DNA from: Candidatus Bathyarchaeota archaeon | Lineage (GTDB): Archaea > Thermoproteota > Bathyarchaeia > Bathyarchaeales > Bathycorpusculaceae | Reading direction: 5' to 3' | Assembly (NCBI GenBank): GCA_963717465.1 | Contig: OY970340.1 | Coordinates: 640,001 to 704,000 of the forward strand | Length of the DNA: 64,000 nucleotides | Shown: piece after piece, positions 1 through 64,000 of the stretch | Numbering within the stretch: position 1 is the first letter of the stretch | How the letters are laid out: each line of letters begins with the position of its first letter | Notes under the pieces: generated by a model | Databases searched by the model: none | The model's input: only the letters and a program-made list of their open reading frames with translations | What the model was told of the DNA's origin: nothing | Made by a program: the position numbers and the translations under genes

Positions 1-911
1 AGGAATACATTGAAGCAATAAAAAAACATGTCAACACTGCAAAAATAGCAAGCAAACAATTCCATGTTGTTGTAGACGCTGCTAATAGTGTTGGCGGTCT
101 CACAGCGCCCATATTGCTTCGGGATTTAGGCTGCAAAGTTACAAGCTTAAACGCCAACATTGATGGAACTTTCCCCGGCAGGTTGCCTGAACCACGTCCA
201 GAAAGCTTGGGTGATTTGGCTTCAACTGTAAAAGCCATAGGCGCAGACATGGGTGTGGCCTTTGATGGCGACGCGGACAGGTCAATATTTGTCTCAGAAA
301 CAGGCGAAATTTACATGGGAGACAAATCATTCGCGATAATTTTGAAGCAATTCCTCATCGAGAATCCACATTCGAAAATTGTTACTCCAGTTAGTTCTTC
401 AACGCTAATCAAAGATACTGTTGACGCTTACAAGGGCGAAATAGTGTGGACTAAAGTGGGAAGCGTTACGGTTTCCCAAAAAATGAAAGAAATAAAAGCC
501 AAACTTGGTGGAGAAGAGAACGGCGGAGTTTTTTATGGTCCACATCAAGCAGTCAGGGATGGAGCAATGACAACTGCTTTAATTCTTAATATTATGGCTA
601 AGACTGGAAAGAAACTTTCAGAGTTAGTGGACGAGCAACCGCAATACTTTATTGAGAAAGGAAAAGTTGAATGCCCTGAGGATAAGAAAGAGCCGCTTTT
701 GAAGAAGTTGCTTGATCAAGTGAAAAATGAAAACGTAACTACGATTGATGGGGTGAAGATCTGGTTCGACGATAAAAGCGCGATTCTGATTAGACCAAGC
801 GGTACAGAGCCTGTTTTTAGGTTATACGCGGAAGCTAAAAAGAAAGAAAAAGCATTAAAGCTAGTTAGCAACTACAGTTCAATTCTTACACGAATCATAA
901 AGACCCTGTAA
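1..911 (+). CDS. glmM: Phosphohexomutase (phosphoglucosamine mutase / PMM-PGM family), 5' end outside window
   Basis: DGDADR metal-binding loop, GEENGG, RPSGTEP; the frame is open back to the window start. Confidence 0.85.
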   Translation, partial: EYIEAIKKHVNTAKIASKQFHVVVDAANSVGGLTAPILLRDLGCKVTSLNANIDGTFPGRLPEPRPESLGDLASTVKAIGADMGVAFDGDADRSIFVSETGEIYMGDKSFAIILKQFLIENPHSKIVTPVSSSTLIKDTVDAYKGEIVWTKVGSVTVSQKMKEIKAKLGGEENGGVFYGPHQAVRDGAMTTALILNIMAKTGKKLSELVDEQPQYFIEKGKVECPEDKKEPLLKKLLDQVKNENVTTIDGVKIWFDDKSAILIRPSGTEPVFRLYAEAKKKEKALKLVSNYSSILTRIIKTL

Positions 912-933
912 GCAATAGGCATTATTTAGAAAA

Positions 934-2289
934 ATGGAGAATTTCCACTTTATGCCCTCGATGTTAACTGTAAAATCGGACGATGTCGATTCAAACGAGA
1001 AACGTTCAAAGTACACGGTAAGCGTTATAGAATGCAGGCAAAAAGGCGTTCTATACGCTAATGCTTTTGCGCAGGCTGGATTCAAGGTCATATGCGTTGA
1101 CCCTGACCAAAGCATAGTAAAAAAGTTGACAAGGGGAAAAGCTCCTTTTTCAGAAGTGGAAACTGAAATTCAACTGAAAAATCTTGTTAACGCCGACAAA
1201 ATATTGGCTTCAAACGATTTAAAAGAAACAGTTGCAAAGAGCGACATTATAGTGTTGACTTTAAACGGTAAACTTGATGACAAGAAGAATCCGAATTATT
1301 CTGAAGTGGAGAATACCTGCAAGCAAATAGGAGCCGTTTTACGTCAGGGCTCAATGGTTATTTATGAGGGTATTGCGTGTTTCGGTTTTATTGATGAAAT
1401 CGTTAAGGAATCATTGGAAAATTCTTCAGGTCTGAAAGCTGGAACAGGCTTTGGTTTGGCTTATGCGCCTATCCAAATGCTGGGAAGTCAACCCGTGAAG
1501 TCAATAACTAATACTGAGTTAATGCTAGCGGCGACTGATAAAACAAGCTTGAACTCTGCGTCAATCATACTGCAGACAATATCAAAAAACATTAAACAGG
1601 TAAAAGAAATAAAAACACTTGAATTAGCGACCCTTTTTATGCTTGCAAAAAAAGATACAGACACCGCCTTAGCCAATGAACTGGCAATTCTATGCGAAAA
1701 CGCAGGAACAGATTTTTTTGAAGTCTCCAAGCTCTTCAGCAATGGAGAACCAAGCTTTTACCCTGCAATTGCAGATGGAGACAAGAACAAAGAGTATTTC
1801 CTTCTTGATAGCGCTGAAAATTTAAACGTTAAACTTAGAATCCCCGCACTTTCTAGGCAAATAAACGAGGAAATGATGAAGCATGGAGCTTTCTTAGCGC
1901 AGGATGCTCTTAGTAGTTGCGGCAAAGCATTGAGGAGAGCAAGGATTGCAGTGCTCGGCGCTGTCAACTCTAAGGCTACAGCAAGCGCGTTTGTTAAGAT
2001 TTTAGAAGGCAAAGGCGCAAAGACAAATATTTATGACCCAGCCATGGCAGAAACGGATGAAGCATCGCAAAATTTCAAGAGAAATATGACTGAAGCAGTG
2101 GAAGGAACCGATTGTGTCATCTTGTTATCAGATACAGATCAGTTTAAACGTCTAAATTTAAAGAAACTTAAAGCTCAAATGAAAAATCCAGCAGTGATCA
2201 TAGATTTAATTGGTTTAATTGAACCAGAAAAAGTTGAGGCAGAAGGCTTCATATACCGAGGATTTGGAAGAGGGAACGGTAAACATTGA
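934..2289 (+). CDS. UDP-sugar (UDP-ManNAc/UDP-GlcNAc) 6-dehydrogenase homolog with degenerate catalytic motifs
   Basis: Fold-level similarity (GKAPFSE, GFGLAYAP, ALANEL, C-terminal YRGFGRG), but GxGxxG, ESTV, the catalytic Lys and GGHC are absent. Confidence 0.75.
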   Translation: MENFHFMPSMLTVKSDDVDSNEKRSKYTVSVIECRQKGVLYANAFAQAGFKVICVDPDQSIVKKLTRGKAPFSEVETEIQLKNLVNADKILASNDLKETVAKSDIIVLTLNGKLDDKKNPNYSEVENTCKQIGAVLRQGSMVIYEGIACFGFIDEIVKESLENSSGLKAGTGFGLAYAPIQMLGSQPVKSITNTELMLAATDKTSLNSASIILQTISKNIKQVKEIKTLELATLFMLAKKDTDTALANELAILCENAGTDFFEVSKLFSNGEPSFYPAIADGDKNKEYFLLDSAENLNVKLRIPALSRQINEEMMKHGAFLAQDALSSCGKALRRARIAVLGAVNSKATASAFVKILEGKGAKTNIYDPAMAETDEASQNFKRNMTEAVEGTDCVILLSDTDQFKRLNLKKLKAQMKNPAVIIDLIGLIEPEKVEAEGFIYRGFGRGNGKH

Positions 2290-3237
2290 AGAAACTTGGA
2301 GTAGCAGTAATAGGAACAGGTTTTTGGGGAAAAAACCACGCAAGAGTCTACAAGGAGTTACCATCAACTGAACTTGTAGCAGTATGCGACGTCAACCCTG
2401 AAAGGGCAAAAATCACAGCTGAACAGTTCGGCGTAAAAGCTTACACCAATAGCACACAACTGCTGAAAAACAAAGAAGTTGAAGCATTAAGCGTGTGCGT
2501 GTGGTCAACACATCTTGCTCAAGAAGCACTCAAAGCCCTTCACGCGGGAAAACATGTACTAGTAGAAAAACCCATGGCGACTAACACTAAGCAAGCTCAA
2601 AAACTTGTGGAAACCGCCAAGCAAAACGGCCTTCACTTGACTGTTGGGTTTTTGATGAGGTTCATTCCCGGGTCTTGTACAGATCCATGAAGCGGTTGAA
2701 AACAAAAAAATCGGCGAATTAGTCTGCGCGACAGCCAAACGTGTTGCTCAGTGGCCTGAAAGAATAGGCGATGTTGGAGTAGTAAAAGACACAGCAATTC
2801 ACGATATTGATGTCATGCGCTTCATATCAGGTAAGGACCCGGTAACAGTTTACGCTAAAATGGGAAGCAGACGGATAAAGAAATTTGAGGATTACGCTCA
2901 GATAATGTTAACTTATGAAGGTGGAGAAACTGCATTCATCGAATCCAATTGGCTTACTCCCTACAAAACGAGATTGTTAACTGTTACTGGAAGTGAAGCC
3001 ATAATGAAGCTGGATTATATTACGCAGGATCTTTGGATTGAACGTCAAAAAGAAACAGTGCAACCAAGATACCCACAGCAAGAGCCGCTGAAACTTGAGC
3101 TTCAACACTTCTCAGAGTGTATATTGGAAAAGAAAAAACCACTTATAAGGGGAGAAGACGGCGTAAAAGCCTTGCAAGTTGCTGAAGCAGCAATCGTATC
3201 ATCAGCAAAAAACAAATCGGTGAATTTAAAGAATTAA
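2286..3237 (+). CDS. Gfo/Idh/MocA oxidoreductase (UDP-GlcNAc 3-dehydrogenase-like); frameshift near 2670
   Basis: GTGFWG and EKP motifs in ORF 2286-2690; DTAIHDID and the C-terminal domain continue in another frame up to 3237. Confidence 0.85.
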
Positions 3238-3245
3238 TCTTAATA

Positions 3246-3515
3246 TTATTTTAAGCTGAAAGGTTTGCCTTCTGCAACAATTTTTGCTGGTATCTTATCT
3301 TTCCATTTTTTCAAAAACGGTAAGTCTTCAGTTTCTTTTCGCAATTCATCGGGCAACATTTCGGGGATTTCATCTCTTATAGGGTACCATCGTAAACATT
3401 TTGGGCAAACGATTAAGCCTTCCACTATTTCCTCTTTTTCCTCAAAAACATGAAGCTCAAGTGGATAATACTTATCGATTGGGCAAGCGAGAATATCCAT
3501 TAACTTACGTTTCAT
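3246..3515 (-). CDS. trm112: Trm112-like methyltransferase activator
   Basis: MKRKLMDILACP...CPKC.RWYPIRDEIPEMLP signature. Confidence 0.9.
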   Translation of the reverse strand: MKRKLMDILACPIDKYYPLELHVFEEKEEIVEGLIVCPKCLRWYPIRDEIPEMLPDELRKETEDLPFLKKWKDKIPAKIVAEGKPFSLK

Positions 3516-3550
3516 TCCAAACCACAATAAAAGTTAACGCTAAATGCTTA

Positions 3551-4405
3551 TTAAAACTTGCTTGGTAAACCAGCTACGCGAATATCTAAAACAGTCTGAT
3601 ACCAGTTCGGCCCAGTGCTTCGCACAATACGCGAAAAGCAAAACTCGTAAGCCACGCCTAACTCATCAAGCTTCTCAGCGACCTTCAGTGAGGTCTTTGC
3701 AGTGGGATCCTCTTTTTTGGTTGCATGTTCAAAATCGTAATAGTGAATCCATCCACCCGAGGGTTTAACGGCTAACAATGCATAAGGCAGATATTCGAGC
3801 GCTTTTTCGGGCAAAGGCATCAAAACCCGGTCTGCAACCCCTTTCAATTGTGCGTTGACAATTTCTTTTGAATCTCCTAACAACGCAACCACTTTATCAT
3901 CAACGTGATTAAGAACAACGTTCTTTTTCATGTATTCAATCGCGGTGGGATTAATATCAATAGAAAATATCTTGAAGCCGGCTGCTTTCTTAGCAATCAT
4001 TATGGAGAAACAGCCTACACCTGCAAACATGTTAACAACGGTCTCACCATGCTTAACTAGGCTTGCAATACGTGACCGCTCATGCGAAAGTCTTGGTGAA
4101 AAATAGCAGTTCTCAACATCCACCGTAAAAGCGCATCCGAATTCCCTGTGAACAGTAACGGGATTGTCTTCTCCAGACAAACACAGCAACTTTCGAACTC
4201 TAAAATCTCCGTTAATGGGACTGACTTGAACAAAAACCGTTTTTACATTCTTGTAAACCAACTTGATGGCTTCTGCTGCTTTTTTGGCGACTTCAAGATT
4301 ATCATCTGGCACTTTTATAACAGCAATTTTTCCAATCACATCGTATGAACTGTAAATTTTACCTTTCGCCTCATCGCAGAGATAATTTTGCAGCCTTTTC
4401 CTCAA
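3551..4405 (-). CDS. Trm5/Taw2-family tRNA G37 / wyosine SAM-dependent transferase
   Basis: YDVIGKIA, YFSPRL, NMFAGVG, DINP, LMPLP motifs. Confidence 0.88.
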   Translation of the reverse strand: MRKRLQNYLCDEAKGKIYSSYDVIGKIAVIKVPDDNLEVAKKAAEAIKLVYKNVKTVFVQVSPINGDFRVRKLLCLSGEDNPVTVHREFGCAFTVDVENCYFSPRLSHERSRIASLVKHGETVVNMFAGVGCFSIMIAKKAAGFKIFSIDINPTAIEYMKKNVVLNHVDDKVVALLGDSKEIVNAQLKGVADRVLMPLPEKALEYLPYALLAVKPSGGWIHYYDFEHATKKEDPTAKTSLKVAEKLDELGVAYEFCFSRIVRSTGPNWYQTVLDIRVAGLPSKF

Positions 4406-4727
4406 GATATATCCATCACCAACAAAGTCATTGGAAACGTTTAAAAGAACTTTACCAAAAGAAAACGATGATTTTCAAATGCATCGCTTTTTTAGCATCG
4501 TGTTGAATAGTGCCAAGCTATGCTCATAAACGTATATCGCTAAAATTCAGAGCATAACAAGTTATAGCCAAGCGAGATGGATTTTTATGATCATACGCAT
4601 TAATTCAAATTCGCTTCTCTTGAGTGAACAAATGTTTAGAAGTTTATGTGAAGCTTAAAAAAGCGTAGTCTTTGCCTTCCGAAAATCTTTTAAACACATC
4701 GGTATTAAGTGTGGAACTGTGAAAATC

Positions 4728-4916
4728 ATGCCGTCACTTGATAGTGCAAAAAAGAAGACTGAAGTAGAAGCAAAAAAAGGCGTTGAAGGATTAAAGAAAG
4801 TCGAGGCTAAGGTTGTTAAGGAAGCCAAAGTAGTTGGCGCTGACGCAAAGAAAGCAGGCCACAAACTTGTTGACGAAACGGAAAAAGCAGCAAAGAAGGT
4901 AAAGGAAAAAGTTTAG
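4728..4916 (+). CDS. Small Lys/Glu/Ala/Val-rich helical protein (LEA-like)
   Basis: Repetitive amphipathic sequence; TTTTAAA TATA-like box upstream and a T-tract downstream. Confidence 0.6.
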   Translation: MPSLDSAKKKTEVEAKKGVEGLKKVEAKVVKEAKVVGADAKKAGHKLVDETEKAAKKVKEKV

Positions 4917-5070
4917 CCCTGTCTACTTTCTATCCTTTTTTTTAACATTGCCACTCACGGGAAGTAGATAACTGACTATTTTGCTCAAAAACTAAAAAAG
5001 GCGCAAAAGAAAGGGCAAAATCAAACTAATGGAAAAATAGGCATTTTTACGCTCAATTAAAAACATAAAT

Positions 5071-5838
5071 ATGGCGGTTAGCAAAAAGAAAAAGGCTGTT
5101 ACAGTTGGTGCTTTGATGGTTGTTCCAGTTGATGTTGAACTAGTGGCTCAAGATGCAAACAAAGCATCTAAAAGAGGAGACCTCATAATCGTAATCGACA
5201 TTATCAGAGCTACAACTAGCATCATAGCCTCACTTGCTAACGGAGCGAAATCTGTTGTTCCTATCCAGACCATTAAAGAAGCCAAGCTATTACGCAATAA
5301 ACACACTAACTACCTTCTTGCGGGGGAACGAAATGGCGTTAAACCCAAAGGATTCGACTTGGATAACTCCCCCTTGTCGCTTATTAAAGAGAATGTAGAG
5401 AGTAAAAATCTCATTATAACTACTACTAACGGAACAAAAGCTTTAGTCAAGTCAAAGAGGGCAAAATGGGTTATAGTAGGTGCCTTCGTCAATGCTGATG
5501 CAGTTGCTAAAAAAAGTGTGGAGATTGCCAGCAAGAATGAAGTCGGCATATCATTTGTGCTGGCTGGTCAAGACAACCATTTTGCAGTAGAGGACTTTAT
5601 TTGCGCTGGAGGAATCATTGAAAGGCTTCCAAATAACATTGTTGAGCTTTCAGACAAGGCGTTAGGAGCACTATTAGCCTTCAATGGTGCTAAGCAAACT
5701 CTACAAGAGAACATCCGCAAAAGCAAACATGCTCAAGAATTACTGAAAATCGGCTTTAGCAGAGACATAGAGTTCGCTTGCCACATGGACTTTTACAATT
5801 TAGTACCATTTTATCATGATGGAAAAATAACTTTGTAA
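5071..5838 (+). CDS. comB: 2-phosphosulfolactate phosphatase family
   Basis: VIDIIRATT, LAGER.G, DNSP, TTTNGT, EDFICAG. Confidence 0.9.
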   Translation: MAVSKKKKAVTVGALMVVPVDVELVAQDANKASKRGDLIIVIDIIRATTSIIASLANGAKSVVPIQTIKEAKLLRNKHTNYLLAGERNGVKPKGFDLDNSPLSLIKENVESKNLIITTTNGTKALVKSKRAKWVIVGAFVNADAVAKKSVEIASKNEVGISFVLAGQDNHFAVEDFICAGGIIERLPNNIVELSDKALGALLAFNGAKQTLQENIRKSKHAQELLKIGFSRDIEFACHMDFYNLVPFYHDGKITL

Positions 5839-6093
5839 AGTGGGTTAAAATCGTGCACTTTTGCACTCCTGCTAATTTTCGAAACATTGTACAACGACTA
5901 AAAATACTTTATACTTGTTCGAAAAATCGCTGAAAACTTTAGAATATTGACAAAATATCAGCCCATTCTATTTTCCACACCAGAGCTAGGGCTTTTTCTT
6001 GCAGAAAAGAGGGCATGGATAAGGGCAGAATATTACGAATTTTTCGGAAAGTTTAAAAGCAAAATACTTTCCTTTGTAGGAAGAGGCGTTTCC

Positions 6094-6255
6094 ATGGAAA
6101 AGTCAGGAATAGTTTATGAGTGCATGAGATGTGGATCCAGAGTTCCATCGGAAGAACTGGAGCTTAGAGGCGGAGAAACTAAGTGCATTATTTGTGGTTA
6201 TAGGATTCTAAAAAAGGTTAAGCCGCCGGTAGTGAAACGTGTCCAATCACGCTGA
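6094..6255 (+). CDS. rpoP: DNA-directed RNA polymerase subunit P (Rpo12)
   Basis: YECMRCG...KCIICGYRILKK.KPP zinc ribbon; true start is the ATG at 6094. Confidence 0.92.
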   Translation: MEKSGIVYECMRCGSRVPSEELELRGGETKCIICGYRILKKVKPPVVKRVQSR

Positions 6256-6260
6256 AAAAG

Positions 6261-6283
6261 ACTTGCCTTTAACAAAGGCAAGT
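6261..6283. terminator. Perfect 10-bp stem hairpin between convergent genes
   Basis: ACTTGCCTTT-AAC-AAAGGCAAGT. Confidence 0.6.
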
Positions 6284-6308
6284 AAGCAATGTTTTTGCTG
6301 CCTTAATT

Positions 6309-6635
6309 TTAGTAGTAGTCGTCACCAAGTTTTCGGAGTGCTTTCCCTTTAATCTTCACCGGTTTTGATGTGTTAAAGTCTTCGTCTTCTGGCGCCCTTT
6401 CAACTGTTTGCCGCTTTACTGTTTCACCGCATATGCCTTTTGGCAATAGTCTGCGTTTTGAGCACATCGAATATGTGCAGTTTGCAAGGTTGCAGATTTC
6501 TTCGGTCCATCTACACCAAACAGTGTCTCGGCGGAAGTAAGCAGAGTTTTTACCACATTTAAAAGATGGGCATGTTGGGGAACAGGTTTTTGATTGAACC
6601 AACAGATACACCTCAATCTTCCAATCAAAATTCAA
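6309..6635 (-). CDS. Cys-rich hypothetical protein
   Basis: Eight Cys within about 55 aa, basic C-terminus; start uncertain. Confidence 0.7.
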   Translation of the reverse strand: MNFDWKIEVYLLVQSKTCSPTCPSFKCGKNSAYFRRDTVWCRWTEEICNLANCTYSMCSKRRLLPKGICGETVKRQTVERAPEDEDFNTSKPVKIKGKALRKLGDDYY

Positions 6636-6702
6636 ATTGTACAGTTCTTATTGTTTGAGAGATTTCTGGTTTACTAATAATATAAACTTTTTTATGTAAA
6701 AG

Positions 6703-8805
6703 CTATTTTTTTACGTTTAGGCTTGTTGTGGAAACCACTTTTCTTCGCCTAAAGATTTCGATGAACAAAAACAAAAGTAAGGAGGCTAAAACCAAAATGA
6801 ATGCTGTAAAGGCGTTGGTTGCAACCATGAATGAACCTAAGCTAATGAATTCACCCATTTTGATTGGAACAGTCGTTGAGCCATCGATCGTCAGGCTTAC
6901 TGTCTGATAATTATTCTCCATTCCTGAAGGATAGGCCACTACTTGCATGCTGCCGCCAATAAAATTGTAGAAAGTTACCGTTCCATTACTTGATGTTATG
7001 GCTGATTTCACCTCATTTCCAGGACCAGAAAGCGTAACATTCGCGTTTGCTACCGGTTGGCCGAAGAAGTCAACAACCTTTACCGTAACTTGAATACCAT
7101 ACAGGGAGCATTGAACTGTGATTTGTGAGTCGTTGAAAACTTCAATATTAGTTTGTTTAAGCAAGACATCTCCTGAATAAACGCTTAACTGGTACATTCC
7201 AAACGTAACTGGCAGACTGACTACTCCATTAGTGTTTGTTGTTCCGTTTTGGAATATGCCGTTTGTTAATTCAATAAGAGTTAGATGGGCGTTAGGGATT
7301 GGGGTAGAAGTGCTGTCAAGTATTGTTAACGTTAAATTTTGAGTTGGACAAATAATGGTTACGTCAGAAACTGGTTGCAACGGAAGACTAGAAATTGTGT
7401 TATTACCGATGTTGAAGACTTCCCCGTAGATTGAAGCGTTGATTATGTAATTGATACCCGTAAGTGTTGAATTGTAAACGTAATTTCCATTGTCGTCTGT
7501 TTGACCCTGCACAGTCGTGTTATAGCTTGAACCATTCGTGCTTGAGACGTATTGGAAAGTTAAAGTCAAGTCGATACCGCGCATTAAAACGCCATCTGCA
7601 TTTTCAACTGTTACGTTAATGTCAGTTAAATTACAGGTCAAATCATAAGTGGCTGCTCCAGTTATGGTCTGATTTAATTGACCAACTTGCACTACACCAA
7701 GATAATAAGCAGTTATGACAACGTCGCCTAACTCGAGATTAAAACTCGCCAGTCCATCACTTCCACTAGTCGCATTGTAAGTGATGTTCGTTGCTAAATC
7801 ACATGCTTGGACATCTATTGAAGGTACAACTTCGCCTGCCAAATTGAAAGTGTGCACTTGAATTGGGTAACCTGATATGTAAAATACTTGGGTGTCGTTT
7901 ACGGTTTTGTTTGTGGTTTGAGAAATTATTGTTACGTTATACTCGTCTATTGGCGCGTTGGGGGGCACAGTCCAATCTGTACTAATTATTCCAATACTTG
8001 ACGCTTTCAAATCTTCAGTGAGGAATGTAGTGTTTGTATCTGTGTCAGTTATTGTTAGTGTTGCATTCTCGCCTGATTGATAGCCTGCAGCTTGAATTTG
8101 AACTGTATCGTTTCTATGATACTGTGTTGCGTTAGTTAATCCAATAGTAAACTCGTCGTAAGCCAGACTGCTGGAATAGTTAAAATATGCAATGTAAGTT
8201 CCGACGTAATTTGTTGTTGCATTACTAAAATCATCTGGAAATACAATTTGTTGTTGAGCAGTTCCATTTGCGGATGTGCTCGATAAAGCAACAGCAGTAG
8301 AATTTGTGCCCAAAGACGAAGGAAGCACTACTGTTACATTAGCAGCATATGAAGTGCCGACTTGTCCTCCAGTCACATTTACATTTAATGCAACACTGTT
8401 TCCTTCCTGCAGTTGCAAAGGCGATGAAGGAACAATTGCTTCAATGTTGTAGCCGATTGTTACTGTAAAGTTTACGTTTGCAGTGTCACCCGTTGTAATA
8501 TCTTGAAGCGTTACATTGTAGGTGCCGCCTGAAATCTCGGGAACAGTGAAAACGGAGACCGCTGCATACGACACTGAAGTGTTTGTTAACACTAAATCAT
8601 TATTGAACAAAATATGGTATTGACCGTTTTCAGTTGTGATGTTTCCTTGCAGAGTCACGTTTGTGCCCACGTTTCCACTTGACGTGCTAAGTTGACCGAT
8701 TGCTGTACTCACACTCGTGGCAGATACATCTGGGATGGGTAATAACAGTAAGACTCCTGAGGTCAATATCAGGAAGCAAATTAAAGCAGCCAAACGTTTA
8801 TGCAA
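6703..8805 (-). CDS. Cell-surface glycoprotein with beta-sandwich (carboxypeptidase-regulatory-like) repeats
   Basis: Signal peptide, Thr/Asn/Ser-rich with many NxT/S sequons, C-terminal TM helix followed by RRRK. Confidence 0.8.
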   Translation of the reverse strand: MHKRLAALICFLILTSGVLLLLPIPDVSATSVSTAIGQLSTSSGNVGTNVTLQGNITTENGQYHILFNNDLVLTNTSVSYAAVSVFTVPEISGGTYNVTLQDITTGDTANVNFTVTIGYNIEAIVPSSPLQLQEGNSVALNVNVTGGQVGTSYAANVTVVLPSSLGTNSTAVALSSTSANGTAQQQIVFPDDFSNATTNYVGTYIAYFNYSSSLAYDEFTIGLTNATQYHRNDTVQIQAAGYQSGENATLTITDTDTNTTFLTEDLKASSIGIISTDWTVPPNAPIDEYNVTIISQTTNKTVNDTQVFYISGYPIQVHTFNLAGEVVPSIDVQACDLATNITYNATSGSDGLASFNLELGDVVITAYYLGVVQVGQLNQTITGAATYDLTCNLTDINVTVENADGVLMRGIDLTLTFQYVSSTNGSSYNTTVQGQTDDNGNYVYNSTLTGINYIINASIYGEVFNIGNNTISSLPLQPVSDVTIICPTQNLTLTILDSTSTPIPNAHLTLIELTNGIFQNGTTNTNGVVSLPVTFGMYQLSVYSGDVLLKQTNIEVFNDSQITVQCSLYGIQVTVKVVDFFGQPVANANVTLSGPGNEVKSAITSSNGTVTFYNFIGGSMQVVAYPSGMENNYQTVSLTIDGSTTVPIKMGEFISLGSFMVATNAFTAFILVLASLLLFLFIEIFRRRKVVSTTSLNVKK

Positions 8806-8981
8806 AGTAATCGTTCTCCAATCTGTATTTTATTTTATAACTGACGATGGATAGTATTTTAAACTTGCCTTTCATTAGCTGAGATGTTACCTTTCTTTCT
8901 TTAGAACACAATTTGGAAAGCAATATAATACTGAAAAATTACTCTTAGAAGGACCTAGAAAACTCGGTGAGAAAGTAAATC

Positions 8982-9938
8982 TTGGAAAATACAATTCCAT
9001 CTCAGCTTATTCAAGCATTAAAAAAGCAAAAGTACCATATAATAGGCAATCATTCAGCAGTTAAAAGGTGCAAATGGTTTTATGAATCCTTAATTAACGA
9101 CAGAACATGCTACAAACAAAAATTCTACGGCATTAAAAGTCATCAATGCATACAGATGACGCCTTCATTGTTCTATTGCACTCAACAATGCCTTTTTTGT
9201 TGGAGAGCTCAAAGCGGAGACTTGCAAGTTACATGGGATGAAATGAAGATGCCTGTAGTTGACGCGCCGGAGAGGATTGTTGAAGGAAGCATTAAAGCGC
9301 AAGAGAAGATTCTGAGTGGGTATAAGGGCAACGTCAAGATTAATTGGCATAAGTTTACAGAAGCTTTAACGCCAAAGCATGTAGCTATAAGTTTAACTGG
9401 GGAGCCAACTCTTTACGAGCCTATTGGTGAATTAATCAGAAATTTTCACAAAAGAAACTTTACAACGTTCCTAGTGTCTAACGGAACTCTCCCTCACAGG
9501 CTTGCAAATCTTAGTGAAGAACCAACGCAACTGTACATCTCCGTCTGTGCACCCAACGAGCAGATTTACAAGCAGGTTTGTCGTCCTCAATTAATGGACG
9601 CTTGGAGTAAACTGAATAAGTCCTTAGAGTTGCTTAGCAGTTTTAAATGTCCAACTGTAACTCGGATGACGTTGGTTAAAAATCTTAATATGAGCAATTT
9701 TGATGAATATGCGAGACTTATAGCGAAAGCTAATCCGACTTTTATTGAAGCTAAAGCGTACATGCATATTGGTTTCTCAAATCTTCGGTTAAGCTTTGAC
9801 AGCATGCCTCAGCATTTTGAAGTGAAAGATTTCGCAAAGAATTTAGCTGAAAAGACTGGATACAACATCATTGATGAAGCAGTTGACAGCAGAGTTGTAT
9901 TATTAAGTAAACTGGAGCGACCTTGTATTAGCAAATAA
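8982..9938 (+). CDS. taw1: 4-demethylwyosine synthase (radical SAM)
   Basis: HSAVKRCKW, CYKQKFYGIKSHQCIQMTP, CxxxCxxC, SLTGEPTL. Confidence 0.95.
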   Translation: MENTIPSQLIQALKKQKYHIIGNHSAVKRCKWFYESLINDRTCYKQKFYGIKSHQCIQMTPSLFYCTQQCLFCWRAQSGDLQVTWDEMKMPVVDAPERIVEGSIKAQEKILSGYKGNVKINWHKFTEALTPKHVAISLTGEPTLYEPIGELIRNFHKRNFTTFLVSNGTLPHRLANLSEEPTQLYISVCAPNEQIYKQVCRPQLMDAWSKLNKSLELLSSFKCPTVTRMTLVKNLNMSNFDEYARLIAKANPTFIEAKAYMHIGFSNLRLSFDSMPQHFEVKDFAKNLAEKTGYNIIDEAVDSRVVLLSKLERPCISK

Positions 9939-10034
9939 TGCAGGCGCTTGCATTAGCAAATAATTCATTTGGATAATGTTTTGAAACAAATTAAAAAACA
10001 TCGTATGTCTTGAGGATAACTTTAAATACTTTGG

Positions 10035-10059
10035 AATTAACTTGCAAACAAGTTTAATT
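10035..10059. promoter_or_regulatory. Inverted repeat just downstream of a TATA box (putative operator)
   Basis: TTTAAATA at 10021, then AATTAACTTG-CAAA-CAAGTTTAATT. Confidence 0.45.
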
Positions 10060-10076
10060 ATCGGTCGGTTGCGGTC

Positions 10077-10271
10077 ATGGTAAACGAAGGGAAAGGACGC
10101 TTATTCAGGAGAAAAGACGGCAAGTACTTAATCTACATTCCAAAAGATTTAGCGGAAGACAGCATGTTCCCATTCAAAGGGGCAGAGTCAATATTCGTAA
10201 AAGTAAGTTTTAAACTGGGAAACAACCAACTTTTAATAGAAAAATGGAATTCAGAACAAACGGCAGCATAA
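10077..10271 (+). CDS. Small AbrB/SpoVT-like hypothetical protein
   Basis: GKYLIYIPKDLAE...FPFK beta-hairpin pattern. Confidence 0.65.
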   Translation: MVNEGKGRLFRRKDGKYLIYIPKDLAEDSMFPFKGAESIFVKVSFKLGNNQLLIEKWNSEQTAA

Positions 10272-10349
10272 TAACAAACTAAAAAAAACAGCTTACATAA
10301 TTATTTTATCTGTAATTAGCTAATCATTATTCGGATTTAGGGTGAAAAC

Positions 10350-11009
10350 TTGTCTAGTCTAAAGTCAGTTCTGAAAGAAGTAAGAAAAGAACTCATGCAA
10401 AAAGATGAGATCAGGGAAGAAACCCACGACAGCATGCGGAAAGCAACTAGCCTATCAAAGCAGGCGATACTTCTTCTGCACCAAAAAAAACAAGAAGAAG
10501 CCGCGGGACTAATAGCAGAGGCTAAAGAAAGAATTTCCAACCTCCAAATCATGGCGAAAAAATATCCTGAAATTATTTACGGAGGTATGTTCAGCGCGGC
10601 TCTGCAAGAGTATTCAGAGGCCAACATATTTTTTGTGTTAATCAAGGAGTCACGCTTCGTGACGCCTAAAGAAATCAATGTGACCTCAGTGGATTACTTG
10701 CTTGGCATGGGAGATGTCGTGGGCGAGTATAGGCGCCAAGCCTTGGATGCATTACGCGAAGGTGATGCGGAGAAAGGAGAAAAATGCCTTGAAATTATGG
10801 ATGAGATATTCATAGAGTTAATGGCTCTTGACGAGGCATACATGCTAGTACCAGGATTAAGAAGAAAAACTGATGTTGCAAGACGAATCATCGAAATAAC
10901 TCGTGGAGATATAACTCAAGAAGTTAGAAGAAAATCACTAGAAGACTTCTTGAAAAAGTTCGAGTTTCCCAGCAAAGTAAAAAAGCAGGCTAAGAAAGAC
11001 CACGATTGA
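10350..11009 (+). CDS. Translin/TRAX family protein
   Basis: QEYSEA, YLLGMGDVVGE, LRRKTDVAR. Confidence 0.88.
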   Translation: MSSLKSVLKEVRKELMQKDEIREETHDSMRKATSLSKQAILLLHQKKQEEAAGLIAEAKERISNLQIMAKKYPEIIYGGMFSAALQEYSEANIFFVLIKESRFVTPKEINVTSVDYLLGMGDVVGEYRRQALDALREGDAEKGEKCLEIMDEIFIELMALDEAYMLVPGLRRKTDVARRIIEITRGDITQEVRRKSLEDFLKKFEFPSKVKKQAKKDHD

Positions 11010-11673
11010 GCCGCCATTTAAAGTCAGATTTTCAGTTAAAAAAGCTCGCAATGCGCAGAGGCTTTTATGCCAAAAAATTATATCCGAAGATAGACTGCCT
11101 CAAAAAATAAGAACCGTCGCCGGCGTAGACGTGTCATACTTTGGCGACAAGTGCATCGGCTGCGTCACAGTTTTAGATTTTGATTCTCTTGAACTTTTGG
11201 AAACGCAGACTGCAATCTGCCCAGTTAGAATTCCCTATATCCCAACTCTGCTTTCGTTTCGTGAAATGCCGCCAGCAATTGCTTGTATCAAGAAATTGAA
11301 GCTTAATCCAGACGTCCTCTTAGTCGACGCGCAAGGATTCGCTCATCCATACCGGTGCGGATTTGCCAGTCATCTCGGATTAGCTTTAAGCAAAGCTACT
11401 GTTGGAGCGGCAAAGAGCAGGTTAATCGGTGAACCAGTTAAAGTCAATGATAGAGTCTTATTGATTGATAAGGATGAGATTGTGGGGGCAGTGGTAACAA
11501 CTAAGCAGGGTTTAAAACCATTATACGTGAGCGTGGGTCACATGGTTTCCCTTGAAACAGCAATAAAAATCGTTAATCACTGTTCAAGAAGCCGCATTCC
11601 TGAGCCTCTGTTGCAAGCTCACAGGTTAGCAACGAAGGAAAGAAGACTTTTAGAAGAACACGTTAAAGTTTAG
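11006..11673 (+). CDS. nfi: Endonuclease V; homopolymer frameshift near 11030
   Basis: AGVDVSY, PYIPTLLSFRE, DAQGFAHP, YVSVGH, RIPEPL. Confidence 0.92.
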
Positions 11674-11724
11674 ACAAAAACATTATCTTAAGCGTTGACT
11701 ATCGCAAATGTGGTGGATGAGAAA

Positions 11725-12054
11725 ATGGCTGAAGTTACATTTGGAGATTTTCAGAAATTGGATTTTCGCGTTGGGAAAATAATTGAGGCATCACCTGTTC
11801 CAGATAGCAAGAAATTGATTCGGATCATGGTTGATTTTGGATCGGAGAAAAGGCAAGCAATAGCAGGACTCTTAAAATGGTATAAGCCTGAGGATTTGAT
11901 TGGAAGAAAATGTGTTTTCTTGTTGAATTTGCAGAAGCGTATGTTAGCAGGTTTGGAATCTCAATGCATGATTTTAGCTGCTGAGGATGAAAATGGCAAT
12001 GTAACTGTGCTTATCCCTGAAAAGGATATAACAGAAGGAAGTAAAGTCGGCTAA
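11725..12054 (+). CDS. tRNA-binding OB-fold protein (Trbp111/CsaA/MetRS C-domain)
   Basis: FQKLDFRVGKI, NLQKR.LAGLESQCMILAA. Confidence 0.9.
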   Translation: MAEVTFGDFQKLDFRVGKIIEASPVPDSKKLIRIMVDFGSEKRQAIAGLLKWYKPEDLIGRKCVFLLNLQKRMLAGLESQCMILAAEDENGNVTVLIPEKDITEGSKVG

Positions 12055-12163
12055 TTTTCAGCTTTAGGGTCATAGAATTCGCCAGTTTTATTTCTTCAAA
12101 TCATGGAAAAGTAAATTAAGAATGCAAAACAAGTTAAGCCTACATTTATTTGGTGAGTAATTC

Positions 12164-13171
12164 ATGGCGACAAGCGAAGAAGCATTAATGTGGGTTGAAA
12201 AGTACCGTCCTAAAACTCTAAATGAGGTTGTGGATCTAAAGGACATTGTTGAGAGTCTCAAGGCTTTTTTGAAAAACCCAAAAACAATGCCGCATCTACT
12301 GTTAACTGGTATACCTGGCACGGGAAAAACAACTGTTGCCCTCTGCATTGCCCATGAATTGTTCGGTTCAAATTGGAAATCTTTTACGCTTGAGTTGAAC
12401 GCTTCTGATGAGAGGGGAATTGATACTGTACGGGATAGGGTAAAGGATTTCTCGCGTTATAGTCGTTCAGGTTTTGGCGATGTCCCGTTTGCCTTGATTG
12501 TGCTTGATGAATGTGATCAGATGACTGGTCCAGCTCAAACTGCGCTTAGAAGAATAATGGAGATAGGTTCCCGAACATCCAGGTTTATTTTGATTTGTAA
12601 TCAATCGAGCAAGATTATCGAGCCGATTCAGAGCCGTTGTGCAGTATTTCGGTTTTCGAAGCTTGATAGGAATGCGATGGTAGAGCATTTGCAGGTTATT
12701 GCTAAGAGGGAGAAGGTTAATTTGTCATCTGAAGCGGCGGAGAGAATAGTTGATTATTCTGAGGGTGACTTAAGGCATGCTATTAATGCTTTGCAGACGG
12801 CAGCTGTGTACAAGGAGCAGGGAGGCGTGGTGGATGAGAAGACTGTTCTTCAAGTAATCGGTGAAGCCAGTCCGAAGCAGGTTCAAATGATGCTAAATAA
12901 AGCCTTGAATGGTGATTTTATTGAAGCGAGAAAGATAATGTATGATTTGATGGGTTCGTTTGGTTTTTCTGGTTCGGATATTATTCGTCAGATGCAGCGG
13001 GAGCTTTTCAAGTTATCTTACATTTCGATGGAGCAGAAGGCGGAATTGAGTGATATTATCGGTGAATACGATTATCGTTTAACTCAAGGAGCCAACAGCG
13101 ACATACAGTTAAGCGCGTTGTTAGCCCAGTTTGCCAAAATTGGGAAGGCATCCAAAGGGGAAGATACTTGA
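12164..13171 (+). CDS. rfcS: Replication factor C small subunit
   Basis: WVEKYRP, Walker A GIPGTGKT, ELNASDERG, SRC motif; no intein. Confidence 0.96.
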   Translation: MATSEEALMWVEKYRPKTLNEVVDLKDIVESLKAFLKNPKTMPHLLLTGIPGTGKTTVALCIAHELFGSNWKSFTLELNASDERGIDTVRDRVKDFSRYSRSGFGDVPFALIVLDECDQMTGPAQTALRRIMEIGSRTSRFILICNQSSKIIEPIQSRCAVFRFSKLDRNAMVEHLQVIAKREKVNLSSEAAERIVDYSEGDLRHAINALQTAAVYKEQGGVVDEKTVLQVIGEASPKQVQMMLNKALNGDFIEARKIMYDLMGSFGFSGSDIIRQMQRELFKLSYISMEQKAELSDIIGEYDYRLTQGANSDIQLSALLAQFAKIGKASKGEDT

Positions 13172-14397
13172 AAGATGACCTTTTATGGGTTGAAAAGTAC
13201 AGGCCACATAAGATAGCTGACGTTGTTGGTAACGATGAAGCGAAAGCGGCGTTTATTGAATGGTTTAGGAATAAGCGGCATACGAAAAAAGCAGTCTTGC
13301 TTTATGGACCTCCTGGTGTAGGGAAAACTACGCTTGTTAATGCTGCCGCTAACGAGTTTGGCTTTCGAGTTATCGAAATGAACGCGAGTGATACGCGTAC
13401 TGAAAAAGCAATAAATAAAGTTGCGGGCAAAGCAACCTCATACGTCGGCTTAGACACTTTCTCGTCTGATAGCAAAGGCAACGTAGTTTTTCTTGACGAG
13501 GTGGATGGCATCGCTGGGAATGAGGATCGAGGAGGAGTTTCCGCAATAATAGAGATAGTTGAGAATTCCAGGGTTCCAGTGATTATGGCTGCTAATGATC
13601 CTGATATTGAAAAGCTTAGACCGTTAAAGAAAGTTTGCGCCTTGATTAGGTTCCAACAAGTTCGTTTACCCCTAATAATTTTGACGCTGCAGAAGATTTG
13701 TAAAAGTGAAGGCGTGAAAGCAGAATTTAAGGCGCTTGAAAAAATTGCGTTGAACAGTCGAGGCGACGTACGATCTGCAATTAACGATTTACAAAGCTTA
13801 AGCGAAACAGACAAGACGCTTACAATGAAGGATACGGAAATGCTTGGCTTTAGAAACCAAGACATGAACATGTATGAAACGCTGAAACAGTACTTTTCGG
13901 CAAAATCCTTCAATGATGCTTCAATCTTGCTGAGCCGCTCAAACGTTGACTATGACGATTTAATGTTGTCGATTGGCGATAATTTGCCCAAGCGCTACAT
14001 TGACGTAGTTGACTTAGCTGCTAGTTATGAGTTTGTTTCTCAAGCGGATGTTTTTCGGGGAAGAATCGGTACTGAGAGCTGGCATCTGTTAAAGTATTAT
14101 TTTAATTGTCTTGCTCAGGCTGCAGCGGTTTCGCCTGAAACGTATAAGCCTTTTGATTTTATTATGCCGCCGATTAGGATTATTTCTTTGTTTTGGAGTA
14201 AGGGTAAACGGACCATGCTTGATAGTATATGTGGCAAGATAGGAGCACGGTGCCATGTTTCCAAAAGAACTGCCAAGGAAGATTTTGTTCCCCTTGTTAA
14301 GAGCATTCTTCAAAGAAGAAAAACTGACCCGATAATTGGCTACTTTGAGTTTACGCCTGAAGAAGTTGATCACTTACTAAACATGAACAGGTTTTAG
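13168..14397 (+). CDS. rfcL: Replication factor C large subunit
   Basis: WVEKYRP, GPPGVGKT, EMNASD, DEVDG; overlaps the rfcS stop. Confidence 0.95.
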   Translation: MKDDLLWVEKYRPHKIADVVGNDEAKAAFIEWFRNKRHTKKAVLLYGPPGVGKTTLVNAAANEFGFRVIEMNASDTRTEKAINKVAGKATSYVGLDTFSSDSKGNVVFLDEVDGIAGNEDRGGVSAIIEIVENSRVPVIMAANDPDIEKLRPLKKVCALIRFQQVRLPLIILTLQKICKSEGVKAEFKALEKIALNSRGDVRSAINDLQSLSETDKTLTMKDTEMLGFRNQDMNMYETLKQYFSAKSFNDASILLSRSNVDYDDLMLSIGDNLPKRYIDVVDLAASYEFVSQADVFRGRIGTESWHLLKYYFNCLAQAAAVSPETYKPFDFIMPPIRIISLFWSKGKRTMLDSICGKIGARCHVSKRTAKEDFVPLVKSILQRRKTDPIIGYFEFTPEEVDHLLNMNRF

Positions 14398-14409
14398 GAG
14401 GAAAAATGG

Positions 14410-14730
14410 ATGGTTGTTCTGAACAAGAAATCTTTCAAATTGCCGCGGATTGAAAAAGAAAAATTTGTTTCGCTGATGAGGATGGGAGTGGAGTATAATC
14501 GGGAGCAGGGCGTTTATTCGTTTAGCAGTTATAATAATATTGAAAAAGTCATTGATGCGCTTTCGGATATTTTGAAGATTGAGGTGCTTTTCTCGCAGAG
14601 TTGTACGGTTTGTGGAAAAGATTTTCCTTGCTCCGATTGCAGCTATTGTGATTTGTGTTCTACTAAGAATCTTCCTTTCAGTTGTGTATGTCCCCAGTGC
14701 TTGATTTTGGAAGAAGCGGTTAAGAACTAG
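14410..14730 (+). CDS. Hypothetical protein with C-terminal Cys cluster
   Basis: CTVC...CSDCSYCDLC...CVCPQC; GGAGG RBS upstream. Confidence 0.75.
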   Translation: MVVLNKKSFKLPRIEKEKFVSLMRMGVEYNREQGVYSFSSYNNIEKVIDALSDILKIEVLFSQSCTVCGKDFPCSDCSYCDLCSTKNLPFSCVCPQCLILEEAVKN

Positions 14731-15218
14731 TTTTGTTAGGGCTTATTGATTTGTCTTGCTTTCTTTTTTTAACTGCGTAACCTGCAAAATCATAGAAATT
14801 CCTTCAAATTCAAAATTTGGAATGGCCTGAAAATCTCGGAAAACCCAGCAGCAGAAGGGGAAAGTATAAACAAAGTGAAAAAAGTCTAGAAATTGGTTCT
14901 CCTGCAGGCTGCCCTTTCTAACCCTGGAAGAACAAAGGATACGAAAGGCTCGAGGCCTTGCAGTTTTAATTGGAAATGTCCAGAAATGTCCTGAAAACGA
15001 GGAAAACCCATGAATAACATGGAAAATCTGGAAAAAATCCTGGTAATTCTGGGAGCAGTATTGTGAATGCTGAAAAATTATAACGGTGTGATGTTTCTGT
15101 GTGAAACTGAAAAGATGGAGCGCAGAAAAGTTGTTATTCTGGAGATAATTATGAGTGTTCAAAGTCATTTTTTGGAAATGTTTAATTTTTTTCTTTGGGT
15201 TATATTATTGTGGTAAGC

Positions 15219-15662
15219 ATGGAGTATGAATTGCTTTTTAAGGTGCCAAAGAATGATGCTCACAGGTTGCGTAAAGAAGCTGCGGTTAAGTTTCTAAGTT
15301 TAATTGCTGCGGGCAAACCTAAAGACGGCTTAGTTTTCTTTGCTTCTAATTGCTTAACGCATAATCCCTATACTGTTGGCGACATGGATGCGTTGACAGA
15401 TGCGATGATTGAGGTGCAAAAACGTGGCAGTGAAGGAATAGTGAAGGGTTCAAAAGCTAACTTTAAACTTTCTATACGGCGGGTGCTCGCTGAAGGAGAC
15501 CTTGTTGCAGTGCACACGGTACTATCCGGTTCCAACCCGGGTGAAGGCGGGTTGCGGCAGATTCATCTTTTCCGTTTCAAACGTAACAAGATTGTTGAGT
15601 ACTGGGACATCACTCAGTTCATTCCTGAAGGGGCGCCCAACGCATCTGGAGCATTTTCTTGA
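15219..15662 (+). CDS. SnoaL/NTF2-like protein
   Basis: THNPY, AEGDLVAVH, HLFRF...KIVEYWD. Confidence 0.85.
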   Translation: MEYELLFKVPKNDAHRLRKEAAVKFLSLIAAGKPKDGLVFFASNCLTHNPYTVGDMDALTDAMIEVQKRGSEGIVKGSKANFKLSIRRVLAEGDLVAVHTVLSGSNPGEGGLRQIHLFRFKRNKIVEYWDITQFIPEGAPNASGAFS

Positions 15663-15707
15663 GACCTCGAGGTTATTTTGCAAGACTTTGGTTGTTTGTT
15701 AAGTTTT

Positions 15708-16052
15708 TTACCAGCCATGTTTGATGATTGATGGTGTTAGAGGATGCTTATTTTCCTTGATTTTTTTGTGGCGTTTAAACTTGTTTATTTTGACTACGTT
15801 TTTTTCAAGAGTTGCCCAGTAAGCGTTGTTCAGGTTTTTGTGGTAAACGAACTTGTTCACGATCCTTTCCAGTTCTTGCGGGGAAACCTGTTCTGCGTTT
15901 AACTCTAACCCTTCGTGGCTTGATGATGAGTTTAGGTTAAACTGAGAGTGCATGAAACTTGAAAGAGCCTCTTTCTCGCCTTGCAGATCGCCCATGTCCA
16001 CCTTTAAATGAGATTCATGTTTGAAGACCAATTTTATCGACGACAAATACAT
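15708..16052 (-). CDS. Hypothetical protein, possible eL22-like fold (copy 1)
   Basis: Near-identical paralog at 18020-18373; S.QEL.RIVNKF.YH.NL..Y.V pattern. Confidence 0.7.
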   Translation of the reverse strand: MYLSSIKLVFKHESHLKVDMGDLQGEKEALSSFMHSQFNLNSSSSHEGLELNAEQVSPQELERIVNKFVYHKNLNNAYWATLEKNVVKINKFKRHKKIKENKHPLTPSIIKHGW

Positions 16053-16717
16053 GGAGCTATAACTATTAAAGTATGCTTAAAATTGACCTGTTTGAAATCA
16101 TAACGCTAATACGCCAGTTGAAGCAGTCAAACCTGCAACAGCCCACTATTGAAGATTGAAAGAATTGGTAAAAATCAGGAAATTCCGAGAAGTGAGTGCA
16201 TGGAAAATTTTGAAAGAAATCAAAAGACATGTAGTTCACGCTCTCCTAACGCTAGGAACGCTGTAGCGGAAGAGCTCCTAACATTTGGAGATGGAAAGAC
16301 ATTAGCATCTCCATTAAGAGAGGGCGAAGGAGGGATATAAAAAAACGCTCCTGATTGTTAGTAGTAAAATTTGCAAAAAGTGCAGTAAAAGTGATTTTCT
16401 TGGATAAGAATCTGCTCAAAAAACGCCTCTTTTAGTTAAAACTCGAAGGAAATAGTTTTACGCTTAAGGAAATTTTTGCAGAAACATCCATCAAATTCGC
16501 GTGCCATACAGCTACCGCTTATCGAAAACGTGCTCAAGAGCCACTTAGCAGGGCTAAGAATTGTCGCGTGCAACTATACCATAAAGCCAGCTTCAAGTGT
16601 TCTCAAGCCAAACGCGATCGAGCACGCATCACGGCTTTGACCCCAAACGTGCGGTCGTTATCGCCAATTTTCCCTTTCTCCGCAACTTTCCTTTTTCTTT
16701 TTGAATGTTGCAATCTC

Positions 16718-16745
16718 TGGAGCGGCGGGTCCGGTGGAATTCACC
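16718..16745 (-). repeat. Degenerate tRNA 3'-end-like fragment
   Basis: Reverse complement GGTGAATTCCACCGGACCCGCCGCTCCA resembles a T-arm plus acceptor 3' strand. Confidence 0.35.
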
Positions 16746-16984
16746 TAAAAAATTAAGCGAATCCTCGTTTAAGAACCGCTATCAATAGGGTGGCGATCAT
16801 ATCTTCATTATGATGTGAACATTTATAGTCGTAAGTTACCTATCTTAGTCAGCGGAATGGAACCGCTAAGTATAACTTAAAAGGAAACCGCAAACTCGAA
16901 GATATTCGAGAATGCGGGTCTTTACTCCTGAGCCAGTGTGTTTGAATGCGGGTCAAGAAATTATGACTGAAGGATTAGACACTT

Positions 16985-17875
16985 ATGAAAAGGCCATTTG
17001 AAGTAGATGTCTCAGAATACCCGTTCAGGGACAATTGGCTGTCTTATCGTGATGGGTATATTCATTATCTTGATGAGGGAAAAGGACCTACCGTTCTGCT
17101 TCTTCACGGAAATCCCACGTGGTCGTATATTTACAGAAATATCATTAAGGAATTGCGAGGAGAATGTCGCTTAATCGCTTTGGATTATCCGGGATTCGGG
17201 ATGTCAAAAGCACCTTCTCAATATGGGTTTACACCCCAAGAACAATCAGAGGCGGTCCTCGAATTGATCCGTCGCTTGGAATTAAAGAACATCGTCCTTG
17301 TGGTTCAAGATTGGGGTGGACCCATTGGTATGAACTATGCAGTTCAGAATAGATCGAACCTTCGCGGCCTTGTGGTGATGAACACTTGGGCATGGCCCGC
17401 ATCCTTTCTTCAAAGACTATTCTCCCTTGTGATGGGAGGATGGCCCCTCGGGTACTGGCTTCAAACACACCGAAATTACTTTGCAAAAGCGATGTTACCC
17501 GATGGGATTTTCCACAAGGAAAAGGTTACACCTAGTTTGAGAAAAGCTTATACCGACCCATTCCCGACGGTGGACTCAAGAAAACCCACTTATATTTTCC
17601 CGGGGCAAATCCGAAAAGCGCATGCGTGGCTGGGAAAGATTGAGTCAAAACTCCCGATTCTTAGTGACCTGCCAACACAAATTCTCTGGGGGGATAAGAA
17701 CGATCCAGGTTTCGGACCTAAAGAACTGAAAAAGTGGCAAGGATTTCTCAAGATGCAGGAAACTGAGACCCTTGATGATGCCTCGCACTCTGTTCAAGAA
17801 GATCGACCTGATCGGGTTGTCGCGGCTATTCGAAGAGTTCTTGAGAGAACGCAAGACCAAGTCGAATCAAAGTAG
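16985..17875 (+). CDS. Alpha/beta hydrolase, haloalkane dehalogenase / OleB-like
   Basis: HGNPTWSY, QDWGGPIG nucleophile elbow, NTWAWP, catalytic His in SHSVQED. Confidence 0.88.
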   Translation: MKRPFEVDVSEYPFRDNWLSYRDGYIHYLDEGKGPTVLLLHGNPTWSYIYRNIIKELRGECRLIALDYPGFGMSKAPSQYGFTPQEQSEAVLELIRRLELKNIVLVVQDWGGPIGMNYAVQNRSNLRGLVVMNTWAWPASFLQRLFSLVMGGWPLGYWLQTHRNYFAKAMLPDGIFHKEKVTPSLRKAYTDPFPTVDSRKPTYIFPGQIRKAHAWLGKIESKLPILSDLPTQILWGDKNDPGFGPKELKKWQGFLKMQETETLDDASHSVQEDRPDRVVAAIRRVLERTQDQVESK

Positions 17876-18019
17876 TTCGAAAAGTCTCATAGCGAAAGGC
17901 AGCTGTCGTGGTAGACTTGCCGATAGAAGTTTTGGTGATGATTTAAAGGATGAGCATACATGTCAACGTATGCTGTGTGGCCTCGTGTCTCTTTATTGAT
18001 GACCTAAAAGACAGAGGAC

Positions 18020-18373
18020 CTATGCTCTTGATCTGGGAATGTACCAGCTGTGTTCATAAGGTGAATACATGATTGGCTTCAGAGGATGCTTGTTTTCTTT
18101 GATTTTTTTGTGGCGTTTATACTTGTTTATTTTGACGACGTTTTTTTCGAGTCTAACCCAGTAAGTGTTATTTAAGTTCTGATGGTAAAGGAACTTGTTA
18201 ACGATCCTTTTCAGTTCTTGAGGGGAGACTTTTTCTGTATTTAACTGCAATCCTTCGTTGCTTGATGAGGAGTTCAGATTAAACTGAGAAAGCATAAAAC
18301 TTGAAAGACCTTCTCTTTCACCTTTCAATTCACCCATGTCCACTTTTAAATGTGATTCATGTTTGAAGGTCAC
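18020..18373 (-). CDS. Hypothetical protein, possible eL22-like fold (copy 2)
   Basis: Paralog of 15708-16052, including similar upstream sequence. Confidence 0.7.
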   Translation of the reverse strand: MTFKHESHLKVDMGELKGEREGLSSFMLSQFNLNSSSSNEGLQLNTEKVSPQELKRIVNKFLYHQNLNNTYWVRLEKNVVKINKYKRHKKIKENKHPLKPIMYSPYEHSWYIPRSRA

Positions 18374-18584
18374 ATTTCATCAACAACCAGTACATTGAGC
18401 TTATGGCTATTAAAAGCTATTTAAGCCTCCACCGTTGAACTCAATACAATAAACACGCGGGATGATTACTCCTGAATTAGTTTTCGAAGCATATAGAAAT
18501 CCAGAATTCTTAAAACACGAGTTGCCTGTAAGGTAATTCTTATCTAGTTATTCATGATTAACATTTGTTGCAGAGTGCTTGTTT

Positions 18585-19835
18585 ATGACAGAAGAACATA
18601 CACCCTTAACTGTTGCTCTAGCTCAACTTGAACTTGCAGCTAAAAAATTAAAACTTGAATCTGGAATCCACAAGATGCTTAGTCAACCGAAACGTTCCAT
18701 ACTGGTCTCAATTGACATTCGTATGGATAACGGGTCTATCGGCGTTTTCAACGGGGTTCGGGTTCAGCATTGGGATGTGCGTGGACCATTCAAAGGCGGG
18801 ATCAGGTATTATCCGAACATTACTCTTGATGAGGTTACTGCTTTGTCTATGCTTATGACTTGGAAGTGCGCTATTGCGGATATTCCGTTCGGTGGAGCAA
18901 AAGGCGGAGTCTGTGTTGACTCAAAAAAATTAAGCAAGCATGAACTTGAACGATTAACCAGAAGATACGTCAGCTTAATTTTCGATTACCTTGGACCGCA
19001 TAGGGATATTCCAGCGCCAGATATGTACACTGACGGTCAAACTATGGCTTGGATTATGGATACGTACAGTCAGTTTAAGGGTTACAGTGTTCCCGAATGT
19101 GTAACTGGCAAACCTGTGGAAATCGGCGGTTCAGAAGGCAGAATCCAAGCTACAGGCAGAGGCGTAATACACTGTGTTAAGCAAGCAGCCACGCAGATGG
19201 GTCTCAAACTTGGGAACGCTGAAGTTGCAATCCAAGGCTTTGGCAACGTTGGGTACCATGCAGCAGTTACAGCCAAAGAAATCGGCTGCAAAGTCGTTGC
19301 TGTAAGCGATTCAACAGGCGCAATCTACTGCAAAGACGGCTTAAACCCGCCTGATGTACTTTCGCATAAGGAGAAAACGGGTTCAGTGCAAAACTACAAG
19401 AACTGCAAAAATATGACGAATGAAGAACTTTTAGAACTCAGATGCGATGTGCTGATACCTGCTGCCTTAGAAAACCAAATCACCCGAAAAAACGCTGACA
19501 AAATCAAAGCTAAAATGGTGGCAGAAGCAGCAAACGGACCAACAACACCAGAAGCAGACAAAGCATTATACGAAAAAGACGTTTGCCTAATCCCAGATAT
19601 TTTAGCTAACAGCGGCGGAGTAACAGCAAGCTACTTTGAATGGGTACAAAACTTAACCCGCGAACACTGGACACTCGAAGAAGTCAACAAAAAACTAGAA
19701 GTAAAAATGACAAAAGCATACGACGACGTTCAAGCCCTAGCAAAAAAAGAAGGCTACGACATGCGCACAGGAGCACTAATGCTAGGCGTCGGAAGAGTTG
19801 CAAACGGAATAAAAACACTGGGATTGTGGCCTTAA
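18585..19835 (+). CDS. gdhA: Glutamate dehydrogenase
   Basis: GPFKGGIR, PFGGAKGG, DIPAPD, QGFGNVG, EAANGP, ANSGGV. Confidence 0.95.
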   Translation: MTEEHTPLTVALAQLELAAKKLKLESGIHKMLSQPKRSILVSIDIRMDNGSIGVFNGVRVQHWDVRGPFKGGIRYYPNITLDEVTALSMLMTWKCAIADIPFGGAKGGVCVDSKKLSKHELERLTRRYVSLIFDYLGPHRDIPAPDMYTDGQTMAWIMDTYSQFKGYSVPECVTGKPVEIGGSEGRIQATGRGVIHCVKQAATQMGLKLGNAEVAIQGFGNVGYHAAVTAKEIGCKVVAVSDSTGAIYCKDGLNPPDVLSHKEKTGSVQNYKNCKNMTNEELLELRCDVLIPAALENQITRKNADKIKAKMVAEAANGPTTPEADKALYEKDVCLIPDILANSGGVTASYFEWVQNLTREHWTLEEVNKKLEVKMTKAYDDVQALAKKEGYDMRTGALMLGVGRVANGIKTLGLWP

Positions 19836-19884
19836 CTGAAAGAAAATTGAGACATGCCCCCCTTGAGTGTAATAATGCTTGCTT

Positions 19885-20604
19885 TCAGTGGGGAACCTGT
19901 ATGGTTTTGGCTGTATATGGCGCCATTATTATGACTGAAGTTTGGGGCATTCCTTCTTTGACTTTTTGTTCAAACTGTTGTTTCTGTTTGTCTGATCCAT
20001 GCATAGTTATCGCGACGGCTGGCTTAACATCAATTACCATTTTGTAGGCGTTTTCAGGTGAAGCTGTTGGGGACAATCTTCCAACAGGAACAATGGCTAC
20101 TTGAGAAGGATAATCTTTGAGGTTCACGTACCCAGAGTCGCCTGCATGAAACAATGTTATGTCGTCCATTTTTATTTGATAGAGCATTATTGGGCCACGA
20201 TGAATTCCCTGGATGGCTGTCGCAGTGACGTCGCCTAAAGTGTAGGTTTTGCCGTTCTCTGCGCTTACAAGTTTATCAGAGGGCAGTTTCCCCTTAAGTT
20301 TGTTGGCCACTTTAGGCTCGGCAAGAACTGAAGCCGCCGTTGCCTTGAAGATCGCTTGCGTTTTTCCTGACGAGAAATGATCTGCATGGTCATGCGTAAA
20401 AAGAACCAGATTAACAGTCTTTAGGGCGCTTACTTCGTCATCCTTCAGCATCCCTGCAGGGTCAAACAGGACTGCTTGGTTAAGGCTTCTTATGATGAAA
20501 CCTGATACACCTAAATAAAAAACTGCGAGCTCATTTTTCTGCAGGGGCAAGGCGTAGAATCTACCAACCTCGTCTGCTTTGCTTTTTCTAAACATTTCCG
20601 TCAC
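19885..20604 (-). CDS. MBL-fold metallo-hydrolase
   Basis: THDHADH, HAGDS. Confidence 0.85.
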   Translation of the reverse strand: MTEMFRKSKADEVGRFYALPLQKNELAVFYLGVSGFIIRSLNQAVLFDPAGMLKDDEVSALKTVNLVLFTHDHADHFSSGKTQAIFKATAASVLAEPKVANKLKGKLPSDKLVSAENGKTYTLGDVTATAIQGIHRGPIMLYQIKMDDITLFHAGDSGYVNLKDYPSQVAIVPVGRLSPTASPENAYKMVIDVKPAVAITMHGSDKQKQQFEQKVKEGMPQTSVIIMAPYTAKTIQVPH

Positions 20605-20756
20605 CAGCTTCTCTTCGAGAGAATCAACTATAAAAAATTAACGCATGCTTGACGACCTGCCGAACTCTTTTGTTGCCACTTAACGCGATTTCTCCTTCGG
20701 CATTGCAATCGTGCTTAACTCGGTTCCATAAATTAACTGAAATGAGCGAGCGAGGT

Positions 20757-21470
20757 CTATTTTTTCCTTGAACCCATTTTTTCGGTAATTTTGATAAACT
20801 GGCTAGAAGGCTTAGCTGTTCCAGCCGTGCTCTTATCAACGGCATCAGCTAATCCTTTTATTTTCTCCATCGGAATTGTTACAATAATGATGTTCTGGTC
20901 CCATCCTGCCATTCTCCTTGCACTTATGTCACCAACAGTAACATTGAAGTTACCTGACACAAGCGGGTAGGTTATGCTGCTCCAACAAAGCGACCCCCTC
21001 ATCTCAAACGACGGAGTCTTGCCATCCCAGAACTGAGCCAACGTAACAAGTCTCGAAACCTGTTCTGCATTCACAAGGAAGATAACTAAATCGGGCACAA
21101 AGACGTTTTTGCTGATCGGATAAAGAAAGACCTTGCTTGCAATACCAATAAGTGGTTTAGCAATCTTCTCAGATTCAATACGCGACCGAGTCGCCGTCTT
21201 AACATCACACCAAAGCTTCTCCCCTTCAACAAGAAATTTAAGCGGTATCTCTACTCTTTCAACAAGCCCAATATGGGTTCTTCCTCCAGGGCAAGAGCAG
21301 GTCTCCTTGGAGAGCATTATCACTTTGCCATCAGCAGCCTCTAATATACCATTACATACAGTATATTGACCCTCAGCAAGCTTGGCTGTAGGGAGATCAT
21401 CGGTGTATTTAACTCCCACTGCTTCCCTTTCAATACCCAGCGCCTCTCTTATTTTCTTAACCGCCTCCAT
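20757..21470 (-). CDS. DUF169-like protein
   Basis: AVGVK, C..G...G, PDLVIF..N.EQ, C/GD..AR pattern. Confidence 0.75.
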   Translation of the reverse strand: MEAVKKIREALGIEREAVGVKYTDDLPTAKLAEGQYTVCNGILEAADGKVIMLSKETCSCPGGRTHIGLVERVEIPLKFLVEGEKLWCDVKTATRSRIESEKIAKPLIGIASKVFLYPISKNVFVPDLVIFLVNAEQVSRLVTLAQFWDGKTPSFEMRGSLCWSSITYPLVSGNFNVTVGDISARRMAGWDQNIIIVTIPMEKIKGLADAVDKSTAGTAKPSSQFIKITEKMGSRKK

Positions 21471-21700
21471 CTTTAAACCATCCTTGAAACTTTAAGGAAA
21501 TACTAGACATGTCGCACATAATCAATTTTTCTCTTCACGCGCTACCTCATTCTTCACTTGCTATTTGCGACTAAATCGAGAGGTCAAAAGTCCTGTGTGC
21601 CAGTAGCAAACGCGTTATAGAAACTTAATCTGGCAAGAGGAGATGGAATTTAACTGGTGGGGATTTGCACTAGCATCGTGACACGCCATAGTGCGTTGGA

Positions 21701-21774
21701 GTGGACTGACGGGGATTTGAACTCCAGACTTCTTGCTTACAAGTCGAGCGTCCACACCAGGCTGAGGTTGAAGC
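21701..21774 (-). pseudogene. Decayed tRNA gene (Ala-like)
   Basis: Reverse complement retains CAGCCTGG (D-loop), CTTGTAA (anticodon-like loop), GTTCAAATC (T-loop) and ...GTCCAC end; stems are broken. Confidence 0.6.
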
Positions 21775-21792
21775 AATCTGCATAATTCTTAA

Positions 21793-21810
21793 GTACTACT
21801 GCCGTACTAC
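21793..21810 (+). promoter_or_regulatory. GTACTAC direct repeat upstream of the antitoxin (putative operator)
   Basis: GTACTAC at 21793 and 21804, 11-bp spacing. Confidence 0.45.
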
Positions 21811-21834
21811 CCCTTTTATGGACGGAATTTAATT

Positions 21835-22116
21835 TTGGGCGAAGAGGTTAAAGTTACAAGAAAATACCAAGTCACCATACCAGAAAGCGTACGTTCCAGA
21901 ATTGGAATTAAAATTGGCGACAAACTCGTTGTAAAATCTGAGGACAAACGCATAATAATGGAGACGACCGCTCATATTAGCAATCCTTCCGATACGCTCT
22001 GGAATCTTTTTGGCAAACCTATGGACATCGACGCGACTCGGCTCGTTGAAGAATCCTGGAACCAACCACACCTCACACAAAAAAGAAAGCGGCCAAGGAA
22101 GCAGAAGGAACACTAA
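21835..22116 (+). CDS. vapB: AbrB/MazE-family antitoxin
   Basis: VKVTRKYQVTIPESVR..IGIKIGDKL. Confidence 0.88.
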   Translation: MGEEVKVTRKYQVTIPESVRSRIGIKIGDKLVVKSEDKRIIMETTAHISNPSDTLWNLFGKPMDIDATRLVEESWNQPHLTQKRKRPRKQKEH

Positions 22117-22551
22117 TTGAGTTACTACGTTGACACTAACATTTTTGACTATTCTGCTTTGGCTCACCCAATCTACGGCAAAGCCTGCAAGCGCATAATC
22201 GACGACATCCAGAACAAAAAAATCGAAGCGAACTGCGGCTTTCTAGTTCCCATAGAACTCCTCGGTTCCCTCGCGAGGATAAACCCTGAAAAGGCAGCCT
22301 TAGCGCTTACGGCGTTTTTCTCACTACCCATAAACATGATACAAATCGACGAAAGAATACTTCAAACCGCAGCCACCATAATGCAAGAATCAAACGTAAG
22401 CTACGACGCTGTTCACGCCGCATGCATGAGGAATAGAGGCTTAGACACGATAATAACAGAAGATTTCGCAGACTGGAAAAAAATCAAAAACGTCAAAATC
22501 ATCCGACCCCTTGAATACTCAAAATTGGCTAAAGTCAAAAAGACTACTTGA
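22117..22551 (+). CDS. vapC: PIN-domain toxin
   Basis: YVDTNIF, E, YDAVHAA, TED.ADW; directly coupled to the antitoxin. Confidence 0.9.
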   Translation: MSYYVDTNIFDYSALAHPIYGKACKRIIDDIQNKKIEANCGFLVPIELLGSLARINPEKAALALTAFFSLPINMIQIDERILQTAATIMQESNVSYDAVHAACMRNRGLDTIITEDFADWKKIKNVKIIRPLEYSKLAKVKKTT

Positions 22552-22574
22552 GTGAACAGGGGAATTTGAACCCT
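22549..22574 (-). repeat. Second copy of a tRNA 3'-arm fragment (att-like)
   Basis: GAGTGAAC--AGGGGAATTTGAACCCT aligns with GAGTGGACTGACGGGGATTTGAACTCC at 21699. Confidence 0.5.
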
Positions 22575-22626
22575 ATGCACATTAGTGCAATAATGCTTAA
22601 TCTTCAAGCACTTTTCTTTTCTCAAC

Positions 22627-23153
22627 TTAGGCTCTTTTAGCCTTTCGTATCTGCATTTCCTCAGTTAATAGCCAAGTCTTGCCATTGTCATGTGTTTCTT
22701 CAGAACGCCACCGAAAAGACACTGACGTAATTTCAGAAAAATCCACTTCTCTGGAATGTCACTGTTTTGAAGTTCAAGAACAATTTCATCTTTGACCTTG
22801 CGGCCAATAAACATCTGCACTAAGCCTTTAAGAGGAGATAGCCAAGTACTGCGCCAAGCATCAATCTTGGAATCATAAAACCGAATCGTTGTCCCGAAAA
22901 GAACCATTTTGTCTTGGCCTTCAGGACAGCCCATCCAAACATCCTGAATTGCTGACCCGTTTAGAATCCAGCCGAAATGAACCTGCCCTCTCATCTGAAC
23001 CCACGTGCCATCCGCCTGAACATAGCGCGCCTTAACAATATCCCAGTCGCCAATAAACTGGCCAAAAAGCATCAACTTATCAGCGAATTTTGGATCAGGG
23101 CCTTCTGCCGCTAATCCTTCTATTTTCCAATTACCAATCGGTTGCTTAGACAT
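22627..23153 (-). CDS. Conserved hypothetical beta-barrel protein; frameshift near 22740
   Basis: FGQFIGDWD, FGWIL.G.AIQDVW, GTTIRFYD; C-terminus SFRWRSEE..DNGKTW lies in the shifted frame. Confidence 0.75.
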
Positions 23154-23417
23154 AGTTACCACTTAGACCATAGGTCCTGAATTGTATGCTTCTCAAAGCG
23201 GAATTAAATCTTCCTCATTTTCACTGACGAAAGCAGCTCAACTCTTTTGATATCGCCTGTAAGGAAACCAATACTGCCATCTTTCAATATAGTTGAAAAG
23301 CGATTGGTAGATCAGTGCTCCTTTGCTTAAGATTCGCTTTTACGCAACCCTTAAAACAGTTTTTGCATTATCTGTTGAACCCCACAAAAGCATTCAGACT
23401 TGGGAGGAAGAAGGGAC

Positions 23418-23972
23418 ATGCCAGAGAAAATATCCACGTTGGATTTCTGCTTTGAGAATTCGCTTGTCAAAATAGTGGCGAACAGAAATCAACCTGAAAT
23501 TAAACTGGCAGGATTAAAGGTAGGTCCCTTTGACGAAGGAAACGAGTATGAAATTTATTATTGGGCAGCAAAAGAGTTAGCTGCTGCTGGAATAGTTCAT
23601 TTTCGAGAGGATGACTGTTTAGATTCAACCAAACTCTACAAGATCCAGTGGAAAGAAGGCGTACAAATACCTGGACAAATATCCGACTTACCAGAGGATT
23701 TTTACCCGAAACTTCGCCGCTACTTAGCAGACGCAAAAGAAGAACTAACTAAACAACCGATAAAAGCACAGGAATTCGAAAAGACAAAGCATTTGGCTCA
23801 GGACATACTGCAGTTGCGTCTAAAGAAAATAATTGCTTTAGCCTCTGCACCCACACAAAGCGATCAGCTGCGAAAAAAATTCACACCTGAAGAAAAACTG
23901 ATTTTCGAGCAACTCTGCAAACTAATCAACGAGTGGAAAACCAAGATTCTGGAAATTGAACTCGGCAGGTGA
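23418..23972 (+). CDS. GINS complex subunit Gins23 (Psf2/3-like)
   Basis: W.AKEL, LPEDFY, R.KKI..LA, TPEEK; overlaps the mcm start. Confidence 0.82.
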   Translation: MPEKISTLDFCFENSLVKIVANRNQPEIKLAGLKVGPFDEGNEYEIYYWAAKELAAAGIVHFREDDCLDSTKLYKIQWKEGVQIPGQISDLPEDFYPKLRRYLADAKEELTKQPIKAQEFEKTKHLAQDILQLRLKKIIALASAPTQSDQLRKKFTPEEKLIFEQLCKLINEWKTKILEIELGR

Positions 23973-23977
23973 ATTTG

Positions 23978-26015
23978 ATGGCTAAAGAGTTAGAGATGGT
24001 TGACCCTCAAGAACTTTTTCTCGAATTTTTCAAGAAGGAGAAATACCGTCAAAGAATCTCGCAAATGTCGATCACTGGAAAAACATCAGTCACCGTTGAC
24101 TTCGAGGAGCTTTACGGATTTGACCATCAACTCGCAGAACTCCTGCTAAACAAGCCTGAAGAATACCTGCAGCACGCTGGAAACGCAGCCTACGCGCAAC
24201 TGAGGATTCAAGATCCAGAATACGCAGAAAAAATAGAAAAAGTAATAGTTAGAATTCGGCAACTACTTGGAAGAGAACAGCTGCGAAAACTCGGCTCAAA
24301 ACAAATGAGCAAACTAATAATGGTTGAAGGCATAGTAGTCAGAGCCACACCAGTACGCCCAATGGTTTTGCAAGGAGCATTCAAATGCAAAAGATGCGGA
24401 ACAATCAACAAAGTAGAACAAACAGGACAATTCCTCAAAGCACCCGCAGTCTGCGCAAGCACCTGATTGTGGAAAAGATGGACCATTCGAATTCGTCCAG
24501 GAAGAATCAACATTCATAGATTCACAAGACATACGTCTACAAGAAAGACCCGAAGAACTCCCACCAGGACAACTTCCACGCACCCTAAGCGTTAAACTTG
24601 TCGGCGATGAAATAGTGGATGTTGCAAGACCAGGCGACCACGTTTCAATAGTCGGAACCGTACGAGCCTTCGCCCCTTCACTAATGGGAATGGGAAAACT
24701 CCGCACATTCATCCTCCAATTAGATGCAAACTCAATAGAAGTCTTAGGAAAAGAACCAGAAACATCACCTCCAACCCCAGAAGAAGAAGAAAAAATCAAA
24801 GCTCTCTCAAAAGACCCATGGGTGCACAGAAAAATAATCAGATCAATCGCACCCTCAATCTTCGGCTATGAACACATTAAAGAAGCAATAATGTACCTGC
24901 TTTTCGGCGGAGTATCAAAAAGCCTTCCAGACATAACCATAAGAGGAGAAATGAATGCTCTTTTAATCGGTGATCCAGGCACAGCCAAATCACAACTCTT
25001 ACAGTACATAGCAAGAATAGCGCCAAGAGGATTATACACTTCAGGAAGAGGAACAACCGCAGCAGGCTTAACCGCCGCAGTCGTCCGAGAAAAAGGCGGA
25101 AGCATGTCGCTGGAGGCGGGAGCTCTCGTGCTAGCCGACAAAGGAATTGCCTGCATTGACGAAATGGATAAAATGCGTCCTGAAGACCGAGTTGCAATCC
25201 ACGAAGCTATGGAACAGCACACGGTTTCAGTTGCAAAAGGAGGCATCGTCGCCACTTTGAACGCTCGAACCGCAATTCTTGCAGCAGCCAACCCATCTTT
25301 AGGCAGATATGAACCGAACAGGACAGTTGCAGAAAACATTTCACTGCCAGTCACTATCCTGTCACGATTTGACTTGATTTTTGTTTTACGAGATGTGCCT
25401 AACAAAGATTCAGACGGAAAAATGTCAAAACATATTCTTGAAATTCACCGAAAAGGAGAAAGCCCCGTAGAAGCACAAGTAGATTCAGACTTATTGCGAA
25501 AGTATGTCAGTTACGCCAAAGGAATTAAGCCAGTGTTAAGTGAAGAAGCTGAGAAACGACTAAGCAACTTCTACTTAGCCATGCGTGGAGCCAGTGAAAC
25601 AGAAGGTTCACCAGTTGCAATTACTGCACGTCAACTTGAATCACTTGTCCGAGTATCTGAAGCAAGAGCACGTGTCGCTCTACGAAAAGAAGTAACCGCT
25701 GAAGACGCTGAAGCAGCAATCGCAATAATGAAACGGTCCCTGGAAGAAGTTGGAATAGACTTATCCTCATACAAAGTTGACATCGACCTAATCATGACGG
25801 GCAAACCAAAGAGCATCAGAGACAGATTACACATAGTTATTTCAGTACTGATGGAAATGGAGAAAGAAAGCGGCATAGTTGAAAAAGACAGACTAGTGAC
25901 TGAGTTGGAGACAAAACACAACATTCCAAGAGGCGAAATTGAACGCATGATAAGCCAACTACTACGCGAAGGCACAATCTATGAACCACGAGAAGGATGC
26001 CTAAAGAAAACCTAA
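23978..26015 (+). CDS. mcm: MCM replicative helicase; frameshift near 24455
   Basis: Zn finger CKRC, QERPE.LPPGQLPR, GDPGTAKSQ, IDEMDKM, SRFD, TARQLE. Confidence 0.96.
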
Positions 26016-26054
26016 AAACAAGCAATAAAACAGCAATACGAAATGCTTAGGATT

Positions 26055-26828
26055 TTAAGAAATATAAGTGGTTTTTTTATCTTCTTCTTTTCTTGTTTCT
26101 TCTGCTTGAATAGCTCTTTTTTCTTCAATCTGTTGCAGGCGAGTCACCATGGTATCAGCTTTTGCGATTTCCTTATCTAAGCCAGTTAAGTCTAATTCAA
26201 AGTTGAAAGCTGACCTCAAAATTCCAAAACACTTTTTGCCGCCAAAGGATCAGGCAGATAACCTCGTGTTTCACCTAAAAGGCAAAGAGCATCAATTTTC
26301 TTGAAACGAGATAACCCAAGTATTAATCCTGCTGTGCCCACAATTGGACTTCCAGAACTGCTTAATACTGCTCCTGCTTGAATAGCTTTATCCAAGAGTT
26401 CCTTTGAGGTTGCTGCAATGTACACTTTTGGTTTTTCTTTTGATTCCATTCGATAGCCGCCTATAGTCACGATTGTTTTCACGTTATGTTTTTGCGAGAA
26501 ATCAAGCATTGTGTCGGCGATTTCGTATTGACCTTCAATTGTTTGCGATTGGCTATCTCCAGTGAATAGGATTAAATCGTTTGTTTCATTAGGGTTTTTC
26601 CAGATAGTAGAATGTTCCACGCAGCAGACGCACATTTCCTTTTTTGTTAACAAGAACAAAATATGGAAAGTGCGGAGAATAAAGATGAGCGATTCTTTTA
26701 GCGTTTAATTGTTTGATTAGGTAACGGATGGCTATTTTGCCTACAAGCCCTAATCCTGGAAGCCCTTCAATAAGAACGGGATTATTTGGTTCGATTTGCT
26801 CGAATTCTTTAATGTATGTTTCCTTCAT
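26055..26828 (-). CDS. PAC2-family proteasome assembly chaperone (PbaA/B-like); two frameshifts
   Basis: EGLPGLGLVGKIA, FTGDSQ, LGETRGY.PDP. Confidence 0.88.
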
Positions 26829-26994
26829 TCTGAACTGCACTCCTTTTCATAGCCATTCGATACTTTAGATACTTGTCATCAGGCGAAAATTTTGCTGGAT
26901 GCGGAATTCGAACGTTACCACCACAATAAGGGCAATTATTCTTGTTTAACGTGTACTTTTGGCATTTAACGCATTTTCGTAAAAGCCAAACCAA
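26809..26994 (-). CDS. nop10: H/ACA RNP protein Nop10
   Basis: KC..C..YTL...CPYCG...PHPAKFSPDDKY..YR. Confidence 0.95.
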   Translation of the reverse strand: MVWLLRKCVKCQKYTLNKNNCPYCGGNVRIPHPAKFSPDDKYLKYRMAMKRSAVQNEGNIH

Positions 26995-27780
26995 CTATTT
27001 TTCCCTTCTAAAAGTGCCTTGTCCGCCAGCTTTGGTGATGTTTGACAAAACATTTTGTGCAGATTTTTGCAGAACATCTTCTGCTCGCTTGTAATCTTCA
27101 GCTAATGCTTCAATGCTGTATTTTGGTGCTGCAATAACATAGAATCTTACCGCCGCATTTTTCTTTTCAGACTTAGCTTTTAGGAATGCATCTTTTATAA
27201 TTTTTACTCCGTTAGGTTTCATGCAACGAATTTCAAGAACACCTTTCACTTTAACCATTTTAACCTGCATTCGTTCTTCAGCTACTTCTGCAAAAGCTTT
27301 GGCAATATTTTCGGGAACACCAATTTTCGTTAACGCTTCAGGCCCATCAATAACTGACTTTTTCAAAGCCCTCATACAATCCAAATTTTTCTTCCACTAA
27401 TGCTCCTGCTTTCTCATAAACTTCATCAGTGGTCAATCCAACTTTTTCTGCAACACCCCGGAGTAGCGCTTCTGCTTTTCTTTCTTTTTTCCACGAAAGA
27501 ACTTTTTCGATTCTTTCTCTTTTAGTAACTCGTCCTAAGCGAAAGGTCAATGTGTCCTTTTTCTAGGTCAACTCTTAAAACTTTAAGAACCATTTTTTGT
27601 CCTTCTCGGACAAAATCTCTGATGTTTCTTATCCAAGAAGAAGAAATTTCAGAAACATGAAGCAAGCCCTCGTTTATCGTACTCGTCAAGTTTAGCGTAA
27701 GCACCATAATCAGTTACAGTTTCTATAGTGGCAATTATTAAATCTCCAGTTTCTGGCCATTCAGGCTTACGCTCAGCCAT
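26995..27780 (-). CDS. eif2a: Translation initiation factor aIF2 alpha; multiple frameshifts
   Basis: MAERKPEWPETGDL, S1 domain LHVSEISSSWIRNI, HIDLSL, AAPKY across several frames. Confidence 0.93.
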
Positions 27781-27795
27781 TTTAAATTTCACTTC

Positions 27796-27993
27796 TTATT
27801 CGAGAACTGCTTGAATTTCCCCTTTAATTTTTGCTTTGCCGCCTGTTGGTTCAGCAAGTGTTTCACCGCACACGTTACAGGTGACTTTGTTGACGGCGTT
27901 GCTGAAGACTAATTGTTCGTTTCCGCATTTTAAGCATTTTACTCGCAGGAAGCTACTTTGTGGTTTGGGAATAAACTTGTTCCATTCAGTCAT
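27796..27993 (-). CDS. rps27e: 30S ribosomal protein S27e
   Basis: SFLRVKC..CGNEQ..F...[12 protein letters not shown]. Confidence 0.97.
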
Positions 27994-28010
27994 AACTTTT
28001 TCTCCATTAA

Positions 28011-28286
28011 TTATTGAATAACCAGTTTTCTTAGGCGAATTCCATCTTTATGCCGCATGAAACCACAGACTTTGCATTTTAAGCGCAGAGTTTGTTTTTT
28101 TGTGGTTTTAGCGAATTCTCTTTGAAGAGGATATTTTTGTCCACCGTACCCTTTTTTTTCTCGTTCATGGTGGCGTTCGCCTTTAGCTAAGGCTCTTCGT
28201 TTTCCAGCCTTGTATAGAGTAACTGCGTGAACTTGATGAGTTTTGCATTTCGGACAGTAAGTCTTAACTTCCTTGGGAACATTCAA
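28011..28286 (-). CDS. rpl44e: 50S ribosomal protein L44e (eL42)
   Basis: [26 protein letters not shown]. Confidence 0.97.
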
Positions 28287-28502
28287 TTTAAACACACCGA
28301 CTTTGCATAGAAGTAACGTACGCATTCTTATACTTTTTCGCTTTTTAACAAAAAAGCATGTTTTAGACGTGTATTTTCACTTTTACGGAGATTGAAGAAC
28401 ATCTCCATTTGAAGGCTGCTTAAATAAGCAAGTACTTTTTTCAATGTATCCATGCATGATTAATGCTAATAACATGTAAGGAAAAAGACCTCTTAAGGAT
28501 TC

Positions 28503-29051
28503 TTAAGAGGTTTCAATTAATTCAGCTATGCCTTGTTTAACCAAGAGTTTAGCGTTTTCAATAGGCACAGAAGCAACATCCTCTACTGCAAACGGTCCAT
28601 AGGTCTTCATATCAGCACCTATAATTGCTGGAACGGTTTTCGCGAACCGCAGACTTGCTCGTTTATGAGGCACCTCCACGTCAACCTTTGAAATTTGCCC
28701 CTGCAAAAGTCCTTTAGCGAATTTTTGATAACCATCCGTAAAAGGAACAAAAAGCTCAAAAATCTTGGCTTCTTCGAGAGCCAAAAGTTCCGAGTTTACT
28801 TTTTGACTGTCATGCGTCATCTTAACAAGCTTCTTGTACCGCAGCCAAACCAGTTCATTAAGCATGCGCTTAACATGCGTCAGTTCATGTTCAAGCAACG
28901 TTGCTTTGATCGATTTTCGGTCAAGCATTCTGTTCTCTTCTTTGATTCTTTTCAAGTAATCAGCAATTCGAACATAGAAATCAGATGGCAAGGCTCCAAG
29001 CGCATGATCTTGGGTTTCGCGTTGCCAAACAGCATACAGTTCATCATACAT
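28503..29051 (-). CDS. GINS complex subunit Gins15/51
   Basis: LPSDFY, R.KK, C-terminal B domain PAIIGADMKTYGPF..EDVASVP..NA..L; located next to priS. Confidence 0.88.
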   Translation of the reverse strand: MYDELYAVWQRETQDHALGALPSDFYVRIADYLKRIKEENRMLDRKSIKATLLEHELTHVKRMLNELVWLRYKKLVKMTHDSQKVNSELLALEEAKIFELFVPFTDGYQKFAKGLLQGQISKVDVEVPHKRASLRFAKTVPAIIGADMKTYGPFAVEDVASVPIENAKLLVKQGIAELIETS

Positions 29052-30279
29052 TCAATTTGTCACCTCTGCTCTACCTTTGCAGATAAGCATAACTGCGGCT
29101 GCTACGGGCAAATCAACTGTTTCATTTTTGTAAGGACCCAAGGTTTCTCCGCCCAATCTAAATTCTGGAGCATCAGAGACTAACACTTTCGCTTTTCCCT
29201 TTTTAAAAACTACGGCTTCAGTGAAGGGATCAAAATCATGCAAATGCTTAGCTGGAAACTCGATTTTTTTTAATCCAGTCTTACCATGTAAAGTTCCATT
29301 CATTCTAATTAAGCGATGAATATCCGTCGTGACAACAGTGTCAATCTTTGAGGTTTGAGCTTCTTTAACATGTAGAGCCATCTTTTTCCATGAACTATCA
29401 CCAAGTTTATTCACGCCGCCCCAGACGCCATCTGTTAAACTCCTTTGTAATATTTTTTCTTTATTTCCAACAATTAAACTGGTAGTAGGCTCTTTCAACC
29501 CAATATTTTTTAAGTCTTCCTTTGTGGCATTACGGATAAAAACTTGCATGCCATCCTTAATCCGCTTATCCCACCCAGCATCAGCCAGCTTGAATCCTTG
29601 GGAAGACTTTTTCGCTTTTACCTTACTATCTTTTTCAAACAATGATAAACCTACACCTGTAACGTAATCAGCAATTTCTTTTCTAGCCAAGCCATCCAGA
29701 GTTCTTATTGATTCGTCTTCAACATGCACATGATAACCACGGTGACCAGAAAAAAACACGCGAATTTCGTCTAAGCTGAACCCAAAATCTTTTTCCAACA
29801 TGTCTATCAGCTTGCCAGTCTCCTCTCTAGCTGACTGCAAACAAAGATCACAAGGCCAAGTTTTAGTTTCAAATTTTTGTCCTTCACACGCAGGGCAAAC
29901 TTCCGGAGCTAATCCTTTACCGCTAAAGCCACATTTCCCGCATTTGAATTCGTCATGGATTTTGTTGCAGAGGGTGGGAATGTGGTCAGCGTCGATGTCG
30001 AAAACTAAGTCAGCGCCAGTCCAGCCTTTCTTTTCCATATCGTAGTCTGGGTTTTCATAATAAGCGCATGAATGGTAAACGTCTGATGGCGCAAACTGTC
30101 TCAGTACCGCCATAAAATCTTCGATCTTGTTAAATCTTTTATGCCTAATCATAAAACGCTCTTTAAACATTAAATAAGCAAATTCTCGTTGATTCAAAGT
30201 AACCGGCGAAGGAATACTTAGTAGAGGAATCGCGGTAATATTCACAAAATTTTGAATAAACAAAGTCTCGAGAAGACAT
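29052..30279 (-). CDS. priS: DNA primase catalytic subunit; frameshift near the N-terminus
   Basis: REFAY, LVFDIDAD, FSGHRGYHV, IDTVVT.DIHRLIR..GTLHGKTG. Confidence 0.95.
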
Positions 30280-30456
30280 TACCACTTCCTCTTTCAACGC
30301 CCGTTACTAATGGATTAGAACAAGAATTTAACTTATTCCACATTACCTGCGAATTCACAAATCACTATTTAGTTGAAAAGAATTTTCAAATTAGCCATCC
30401 TTTAAGGTTAAGCATTACAACTGTTGAAGCGAAAAAGCATGAGTCAATGTGGTATG

Positions 30457-31197
30457 TTAGTTGTTAAGTAATACTTTAAGGATGTAGGATAAGTAGCTTT
30501 TAAATTCAACTGATGTTAGCTTTGATTTTCCACGTTTCCTGTTTACGAAACAAATTGGAGATTCATTAACTTTGAAATCCCTTATAGACGCTTGCCTTAT
30601 TGTTTCAATTTGAATTTCATAGGTTTGACTATGCAAGCTGCTAATAACAACTTTTAGAAAATCCGTAGAATAACATCTGAAACCGCTAGTGCAATCATGA
30701 AGATCTAAATTGAAACAAAATTGGGCGATTGCGTTTGCTGTACGGCTGATGACTTTTCTGGTTAGGGGCCAACCTCTTATTTCGCCACCTTTAATGTATC
30801 TGCTTCCTATCGTAATGCCGCAGCCATTTTTCATTGTAGATACCAATTGAGGTATTACTTGTGGATTATGTGAATAATCAGCATCCATCGTAATAACATA
30901 CTTTGGAACATGAGGTAAATTCAGGAAAATCTTGAAACCATCTGTTATGGCGGAGCCTAAACCTAATTTTTTAGGTCTATTATAAAGAAGAATATTGCCA
31001 TATTCCTTTTGCAAATTTAATACTTTTTCAGCTGTTTTATCTGGACTTGAATCATCAATAACTAGAATGCTAGTTTTAAATTTTAAATTTTCAATTTCAT
31101 GAATTAAATTCTCAATATTTTCCTCTTCACGATAAGTAGGAAGAAGTACACCAACCTCTGAATCAACCGCCAAGTTACCATTTACCGCGTAACCCAT
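30457..31197 (-). CDS. Polyprenol-phosphate mannosyltransferase (GT2, DPM1-like)
   Basis: PTYRE, IDDSSPD, MDADYSH, GSRY, DCTSGFR. Confidence 0.9.
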   Translation of the reverse strand: MGYAVNGNLAVDSEVGVLLPTYREEENIENLIHEIENLKFKTSILVIDDSSPDKTAEKVLNLQKEYGNILLYNRPKKLGLGSAITDGFKIFLNLPHVPKYVITMDADYSHNPQVIPQLVSTMKNGCGITIGSRYIKGGEIRGWPLTRKVISRTANAIAQFCFNLDLHDCTSGFRCYSTDFLKVVISSLHSQTYEIQIETIRQASIRDFKVNESPICFVNRKRGKSKLTSVEFKSYLSYILKVLLNN

Positions 31198-31525
31198 GAA
31201 TACCTACTCACTCAGTTAGTACCTAGTTGCTGTATTAGCAAGTTTACATTACCTTATAAATCTTAACAAATATAAGAAAAGAAGAGACCGCTATAAAGCT
31301 TATTTCTCGTTTATAATACGTTTATGTTATGCATGGGACAGCAAATTTGCGACCGGAAAACATCGCTAACCTAGCAACTTACTAGTTAATATGCGGTATC
31401 GAATATATCAATCTTCTCAGACTTTAGCACAGACTTTAGTAACTTTTAACTTATACTAAAGTAATCAGACAGTAGATGGCTGTTGCAAATGCAGGTGAGT
31501 TAGTATTCCTGTAACCATATCGGAC

Positions 31526-32527
31526 ATGGCGAAATACCCTTTCTTGCCACAAGCAAGAGACCATATTGCTAAGTCTGAATTAGACTATAGAACGCTTGTT
31601 GAGTTGCCTCGCGTAAGAGAGAGAGCAAAACAAAGAATCAAAGCATCTTTCGATCCATCACAACTGTCTACTCAGCTCATGAATGATGAAACAGAGATAG
31701 CATCCTTTCCTTTAGCTATTTTATACGTTGCCGGAGTAGGTGATCGCAGGTTAATTGAACGTTTTGCCTTATTCGAAGCACAACGTATTAACAATCATCT
31801 CAAAGAAGAGCAACGGGCAGATGTAATTCTTGAAATCGCCAAAGCATTCAAATGGAAAATAAATAACGATAAGAACGGGCAAGTTTTAGCTTCCTTTTCT
31901 AAATACCTTGAGAGTACGGCAAAGGGAAGGCTGTTGCATGTTCCCAAATGGAAACTAGTAAATAGAGCACTTGATAAGGGGTGGGTTTCAGTAACTCCCG
32001 TTGAATTGGCTAGGCTTCTTCAGGAAGATGTTAAAAATCGTATCGAGATTTAGCGAATCAGGAAACAGCTAGCATGCCTGATGAAATACAAGAGGATATT
32101 GAAGAAATAAGAAAGGAATTTTTGGAAAAAGTGCCTAATGTCGATGAAAGTGAGAGATTAATCAAAGCTCAGGAGTCAGATTATCCTCCATGTGTAACTT
32201 ACTTACTGAAGCAGAGCATCAAAAGGGGAGCATCTGTCACACACTGAAAGATTCACTTTGGTGACTTATTTGCTACATCAGGGAGTAAGTGTTGATTCAA
32301 TAGTCCTTCTGTTTTCAAACGTTTCAGATTTCAAAGAAAGCAAAACTCGATACCAAGTGGAAAATCTAGCTGGAAAAACTGGAGGAAGAATCAAGGCGTA
32401 TATAACATACAATTGTGACACTCTTCAAACGCATGGAGTATGTAAGAACCCTTCTGATCCGATATGTCGAACGATAAGGAACCCTTTAACATATCATTTA
32501 AGAAAACAAAAATTGAATAGATTTTAA
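31526..32527 (+). CDS. priL: DNA primase large subunit; frameshifts near 32050 and 32215
   Basis: AKYPFL, WKLVNR, YPPCV, YQVE, C.TLQTHGVC....D.IC..IRNPL FeS Cys. Confidence 0.92.
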
Positions 32528-32592
32528 GAATATTAAAAGTCTAAAAAAATACTTAAGGGGATAAATGCCCTTTAAAGGTTGAAAACGCTGGT

Positions 32593-33348
32593 TTATTCTG
32601 TTTCGATTCGTGGAGCCAGGAAGAAAGTCAATTTTCCTTCTTTTGCTTGTTGGAAATCAATCCTAATAGGCATATCTGTTGAGAACTCGAGCGTGGCGAT
32701 ATCAGATGTTGCTGCGGCTGCTTTTATGATTTCAGAAAGGTAGCTTAAACTGAAGGTTGCTTTCGCGTTTTCTTTTACTTCCAAGTCGAGGAGTGCATCG
32801 TTTCCTTTTTGAAGAGTTATGGTTGCACCCATCAAATCGCCGGAAGCGCTGAGGGTTAACTTTTCTGGTTCAGCTTCTATGCGTACATGATCGCTTACTA
32901 ATTGTGCGTCTTCGATTGCTTGGCTTAATCCTTGAGTTGTTGTTTTAGCCTTAACATTAAAAGTGACTTTGGGAGTTGGAACTTCTTCTTCTGAGGCTTC
33001 GAGCGTTGGCATAGTAAAGTTTCTACTGTATTTTCCAGCTATTTTTACTTGTAATCGACCAGTCTTGTCGTCTAAAGTTAACTCTACCGATTCATCTCTT
33101 CCCGCTCGTTTGAGAAGTTTTAGCAACTCGCTTATATTGATGCACATCTTTGTTGGTTCTTTGCATACGTATTCTTCAAAAAGGGTTTTAGGCCATTCAA
33201 AATCGATCATGGCAACCCGTGAGGGATCCATCGCCCGCAATTTTAGGCCTTCAGGCTCAATCTTGAAGGTTGCTTCATCAACTAAGATCGAGATTGCTGT
33301 TGACATGTCTCTTAAGAGTTTAGCGTCAGACACTTTAAGCTTAAACAT
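32593..33348 (-). CDS. pcn: PCNA sliding clamp
   Basis: RAMDPSRVAM, FFLAPR. Confidence 0.97.
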   Translation of the reverse strand: MFKLKVSDAKLLRDMSTAISILVDEATFKIEPEGLKLRAMDPSRVAMIDFEWPKTLFEEYVCKEPTKMCINISELLKLLKRAGRDESVELTLDDKTGRLQVKIAGKYSRNFTMPTLEASEEEVPTPKVTFNVKAKTTTQGLSQAIEDAQLVSDHVRIEAEPEKLTLSASGDLMGATITLQKGNDALLDLEVKENAKATFSLSYLSEIIKAAAATSDIATLEFSTDMPIRIDFQQAKEGKLTFFLAPRIETE

Positions 33349-33503
33349 GATACCTCTTCCTTGCTTAATGATATATTCTGTTATGTTATTAGATTTATGC
33401 TTTAATGTTTATCAGATAAATAAAGTGTTCTAAACTTCAAATTCAAGCTTAGCCAATCGGAAGTTGCATTGCATTTTTACATGTGAAAGAAAAAATTTGT
33501 GAG

Positions 33504-33989
33504 TTATTGTTTATCGTATTGTTCAATTTCATTATTCATTACGTCTAATTCAACGCCAGCTTCTTTGAACATCTGTATAGAATCTGCGTCAGCATGGTAT
33601 CGTTTTTCACAAACTACACGCTTAATTCCAGCGTTAATTATCATCATTGCACAAGTTCGGCAGGGCGTCATTTTGCAGAAAAGGGTTGCACCTTCTAAAG
33701 GAATGCCAAATCTTGCTGCTTGAATGATTGCGTTTTGTTCTGCATGAAGCGTGCGCACGCAATGCTGAGTTACATTCCCGCTATTATCAAAAACCTTGCG
33801 CATATCATGCCCAACTTCATCGCAATGAGGAAGACCTGCTGGAGCGCCAACATATCCTGTCGTCATAATTCGCTTATCCTTAACAATAACACAGCCACTT
33901 TTACCACGATCACATGTTGCACGTCTAGCCACTGCCTCGCAGAGGTCTAAGAAATATCTATCCCAATCGGGTCTTGCGGTAGTACTCAA
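33504..33989 (-). CDS. dCMP deaminase / ComEB family
   Basis: RPDWD.YF, HAEQNAI, PCRTC. Confidence 0.92.
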   Translation of the reverse strand: MSTTARPDWDRYFLDLCEAVARRATCDRGKSGCVIVKDKRIMTTGYVGAPAGLPHCDEVGHDMRKVFDNSGNVTQHCVRTLHAEQNAIIQAARFGIPLEGATLFCKMTPCRTCAMMIINAGIKRVVCEKRYHADADSIQMFKEAGVELDVMNNEIEQYDKQ

Positions 33990-34080
33990 ATTCTTCCTAT
34001 CCTAGTGCTTTTTAAAATAAGCTCAAAACAAATTAATAAACAATAACCAAAGACAACTCTATGTCTGATTCTCGTTGCTT

Positions 34081-35382
34081 TCATTTTTTGAAAATGTGAA
34101 TTTCTCTTCCAATTTTATGCCGCTCATCTACTTCAACCAATGAGTCAAGTTGAAGCAAATCTTTCCTGACCTTTTGCGCTTTCTGAAAATGATTCTTTTT
34201 TAAATGGTGGAATTCTTTGGAAGCCAACTTTTTCAGCTTTTTCGCCTATTGGCATGGTCGTTGGGCGTCCAGAACGAGTTATTATGTAAGGAGTAACTAA
34301 CACTAATCGGCCGATTATTTTGAGTACTTTGTAAGCTTCTTCCACGAAACTGAAGAATAATGGTTTAAGTTTTTCAATAATCTTTGCAGCAGTAGGGTCC
34401 TGTTGGTACTTGGCGTAGAGCTGGACCTAAATCTGGTTCAGAGACTATGCAGTCAACGGTTTCTTGACCGATTTTACTTGCTAACTTTTCAACATTGCCT
34501 TGTACAACACGGAACTCAGCATTCTCAAGGTTGTATTCCTTTTCAAGCCACAATAGATTATCAATCGTTGCTTTTACGCACCATGGGTTGATGTCCATGC
34601 CTAACAACTTTAGCTTTGGATAATAGCGCTTCTTGAAGAACCGTGCCAACACCACAGAAAGGATCAAGCAGAGTTTTGCCAGGTGCGCATGAAGATAAGT
34701 TAACCATTATTCGAGCTATTCTCGGAGGCATGCCAAAAATTTTTCTTTGGCTCGGTTTGTAAATATCCCGTTTTTGAAATTCAAAAGGGTTATGAACCCC
34801 AGCGGTTGATGCAATCCAAGTTTCCTCTTTACCTATGCAGAACAGTATTTCAGCCTTTTTCTCAACAAGATTTTTCTTGAGAACTTCAATATGGCTTAGC
34901 TGGGCGGTTCTTCGATCCTTGGAGAAACCCATAAATTTCGAGTTTCTTCCAAAATCTGCTAACTCATCCTTAATGGCGCTTCCAATAAACCTTTGAATAT
35001 TTCCAGATAAAGGTTGTAACTGTTTTTCAGGGCAATAGACGCTGACGCCGAAAAATACTTTACCCACTGACAAGTCTTTCATATCTTCACTTAAACCACT
35101 CGATTTAAGTGAATCCTTAATTTGCGCTTTTGCGTCCTTGTTTTTTTCAATAAATGCTTTTTTCACAATGTCTGTTGGAAGGCTTGCAAGTACAGTTCCA
35201 CTTTTTATTGTTCCGCCTAAGCTGGAAATTTGAGCACTTACATTTTGCTCTTCATTAATTATGAAGTAGTCCTTTGAGAAAAAAGGCACTTCGAACTTTA
35301 CTTTATTATTTTCTAAGAAGAAAATTAGCTCCGCTAACGAGAGATTCCAGTTTTTTCCTGAAATAAACACTTCTTTGAACAT
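34081..35382 (-). CDS. Trm11/TrmG10-like RNA methyltransferase; several frameshifts
   Basis: PPRIARIMVNL, LDPFCGVGT, DCIVSEP.LGP split over ORFs 34561-35436, 34374-34667 and 34145-34345. Confidence 0.8.
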
Positions 35383-35507
35383 TCTCAAAAAATACAAGTT
35401 AATTAAATATATAAGCAAATGATAATTAATTAGCAAGAAAATAGCCTATAGAGACTGCAAATCGTTTAAATAGCCTGCTGATTTTATGCTACAAAAGGGA
35501 TTGTATT

Positions 35508-36053
35508 ATGCACGCTAAAAATTACAGGCACGTGAAAAACAGAGCGTATACGAGGAAAAAATACGCTAAAGGCTTTCCACCACCCAAAATAGTAAAGTTC
35601 ACAATGGGTGACACGAAGGGAACTTTTGAAATTGAAGCTAAACTGATAGCTTTAGAGCGAGCTCAAATACGCCATAGTGCCTTGGAAGCGGCCCGTGTAG
35701 CAACAAACCGTATCTTAATGGATAAGCTCATAAATGATTACGTGATGGTTGTTCACCCGTATCCTCACATTATTCTAAGAGAAAACAAAATGATTTTTGG
35801 AGCCCATGCAGACCGGCTTCAACAGGGAATGAGACGTTCATTCGGAACAGCAATTGGTACTGCAGCAAAAGTAGAAGTAAATCAACCCATAATAACAGTA
35901 AAAGTGAAAGCTAACGCGGTTGAAACAGCTAAAGAATCCCTAAAAAGAGGAAGCGCGAAACTTCCAATTCCTTGTAGAATAGTAGTTTCTAAAATAGAAG
36001 CATCTCCAGAGACAACCAATAAGGTTATTGAGGAGACGGATAAAATTGAGTGA
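35508..36053 (+). CDS. rpl10e: 50S ribosomal protein L10e (uL16)
   Basis: ALEAAR, YPHIILRENKM..GAHADRLQQGMR.SFG. Confidence 0.97.
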   Translation: MHAKNYRHVKNRAYTRKKYAKGFPPPKIVKFTMGDTKGTFEIEAKLIALERAQIRHSALEAARVATNRILMDKLINDYVMVVHPYPHIILRENKMIFGAHADRLQQGMRRSFGTAIGTAAKVEVNQPIITVKVKANAVETAKESLKRGSAKLPIPCRIVVSKIEASPETTNKVIEETDKIE

Positions 36054-38484
36054 AAACAAAAAGGATCTTGTTCTATGGTTTGATGATTTAAGAAAGAATG
36101 ATGTTTCCATTGTTGGCGGCAAAAACTCCAGCTTCGGTGAAATGATTCATGCTGGTTTACCTGTTCCGCCAGGATTTGCCGTAACTGCTTATTCTTATGA
36201 AAAATTTATCGTTGAAAAAAAGATAGCTGAAAAAATATATAAAATAATCAGAGAAACAATAAAAGATCTAAACGATCCAAAGCAGTATGAGGTTGCTTCA
36301 AAGAAGATACGTGAACTTATCGAGAAAACTTCAATGCCGAAAGAAATTGAAAACGCAATTAAGAACGGCATACGAGGACTTAAACAAGAGACTTGGGTTA
36401 AAAGATATTTTCGTGGCTGTCAGGTCAAGTGCTACAGCTGAAGATTTACCTGATGCATCTTTTGCTGGTCAACAAGAAACTTTTTTGAATGTTAAAGGTC
36501 CTGAAGACCTTCTCGATAAAGTCGTGAAATGCTGGTCGAGCCTGTTTACTCCTAGAGCTATCTTTTACCGCAACGAAAAGGGTTTTGCTCATGACAAGGT
36601 CTTCATCAGCGTTGGAGTTCAAAAGATGGTTAACTCCAGAGCTGCAGGAGTTATGTTCACAATAAACCCTGTAACAGGCGATCCAAACGAAATCGTAATC
36701 GAAGGCAACTATGGCTTAGGCGAAACAGTCGTTTCAGGCGTTGTCAACCCTGACGATTTTGTTATCGACAAAGAAGCCATGAAAATCAAGGAGCGAAAAC
36801 TCGCAAGGAAAACAATCAAGTACGTACGCGACTCCTGATACAGGTAAAACAATTCATCTTGATATACCTGAAAAAGAGCAAAAAGTAACCTGCGTAAACG
36901 ATCAAGAAATTATGACCCTTGCAGAACTTGCAAGGCGAATTGAAGCGCATTATGGCAAGCCTATGGATATTGAATGGGCAATTGACCAAGACTTATCATA
37001 TCCTCAAAACATGTTCTTGGTTCAAGCACGCCCAGAAACAGTATGGAGTACTAAGAACTATGGAAATAGAAAAACCCAAAGTAGAAGAAAAGAAGGAAGT
37101 CTTAAAAATAGTTGTAAAAGGTCTACCAGCTGGTAAAAGAGGGTACGGAACTGGTATTGCCAAAGTTGCTTTAAGCATCGATGAAGCCTCCAAAGAAATG
37201 CAAAAGGGCAACATTCTCGTAACGGATATGACGAATCCTGATTTTGTACCATTCATGAAGATGGCAAGCGCTATCGTAACAGATAAAGGCGGAATAACAT
37301 CACACGCTGCGATCGTTAGTCGTGAACTCAACATTCCATGCGTCGTTGGAACAGAAACTGGAACTAAAATGATGAAAACCGGTGTGGAGTACACTGTTGA
37401 TTCAAGAAACGGAATCATCTATGAAGGAATTTTGGCACAAGCAGCTCAACCCATCGTAACACCAGGCATAGCAAACTCTGCATTAGCAGTTGATCCACCC
37501 GCTCCTGTGACAGCTACAAAGATATACATGAACTTGGCTATACCTGAAAAAATAGAAGAATACAAGAACCTGCCTTTCCAAGGCATAGGATTGATGCGCA
37601 CGGAATTTATTTTCGCAAGTTACATAGGTGAACATCCTCTTTACCTGGTTGAAACAGGTCAAAATCAGAAACTCGTTGATAAATTAGCTGACGGCATCGC
37701 TACTGTAGCCCGCGCAATTCAACCTCGACCAGTTGTTGTTCGATTCAGCGATTTCAAAACTAATGAGTACCGACGACTCTAAAGGGTGGAGAAAAATACG
37801 AAATCGTTGAAGAAAACCCAATGCTGGGTTGGAGAGGTTGCAGCCGTTACATAAGCAAATGGTATGAGAAAGCTTTCCGACTTGAATGCGCAAGCCATCA
37901 AAAAATGTCGAGCTGAATGGGGACTGAAAAACGTTTATGTCATGCTTCCAATGGTTCGCACAGTCTGGGAAGCAAAAAAAGTTCTTGAAATCATGGCGCA
38001 AGAAGGTCTTGAAAGATCTCGCGATTTCAAAGTTTGGTTCATGGCTGAAACACCCTCAATAGCAATACTTGCAGACGAATTCAGCAAGTTGGTTGATGGT
38101 TTCTCAATAGGCTCAAATGACATGACACAGGGAATTCTAATGATTGACCGAGACTCTGAACGCTTAGGTCAAATGGGCTATTTCGACGAAAGAGACCCAG
38201 CAGTAAAAAGAATAATTGCACACTTAATCAAAGTAGCACATGAAAACGGATGCACAGTATCCATTTGCGGAGAAGGTCCATCAAACCTTCCAGACTTCGC
38301 AGAGTTCCTTGTACGCGCTGGAATCGATAGCATTTCAGTAAACAACGATGCGGTTATAACAACTAAGAATAATATTGCAAGCGTAGAACAGAAAATCATC
38401 CTAGAGCGATTAGCTGAGCAAGCTGCAATAGCTAGTGGACGACCACTCAAGAAACCCATTCCAGATTGGGAATGGAACCCCTAA
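36046..38484 (+). CDS. ppsA: Phosphoenolpyruvate synthase; multiple frameshifts
   Basis: [60 protein letters not shown]. Confidence 0.95.
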
Positions 38485-38540
38485 ACAACTGATTTTTTCT
38501 TATTTCAATTTTAAGAAATTCCAAAGATGGGAAGGGAAGA

Positions 38541-39541
38541 ATGAAGAAATTCGATTTTGAAGAAGAAAGAATAAAAAGTGAAATTGCCAGTCTTGAAGCA
38601 AAACGTGTTCTGCTCCAGTTGCCTGAGGGATTAAACCTGAAGGCCCCCGTTTGGCAAAAATCGTTGAAAAATCAGGCGCTCTTCCAATAATTTCTGCTGA
38701 TCCGTGCTATGGCGCTTGTGATATAGGTTTCAACGAAGCGGAACGTTTAGGCGTAGATTTGATAGTGCATTTTGGGCATTCTAAACTCTTAAAGCATGAA
38801 CAAATTCCAACAGTTTATGTTGAAGCACGAGCAACAGTAACGGTTGATAAGGCTGTTGAAGAGGCAATTTCACTTCTTAGCAAGTATACAAAAATTGGTT
38901 TAGCAACTTCAGTGCAGCATTTACAAATGATTAATGAAACAAGGGAAATGCTTGTTAAAGCTGGAAAAATAGTCATCGTAGGCGATGCCGGGAAAATGAG
39001 TTATCCTGGACAAGTAATTGGATGTGATTACAGTAACGTTAAATCAATAGCTGATGAGGTTGAAGCATTCCTCTTTGTCGGCGGTGGAATGTTCCACGCG
39101 TTAGGCATTGCTTTAAGCACTTCTAAACCCACAGTCATTGCTGATCCATACGATAACAAGGCTTTCTCAATAGATAACGAAGCTAAAAAAATAATTAAGC
39201 AACGCTGGTCATGTATCGAGAAAAGCAAGCATGCAAAGACTTTCGGCGTACTAGTCGGATTAAAACCTGGCCAAAAGAAAATAGAAACAGCGCTAAAAGT
39301 TAAAGAGATAGCTGAGAAACAAGGCAAATCAGCTTACATATTGGCTGCAACGGAAATCACTCCTGAAGTGCTCTTAGAATTCCCATCAATTGATTCCTTC
39401 GTAAACACTGCTTGCCCAAGGATTTCTCTGGATGCTTCCTCGAAATTCTTAAAGCCAGTGCTTACAGTTAATGAGTTCATGGTTGTCTCTGGCGAATCAA
39501 CATGGGAGAATTTGCTCAAAGAAGGATTATTCGAAAATTAG
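38541..39541 (+). CDS. dph2: Diphthamide biosynthesis protein Dph2; frameshift near 38630
   Basis: QLPEGL, CYGACD, HFGH, GQVIGC, TACPRI. Confidence 0.93.
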
Positions 39542-40208
39542 ACCTGGAATTATTTCTTTCCAAAATAAAACCGCAACCCACTCCTAAAGTAAGTCTTGAG
39601 CAATATACAATTTCAGAATCAATTGCAGCAACCTTACTCCACATTGCCACCTACACTAACAATGACATTGTTGGAAAGAATATCATAGATTTAGGCTGTG
39701 GCACTGGCAGATTAGCTTTAGGTGCAGCGTACATGGGCGCAAAATCAGTTATCAGGAATTGATATCGACAAAAATACCCTGAGAATAGCCGCTGAAAACG
39801 CACGAGAACTGAGAGTATTTGCCAACACTCAATTTGTTGTCGGCGACATTTCCACAGTTAAGGGCGAGCTTCGATACGGCTCTGCAGAATCCACCGTTCG
39901 GAGTGCAAACCCGCGGTGCTGATCGGGCGTTCTTGGTGAAAGCCTTAGAGATTGGCAAATCAATCTATTCTCTGCATAATCATCCGCAGGTAGATGAACA
40001 ATTAATTAAGCGATTAAAATCTTCAAAGGGATTGCTAGAGGTTCCTCCTTCTGCTTTTTTAAAAAACTTGATTGAGAAACATAACGGTATTGTTAATGTG
40101 GTTTACGCCTTGCTTATGACTATTCCACGCATGTTCGATTTTCACACTAAGGCAAAGCATGATTTTGTTGTTGATTTATACATTATAACCCGAAAAGACA
40201 ATCGATGA
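39502..40208 (+). CDS. METTL5-like N6-adenine methyltransferase; frameshifts
   Basis: LEQY, DLGCGTG, NPPFG, YSLH. Confidence 0.88.
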
Positions 40209-40325
40209 ACATCAAATATAAGAGGAAGGGTAATGCAAAAGGTTTATTGAGAAGCATGGAAACTAAGCATAATGCATTTAGCTAATGCGGTTATTCAGTT
40301 TATTTAAGGTTAAAAGGGAAATTGT

Positions 40326-40907
40326 ATGAGTGTTAAAGCCCCTGAACAAAAAAGTGGTCATTTAGTGCTGCCTGGAGAACGCTTAGGCGTCATCGAAGAG
40401 TTTATTCCAGATTCTGGAACCTACGTTAAAGACGGCGTTATTTATTCAAAAATAGTGGGTCGTTCACTAATGGATTTACTGAACAAACGTGTTTCCGTTT
40501 ATCCATTAATTAATGGTGCAGTAACGCCCAAAGTATCAAGCATAGTTATTGGGCAAGTTGGCAATTCACAATCAGACAATGTCTTAGTCAGAATTTCCAA
40601 AGTTGGAAAAAAGAAGATCTTAGGAAATTTCTCAGGAATCCTCCACATTTCTGATGCTCAAGACCGATATGTTAACTCGATGAGTGATGTATGCAAAACA
40701 GGAGACATAATAAGAGCTAAAGTCATAAGCGAAAAAAATCAAATATACCACTTATCCACTGCAGATAAGGGTTTGGGTGTTCTATATGCAGCTTGTTCAC
40801 GTTGCGGCGGTTTACTTGAGCAGAAAAATCATGACTTACAATGCCCTAAATGCAAAAACATAGAAAATCGTAAGATAGCTCCAGATTATGGAGTCGAAGT
40901 CCTTTAA
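40326..40907 (+). CDS. csl4: Exosome subunit Csl4
   Basis: VLPGE.LG..EEF, GDIIRAKV, C..C...CPKC..E.RK. Confidence 0.94.
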   Translation: MSVKAPEQKSGHLVLPGERLGVIEEFIPDSGTYVKDGVIYSKIVGRSLMDLLNKRVSVYPLINGAVTPKVSSIVIGQVGNSQSDNVLVRISKVGKKKILGNFSGILHISDAQDRYVNSMSDVCKTGDIIRAKVISEKNQIYHLSTADKGLGVLYAACSRCGGLLEQKNHDLQCPKCKNIENRKIAPDYGVEVL

Positions 40908-40919
40908 GGAGGGTAATGG

Positions 40920-41201
40920 ATGAAAATAAAAGTATTAAACAAAAATGGGAATGAACTAAAAATTGAGATTAACGGTGCTGGCCACGAATTATGTAACTTA
41001 CTTCAGAAAAAAATTCTTGAAGACGAAAAAGTGGATTTGGCTGGATACGATATACCACACCCCTTAGCTTCAAGTCCCGTAATTTACGTCAGAGCTAAGG
41101 GCAGAGTGAAGCCTGAAGATATCTTAATCAGAGCAGCCCAGAAAGCCATAGAAAATAACGACGCCTTCAGCAAAGAGCTAACAAAAGCATTAAAAGCATA
41201 A
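40920..41201 (+). CDS. rpoL: RNA polymerase subunit L (Rpo11)
   Basis: GHELCNLL, AGYDIPHPL. Confidence 0.94.
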   Translation: MKIKVLNKNGNELKIEINGAGHELCNLLQKKILEDEKVDLAGYDIPHPLASSPVIYVRAKGRVKPEDILIRAAQKAIENNDAFSKELTKALKA

Positions 41202-41322
41202 ATCGTCAGTTAGGTCCGCCAACCCAAATTAATTTTGTTTTTTGAGGATTAATCTCAAATTTTGCTCAATGTTAAAGGTTAAATTATAAAAAGATAGTAT
41301 CATATTATTTCTGAGTGTATGC

Positions 41323-41922
41323 TTGAAAGAAAAATCCGCAAGTTCCACAGCGATAAAGCCTGAAATCCGTGTTATAGGCATCGATGATTGCGCTCATATA
41401 CCAAGGGTTAAAAGCCAAGTTCCTATAGTAGGCGTCATTTTCCGAGGCGGATTTTGGCTTGACGGAGTAATTTCTTCTAAAGTCAACGTTGATGGTTTTG
41501 ATGCGACAGAAGCCATTTCCAACATGATAACAAATTCAGTTCACTACAAACAATTGCGAGTAATAATGTTGAATGGGGTTACTTTTGCAGGGTTTAATGT
41601 TGTTGATATCAATCAACTTAACATGCTTACAAAGCTGCCAGTAATCGCAGTTACACGTCAAAAACCTGATATGCCAGCAGTAATCGCAGCAATTCAGAAG
41701 CTAAGTAACCCTGAAGAGCGCTTAAAAGTCATCTTGCGTGCGGGCGAAATTGAACCAGTTAAAATTAAAAAAGGTGCAAGAGCAATTTATATCCAAACCG
41801 CAGGAATTTTAAGGGAAGATGCCCAAAAAATAATAGAAATGACGTCTACACGAAGCAATATCCCCGAACCTTTACGTGTTGCCCATATTATTGCTTCCGG
41901 GATTAGCTTGTGCACATCTTGA
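41323..41922 (+). CDS. DUF99 / endonuclease V-like protein
   Basis: GIDD, VDGFDAT, GVTFAGFNVVD, PEPLRVAHIIA. Confidence 0.88.
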   Translation: MKEKSASSTAIKPEIRVIGIDDCAHIPRVKSQVPIVGVIFRGGFWLDGVISSKVNVDGFDATEAISNMITNSVHYKQLRVIMLNGVTFAGFNVVDINQLNMLTKLPVIAVTRQKPDMPAVIAAIQKLSNPEERLKVILRAGEIEPVKIKKGARAIYIQTAGILREDAQKIIEMTSTRSNIPEPLRVAHIIASGISLCTS

Positions 41923-41986
41923 TTTGGAAAAAGTTTAATAGCCACAATGCTAAGGGAATCAAAAACGGATAACGGAGGAACAACGT

Positions 41987-42346
41987 GTGGAGTTCTGCGT
42001 AAAGTGTGGCTCTCGTCTTGAGCCAAAAAAGTCAAAGAACAGTAAGGAGTCTAAAAACGCCTCCTTAGTTCTCGTTTGTCCAAAATGCGGCTATAAAAAA
42101 CAGGAAGGAAACAAAAAAATCGAGCCACCAGCGAAGGTCATACAACATAATCCTCAACAATTTGTAGCCGTTATAGGCAAAGAAGAGCAAAAACTAAGCA
42201 CGCTACCTACAGTGCGGATTGAATGCCCAAAATGTGGAAATAACACTGCTTATGTTTGGCAAGTACAAACTAGAGGCGCTGATGAATCTTCAACACAGTT
42301 TTTGCGATGCACAAAGTGTAACTATACTTTCAGAGAATACAGCTAA
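41987..42346 (+). CDS. tfs: Transcription factor S
   Basis: Two zinc ribbons, QTRGADE acidic hairpin. Confidence 0.95.
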   Translation: MEFCVKCGSRLEPKKSKNSKESKNASLVLVCPKCGYKKQEGNKKIEPPAKVIQHNPQQFVAVIGKEEQKLSTLPTVRIECPKCGNNTAYVWQVQTRGADESSTQFLRCTKCNYTFREYS

Positions 42347-42447
42347 AGTCACTATTTCTTCTCTTTATCAGCATTGCCGAGATTTTATGATGCCATTTTT
42401 ATGGCAAGCAAGCTCGTTTTTTAGGGTAACTTCAAGCAGTAAACCGC

Positions 42448-43420
42448 TTAAAAAACAAGGTCCGCCATGTCCACACTGTTTTCGTAAATCTGCTTTAAGA
42501 AAGACAGAGCTGCTAGGATTTGCGGCATTATTTCGACAGGATTAGCCTTTGCAATCTTTTCAGTGTTCGTGTATAAGGCTTCAATTTTTCCCCTCATTGA
42601 ACGCACGTTTTCAGCTAAAGCAATATCCTTATTCACGAATGATTTCAATGCCTGTTCATGCGCATCGCTGCAAACTGCCTGAAAATCAAACAGCAACTTT
42701 TGCAACTCAACTGAAGGCTTAACACCGTTAAGGGATAAAGTTTTGGCTGCAACTTGAACACAGGCATCCCCTATGGCTTCAATTATGCTTGCAGCTAAAC
42801 GATAATCTAAGCAGTCTATCGCACTAATTCCAAGTTTCTCGCCAAGCCGAGAATTTTGAATTACAGTTCGCAAAATTCTAACCAAGAGGAAATAGAGTCG
42901 GTTACTCTCATTGTCCCTAGCAATCACGCTTTTAGCCAGGTTCATGTCTGAATTGATGAAAGAAGAAGCTACGTCGCGAGCCATGCCGGCAACAATGGCA
43001 TAGTTTCTTCTTAGGATTTTTTCTGGTGCAAAACCCGAAGGTTCAAGGAGACACTGCAAAACAATTTGAGAATAGTTTTCTTCAACAATCTCTAAGACCA
43101 ATCAAAGAGCTAACAGTTTGTTTAACAAGGTCTCTAATGTCAAAATCTATGCGGTCTTTAGCTTCAATGCGAATGACGTCAAAACCAAGCAGATAACTCC
43201 CGATTACTTCACGACGCAGATAAGACCCAACATTCAAGGTAACTTCTTTTTGTTGTGGCTCCGCATTATATTTTGGGTCCACAATAAGTTTTCCGTCTTC
43301 AGTTAAGTCCAAATTAACCAAAGTTCCCTTCTTAAGACCATTTTGTGTAGCCCAAGACCTTGGCACACAAACAAAAAAAGTACCAGTTGGAGTGCGTTGA
43401 ACTTTGCGTAAATCACCCAA
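42448..43420 (-). CDS. phoU: AbrB-PhoU phosphate uptake regulator; frameshift near 43090
   Basis: RKVQ...GTF.V..P..W N-domain, YLLGFD, GLEIVEE, PhoU repeats. Confidence 0.87.
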
Positions 43421-43695
43421 TCATATACACGCTCAGATATTCGAATCGAATTAAATTGAAAAATAAAAGGCTTATTTAAACCTGAATCCAAATTCTAGAG
43501 TTAAACAGCAATTATACAATTAGAGTATATTTTTGAAGCTCTGAATAAACGAATTTGCAGAATGCCAATATTGCTAATCTCCATTAAATTTTCAATTTCC
43601 AGTTGACAATGGTAAGAGTAAAATAAGCTAACAAAGCAAGAGCATATACGAAGGCTTGACATAAACAACCAGCCATCGCTAGGATAAAATATGCT

Positions 43696-45266
43696 ATGAT
43701 GGAAGCAAGAAAAACTTAAAAAGGCAATCGAAGCAACCATTGCAGCAGGTTACCAATTAAACAGCGAAGCTTTTGAGTTTTTAAAAACAAACCCTGCAGC
43801 TGAAGATCCTGTTGAAGTAATGAATTTAGCGATTCAAAGAATGGAACAATTGGAGAATAAGCCTTTATTCATAGGCAAGGAACTTATCTAGAAACAATTT
43901 TACAACCATCAAGCTCCAGAGAAGAAACAATCTCTTAAAGTCAAACTCAACCAAGCCCAAGCATGGAACCTCAAAATCAGACTCACTGTAGAAAAGGAAG
44001 ACTTTTTTTACCCTTATGCTAAGTACATCCCAGCTCAAATTAACATTATTAGATGATTCAACAGGGAAGCTGAGTTCTAATGGAACGCTAGAGGAGTACC
44101 TTCGATACTTTCAAGATAGGTTTAAACGGATTGAACGTCTGCTGAGGCAAAGAATGGATGTTAAAGCTGCAACATCAATATTGGAAGCATTGAAATCTCA
44201 GCCTAAAACAAAGCTAAAAATTATTTGCATGCTAACTGAGAAACGCGAATCAAAAAATCAAATATTCTTATCAGTTGAAGATTTACATGGAAGCACCACT
44301 GTTCTAATCCCGCAAAAAGCGCCTGAAGAAGTGCATAAAAAGGCGGCTCAACTTACTGCCTGACCAGATAGTTTGCTTAGCCGTGATAAAAACAAGAACC
44401 AATCTCTTTCTAGCTGAAGACATAATTTTTCCAGAAGTAGGCAAGAAACCTCAACAGAGAGCTGATGAACCTGTTTATGCAGTATTAACTTCAGATATTC
44501 ATATTGGAAGCAACAAATTCCAAAGAGAAGCATTCAACCGCTTTATTCAATGGCTTAACGGCAAATACGGAAACCAAGAAATGAAAGAAATCGCTGGCCG
44601 CGTAAAATACCTTCTCATCGCAGGCGACATTGTTGATGGCATCGGAGTTTACCCAAACCAAGTAAAAGAACTTTTGATAAGAGATGTTCATAAGCAATAC
44701 AGGTTCGCAGCAAAACTTATGCAGCAAATTCCAGATTACATTCAAATCATAGTTTCACCGGGTAACCATGATGCATCAAGAAAATCCCTTCCGCAACCAG
44801 CTATACCACAAGAATACCTAAAAACGATAAATGAAAAAGGCAACATTTACTCCGTCGGTAGCCCCTGTGTGCTCACTATACATGGTGTTGAAGTCTTAAT
44901 GTATCATGGCCGCAGTTTAGATGACCTAATCGGCACAGTTCCAGGGATAGATCATGATCACCCTGAAAAAGCAATGAAACTGCTTCTTGCAAGCACGTCA
45001 TTTAGCACCAGTGTACGGTGGCAAAACAATGTTGTCGCCAGAAAACCGAGATTACTTAGTAATTGATAGAGTACCTGATATTTTCCATGCTGGCCACATT
45101 CACGTCTTAGGGCTACTGCAATTACCGAGGAGTTTTAGTCATAAATTCTGGCGGTTGGCAAGAGCAAACTGACTATATGCAGAAGTTAGGTTTGGTTCCA
45201 ACGCCTGGGAAAGTGCCAGTAGTTAACTTGCAAACATTAGAAACATCAGTATTATCATTTAATTAG
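43696..45266 (+). CDS. polB: DNA polymerase D small subunit DP1; multiple frameshifts
   Basis: YFQDRF, OB fold, SDIHIGS, AGDIVDG, PGNHD, YHGRS, RHLAP.YG, HAGHIH. Confidence 0.93.
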
Positions 45267-45305
45267 CATCGAAAAAGGCAGCAGAAAAACATTCAGGGTC
45301 TTACT

Positions 45306-46538
45306 TTAAGTGTTCTTGGAATTAACAGTAGTTGGAGTATATTCTAGCAAATGGCTAAACCTGCTGTCACTTCCAAATACGTCTTTGATCAGAGAACGCG
45401 ATATTTCCAGCCTTATTTTTTTAGTTCGTCCATAGCGACCCATGCTCACTACTTTTGCATTCAAAAGACCCATCGAATCAAGTTCATTAATCAAAGTGCC
45501 TAATCGGCGTTGAGTTAAAAGCCCCGCGCCTTGTTCTCCGCAGAGTTCATTGTAAATATCGTATATTTCGCCAGTATTAGCGCTTGATTTGTTCAGATGA
45601 TAAACGCTTAAAAGCACCAATTTTGAGTGTAAAGTTAAGTTTTTGAGCGCTTCGACAACACGGTTATGTTCTATATGTCTTTCAGCTTGCCTTACATGTT
45701 CATCTGTAATAATTTTGTCTTTTTGTCGTTCTGCAACTTCGCCAGCCACACGCAGCAGATCCAGGGCGCGGCGTGCATCACCATGTTCAGCAGCGGCTAA
45801 AGCTGAACAGATACTTAATGCAGCTTCAGATAAAACGCCTTCTTGAAACGAAAGCTTTGATCTTTCCAAGAATATATTGCGAAGTTCACTTGCATCATAG
45901 GGTCTGAAGACCAGTTCTTCCTCGCTAAGAGAACTGAAAACTCGTGGGTCAAGAAATTCTTTCAACCGTAAATCGTTGGATATTCCAATTATAGATACCT
46001 TACTCTTGCTAAGCGTTTCGTTTATTCTTGTTAATTCATACATGAAGCCGTCTCCATGCTCTTTAATCAAAGCGTCAACTTCGTCCAAGACTATTATGAA
46101 AATTATTCTTGAAGCGTCTAATCCTGATCGGAACCTATCGAAGACTTCGCCGACAGATAATCCAGTAAAAGGAATAGTTAAGCCAACGCTTTGACTTAGG
46201 CTTGCAAAAACTCGATATTCTGAGCCTACCATCCTGCAATTAATATAGCAAAACTTTACAAAAGATCCATACTCTTTAGATTTAGATTCTAAATGACTTA
46301 AGACATACTTGGTAACTGCAGTCTTTCCAGTTCCAGTTTTCCCATAAATAAAGATGTTTGAGCAACGTGCATTTTTTAGAACAGGAGCAACAGTTTGACC
46401 TAAAAGACGGATTTGTTCTTCTCTATGAGGCAATTTTTCAGGTAGGTAATCATGCCTTAGAACTTCGCGGTCCTTAAAGAGACAAACGCCATTTACAAAG
46501 TTGTCGAATACATCATTTAAGATACTTTGATTACCCAT
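45306..46538 (-). CDS. cdc6: Orc1/Cdc6 replication initiator
   Basis: LPHRE, GKTGTGKT, LDEVD, GDARRALDLLR, wHTH GRYGRT. Confidence 0.97.
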   Translation of the reverse strand: MGNQSILNDVFDNFVNGVCLFKDREVLRHDYLPEKLPHREEQIRLLGQTVAPVLKNARCSNIFIYGKTGTGKTAVTKYVLSHLESKSKEYGSFVKFCYINCRMVGSEYRVFASLSQSVGLTIPFTGLSVGEVFDRFRSGLDASRIIFIIVLDEVDALIKEHGDGFMYELTRINETLSKSKVSIIGISNDLRLKEFLDPRVFSSLSEEELVFRPYDASELRNIFLERSKLSFQEGVLSEAALSICSALAAAEHGDARRALDLLRVAGEVAERQKDKIITDEHVRQAERHIEHNRVVEALKNLTLHSKLVLLSVYHLNKSSANTGEIYDIYNELCGEQGAGLLTQRRLGTLINELDSMGLLNAKVVSMGRYGRTKKIRLEISRSLIKDVFGSDSRFSHLLEYTPTTVNSKNT

Positions 46539-46685
46539 TAGCCAGTCCCTTCCACTTTAGAGGGAACATCGTTATTCAAAATGGAACAGATAAAGCCTAT
46601 AGTACAAAAAACTGGTTTGAAGCACAATAATCCTAAAAATTAATGCAAGCAAGGGATGATAAGCAGGCAAACAGAGACTTACACG

Positions 46686-47170
46686 CACCCCAAGGTTTCT
46701 ACTGGAAAAATTTGTTAAAAAAAATTTAATTAAGAAAAACTTAGATATAATATATATAAATAATAATATACTCTAATAGTTAAAGAGAATATTTGTTTAT
46801 TAATTATTATTGTCAAGTATTTTAGACAAGTAGTCTGCAATTCTTTTTTCGAGAGTTTTTTAGCCGTTTTCATTGAAAAATATTTCGAGAGGAAATGTAG
46901 GGGTGTCGGCAAGTCCATGTGGTTGTCCATATAATTCCTCTTTTCCCTTTTTAAAAAAGATTTTAAACTTCAATTTTCTTGCCATGACTCTATATTGTAA
47001 AAAATATTATTCATTGTTAAATCTTAAGTCTCTTCTTTTTCCTTCACAGACTTGTGAACCAGTTGTGAAATTGATCATAAAATATCTCTTATTCAGCCTT
47101 TATTTTGTCATTGTATTCTATTTATGTCCTTTTTACTGTGAAGATGCCACCCCTGCATTTCTACTGGAGA
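46686..47170. other. Replication origin (oriC) with three ORB elements and AT-rich tracts
   Basis: TTTCCAGTAGAAACCTTGGGGTG (-, 46686-46708), TTTCGAGAGGAAATGTAGGGGTG (+, 46883-46905), TCTCCAGTAGAAATGCAGGGGTG (-, 47148-47170); upstream of cdc6. Confidence 0.9.
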
Positions 47171-47345
47171 AACAAGATCAGAATGAAGAAAAGAATTTTA
47201 AATCAATCAGAGATTGTGTGACCCTTGTAATTCTTAAAAAAATGAATTTTAAGCCTATTTTTAAAATTTAGTCATTATATCAGTCGTTTCACAAACTCCG
47301 ATTTCACCATAACAATTATAAGGTGTAAAGCTGTAAAGTTGTGAA
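47043..47345. repeat. Cluster A of TGTGA(A)/TTCAC(A) motifs
   Basis: Sites at 47043, 47053, 47064, 47137, 47217, 47288, 47303, 47340; includes TTCACA-GACT-TGTGAA. Confidence 0.65.
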
Positions 47346-47367
47346 CGTCTCAAGGTGCACCGCAAGC

Positions 47368-47796
47368 ATGCCCGCTAGAAAAATGCGTGTGGAGTTATTC
47401 GATAACGAGGGAAATCGATACACTATAGCCTTTGAGGGACAAATCACTCGAGATAAAGCTTTGCGGCTCCTTGATCTTGTTGAATTGCTTGGTGGAGTGC
47501 CTGAGGGTCAACAGCCTTCTGGATTAGGAAATCTTCCAGGTGAGGCTTCTTCAAGATTTGAAAAAATGCGCTCAGTGATTCAGAAGAATTTTCCTCTTGT
47601 CTGGTTTTCATCCAAGGAAATTCAGTCGGTCTATGAGCAGGAACTTAAAGAACCCATAAGTTTGAGCACCGTTTCAACTTATTTAGCTAGAATGGCAGGC
47701 AAGGGCTACCTCCTTAGAACTGGCGGTGCCAACAATTTGAAGTACAAGATTTCGTCAGTGACTCCGCAAGCAGTTGTAAAACAAACAATGAAATGA
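47368..47796 (+). CDS. Winged-helix DNA-binding protein with small N-terminal alpha/beta domain
   Basis: FSSKEIQSVYEQ...ISLSTVSTYLARM..KGYL.R.G wHTH. Confidence 0.8.
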   Translation: MPARKMRVELFDNEGNRYTIAFEGQITRDKALRLLDLVELLGGVPEGQQPSGLGNLPGEASSRFEKMRSVIQKNFPLVWFSSKEIQSVYEQELKEPISLSTVSTYLARMAGKGYLLRTGGANNLKYKISSVTPQAVVKQTMK

Positions 47797-47843
47797 TAAC
47801 TATTTTCCAAGTTGATTAATCTTTAGAAGATTATGAACTTCTG

Positions 47844-48558
47844 TTAAGCTGGTGGGTTCTCTGTTTTGTTTAAGAATTTTTCCATTTCTTTTTTAACGCT
47901 GTATCGGAATGGGATTTTGCCGGTTTCTCTTTCGAGGTATCCTCCTTCATACAGCTTCTTCATTAGTCTGGCTGTGTGCTCTCTGCTGAGTTTAACTCTG
48001 TCTTTAATTTCAGGCGCTGTTTTTGGCCCTTCAGAAGATAGCATTTCCAAGCACTGAAATTTCTGTATCAGTCAACGCAGCCATTGCTTTATCACGCCTA
48101 ATTGGTATAACTGGTTCGGGCTTGTTTTCAGTTGGGGATGCAAACTTTTGAATCTGTTCTTCGAAACCCGAAATTCTTGTCTTAAAACTTTCCTGAGAGT
48201 TTTCAATATCCTTAATTTTCAGTTCAAAACCATTTAGACTTGCCAAAACTTTTTCATTGTCCTCTATTGCCTTGGCGAATTGGTTTTCTATCGGGTTTAG
48301 CTTCTTTTCTAAAGCTTCTGCTTTTTTGAATCCTGCGTCAGCTTTGGCTGAATTTCCTTCAACTTTGTAAGCAATCAATTCTAATCTGCTTGCTTCGCGC
48401 TTGAGTTCTCTGTTAAAGCTAAGAACAATGTCCTGAACCGAGTTCTTTGCCTTCTCGTACTCTTTTTGTGCATTCTTAATTTGCCTAAGAAAGATAATAC
48501 ACGAGATAACTATGGCTGCAAGCAGTACAGTTAATAAAACTAAACTTACGTCAGTCAT
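47844..48558 (-). CDS. Membrane-anchored coiled-coil protein with C-terminal wHTH; 1-nt frameshift near 48045
   Basis: N-terminal TM helix, heptad-rich middle; LTDTEISVL joins EMLSSEGPKTAPEIKDRVKLSREHTARLMKKLYEGGYLER if one G is removed. Confidence 0.8.
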
Positions 48559-48572
48559 GTTTGTTCATACTC

Positions 48573-48857
48573 CGTGATTCGTGCGTGATTCAAACAGTGT
48601 TGCATCACAAATCACAGTTACCATGAAACTTTTAAGTTTTATGGTGATATCTCGCTTTATCTGTCCTCCACATCACAGGTCACAAAATAAATCACAGCTT
48701 CTATCTTTACATCTGTGATCAGTGTTAACGTTTTATATCTTAAATTTTAGCTTATTTTCAGCAATAAAGCTCTATTTGAGCTTTTAACTATGAACCTTAA
48801 ATTCATATGTGTAAAGTTTTCAAAACATAGCATCCTTATGTGATTTGTGACATCACA
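48573..48857. repeat. Cluster B of GTGAY/RTCAC motifs
   Basis: Twelve half-sites (48574, 48585, 48604, 48611, 48644, 48672, 48679, 48691, 48715, 48840, 48847, 48852); includes TTGTGA-CA-TCACAA. Confidence 0.8.
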
Positions 48858-49332
48858 AAGGCTCTCCTGATGGACTAGAAAGCCGTTTTAAGCTCGTTTC
48901 AAGCTCTTCCCGGATGATTTCGACCAGTTTTAAGCGTTCTTTTAGCTCATCTTCCTTGTCTGGCACTTCCTGGTGTGCCTCCACATATTCCTTCAATTTA
49001 TTGCTTATTTCGAGATACGGGTCAAGAGTAGTCGTTTCAAACACTCCTAAGTAGCCTAAAAGCAGTACAGTGTATATGGATTTTATCACGTTTTCTTTAG
49101 ACTGTTTTAATGTCCTATTAAAGGAACCGCGACTTATTTTAGCCTTAGTTAGCCTTAAACAGGCTTTTTCATCGTACTTTAGCTGTTTGCCTGAAATATT
49201 CTCGGCTAAAATGTCTATTAACAGTGTTTCTAGCTGGATTTTTGTTAATTGGCTATTTTTAGCCAGTATTTTTACAATAGGGTCGTTTAATGCCCCGTTT
49301 AACCATGCTTGAACGCCTTCTTTTAGCTTCAA
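48853..49332 (-). CDS. Hypothetical protein with HTH-like segment
   Basis: LTKIQLETL...ISRGSFNRTLKQSKENV resembles a sigma-region-4/Tfx-like HTH. Confidence 0.72.
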   Translation of the reverse strand: MKLKEGVQAWLNGALNDPIVKILAKNSQLTKIQLETLLIDILAENISGKQLKYDEKACLRLTKAKISRGSFNRTLKQSKENVIKSIYTVLLLGYLGVFETTTLDPYLEISNKLKEYVEAHQEVPDKEDELKERLKLVEIIREELETSLKRLSSPSGEPL

Positions 49333-49702
49333 ACTGCTCTACTTCTCCGTATATTGAAATGGATACGCTTTTGTATACTATGCCTGCTTTTTAAAATTTT
49401 CCTAACAGAAAGCTAACCCTGTTTTAGTTCTAAAATGGCATTAATTGAGGCTTAAAATAAAAATTAACTACTTTTTGAGGCATTATTAGAGTTATACAGT
49501 CAATATGTTTGTGTTTGGCTTAAATATGCTTGTACTGCCCTTCTCTGACCCAATAAAATGGTTGAGATTAACTAGATGTTGGCTGAGTGTTTGCCTGAAT
49601 TATAGGTTCATTTTATCGATTGCATGTTAAGTTAATATAATTCACACAATTTACCTCTAAATTAAAAAGACTTTTCTGACGCTCCATTCTTTTTCTATGC
49701 GA

Positions 49703-49809
49703 GTGATATCATCATGAATTGTCTTCGTGATATCACCTTGTCACAAATAGTCACGTTGGATGCTCCATGGAATCTTTGATATCACAGCGTGATGTGACGC
49801 GTCTGTGAT
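49703..49809. repeat. Cluster C of GTGAY/RTCAC motifs
   Basis: Nine half-sites in 107 bp, with GTGATATCAT (49703), perfect GTGATATCAC (49727) and TTGATATCACA (49776). Confidence 0.82.
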
Positions 49810-49824
49810 TTGCGAAATGATGGA

Positions 49825-50659
49825 TTAAAAAAGTTCAGCTTGCTTCATTAACTCTAAGAAAAGCTCTGGTCTGAGGTCTCTTAAGGTTGGGATGAATGTT
49901 TCAGCCCCAATTAGGTCTTTGAAGTCAACTTCACAGGTGACGAAATCCTCTTCATCATACTTTGCCTTGGCAATTACTTCTCCAGTTGGGCTTACAAGTC
50001 TGCTTCCACCCCAGAACTGCAAGCCATCCTCAACTCCGGCAAGGTTAACGTAAGCGAGAAAAGCAGTGTTTTCCAGAGCTCTTGCGCTCGTCAGGATTTC
50101 AAAGTATCCTCTGCGGACGGCAGGTGATGCTGAGATACAGACTATTAATTGGGCCCCCTTTAGTCGTGTAAGGCGAATTACCTCAGGGAAGAAAATGTCA
50201 TAGCAAATGCATAATCCTATTTTGCCTATTGCAGTGTCGAATGAGACGGTTTGGTATCCTGGGCGAAAATATCTTTTCTCTTCAAAAACGCTATGGGTTG
50301 GCAAGTAGAATTTACGGTATTTCCCTATCAAACCTTTAGGACCCACGAAAACTGCCGTGTTAAATATTGTTGCTTTGCTCTTTTCGCTAAGTTCAGGCAT
50401 TCCAAAAATGATATGCCTTCCAGTTTTTTTCGCTAACGCTGCAACCTTTTCGGTTGTCGGTCCAGGAATTGTTTCAGCTAATTCGTAGAGTTGATCCATC
50501 ACTACGTAGCCAGTCAAGGAAAGCTCAGGAAAAATCACTAAATCAGCCGCTTGCTCCTTTGCCTTAATTGTTACTTCTTCTATTTTGCGAAAATTCTGTT
50601 CCTTATCTTCGCGTCGACTGCTTATTTGGGCAAGGGCTAATTTTAATTTTATCTTTCAA
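49825..50659 (-). CDS. Carbon-nitrogen hydrolase (nitrilase family); frameshift near the N-terminus
   Basis: FPELSLTGY, YRK, ICYD catalytic triad E-K-C, RALEN. Confidence 0.9.
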
Positions 50660-50678
50660 ATTATTTCCCTTTCCTTTT

Positions 50679-51521
50679 TCAATAGTTATGCCTTGGAAGC
50701 CTAAAATCGTTTCCCACTGTTCTATAACCAGTTTTAGCTGCCAAGGGCATCCGCCTCTTATGCTCCACTGCCAGCCATCTGCTCTTCACTTTGCTAACGA
50801 CGCGTTTCTGGATGTTAAGTTGGTCGGCAATTTCTTCCACTGGAACAAAGCGTTCAAGTCCATAAAGAATAAGGTCTAAGAGTTCGTATTTTATTCCAAG
50901 TTCTGATTCGGCGAGCTGGTTTGGCCAAAGTGCTGGAGTGGAAGGCTTTAGTGCAATTTTTTCCGGGAAGCCTAAGTGTAGGGCTAGTTTGCGAACTTGG
51001 GTTTTATACAAATCCATTAAGGGTGATATATCTGCGGCTACGTCTCCCCATTTTGTGAAGTATCCCATCATGGTTTCTGACTTGTCTGAGCTACCGCAAA
51101 CTATGAGGTTAAGCTTGTTTGCAAAATAGTAAAGGTAAATCATTCTTGTTCTGGCTTTAATGTTTCCCTTGGAAAGTCTATCCTTTTTGTCAAAGACGGG
51201 TATTCCCTCATAAAACCTGTCTAGAATTTGTGTCATGTCACAAACGTGGGTTTTAATTTGGAATTTCTCTGCTATTGTTTTCGCGTCGTCTATGTCTTGT
51301 TGATTGAATGTTTCTTTCTCAGGAAGCATAAGTCCAATCACCCGTTGCCCTCCTATGGATAAGCTTGAAAGTGCCGCAACCATGCTACTGTCAATTCCAC
51401 CAGAGAGCCCAAGAACTATCCCTTCAGCCCCTGCGTTCTCAACGTACTCTTTTATGAAACGCGTTATCCTTTTTTCAACCTCTGGAAAATTTAATTCTAA
51501 GCAGGAAGAAGTTAACTTCAC
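50679..51521 (-). CDS. nadE: NH3-dependent NAD+ synthetase
   Basis: GLSGGIDS, NIKARTRM, GYFTKWGD, LYKTQV. Confidence 0.95.
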   Translation of the reverse strand: MKLTSSCLELNFPEVEKRITRFIKEYVENAGAEGIVLGLSGGIDSSMVAALSSLSIGGQRVIGLMLPEKETFNQQDIDDAKTIAEKFQIKTHVCDMTQILDRFYEGIPVFDKKDRLSKGNIKARTRMIYLYYFANKLNLIVCGSSDKSETMMGYFTKWGDVAADISPLMDLYKTQVRKLALHLGFPEKIALKPSTPALWPNQLAESELGIKYELLDLILYGLERFVPVEEIADQLNIQKRVVSKVKSRWLAVEHKRRMPLAAKTGYRTVGNDFRLPRHNY

Positions 51522-51607
51522 AACTAGCACCCTACTGAATTTCTTGGTAGGCAAGTATTTAAGGACAAAGTATGAATATAAAATGAATCGTTTAGAAGGC
51601 TAACAAT

Positions 51608-51874
51608 ATGGGGCGAAGGCGAAAGAAAGTTGTTCATATTCCTAAGAAGCGATTGCCCAAATTCTTTTCCTGCCCCAGATGTGGAAAAGAAACTGTTAGA
51701 GTTGAATTATTAAGGGAAGATGGTCGGGCAACTGCTCGTTGTAGTAGCTGTGGACTTCAAGAAGAATTCCCTATCAAACCTGCTCAAGGTGAAGTTGACG
51801 TTTACTGCATGCTTACCGACAGAGTTTATAGCACTTCAAGAAAGACTCCCATCACAAAGACAAAGACAGATTAG
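51608..51874 (+). CDS. elf1: Transcription elongation factor Elf1
   Basis: MGRRRKK...F.CPRC...C..CG......VDVY...D. Confidence 0.9.
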   Translation: MGRRRKKVVHIPKKRLPKFFSCPRCGKETVRVELLREDGRATARCSSCGLQEEFPIKPAQGEVDVYCMLTDRVYSTSRKTPITKTKTD

Positions 51875-51888
51875 TCGAAGGATTATTC

Positions 51889-52641
51889 ATGGTAGGACAT
51901 GTCGAAAACTACTTGCTAGAAAAAATTAAAGCTGAAGGATCAATTCACATAACTCTTCTGGATCCAGAAAAAATAACACCTGATCAAGCAGCTCTTGTAG
52001 CTGAAAACTCCAAGAACAGCGGAACCTCAGCCATAATGATTGGCGGTTCAACCTCTATTTCTCAAATTCATCTCGATGAAGTTGTTGTAGCCATTAAAAA
52101 GACGGTTAAAATCCCAACTATCCTTTTCCCGGGCAACATAAATGGAATAAGTTCACACGCAGATGCTTTATGGTTCATGTCTCTGCTAAATTCAGTTGAC
52201 CCCTACTTTGTCATAGGTGTTCAAACGTTAGGGGCTCCACTTGTCAAGAAGTTCAGTTTAGAACCAATCCCGATGGGCTACATTATTGTCGGCGATGGCG
52301 GCACCGCCGGCATAATTGGCAAAGCGATTTCAATTCCGTATAATAAGCCTGAGTTGGCAGCTGCTTACGCACTTGCTGGTCAATATCTTGGTATGCGCTT
52401 TATCTATCTTGAAGGCGGTTCAGGAGCTGCGGTTTCTGTTCCACCAGAAATGATTCGCACCGTCAAGAGTGTTATCAATGCAACCCTTGTTGTCGGTGGA
52501 GGAATAAGAACTAAAGAACAAGCGCTAGTTGCAGCGTCCGCAGGTGCTGACATCATAGTTACAGGGAACATCACAGAGACTGCTGATGGTAAGCAGCGGA
52601 TTACTGAAATAGTCGAAGGCGTAAAGGGACTAAGAGTTTAG
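51889..52641 (+). CDS. Geranylgeranylglyceryl phosphate synthase
   Basis: LLDPEK, IGGS, FPG, YLEGGSG, VGGGIR. Confidence 0.94.
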   Translation: MVGHVENYLLEKIKAEGSIHITLLDPEKITPDQAALVAENSKNSGTSAIMIGGSTSISQIHLDEVVVAIKKTVKIPTILFPGNINGISSHADALWFMSLLNSVDPYFVIGVQTLGAPLVKKFSLEPIPMGYIIVGDGGTAGIIGKAISIPYNKPELAAAYALAGQYLGMRFIYLEGGSGAAVSVPPEMIRTVKSVINATLVVGGGIRTKEQALVAASAGADIIVTGNITETADGKQRITEIVEGVKGLRV

Positions 52642-52710
52642 CGGTGGCTACCTTGCTTTTTTAGAAAGCCAAAATAACCCATCTCTTTATTATCTAACCG
52701 GGAACAGTCT

Positions 52711-55700
52711 TTGAAAATCAGCCTAGGCTATCAAAGCTATATAGAAACGATGGAAAATCAGCTTAAAGAATTGTACGCTTTAAGCGATAGCGCTAGAGCT
52801 AAGGGCCTTGATCCCTCCTTGAAGACTGAGTGCGTAATTGCAAAGGATATTGCAGACCTCGTTGAAGGCTTAGTGGGTCCTAAAGGAGTAGCCTTGAGCA
52901 TTCGAGAATTGAGCTCTAAGATGCAACGTGAAGAAATCGCTTTTAAAATCGCTGAAGAAATCGCTCATGGCAAATTCGGTCACATGGAACCTGAAGCTTC
53001 AGCAGAGCAAGCAATCCGAACTGCATTGGCGATTTTTACTGAAGGCTTGACCGCAGCCCCTATACAAGGCATAGCCCAAGTTAAAATAAAAACTAATGCG
53101 GACAGAACAAAGTATCTTGCCATTTACTTCGCTGGTCCAATACGGTCTGCTGGAGGAACTGACCAGGCACTCACGCTTGTTGTAGGCGACTTCGTTCGTA
53201 TACTGCTCGGATTAGATAAGTATAAGCCTACTGAAGAAGAAATCGCGCGTTTCATAGAAGAACTAAGACTTTATGAGCGGTCAGTAGGCAGATTTCAATA
53301 TCACATCCCTGACGATGAATTAAAGAAAGCACTAAATTATTTGCCAGTTGAAGTTACTGGAACAGAATCAGATCCAGTGGAAGTTTCTTCGTACAGAAAC
53401 CTCGAAAGAGTTGAAACAAACCGGGTAAGAGGAGGCGCTCTAAGGGTAGTCAACGACGGGATAGTTGGGCGAGCTCAAAAAGTCCTAGTAATCGTAGAAA
53501 AAATTGGCTTCCAAGGATGGGATTGGCTTAAAGAATTTCGCAAAAAGTCTGAAAAAAAGTCAGGCGGCTTCATGGACGACGTTATCGCCGGACGCCCAAT
53601 CTTCTCTTTTCCCTCGAGACGAGGAGGTTTCAGGCTAAGATATGGCAGATCACGAAACACAGGTCTATCCGCTGTTGGAATTCACCCAGCAACAATGCTT
53701 GTTTTAGAAAGTTTTCTTGCAGCTGGCACTCAGATGCGTCTGGAGCTTCCTGGAAAAGGATGCGTTACTGTACCGGTGGATACACTTGAACTACCCGTTG
53801 TCTTGTTAAAGGACGATTCAGTAATCAGAGTATCAACCGAAAACTTCGACGATGTTAGAGACAAGATTAAGAAGATTCTATTTTTAGGGGACATTTTAAT
53901 CAGCTTCGGAGACTTCCTCTATACTAGCAAAGGGCTTTCACCTTCAGGATATGTTGAAGAATGGTGGGTTAAAGACCTCAAAAAATCCATAATAGAAAAA
54001 TTCTCTAATGATTTAAGTCGTGCATCAAACGCAACCAAGATTTCTGCCTTGAAGCTTGAGGGTTTTTTGAATGACCCCTTCACGGATAAACCCACAGTCA
54101 AAGAAGCAATAACTCTGAGTATGACTCTTGATGTGCCTTTGCATCCAGCTTTTACATTCTTTTGGTCAAGCTTATCATCCGCTCAAGATGTTGATTCTCT
54201 TAGGAAGTGGCTAGCGGCTTCTGAATTAACCTTTGAAGATGGCGTCGTTATCAGAATTATTGGCGCCGCAGATCCTGGAATTATTGCATTATTGAGAAAA
54301 ATTCTTGCTCCCCACAAAATATTGAATGACAAAGTTGTGCTTGAGGGTGAAGACGCTGTTGCTCTTGCCTTTAGCCTAGGTAACGGCGGATCAAAGGATG
54401 CTGAAATATCACAGGTTGATTCTGTGCTTAAAGCAGTGAGTCAACTATCCAGAGTAACTATCAACGATAAAGCGCCTACTTTTGTCGGTGGCCGCATGGG
54501 GAGACCTGAAAAGGCGAAAAGGCGCGAAATGAAACCTTTAGTACATGTTCTTTACCCCGTTAGCTTAGCTGGAGGCTCTCACAGGGACATGCTAGAAGCT
54601 GCAAAGCAAGGTCCAGTGTTCGTTGAACTTGCCAAACGAAAATGCGTAAACTGTAAAACTTTCACATTAAAGTTAAAATGTCCAAATTGCGGGTGTGACA
54701 CTGAACCTGAGAATAGTTGCCCTCGATGTGGAAAAGCTTTAAGGGACAAAACATGTCCAACTTGCAAAGCGAAAGCTGTGCAATATCAAAGGCAACCGGT
54801 AAACTTTAGAGAGTTGCTTGATGTCTCCTGCAAATCTCTTGGTTACCCAGTTCCCAAAGCCTTGCGAGGCGTCAAAGGATTAACTAACGAGGATAAGACT
54901 CCTGAAATTATTGAAAAAGGCGTCTTGCGGGCTAGATACGAATTATCAGTTTACAAAGATGGGACTATCCGTTTCGATGCCACAAATGCTCCTCTTACGC
55001 ATATTAAGCCGGGCGAAATTGGGGTCTCAATCGATAAAATGAAGCGGTTAGGTTACACTTCTGACATTCATGGCAAAAGCCTAACTGATCCAGATCAGGT
55101 TTGTGAACTAAGAATCCAAGATGTAGTAATCCCCTGGCGTGCAGGCGAATATTTTATTCAAATAGCCGCTTTCGTCGATGACCTCCTCGCAAGAGTCTAC
55201 AAGCTTCCCAAATACTACAACATAAAGAAACCCGAAGAACTTGTTGGACAATTAATCATGGGTTTAGCCCCTCATACTTGCGTGAGCATTTTAGGTCGAG
55301 TAGTCGGCTTTACAGACCGCAACGTAGTTTACGCTCATCCCATATGGCATTCAGCTAAGCGGCGTGACTGTGATGGCGATGAAGATGCAATCATGCTTGC
55401 CCTAGATATACTGCTTAATTTTTCTCGTAAGTATTTGCCTGCGCAGATAGGCGGAATCATGGATGCACCCATACTGCTGATTCCGTTCGTTAATACAAAG
55501 GAGGTGCAACGGCAAGCGCACGATTTTGATGTTGATGCTGATTACCCTGTTGAGTTCTACCAAAAAACTCTGGAAAAAGCTGAAGCCAGACCAGTCGGGT
55601 CGATTATGGATATTATTAGTCATAGGCTTGGGACAGAAGCGCAGTTTGAAGGGTTCAACTATACAACACCCGTTTCAAACATTAATCTGGGCAACGCTAA

Positions 55701-56121
55701 CAGTTCTTACAAGCAGTTTAAAACGATGGTTGAAAAGCTAAACATGCAGTTAGCTTTAGGCGAAAAAATTGAAGCCGTGGACGTTAGGCGAGTCGCATTA
55801 AAAGTATTAACAACCCATTTCCTAAGAGATATTGCTGGCAACTTGCGTGCTTTTTCAACGCAAGCCTTTAGATGTAAATCATGCAACAAGCGTTTTCGTC
55901 GATTACCTCTCAAAGGCAGATGTCCTTTTTGTGGTGGAATGCTAACTCTTACCGTTTACCGAGGGGGTATAGAGAAATACTTAGATGCAGCTCAACAACT
56001 GGTCGACAAGTATGGATTACCCAAATACTATACTCAACGCCTCGACATGGTGAAAGAAGAAATAGTTTCCATGTTTGACAACAAAAAACCAAAACAGGCA
56101 AGCCTTTTTGACTTTCGCTAA
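52711..56121 (+). CDS. polC: DNA polymerase D large subunit DP2
   Basis: AGPIRSAGGT, RYGRSRNTG, RMGRPEKA, RRDCDGDED, C-terminal PIP box QASLFDF; no intein. Confidence 0.98.
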   Translation: MKISLGYQSYIETMENQLKELYALSDSARAKGLDPSLKTECVIAKDIADLVEGLVGPKGVALSIRELSSKMQREEIAFKIAEEIAHGKFGHMEPEASAEQAIRTALAIFTEGLTAAPIQGIAQVKIKTNADRTKYLAIYFAGPIRSAGGTDQALTLVVGDFVRILLGLDKYKPTEEEIARFIEELRLYERSVGRFQYHIPDDELKKALNYLPVEVTGTESDPVEVSSYRNLERVETNRVRGGALRVVNDGIVGRAQKVLVIVEKIGFQGWDWLKEFRKKSEKKSGGFMDDVIAGRPIFSFPSRRGGFRLRYGRSRNTGLSAVGIHPATMLVLESFLAAGTQMRLELPGKGCVTVPVDTLELPVVLLKDDSVIRVSTENFDDVRDKIKKILFLGDILISFGDFLYTSKGLSPSGYVEEWWVKDLKKSIIEKFSNDLSRASNATKISALKLEGFLNDPFTDKPTVKEAITLSMTLDVPLHPAFTFFWSSLSSAQDVDSLRKWLAASELTFEDGVVIRIIGAADPGIIALLRKILAPHKILNDKVVLEGEDAVALAFSLGNGGSKDAEISQVDSVLKAVSQLSRVTINDKAPTFVGGRMGRPEKAKRREMKPLVHVLYPVSLAGGSHRDMLEAAKQGPVFVELAKRKCVNCKTFTLKLKCPNCGCDTEPENSCPRCGKALRDKTCPTCKAKAVQYQRQPVNFRELLDVSCKSLGYPVPKALRGVKGLTNEDKTPEIIEKGVLRARYELSVYKDGTIRFDATNAPLTHIKPGEIGVSIDKMKRLGYTSDIHGKSLTDPDQVCELRIQDVVIPWRAGEYFIQIAAFVDDLLARVYKLPKYYNIKKPEELVGQLIMGLAPHTCVSILGRVVGFTDRNVVYAHPIWHSAKRRDCDGDEDAIMLALDILLNFSRKYLPAQIGGIMDAPILLIPFVNTKEVQRQAHDFDVDADYPVEFYQKTLEKAEARPVGSIMDIISHRLGTEAQFEGFNYTTPVSNINLGNANSSYKQFKTMVEKLNMQLALGEKIEAVDVRRVALKVLTTHFLRDIAGNLRAFSTQAFRCKSCNKRFRRLPLKGRCPFCGGMLTLTVYRGGIEKYLDAAQQLVDKYGLPKYYTQRLDMVKEEIVSMFDNKKPKQASLFDFR

Positions 56122-56186
56122 ACCTAAAGCTTTTCAACCAATAAGCCAATTATCCTTAAGAGGAATTAGCCATCATTAAAAATAAC

Positions 56187-56441
56187 TTGCATCCGAACGC
56201 TTACTTACATCAAATAAAGAATGTTGCCAAAGGTCTCAAAACTCGAACTCTCATACTTACAATTCTTGAAGCCAAATCCGTCACTGCTTCAGAAATATCA
56301 AAAGAAACATCTCTAACATACGGGGTAATTATGCACCACTTAAAACTTTTAGAAAACGAAGGAATAGCCCAACGTAAGAATAAGGGTAAGCGCCAGTTTG
56401 TTTGGTCACTTTCTGGGCTTGGACAAAAACGTCTTAGTTAA
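56187..56441 (+). CDS. Small ArsR-like wHTH protein
   Basis: TRTLIL..L...TASEISKETSLTYGVIMHHLKLLENEGI. Confidence 0.8.
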   Translation: MHPNAYLHQIKNVAKGLKTRTLILTILEAKSVTASEISKETSLTYGVIMHHLKLLENEGIAQRKNKGKRQFVWSLSGLGQKRLS

Positions 56442-56726
56442 GAAAGGACATTGGCAAGGGGATTGTCCACATTTAGGGCACTTGTTATTGTACTTATTCA
56501 AGGTTGCTTTTTCAAGGTCTATTCCTGTTATGTTGGCTAAAGATGCAAGCCACGCTATAACGTCAGCAAACTCTTTTTCAATAGCCTCTTTATCAGTTCC
56601 CTCCAAGGCATCTCCTAGTTCTGCCAACTCATCAGCAAGCCAATCATAAGTTCTAACCATTCCGCGTTGCATGTCTCTTTCAAAGTAAAGACGCTTCATC
56701 ATCTCCTGAAATTCACTAATATGCAT
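56406..56726 (-). CDS. MazG-like NTP pyrophosphohydrolase
   Basis: WLADELAEL, EKEFADVIAWL.SLAN, CPKC...PC.C; true stop may be near 56440. Confidence 0.88.
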   Translation of the reverse strand: MHISEFQEMMKRLYFERDMQRGMVRTYDWLADELAELGDALEGTDKEAIEKEFADVIAWLASLANITGIDLEKATLNKYNNKCPKCGQSPCQCPFLTKTFLSKPRK

Positions 56727-56893
56727 CAAACTCACCTGAACAGTCACTGCTTCTCAGTTGCTTTCATGGTTTAAACCTAATTGTTCATGACCTGATTTTA
56801 CGCATCTTAATTGCGAAAGTAATTGCATAACATTAATATTAGGAACCAATTATAACGTAATATAACCTTGAAAAAGCCATCTATGGGATGTCG

Positions 56894-57058
56894 ATGAGTA
56901 AGAAGAAGAAAGATAAAGCACCAATGCCCGCGGCAAGTGCAGGCTTACTTCGGTTTTTTGAAGAAGAAACCGAAGGTATTAAGATGAGGCCTGAATTTCT
57001 CATAGTCTTTGCCGTTGCTTTAATCGTTGTTTCAGTTCTAATAAAAGTGTACGTATAG
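56894..57058 (+). CDS. secG: Preprotein translocase subunit Sec61beta (not in ORF track)
   Basis: MSKKKKDKAPMPAASAGLLRFFEEETEGIKMRPE plus C-terminal TM; 54 aa. Confidence 0.93.
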   Translation: MSKKKKDKAPMPAASAGLLRFFEEETEGIKMRPEFLIVFAVALIVVSVLIKVYV

Positions 57059-57093
57059 TAAAATTGCTCTTTCTTTGTTAATTCTTTTAGCTT

Positions 57094-57384
57094 CTATCGC
57101 CTTGGAGATGTTGGGTGAATTACTTCTATTCTTTGAACCGAATTAAGGTGAAGGAATAGTTCGCTTCTTTCTTCCCTGCTTGCAACTTGGGGAATGGGTT
57201 GGGCAATCGTTGATCTTAGGACTATTGCTTCTGCGTCTGAAAGCCAGATTCCTGCTGGGTCATGAGTTACAGCGGCTAATGTGCCCTCAAAACCGTATGT
57301 CGGGTCCAAAATAACCCTTATTTTTTTGCCCACGTTCCTCTCCAACATGTGAAATATCGAAGGCGGTAAGTCCGGGTCTGGCAT
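57094..57384 (-). CDS. Sm/LSm-like fold protein
   Basis: L...VGKKIRVIL...GFEGTL.......IWLSDA ... LFLHLNSVQRIEV (Sm1/Sm2 pattern). Confidence 0.65.
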   Translation of the reverse strand: MPDPDLPPSIFHMLERNVGKKIRVILDPTYGFEGTLAAVTHDPAGIWLSDAEAIVLRSTIAQPIPQVASREERSELFLHLNSVQRIEVIHPTSPRR

Positions 57385-57626
57385 ATGTTTCGCAAAACTA
57401 GTATAATGTGTCATCTAAAGATAAAACAATTCCCCTAATGATGCATGTTACATCCGACAGCCTTTGCGCTCTTTCAATTGAACTTATTCACTTTTTTGGC
57501 CGTTTATGCTAAATTTTTTGGTAATTAAGCTTTCAATAGTTGAGTTTTTGTGTTTATTGTCAACCGTTTTATTAGTTAGATTTTAATACAACTTTAATTC
57601 CATAAGGAAGGCAATCTTGTGAGAAC

Positions 57627-59444
57627 ATGGTAAATGAGGATTCACTAAATGATATGATTAACAGTGCTCAGAAGCATTATTCGTCCATGTTCTTCTTGCC
57701 AACATACAAGAAAGCGCTATTGGCCATAGCAGTTATTTGTATAGGTGTAATCGGGCTTTCGTCTTTAATTTTTTATCCGTCAACTGAAGGGTTAATTGGC
57801 AGTCTATCTCTTGGCATTTCCTTATTCTTGGTAACGTATATAATGGATATTTTACTGAGCAAAATAATCCTCAAAGACCCAATTTACATTTTAAGAAGGG
57901 CAGTTGCCTTATCCCTATTCTGCTGGATCGTATGGCTGTTTTTCATCTTGTTAGGCGTAGTAATAGGCGCTTTTTACGGACCAATTTGGTGGATAAGACT
58001 TTGTTTATTAGGCTTTGCATCTGTCCTAACTTTTCGCACAACAGTTTTCATTGCAACATCAAGAACAAGCATCTACCGACGTTTGGCATCGTCTTTGCTT
58101 CAACCTGTCTTCTGCATCATAGTATTCACTGCTTTTTGGTTTGTAAGCTCAAATTCTATTATTCCACAGTTTTGGCCATACTTGATTATCTCACCAATAA
58201 TTGCGTGCGTTTCAGCCTATCTTTTCCTTTTGCCGATTGACCGTGTAGGATACCAAGTTTACGGCTGGGCTTCGCTGCCTATATTCAGAGCGTTTATGCT
58301 TGATTGGGTAGTAAATCAAAATGCGCCATTGGAAGAGTTTTTTGAGAAAATAGGAGAAACCACTGATGTTGAAGTTAATCTTCTAAAGTTTGATTCTTAC
58401 AAACCTAAAGCTGCAATTATTATGCCCCTCGTGCATCCTGGTCCATTCAAGAACGTTGGTAGCAGTGTTTTGCCCTCTCTGCTTAAGCATGAATTCGAAA
58501 AGGCATTTAGTTGTGATACTTGTGTTCCCTTAGGGATTCTTGGTCATGAACTCGATTTAGCATCACAGGAGCAAAACATCAAAATAATTAATCATATAAT
58601 TGAGTCTGCTAAATTCTCAGCATCTGATGATACTGCCACTCCTTTAGTAAAGGTAAAAGAGAATTATGCTGTAGCCTCATGCCAGATTTTTGGGAAGTCT
58701 GCATTGCTTTCTTTTACGCTTGCCCCAAAAACCACTGAAGATTTACCTCAAGAGTTAGGACGCATGGTTCGAGAAGAAGCGAAAAAACTGGGATTAACCT
58801 GTACAATGATAATTAATTCTCATAACAGCATAAACGATGTAATTGACACTGCTGAATCTTTAGGCGACTTGGAAATCGCCGCTTCAAAATGCCTAAAAAA
58901 AGCAGTTACAATGCCTACACATAAGTTTAAAGTTGGATCAGCAACTGTTTATCCCAGTGAATTCTCCGTAAAAGAAGGTATGGGTCCAGGCGGAATCACG
59001 GCAATAGTTGTCCAGGTGGAACAGCAAAAAGCAGCCTATACCATCATTGATGGAAACAACATGATTTCCGGATTACGCGAAAAAATTATTCCCGCCTTAG
59101 CCGCGGCTGGTTTTGATGAAAGCGAAGTTTTCACCACGGACACTCATGTAGTTAGTGCAGTAATCACTGGAAATCGAGGTTACAACCCTGTAGGGGAAGC
59201 AATGAATCACGAAGTCTTAATCAAGTACATTACTGATGTTGCGAAGGCAGCAGAGGCAAACATGGAAGAAAGTAAAGCAGGATGCCTAAGTCTAACTGTT
59301 CCCAACGTTAGAGTAATTGGAAAAGAAATGATAGGTTCTTTATCTCTTCTTGTCGACAAAGCATTGAAGAAAGCAAAACAAACAATACTGCCCGTCTTTG
59401 GTTTAGAAGGACTGTTATTGATTTTGTTATTAGTCCTTCTATAA
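57627..59444 (+). CDS. DUF2070-like membrane protein
   Basis: Several N-terminal TM helices, VHPGPF..VGSS, HELD, NSHN, DGNN, TTDTH. Confidence 0.85.
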   Translation: MVNEDSLNDMINSAQKHYSSMFFLPTYKKALLAIAVICIGVIGLSSLIFYPSTEGLIGSLSLGISLFLVTYIMDILLSKIILKDPIYILRRAVALSLFCWIVWLFFILLGVVIGAFYGPIWWIRLCLLGFASVLTFRTTVFIATSRTSIYRRLASSLLQPVFCIIVFTAFWFVSSNSIIPQFWPYLIISPIIACVSAYLFLLPIDRVGYQVYGWASLPIFRAFMLDWVVNQNAPLEEFFEKIGETTDVEVNLLKFDSYKPKAAIIMPLVHPGPFKNVGSSVLPSLLKHEFEKAFSCDTCVPLGILGHELDLASQEQNIKIINHIIESAKFSASDDTATPLVKVKENYAVASCQIFGKSALLSFTLAPKTTEDLPQELGRMVREEAKKLGLTCTMIINSHNSINDVIDTAESLGDLEIAASKCLKKAVTMPTHKFKVGSATVYPSEFSVKEGMGPGGITAIVVQVEQQKAAYTIIDGNNMISGLREKIIPALAAAGFDESEVFTTDTHVVSAVITGNRGYNPVGEAMNHEVLIKYITDVAKAAEANMEESKAGCLSLTVPNVRVIGKEMIGSLSLLVDKALKKAKQTILPVFGLEGLLLILLLVLL

Positions 59445-59520
59445 ACATAAAAACCGCTTAGTCAGGTTTTTATCGAATTGTAAATTCTTAAAAAAAGTTG
59501 CTTATCTTCTGCTTAAGGGA

Positions 59521-60042
59521 TTACTCTGCCTTAATTCTCTTTATCGTTCTTCGAGGTTTTCTCTTAAGTTCCGTTCCGCAAACTTGGCATTCCTTGAAAG
59601 TTGAATTAACTGGGTATTCTCTGTGGCAAGCTGGGCAGTATCTGACCCAGTTTAACAGACGCTTTATGCCGAAAGTTGCGAGCGCTAAAAACTCTATTTC
59701 TAATTGTTTTGCGACGTTCTGAATGGAATAGTCATCAGTGACTATTTGTGGAGAATAACCTTTTGCTTTGAATTCTAAAGCTAAAGCCAAAAGTTGCTTG
59801 TCCGTTTCTGATAACAAGTAAGAATCGCCAACCTTACTTGCTGACGCTTGAATTCGATTCCAAAATTCTTCCGAGGGCGCTATGACCTTCAGTTTTCCAC
59901 TTTCAACGGCTGTTTTAAACCTAGTAAATGACATGGAATTAATGGATATTTCATCTTCCACTTTAGGAGCAGTTACTTCTTCTTCACTTAAAGAAAACGG
60001 GTCAAGTCCTGCCACAAAGGCAGATGTATCAAGCACTAGCAC
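59521..60042 (-). CDS. nob1: Nob1 rRNA endonuclease (PIN plus Zn ribbon)
   Basis: VLDTSAF, LSETD, TDDYSIQNVA, CPAC...CQVCG. Confidence 0.92.
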   Translation of the reverse strand: MLVLDTSAFVAGLDPFSLSEEEVTAPKVEDEISINSMSFTRFKTAVESGKLKVIAPSEEFWNRIQASASKVGDSYLLSETDKQLLALALEFKAKGYSPQIVTDDYSIQNVAKQLEIEFLALATFGIKRLLNWVRYCPACHREYPVNSTFKECQVCGTELKRKPRRTIKRIKAE

Positions 60043-60084
60043 ACGTTTAGCTTGTTTAACTGGATTGTTCGATTGGATTTTTAA

Positions 60085-60933
60085 TCACATTCCCTTAAAC
60101 AGCAATCTGCCTCTCAATCGGCGATAAAAATCATTTTCAAACCTAATGAAAGAACTCACGTTTTTAGACCTCGTAATTTCTACAACAGGGTCATCCTTCG
60201 CATCAACCACTTTATGGTAATTGCCGTCGATTGAAACACGTATTTTCTTTGGTCGAACTACGTTCAGAGCAATCGTTGAATCTTTTGGAAAAACAAGCGA
60301 GTGAAATACAGTTAATGAGCAGATCGGCGTAAGGACGAAACCGTTGATTTCCCGATCCAAAACTGGTCCCCCAGCAGAAAGCGAATAAGCCGTTGATCCA
60401 ATTTGCGTTGCAACGATTAATCCATCAGCTTGACAATTCAGTATCGGCTTGCCGTCCTTACATACTTCAGTGTAAACCAGTTTTAATGGTTCACTATTGG
60501 TAATAACAACATCGTTCAAAGCGTCCGGTAATACTTCATCGCCTAAAGAAGTGGCTAGTTTATCGCATTTCTCAATCTTGTATTCGCCATTTAAGCATTT
60601 TTCTAAAGCTACGGACGCATCTTTTGGTTCAATCTCGGTTAAGAAGCCTCTTACACCCATGTTTATGGCTAAAATTGGCGGTTCAGGATTTGGCAGAGTA
60701 ATACACGTTCTAAAAATTGTTCCGTCGCCGCCGATAGTGATTACAAAATCAGTTTTCATTCTTGAAAGGGGAACCATATTTGCCTTGGCACTTATTTTTC
60801 CGGCTAAAGTATCTTCTACGTAAACCTCCAAGCCTCTATTCTCAAGATTCTTAGCCAAGTTATCTGCAAGTTTCAATGCAGGTTTCTTGTCGTAGCGGGC
60901 GACTAACCCCACGCTTTTGAACACTATCTTCAC
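60085..60933 (-). CDS. nadK: NAD kinase
   Basis: GGDGT, GFL, ALND, ADGLIVAT..GSTAYSLSAGGP. Confidence 0.94.
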   Translation of the reverse strand: MKIVFKSVGLVARYDKKPALKLADNLAKNLENRGLEVYVEDTLAGKISAKANMVPLSRMKTDFVITIGGDGTIFRTCITLPNPEPPILAINMGVRGFLTEIEPKDASVALEKCLNGEYKIEKCDKLATSLGDEVLPDALNDVVITNSEPLKLVYTEVCKDGKPILNCQADGLIVATQIGSTAYSLSAGGPVLDREINGFVLTPICSLTVFHSLVFPKDSTIALNVVRPKKIRVSIDGNYHKVVDAKDDPVVEITRSKNVSSFIRFENDFYRRLRGRLLFKGM

Positions 60934-61176
60934 CGTTTCAGGTTAATACCGTTACCTTATTCTATATTACCCTTTCAGTGGCAAAGTCTCCAATTCTTCG
61001 CATTCTTTATCTTTTTCCACAATTGTTTCTTAAAACGTTTTTCAGGTTATCTAAGAGTCGAACCAGTTGCAACTGCAAAGCCAACCACGCTTTAGTTTAT
61101 TAAGTCATTTTTCTAAAGAATACATGTGGACAGGAATCGGAATCTAAGTTGGACGAAAACCTAAGTCTTAGTTGTT

Positions 61177-62184
61177 GTGGGTGCAGGAGCAATTGGTTCA
61201 AGCGTGACTGGATGGGTTGCGCCAAAGTATGATAAGTTGCACTTACTTGCAAGGGGAGAAAGTGCCGATATTATTAGAAAACAAGGATTAAAGTTCTACC
61301 TAAAAGGTGAACAAGCAAGCGCAGTCCCTATCCCTATTAAAATTATCGAATCTTTAAAAGAAATTTCACCTCCAGATATAATGGTAATTGCCGTTAAAAA
61401 CTACGATTTGGAGTCAACGGCAGCATCGCTTAGGGAACAGCTTGGTACGCATCAACCTATTATTGTTGCTTTGCAAAACGGCATTGAAAACCAGCGTGTC
61501 CTTCCTAAATATTTTGCTAAAATCATTTACAGCGTAGTTTGTTTCAACGCGTGGCGAGACGAACCAGGAAAAATAGGACACCAAAAACATGGTTACCTTA
61601 TACTCGGTACACCCTTGAATGACCTCCAAACCGAACAGCAACAGGTCGCAGCCATCTTGAACATGGGAATGATTTGCACCCTAACAAACCGTTTGGAAGA
61701 TGCCGTCCATTGTAAACTGTCAACTAATTTATCAAACGCTTTAGCCGCTTTAATCGGCTTCCAGGAGCTACCCATGGCGTCTTTCGATGCTTTTACTCAC
61801 ATGATTGCAAAGCTCATCTGGGAAGGAATTACAGTCATTAAGGCAAACGGTTTTAAGGAGCACAAGTTAGGGAATTTGCCGTCTTGGCGTGCCCTTAGAA
61901 TGAGCGCTACTCTGCCTGCTGTTTTAATCAGTGCCCTTTACAGATTCAGGGCGCTGGAAGAAGTCGGGCTAAATAGTACAGCGCAGGACCTGTTAGCAGG
62001 CAAAACCACTACTGAACTGGAATCCCTCAACGGTTACATGCTGACCCTTGCCAAAAAGGCTGGGCTTTCAATGCCTATTAACCAAGCAGTCTACGAAATA
62101 GCCAAAGAACGCTTTGGACCCAACTTTCAACCGATGACTAAAAGGGAACTGTTAACCGACATTCACAAAAGGCTCCAAAAATAA
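61177..62184 (+). CDS. panE: Ketopantoate reductase family protein (true start probably near 61149, frameshifted)
   Basis: GAGAIG, AVKNYD, LQNG, KL..N, ST.QD......TELESLNG. Confidence 0.82.
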   Translation: MGAGAIGSSVTGWVAPKYDKLHLLARGESADIIRKQGLKFYLKGEQASAVPIPIKIIESLKEISPPDIMVIAVKNYDLESTAASLREQLGTHQPIIVALQNGIENQRVLPKYFAKIIYSVVCFNAWRDEPGKIGHQKHGYLILGTPLNDLQTEQQQVAAILNMGMICTLTNRLEDAVHCKLSTNLSNALAALIGFQELPMASFDAFTHMIAKLIWEGITVIKANGFKEHKLGNLPSWRALRMSATLPAVLISALYRFRALEEVGLNSTAQDLLAGKTTTELESLNGYMLTLAKKAGLSMPINQAVYEIAKERFGPNFQPMTKRELLTDIHKRLQK

Positions 62185-62208
62185 ACACAAAATTCTAAAA
62201 ACTAAATC

Positions 62209-63213
62209 GTGTCGAATTTGAATAGGACAGACGGAAATTCAAAGGAAATTCCAAATCTAGCACGCCAATGGCTAGATTCAGGCAGATTTTTCAAGTGGAC
62301 TTCCACTTTAGATGAGAATAAATCCTTTGGCGAATTGAACATTTTCTTCATTCAAAAAGGCGATGTCAACAAACCTGCAATTTTGATGATTCACGGTTAT
62401 CCCACAAGCAGTTTTGACTTCATGGAGCTTTTTGATTTGCTCAGCATGGATTACTTTGTTTGTGCTCTGGATACTCCAGGATACGGATTCTCAGATAAGC
62501 CAAGAAACAGCTACAAATATTCGATTGAAGATGATGCAAAGCTTGTAGATTACTTCATAAATGAATTGTTAAAAGTTAAAAAGTTAACATTGGTCACTCA
62601 CAACAAAGGAGACAGCGTCGGATTAGCCTTACTTGACATTTATAAAAACCAAAACCGATATGTCATCGACCATTTCATAATTACCAACGGAAACATTTAC
62701 TTGCCATTAGCTAACCTGACAAATTTCCAAAAAGTTATCTTAGACAAATTCATCGGCCCCTTGGCAACCAAATTTGTTACAGGCAAAATGTTAGCTAACG
62801 GATTGGACAGAACAACCCATAACGTCAAGGAGTCCAGAGAAAAGCTGGAATCTAACGCGTTCATTTTGGACTATAAAAATGGCGGAAGCGTTCAACACTC
62901 AATTATACAATACTTGAATCAGAGAAAGAAAAACGAGATTCACTGGCTGGAGAATCTAAAAAACAGTAGCGTACCTGCAGCACTAGTTTGGGGTGAATAC
63001 GATAAAATTGCTCCAACCCAGGTCTCAGATTACGTTTGGAACAACTACCTAAAAGACAGAACCGCAAAATCAGACTACTGGACAATTCCCAACGCAAATC
63101 ACTATCTTCAAAATGATAAACCCCGTGTGATGAGCATGCTGATTCGGCAACTACTTGGCGAACAAGTGGATTTCAAAGAAATCGGCGAGAAAGAAAGGCC
63201 TATAAGCAAATAG
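62209..63213 (+). CDS. Alpha/beta hydrolase (MEST/epoxide hydrolase-like)
   Basis: HGYPTSSFDF, GYGFSDKP, HNKGDS elbow, WGEYD, HYLQ. Confidence 0.85.
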   Translation: MSNLNRTDGNSKEIPNLARQWLDSGRFFKWTSTLDENKSFGELNIFFIQKGDVNKPAILMIHGYPTSSFDFMELFDLLSMDYFVCALDTPGYGFSDKPRNSYKYSIEDDAKLVDYFINELLKVKKLTLVTHNKGDSVGLALLDIYKNQNRYVIDHFIITNGNIYLPLANLTNFQKVILDKFIGPLATKFVTGKMLANGLDRTTHNVKESREKLESNAFILDYKNGGSVQHSIIQYLNQRKKNEIHWLENLKNSSVPAALVWGEYDKIAPTQVSDYVWNNYLKDRTAKSDYWTIPNANHYLQNDKPRVMSMLIRQLLGEQVDFKEIGEKERPISK

Positions 63214-63420
63214 TCCTAAAATTTTTTCAAAATAAGCTGGAAATTAGCTTCAAAAGCCAGCTAATTCTTCCATCGTTCTTCACTTGATAAGCATGGATCG
63301 AAAATGGGCGTTAGACGATTTGGGTTAATACTTAAATACACTCTTGTGTTAAGAGGAAATTTAATTGATTGTTAAACTGAAACAGATAATCTTAAATTAA
63401 TTACGAATGGAGGCAAATTA

Positions 63421-63918
63421 TTGTTTGATGGCGGCGGTCAAGGGCAAATGCGCCAAAGGCTTCGTTGGGTAATCGAAAAGTTTCGACAAAAAGGAGCCAC
63501 AAGCCCTGATAAAGCCATGACTATTCAGGAACTCGAGTTGCCGCCGCGGTTTGAAGTAGCAATGCATCGTAGGCTTGGGCAGTTAGGCATTTTTGTTGAG
63601 GTAAACGGCAAATACTATTTGGATGAGGCAAAGCTTAAGCAAATTCAAGAGGAACGGGCAAAGGCAGGATATGGACGCAATAATGTAGGTGGATATGGAA
63701 GGCCAAATCAACCTTCATGGTACCGGGTTGTTGGAATTTTGCTTATGCTGCCCATCGGAATCATTGTCGCCATTGTGCTGGTTTATTTTTTTGCCTTTAA
63801 CGGCGGTTGGTTTCCAGGGGAAATTCTACTAATATTGCTGGTTATTGCGTTGATTTTAGCTGTGGCTAGACTGCTTTTATGGAGATCAAGATGGCGGTAC
63901 ATGCGTGGATACTTGTAA
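63421..63918 (+). CDS. Hypothetical membrane protein (soluble N-domain, Gly-rich linker, two TM helices)
   Basis: FRQKGATSPDKAMT..EL.L...GIFVEVNGKYYLDE, then two hydrophobic helices. Confidence 0.75.
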   Translation: MFDGGGQGQMRQRLRWVIEKFRQKGATSPDKAMTIQELELPPRFEVAMHRRLGQLGIFVEVNGKYYLDEAKLKQIQEERAKAGYGRNNVGGYGRPNQPSWYRVVGILLMLPIGIIVAIVLVYFFAFNGGWFPGEILLILLVIALILAVARLLLWRSRWRYMRGYL

Positions 63919-64000
63919 TTAATAGTGTAAGCGTGGTTTCTTAACTTAAGTGGGGCTTACTTTGACTTTTGACGGTATTAAATTGTATATTTATCGATAA

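Follow-up and report, generated by a model that had tools for sequence, protein, structure and literature searches.

Several bacterial proteins attach to the membrane, carry a winged helix and a coiled coil in the same chain, and have no dedicated ParA: RocS from S. pneumoniae, RicO from S. aureus (with its ricS sites), RacA from B. subtilis (with ram; PMC4914108), and pSK1 Par. RicO is reported to bind origin-proximal motifs and to anchor origins, with nine ricS sites extending over ~700 kb (bioRxiv 10.64898/2026.03.06.710092). When an unrelated transmembrane (TM) helix replaces its amphipathic one, RocS is still functional, and pSK1 Par is classed as a partition system with a single protein (PMC11500499).

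Other systems need a ParA-type ATPase. In the type Ib system of pSM19035, ParA works with omega (ParB), a ribbon-helix-helix (RHH) protein whose parS heptads (WATCACW) are reported to overlap omega's own promoter (PMC9499535). In archaea, the site-specific binders of Sulfolobus SegAB and of AspA-ParB-ParA from pNOB8 have sites that lie upstream of the genes encoding them, and in each system the cassette has to include a ParA-type ATPase. AspA is described as a winged helix-turn-helix (wHTH) protein that spreads (PMC5120986). Sulfolobales origins have a second sequence-specific binding protein besides Orc1, in the UBP-ucm pair: UBP is reported to be a beta-hairpin saddle that binds at a single site between the ORBs and at more than 300 loci elsewhere (PMC12141716).

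A gene trio beside the origin

We analyzed a window of 64,000 nucleotides from a Candidatus Bathyarchaeota genome of 3.05 Mb. The first-pass annotation had placed three DNA-binding genes at the origin, and all three (P1, P2, and P3) are present (Table 1). However, the middle gene, P2, is one ORF that is split by a frameshift here. One extra base near 48050 breaks it in the window's assembly only; relatives have a single ORF. From these intact relatives, and from other broken genes in the window, we judged the frameshift to be a probable assembly error.

Table 1. Features of the locus, by position in the window.
Feature	Position	Strand	Evidence or remarks
cdc6/orc1 initiator gene	45306..46538	-	Pfam Cdc6_C 3.6e-24, Cdc6_lid 2.3e-23
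ORB1, left of AT-rich unwinding region	46686..46708	-	ORB profile score 37
ORB2, inverted partner of ORB1	46883..46905	+	ORB profile score 26
Cluster A: TGTGAA/TTCACA boxes at 47043, 47053, 47064, 47137, 47288, 47340	47043..47345		Right flank of oriC; putative P1 sites
ORB3, embedded in cluster A	47148..47170	-	ORB profile score 36
P1, 142 aa: N-terminal beta-hairpin + helix, linker, C-terminal winged helix (predicted)	47368..47796	+	AF2 model pLDDT 70.7
P2: N-terminal membrane helix (predicted), coiled coil, MarR/TrmB-like wHTH with helix REHTARLMKKL	47844..48558	-	Pfam
Cluster B: 12 GTGAY/RTCAC half-sites around the P2 promoter and at the P3 stop	48574..48857		Putative P2 sites; genome's densest window; conserved
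P3, 159 aa: sigma-4/LuxR-like HTH + helical hairpin (predicted)	48853..49332	-	AF2 pLDDT 80.7
TACA-N4-TGTA palindrome, just 3' of the P3 TATA-like box	49364..49375	-	Putative P3 auto-operator; strict pattern in 63/75 loci
Cluster C: nine GTGAY/RTCAC half-sites, nitrilase 3' end	49703..49809		Left half matches array within relatives' aminotransferase gene

The three ORBs are the only ORB cluster that the ORB profile detected in the genome, and the sequence at 46600–46799 is AT-rich (26% GC). The GC, AT, purine, and keto skews of this genome do not indicate this origin, and a comparison of the locus with Rfam gave no significant match.

Synteny with cdc6/oriC, on which the earlier proposal had staked itself, holds for the gene block across Bathyarchaeia and amoA-bearing genomes. 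The trio is adjacent in Bathyarchaeia and in the amoA family (P1 and P2 are both in 44/44 sampled amoA-family genomes) and was not found in the Sul7d-bearing family (0/10 genomes). Across the phylum, P1 was found in 200 of 301 genomes, P2 in 169, and P3 in 142 (by single-sequence search). In six genomes, cdc6 lies 50–230 kb away, without ORBs, and ORB-like sites remain adjoining P1. Many relatives have a HerA-type ATPase gene between P1 and P2, along with a nuclease-like partner that we take to be NurA-like (it has no Pfam match). The origin-side gene block, which appears to be old, is shared by Bathyarchaeia with Nitrososphaeria-type archaea and with several further lineages of Thermoproteota. 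Judging from the spread over several classes, the modules look to be more than 1 billion years old.

Like the bacterial proteins, P2 is predicted to unite a winged helix, a coiled coil, and a membrane anchor in a single chain, with no dedicated ParA. Unlike them, P2 has the reverse domain order (the wHTH is C-terminal), a true N-terminal TM helix by prediction, and a MarR/TrmB-like instead of a MerR-type head. Its putative sites are arrays of 5-bp half-sites no more than a few kb from the P2 gene, as opposed to the widely spread 18-bp motif of RicO. The only sequence similarity to these proteins that we found is a weak match to RacA over the coiled coil (E = 0.042; 13.9 bits versus a cut-off of 165). 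The omega heptads share a near-identical core with the P2 arrays (RTCAC), and in both cases the repeats are direct and inverted, their spacing peaks at 7 bp, and they overlap the (putative) binder's own promoter. However, the P2 repeats are not 7–10 contiguous heptads, and P2 appears to be a membrane-anchored wHTH protein without a linked ParA.

As in SegAB and AspA-ParB-ParA, putative sites lie upstream of the binders' own genes, but no ParA-type ATPase is linked to the P1–P3 locus. More broadly, the locus has, like ParABS, SegAB, and type Ib systems, cis sites that cluster near the origin or near the putative binder's promoter; the linked ParA of those systems is missing from the locus and was found only in a P2-less family (f41). 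The first-pass annotation was right that the locus lacks a ParA/SegA ATPase: there is no ParA-type Walker ATPase among the ORFs at 38–58 kb of the window, and the best full-length match to the ParA/MinD family in this genome lies 1.5 Mb away, at 2,207,950. With P1 and P2 as wHTH and P3 as sigma-4-like, none has a ParB or RHH match among centromere-binder types. In PDB sequence searches, P1, P2, and P3 had no close solved relative; none matched SegB or AspA, and P1 did not match UBP.

P1 would resemble UBP in being a second origin-binding protein. It differs in its predicted architecture (hairpin-helix plus wHTH, not a saddle) and in its putative boxes, which lie outside the ORB pair and are clustered nowhere else. 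The heads of P2 (MarR/TrmB/Lrs14-like) and P1 (BlaI/CopY/Fur-like) have the folds of winged-helix regulators. Compared to such regulators, we found no ligand domain and no regulon for either protein; P2 adds the TM helix and coiled coil, and P1 adds its N-terminal domain.

P2 and the GTGAY arrays

We computed the motifs, their enrichment and conservation, their loss together with the genes, their behavior upon relocation, and selection on them inside coding sequence. The first-pass annotation's estimate of about 29 GTGA(T/C/A) half-sites in three gaps is exact (8 in cluster A, 12 in B, and 9 in C), and the three palindromes that it quoted are in the sequence, at 49727–49736, 48845–48858, and 47043–47058. 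Clusters A and B/C have distinct motifs, as just 1 of the 8 half-sites in cluster A is GTGAY and 6 are TGTGAA/TTCACA.

The genome has 7,016 GTGAY sites, and its densest 300-bp windows are clusters B (12 sites) and C (10); the third-best has 7. The earlier proposal would have been undermined by similar densities elsewhere; instead, B and C rank first and second among 1,580 intergenic regions of at least 100 bp (Poisson 7e-11 and 1e-6). For TGTGAA, cluster A is the top window (6; the runner-up has 4) and also ranks first among intergenic regions (1e-5). These Poisson values are post hoc because the motifs were picked from the same locus; the independent support is conservation. Within the window's genome, there is no second GTGAY array and no regulon for any of the three motifs, and all four of the next-best GTGAY windows that we inspected as possible operators of other promoters lie inside ORFs. 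Binned at 10 kb, the stretch between 600 and 780 kb has a single raised bin (23 versus a mean of 10), with no wide spread like that of ram or parS.

CRP/FNR boxes have the form TGTGA-N6-TCACA. Among 49 loci we found no convergent pairs at the corresponding offset of 9, and the peaks are at 5 and 12. The half-sites, of the form (T/C)GTGA(T/C), are spaced by 7 or 10–11 bp or are fused as GTGAY-RTCAC.

The arrays go with the P2 gene. Defining an array as at least 5 GTGAY per 300 bp near the P2 gene, we found arrays at 76 of 85 P2 loci (52/61 outside the genus; 9/85 missed the threshold) versus 0 of 12 loci from P2-less genomes. The P2-less state requires 5 changes on the Cdc6 tree, at least 4 of them forced, so it arose in at least 4 separate lineages. 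Arrays are gone where the recognition helix of P2 is altered (L074 and L075) and are retained at P1-less loci (L087, L088, and L105). Where P2 is away from oriC, the arrays are with P2 instead: 12–33 kb off in three genomes (G049, G064, and G057) and ~151 kb off in G149. The densest array is always over P2's own promoter, and a box often overlaps the P2 start codon (14/17 ACG starts). From this position, we suggest that it is an auto-operator.

Across 22 relatives, identity in gap B is 0.80 at box bases versus 0.43 at other bases. Boxes within P2 exceed the synonymous-codon expectation in 8 of 31 loci, including 4/4 of the amoA family, while control genes are at expectation. In the aminotransferase gene, GTGAY boxes are bunched mid-gene in 8/8 homologous loci (p = 0.001–0.02), and this array is preserved in alignment where the aminotransferase gene itself is missing. 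Arrays are also kept at convergent gene 3' ends. Overall, the GTGAY arrays show the behavior of a cis-element under selection, and not just that of a promoter operator.

The membrane helix of P2 is predicted, with K/R enriched behind it in all 39 homologues with a detected helix, and the coiled coil is supported by sequence matches. Entire lineages with arrays have a P2 without this helix (L199–L204, L222–L228, L240, and L241). The ESM Atlas label for P2 is a generic MarR/TrmB. Because P2 appears to be membrane-anchored and its array survives inside other genes, it is a candidate tether between the origin and the membrane. The idea that the boxes coat a wide origin region did not hold up: the arrays extend over ~1.3 kb in the window, so they would not coat the region as ram or parS sites do, and they follow the P2 gene, not oriC.

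P1, P3, and their motifs

The folds of P1 and P3 are predictions. The P1 model matches known wHTH structures (Z 8.3–11.4). Of the 54 scored origins that have P1 next to them, 50 have ORB3, as do 6/6 with P1 far away and 0/4 P1-less regions; TGTGAA boxes are also missing from P1-less origins. (There are few P1-less origins: 3 genomes were scored and 1 was not. In L087 and L105, ORB3, the boxes, and P1 could have been lost in a single deletion.) Where P1 has relocated by 19–580 kb, ORB3 and at least 2 TGTGAA boxes remain at oriC in 6/6 genomes, and just 0–2 TGTGAA boxes are upstream of the relocated P1. Thus, cluster A behaves as an origin element, and P1 is a candidate accessory origin-binding protein. 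A switch between TGTGAA and TGTTAA does not cleanly track the recognition helix of P1: L098 has the common helix and TGTTAA, and L099 has a changed helix and TGTGAA.

The first-pass annotation overlooked a third motif, the P3 palindrome. It is unique in the genome (25 bits versus 16 for the next site), and its position suggests that it is an auto-operator. P3 has no Pfam family and the ESM Atlas labels it "hypothetical". With its model, Foldseek found nothing at E of 0.001 or better, and the best folds are weak (Z 6–7.4, within the range of common arrangements).

P3 accompanies P2 or, in P2-less family f41, a ParA cassette. In 8 of the 12 sampled f41 genomes, a Soj-like ParA and a small upstream ORF lie in front of P3; the small ORF has a ribbon-helix-helix look by eye only, without Pfam or PDB support. 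The f41 cassette is one event. There is no Soj-like ParA in P2-less families f14, f17, f25, and f43, nor in three f41 genomes, so P2 can be lost without a visible substitute.

Proposed roles of the three proteins

The best explanation of these patterns is that the locus holds three separable protein-motif pairs, with each gene paired to its own private motif. We propose that P2 would be anchored through its N-terminal helix and would self-associate via its coiled coil, and that its winged helices would bind the arrays. Because the arrays adjoin oriC, this binding would keep the origin region at the membrane, and might assist in positioning or separating sister origins with no dedicated ATPase, in the manner of bacterial RocS, RicO, and pSK1 Par. 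By binding there, P2 would also repress its own promoter. On the origin's right flank, P1 would bind the TGTGAA boxes surrounding ORB3 and modulate the action of Cdc6 there, and P3 would repress itself from its one operator. From the genomic patterns we infer which protein binds which motif, as well as oligomerization, tethering, segregation, and the effect on initiation. We give this joint reading an even chance of being correct.

We also considered that these are three unrelated autoregulated transcription factors in a conserved neighborhood. P2 would then be a membrane-bound one-component repressor whose auxiliary sites tighten its own control (by looping or as a roadblock), with no role in chromosome positioning. 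This would explain why cluster B surrounds the P2 promoter and its start codon, why the arrays travel with a gene whose product has a MarR/TrmB-like head, why the P3 palindrome is in the textbook position for an operator, and why cluster A is also upstream of P1. However, it seems inconsistent with arrays that lie inside an unrelated gene or where genes converge at their 3' ends, with cluster A remaining at oriC after P1's departure, and with the lack of targets beyond the locus in this genome. We consider it somewhat unlikely.

Alternatively, P2 and its arrays might act on replication or chromosome architecture instead of segregation, as a membrane-held nucleoprotein block beside oriC that could set the timing of initiation or bias it, act as an insulator of the origin, or bring in an SMC-type complex. 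The placement of the arrays beside the single origin fits this idea, as does the HerA-type ATPase gene with its partner; the phased 10–11-bp spacing fits a coated, one-faced complex. But in the f26/f31 genomes the arrays are 12–151 kb from the ORBs, and therefore too distant for direct contact with Cdc6, and we view this role as quite improbable.

The first-pass annotation had viewed the three proteins as one machine on one class of TGTGA/TCACA boxes. The adjacency of the trio in Bathyarchaeia and the amoA family, the TGTGA that is common to the motifs of A and B/C, and a 23-nt element that is common to the P1 and P2 promoters would fit. But each gene is lost or relocated independently with its own motif, which makes a single machine very unlikely. 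The earlier proposal survives in part: B/C appear to be a selected cis-element and A an origin element, but they are not shared by all three genes. Finally, a 5-mer that was chosen post hoc might cluster by chance in AT-rich spacers, and GTGAY is a frequent motif, but given the top ranks, the synonymous tests, and above all boxes conserved in place across classes, which already refute chance, its probability is negligible.

We found no paper on these genes or boxes in the literature on the locus, on archaeal segregation, and on Nitrosopumilus origins (with few subscription journals covered). A 2024 review states that it is not known how Sulfolobus segregates its chromosomes or whether SegAB is essential (PMC7617429). 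N. maritimus is reported to have one origin (PMC4010727) and to segregate directly after replication (PMC5120986). The locus supplies a candidate protein, motif, and array for this gap, and the three amoA-family genomes that we checked have no full-length ParA. Tentatively, an ATPase-free tether of P2 and GTGAY arrays might segregate or position the chromosomes of Bathyarchaeia, ammonia-oxidizing archaea, and related TACK archaea, and be replaceable by a ParA cassette at the same locus; the ancient P1 might be a second origin binder, staying with the ORB cluster even where cdc6 has moved, in the role that UBP has in Sulfolobales. The authors of the UBP study ask if other lineages have analogues (PMC12141716), and P1 is a candidate answer to that question about origin co-factors. 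If our proposal is correct, then these archaea would have an ATPase-free origin tether that is convergent with, not homologous to, bacterial RocS and RicO.

Layout of the block and its proteins

The genome that carries the window is a single contig of 3.05 Mb (the window spans 640,001–704,000), and its nearest named relatives are Bathyarchaeia. Around the predicted origin, the gene order is DP1-cdc6-origin-P1-P2-P3-nitrilase-nadE-elf1-GGGPS-DP2. (Pfam provided the labels for cdc6, DP1, and nitrilase; the remaining labels are from inspection of the translations.) A profile for origin recognition boxes (ORBs), trained on relatives, identified a single ORB cluster in the genome.

The first-pass annotation had described three gaps beside the origin, clusters A, B, and C, as packed with one class of half-site. 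The gaps do contain 8, 12, and 9 GTGA[TCA] half-sites, respectively. Among 1,580 intergenic regions, B and C rank 1 and 2 for GTGAY and are the genome's two densest windows. Cluster A ranks first for another word, TGTGAA, so the single box class holds for B and C but not for A.

Features of the origin-side block and related loci (window positions unless prefixed; ORBs are from the ORB profile)
Feature	Position	Remarks
ORB1	46686	
ORB2	46883	inverted relative to ORB1
ORB3	47148	
Cluster A	47043-47345	
P1	47368..47796	
P2	47844..48558	
Cluster B	48573-48857	
P3	48853..49332	
Cluster C	49703-49809	
Element common to P1 and P2 promoters	47300-47322 and 48629-48651	23 nt; TCACCATAA upstream of TATA-like box; seen in relatives too
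Frameshift-split genes	43082-45266, 39502-40208, 48050	DP1 (at least 3 ORFs), methyltransferase-like, PhoU-like, P2
Coiled-coil-wHTH gene, then MinD/ParA-family ATPase	G000:C1:2207563-2208729	window's genome; 1.5 Mb from oriC
Small ORF overlapping Soj-like parA, directly upstream of P3	L071:6600-7756, L081:6458-7695, L242-L244, L247-L249	family f41

The three genes encode predicted DNA-binding proteins. In the P1 model (pLDDT 70.7), a linker connects a beta-hairpin plus helix to a winged helix; its closest folds are Fur-, BlaI-, and Zalpha-like (Z 8.3–11.4). P2 begins with a hydrophobic helix with basic residues behind it (in 39/39 homologues with a detected helix, among 65 examined), which implies that the body of P2 is cytoplasmic. 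A coiled coil follows, and then a MarR/TrmB-like winged helix with a near-invariant helix, R-E-H-x-x-R-L-x-K. P3 did not match any Pfam family; its model (pLDDT 80.7) combines a sigma-4/LuxR-like HTH, at weak Z (6–7.4), with a helical hairpin. PDB sequence searches found no close solved relative of P1, P2, or P3.

In the window, an extra base near 48050 splits P2, which is a single ORF in relatives; several other genes are also broken by frameshifts, which suggests assembly errors. At the 5' end of P2, 17 of 23 genus relatives (L031-L050, L064-L066) carry ACG at the position of an ATG in one relative. This ACG start codon lies within an RTCAC box in 14 of them; the window has ATG. The 23-nt element in both promoters (see table) raises the possibility that P1 and P2 are co-regulated.

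In a sample of 301 genomes from the phylum (where "not found" refers to the sample and is not proof of absence), P1, P2, and P3 matched in 200, 169, and 142 genomes, nearly always as single copies; the P3 count is from a single-sequence search, which is less sensitive. In the amoA family (f19), P1 and P2 are present in 44/44 genomes, and amoA in both genomes tested. This family repeats the window's order, DP1-cdc6-P1-P2-P3-GGGPS, so the association of the trio with cdc6 is conserved. All three proteins were unmatched in 69 sampled genomes of seven families, including the Sul7d-bearing f33 (0/10) and the Cren7-bearing f20 and f27.

Two other neighbors recur in relatives and are absent from the window's locus. 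A divergent HerA-type ATPase (Pfam DUF87, 1.4e-7) with a nuclease-like partner lies between P1 and P2 in L032, L051-L053, L055, L056, L059, L060, L099, L100, L103, and L104. A gene with HTH_3 and CBS domains (about 190–210 aa) adjoins P1, P2, or P3 in distant lineages (L074-L077, L079, L083, L092, L196-L200, L222, L224, L232, L233).

Cluster A and P1

Among 54 scored origins with an adjacent P1, 53 have at least two TGT(G/T)AA boxes to the right of ORB2 (mean 6.5, expected 1.1), and ORB3 is present in 50. (In three f19 regions ORB2 was below threshold, which kept them out of this scoring; the box in the amoA family is TGTTAA.) In 6/6 genomes with P1 19–580 kb away, ORB3 and the boxes are still at the origin, and the relocated P1 has 0–2 boxes upstream (counted in 5 of the 6 genomes plus a second locus where available: L187, L189, L192, L194, L234, L071). 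Because the boxes and ORB3 stay when P1 moves, their positions indicate that cluster A is an origin element rather than P1's operator.

In P1-less origins (four regions in three genomes), ORB3 is missing and boxes number one or none, and a fourth P1-less genome, outside the scoring (L088), has no TGTGAA. From this co-loss we infer that P1 binds the cluster A boxes. However, the losses are few, a block deletion is possible, and covariation of the P1 helix with the motif is unclear. P1 is not UBP, as the folds differ (PMC12141716), but it may be a functional analogue.

In six genomes (G047, G055, G162, G300, G116, G218), cdc6 lies 50–230 kb off without an ORB, and ORB-like sites are beside P1 (only one such site scored in G055). 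Predicting the origin from proximity to cdc6 would fail there. In these genomes (loci L222-L231, L198, L201), the ORB-like sites lie beside P2 as well.

GTGAY arrays and P2

We counted an array as at least 5 half-sites in 300 bp, lying no more than 600 bp from P2 or P2-P3. The boxes are conserved beside P2: arrays occur at 76/85 P2 loci (52/61 outside the genus) and at 0/12 loci from genomes without a P2 match. On a Cdc6 tree of 28 rows (9 of 37 were dropped as near-duplicates), the P2-less state of 8 rows requires 5 changes, and well-supported branches force at least 4 of these. Of the nine P2 loci under threshold, two have an altered helix (L074, L075), one has its arrays further out (L196 with L091, in G211, where P2 and P3 are 7 kb apart and GTGAY clusters recur across about 7 kb), and six have 4 sites. 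Arrays are retained at the P1-less loci L087, L088, and L105. Across 49 loci, direct pairs peak at spacings of 7 and 10–11 bp, and the fused palindrome GTGAY-RTCAC forms a further peak.

Several observations count against a tether, in which membrane-anchored P2 on these arrays holds the origin region at the membrane. It is always P2's own promoter that carries the densest array; arrays move with the P2 gene, to 12–33 kb from cdc6 (G049, G064, G057) or about 151 kb (G149); they persist in lineages whose P2 lacks the membrane helix; and we found no wide spread of GTGAY sites around oriC. (By eye, P2 homologues without the helix, at L074, L075, L083, and L085, have a short and possibly amphipathic N-terminal stretch.) Pure autoregulation is a rival reading that we consider rather unlikely.

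The boxes are not confined to promoters. Where spacers are short, they fall within genes. The P2 coding sequence has an excess of boxes over codon-usage simulations in 8/31 loci (p 0.012 or less), including all 4 f19 loci tested (8–9 observed versus 1.3–3.2 expected), and neighboring control genes have the expected number. Eight relatives have an aminotransferase gene between P3 and nitrilase, with a mid-gene box cluster in 8/8, beyond within-gene synonymous permutation (p 0.001–0.02); these loci are homologous and count as a single event. This in-gene array can be aligned with the left half of cluster C, which means that it either survived the aminotransferase gene or was there before it (the polarity is unrooted). 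Further clusters lie between convergent stop codons (L060, L062, L063, L104). These patterns indicate that GTGAY boxes are selected at places away from promoters.

The box resembles the WATCACW heptad of omega. Promoters are overlapped by the parS sites of omega too (PMC9499535), so a centromere role is compatible with autoregulation. By analogy, P2 would work like RocS, RicO, RacA, or pSK1 Par (PMC11500499, bioRxiv 10.64898/2026.03.06.710092, and PMC4914108). Membership in any of these groups is ruled out by the reversed domain order, the other wHTH class, and the local arrays. A role for P2 in replication or architecture instead of segregation seems improbable to us.

P3, ParA-type ATPases, and proposed roles

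A TACA-N4-TGTA palindrome follows the TATA-like box of P3 at 63/75 loci, whether P1 or P2 is present or missing; in family f41 it is GACA-N4-TGTC. In the window it scores 25 bits, and the genome's next site, within an ORF, scores 16 bits. That the only site is P3's own promoter suggests that the amount of P3 is held constant for some other function.

No ATPase is linked to the trio in the window, as had been noted at first; the genome's best match to the ParA/MinD family lies 1.5 Mb from here, and the f19 genomes G216, G210, and G105 have only short P-loop matches. The P2-less family f41 has a Soj-like ParA (Pfam AAA_31, 4.6e-50; PDB Soj, 7.8e-40). In 7 of 12 sampled f41 genomes it immediately precedes P3, and in 1 it lies 1.4 kb upstream; 3 have no Soj-like ParA, and in the remaining one a contig end interrupts the locus. 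A conserved ORF of 103–112 aa, ribbon-helix-helix-like by eye, precedes parA in 8/8. Three GTGAY at a 9-bp period cross the parA start at most of these loci, beyond our counting window. A CCCATGGGTGAC-like palindrome marks the promoter of the small ORF itself, in addition to the 9-bp repeats at the parA start. The pair is a candidate for an undescribed archaeal chromosomal partition cassette. As a substitute for P2, this ParA is suggestive only, because it represents one event and other P2-less families show no such Soj-like ParA.

The reading that we consider most likely, at about an even chance, combines several roles. P2 would coat the GTGAY arrays and, anchored in the membrane, would hold origin-proximal DNA there while also repressing its own gene; P1 would act at the flank of the origin, aiding or opposing Cdc6 at ORB3; and P3 would autoregulate. 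That the trio is instead one machine on one box is very unlikely. Chance clustering, with B and C the densest of 1,580 regions, is exceedingly improbable.

We found no description of the block's genes or motifs in the open literature. The origin-side block is real, ancient, and undescribed; its components are of known kinds by function, and that function is predicted.
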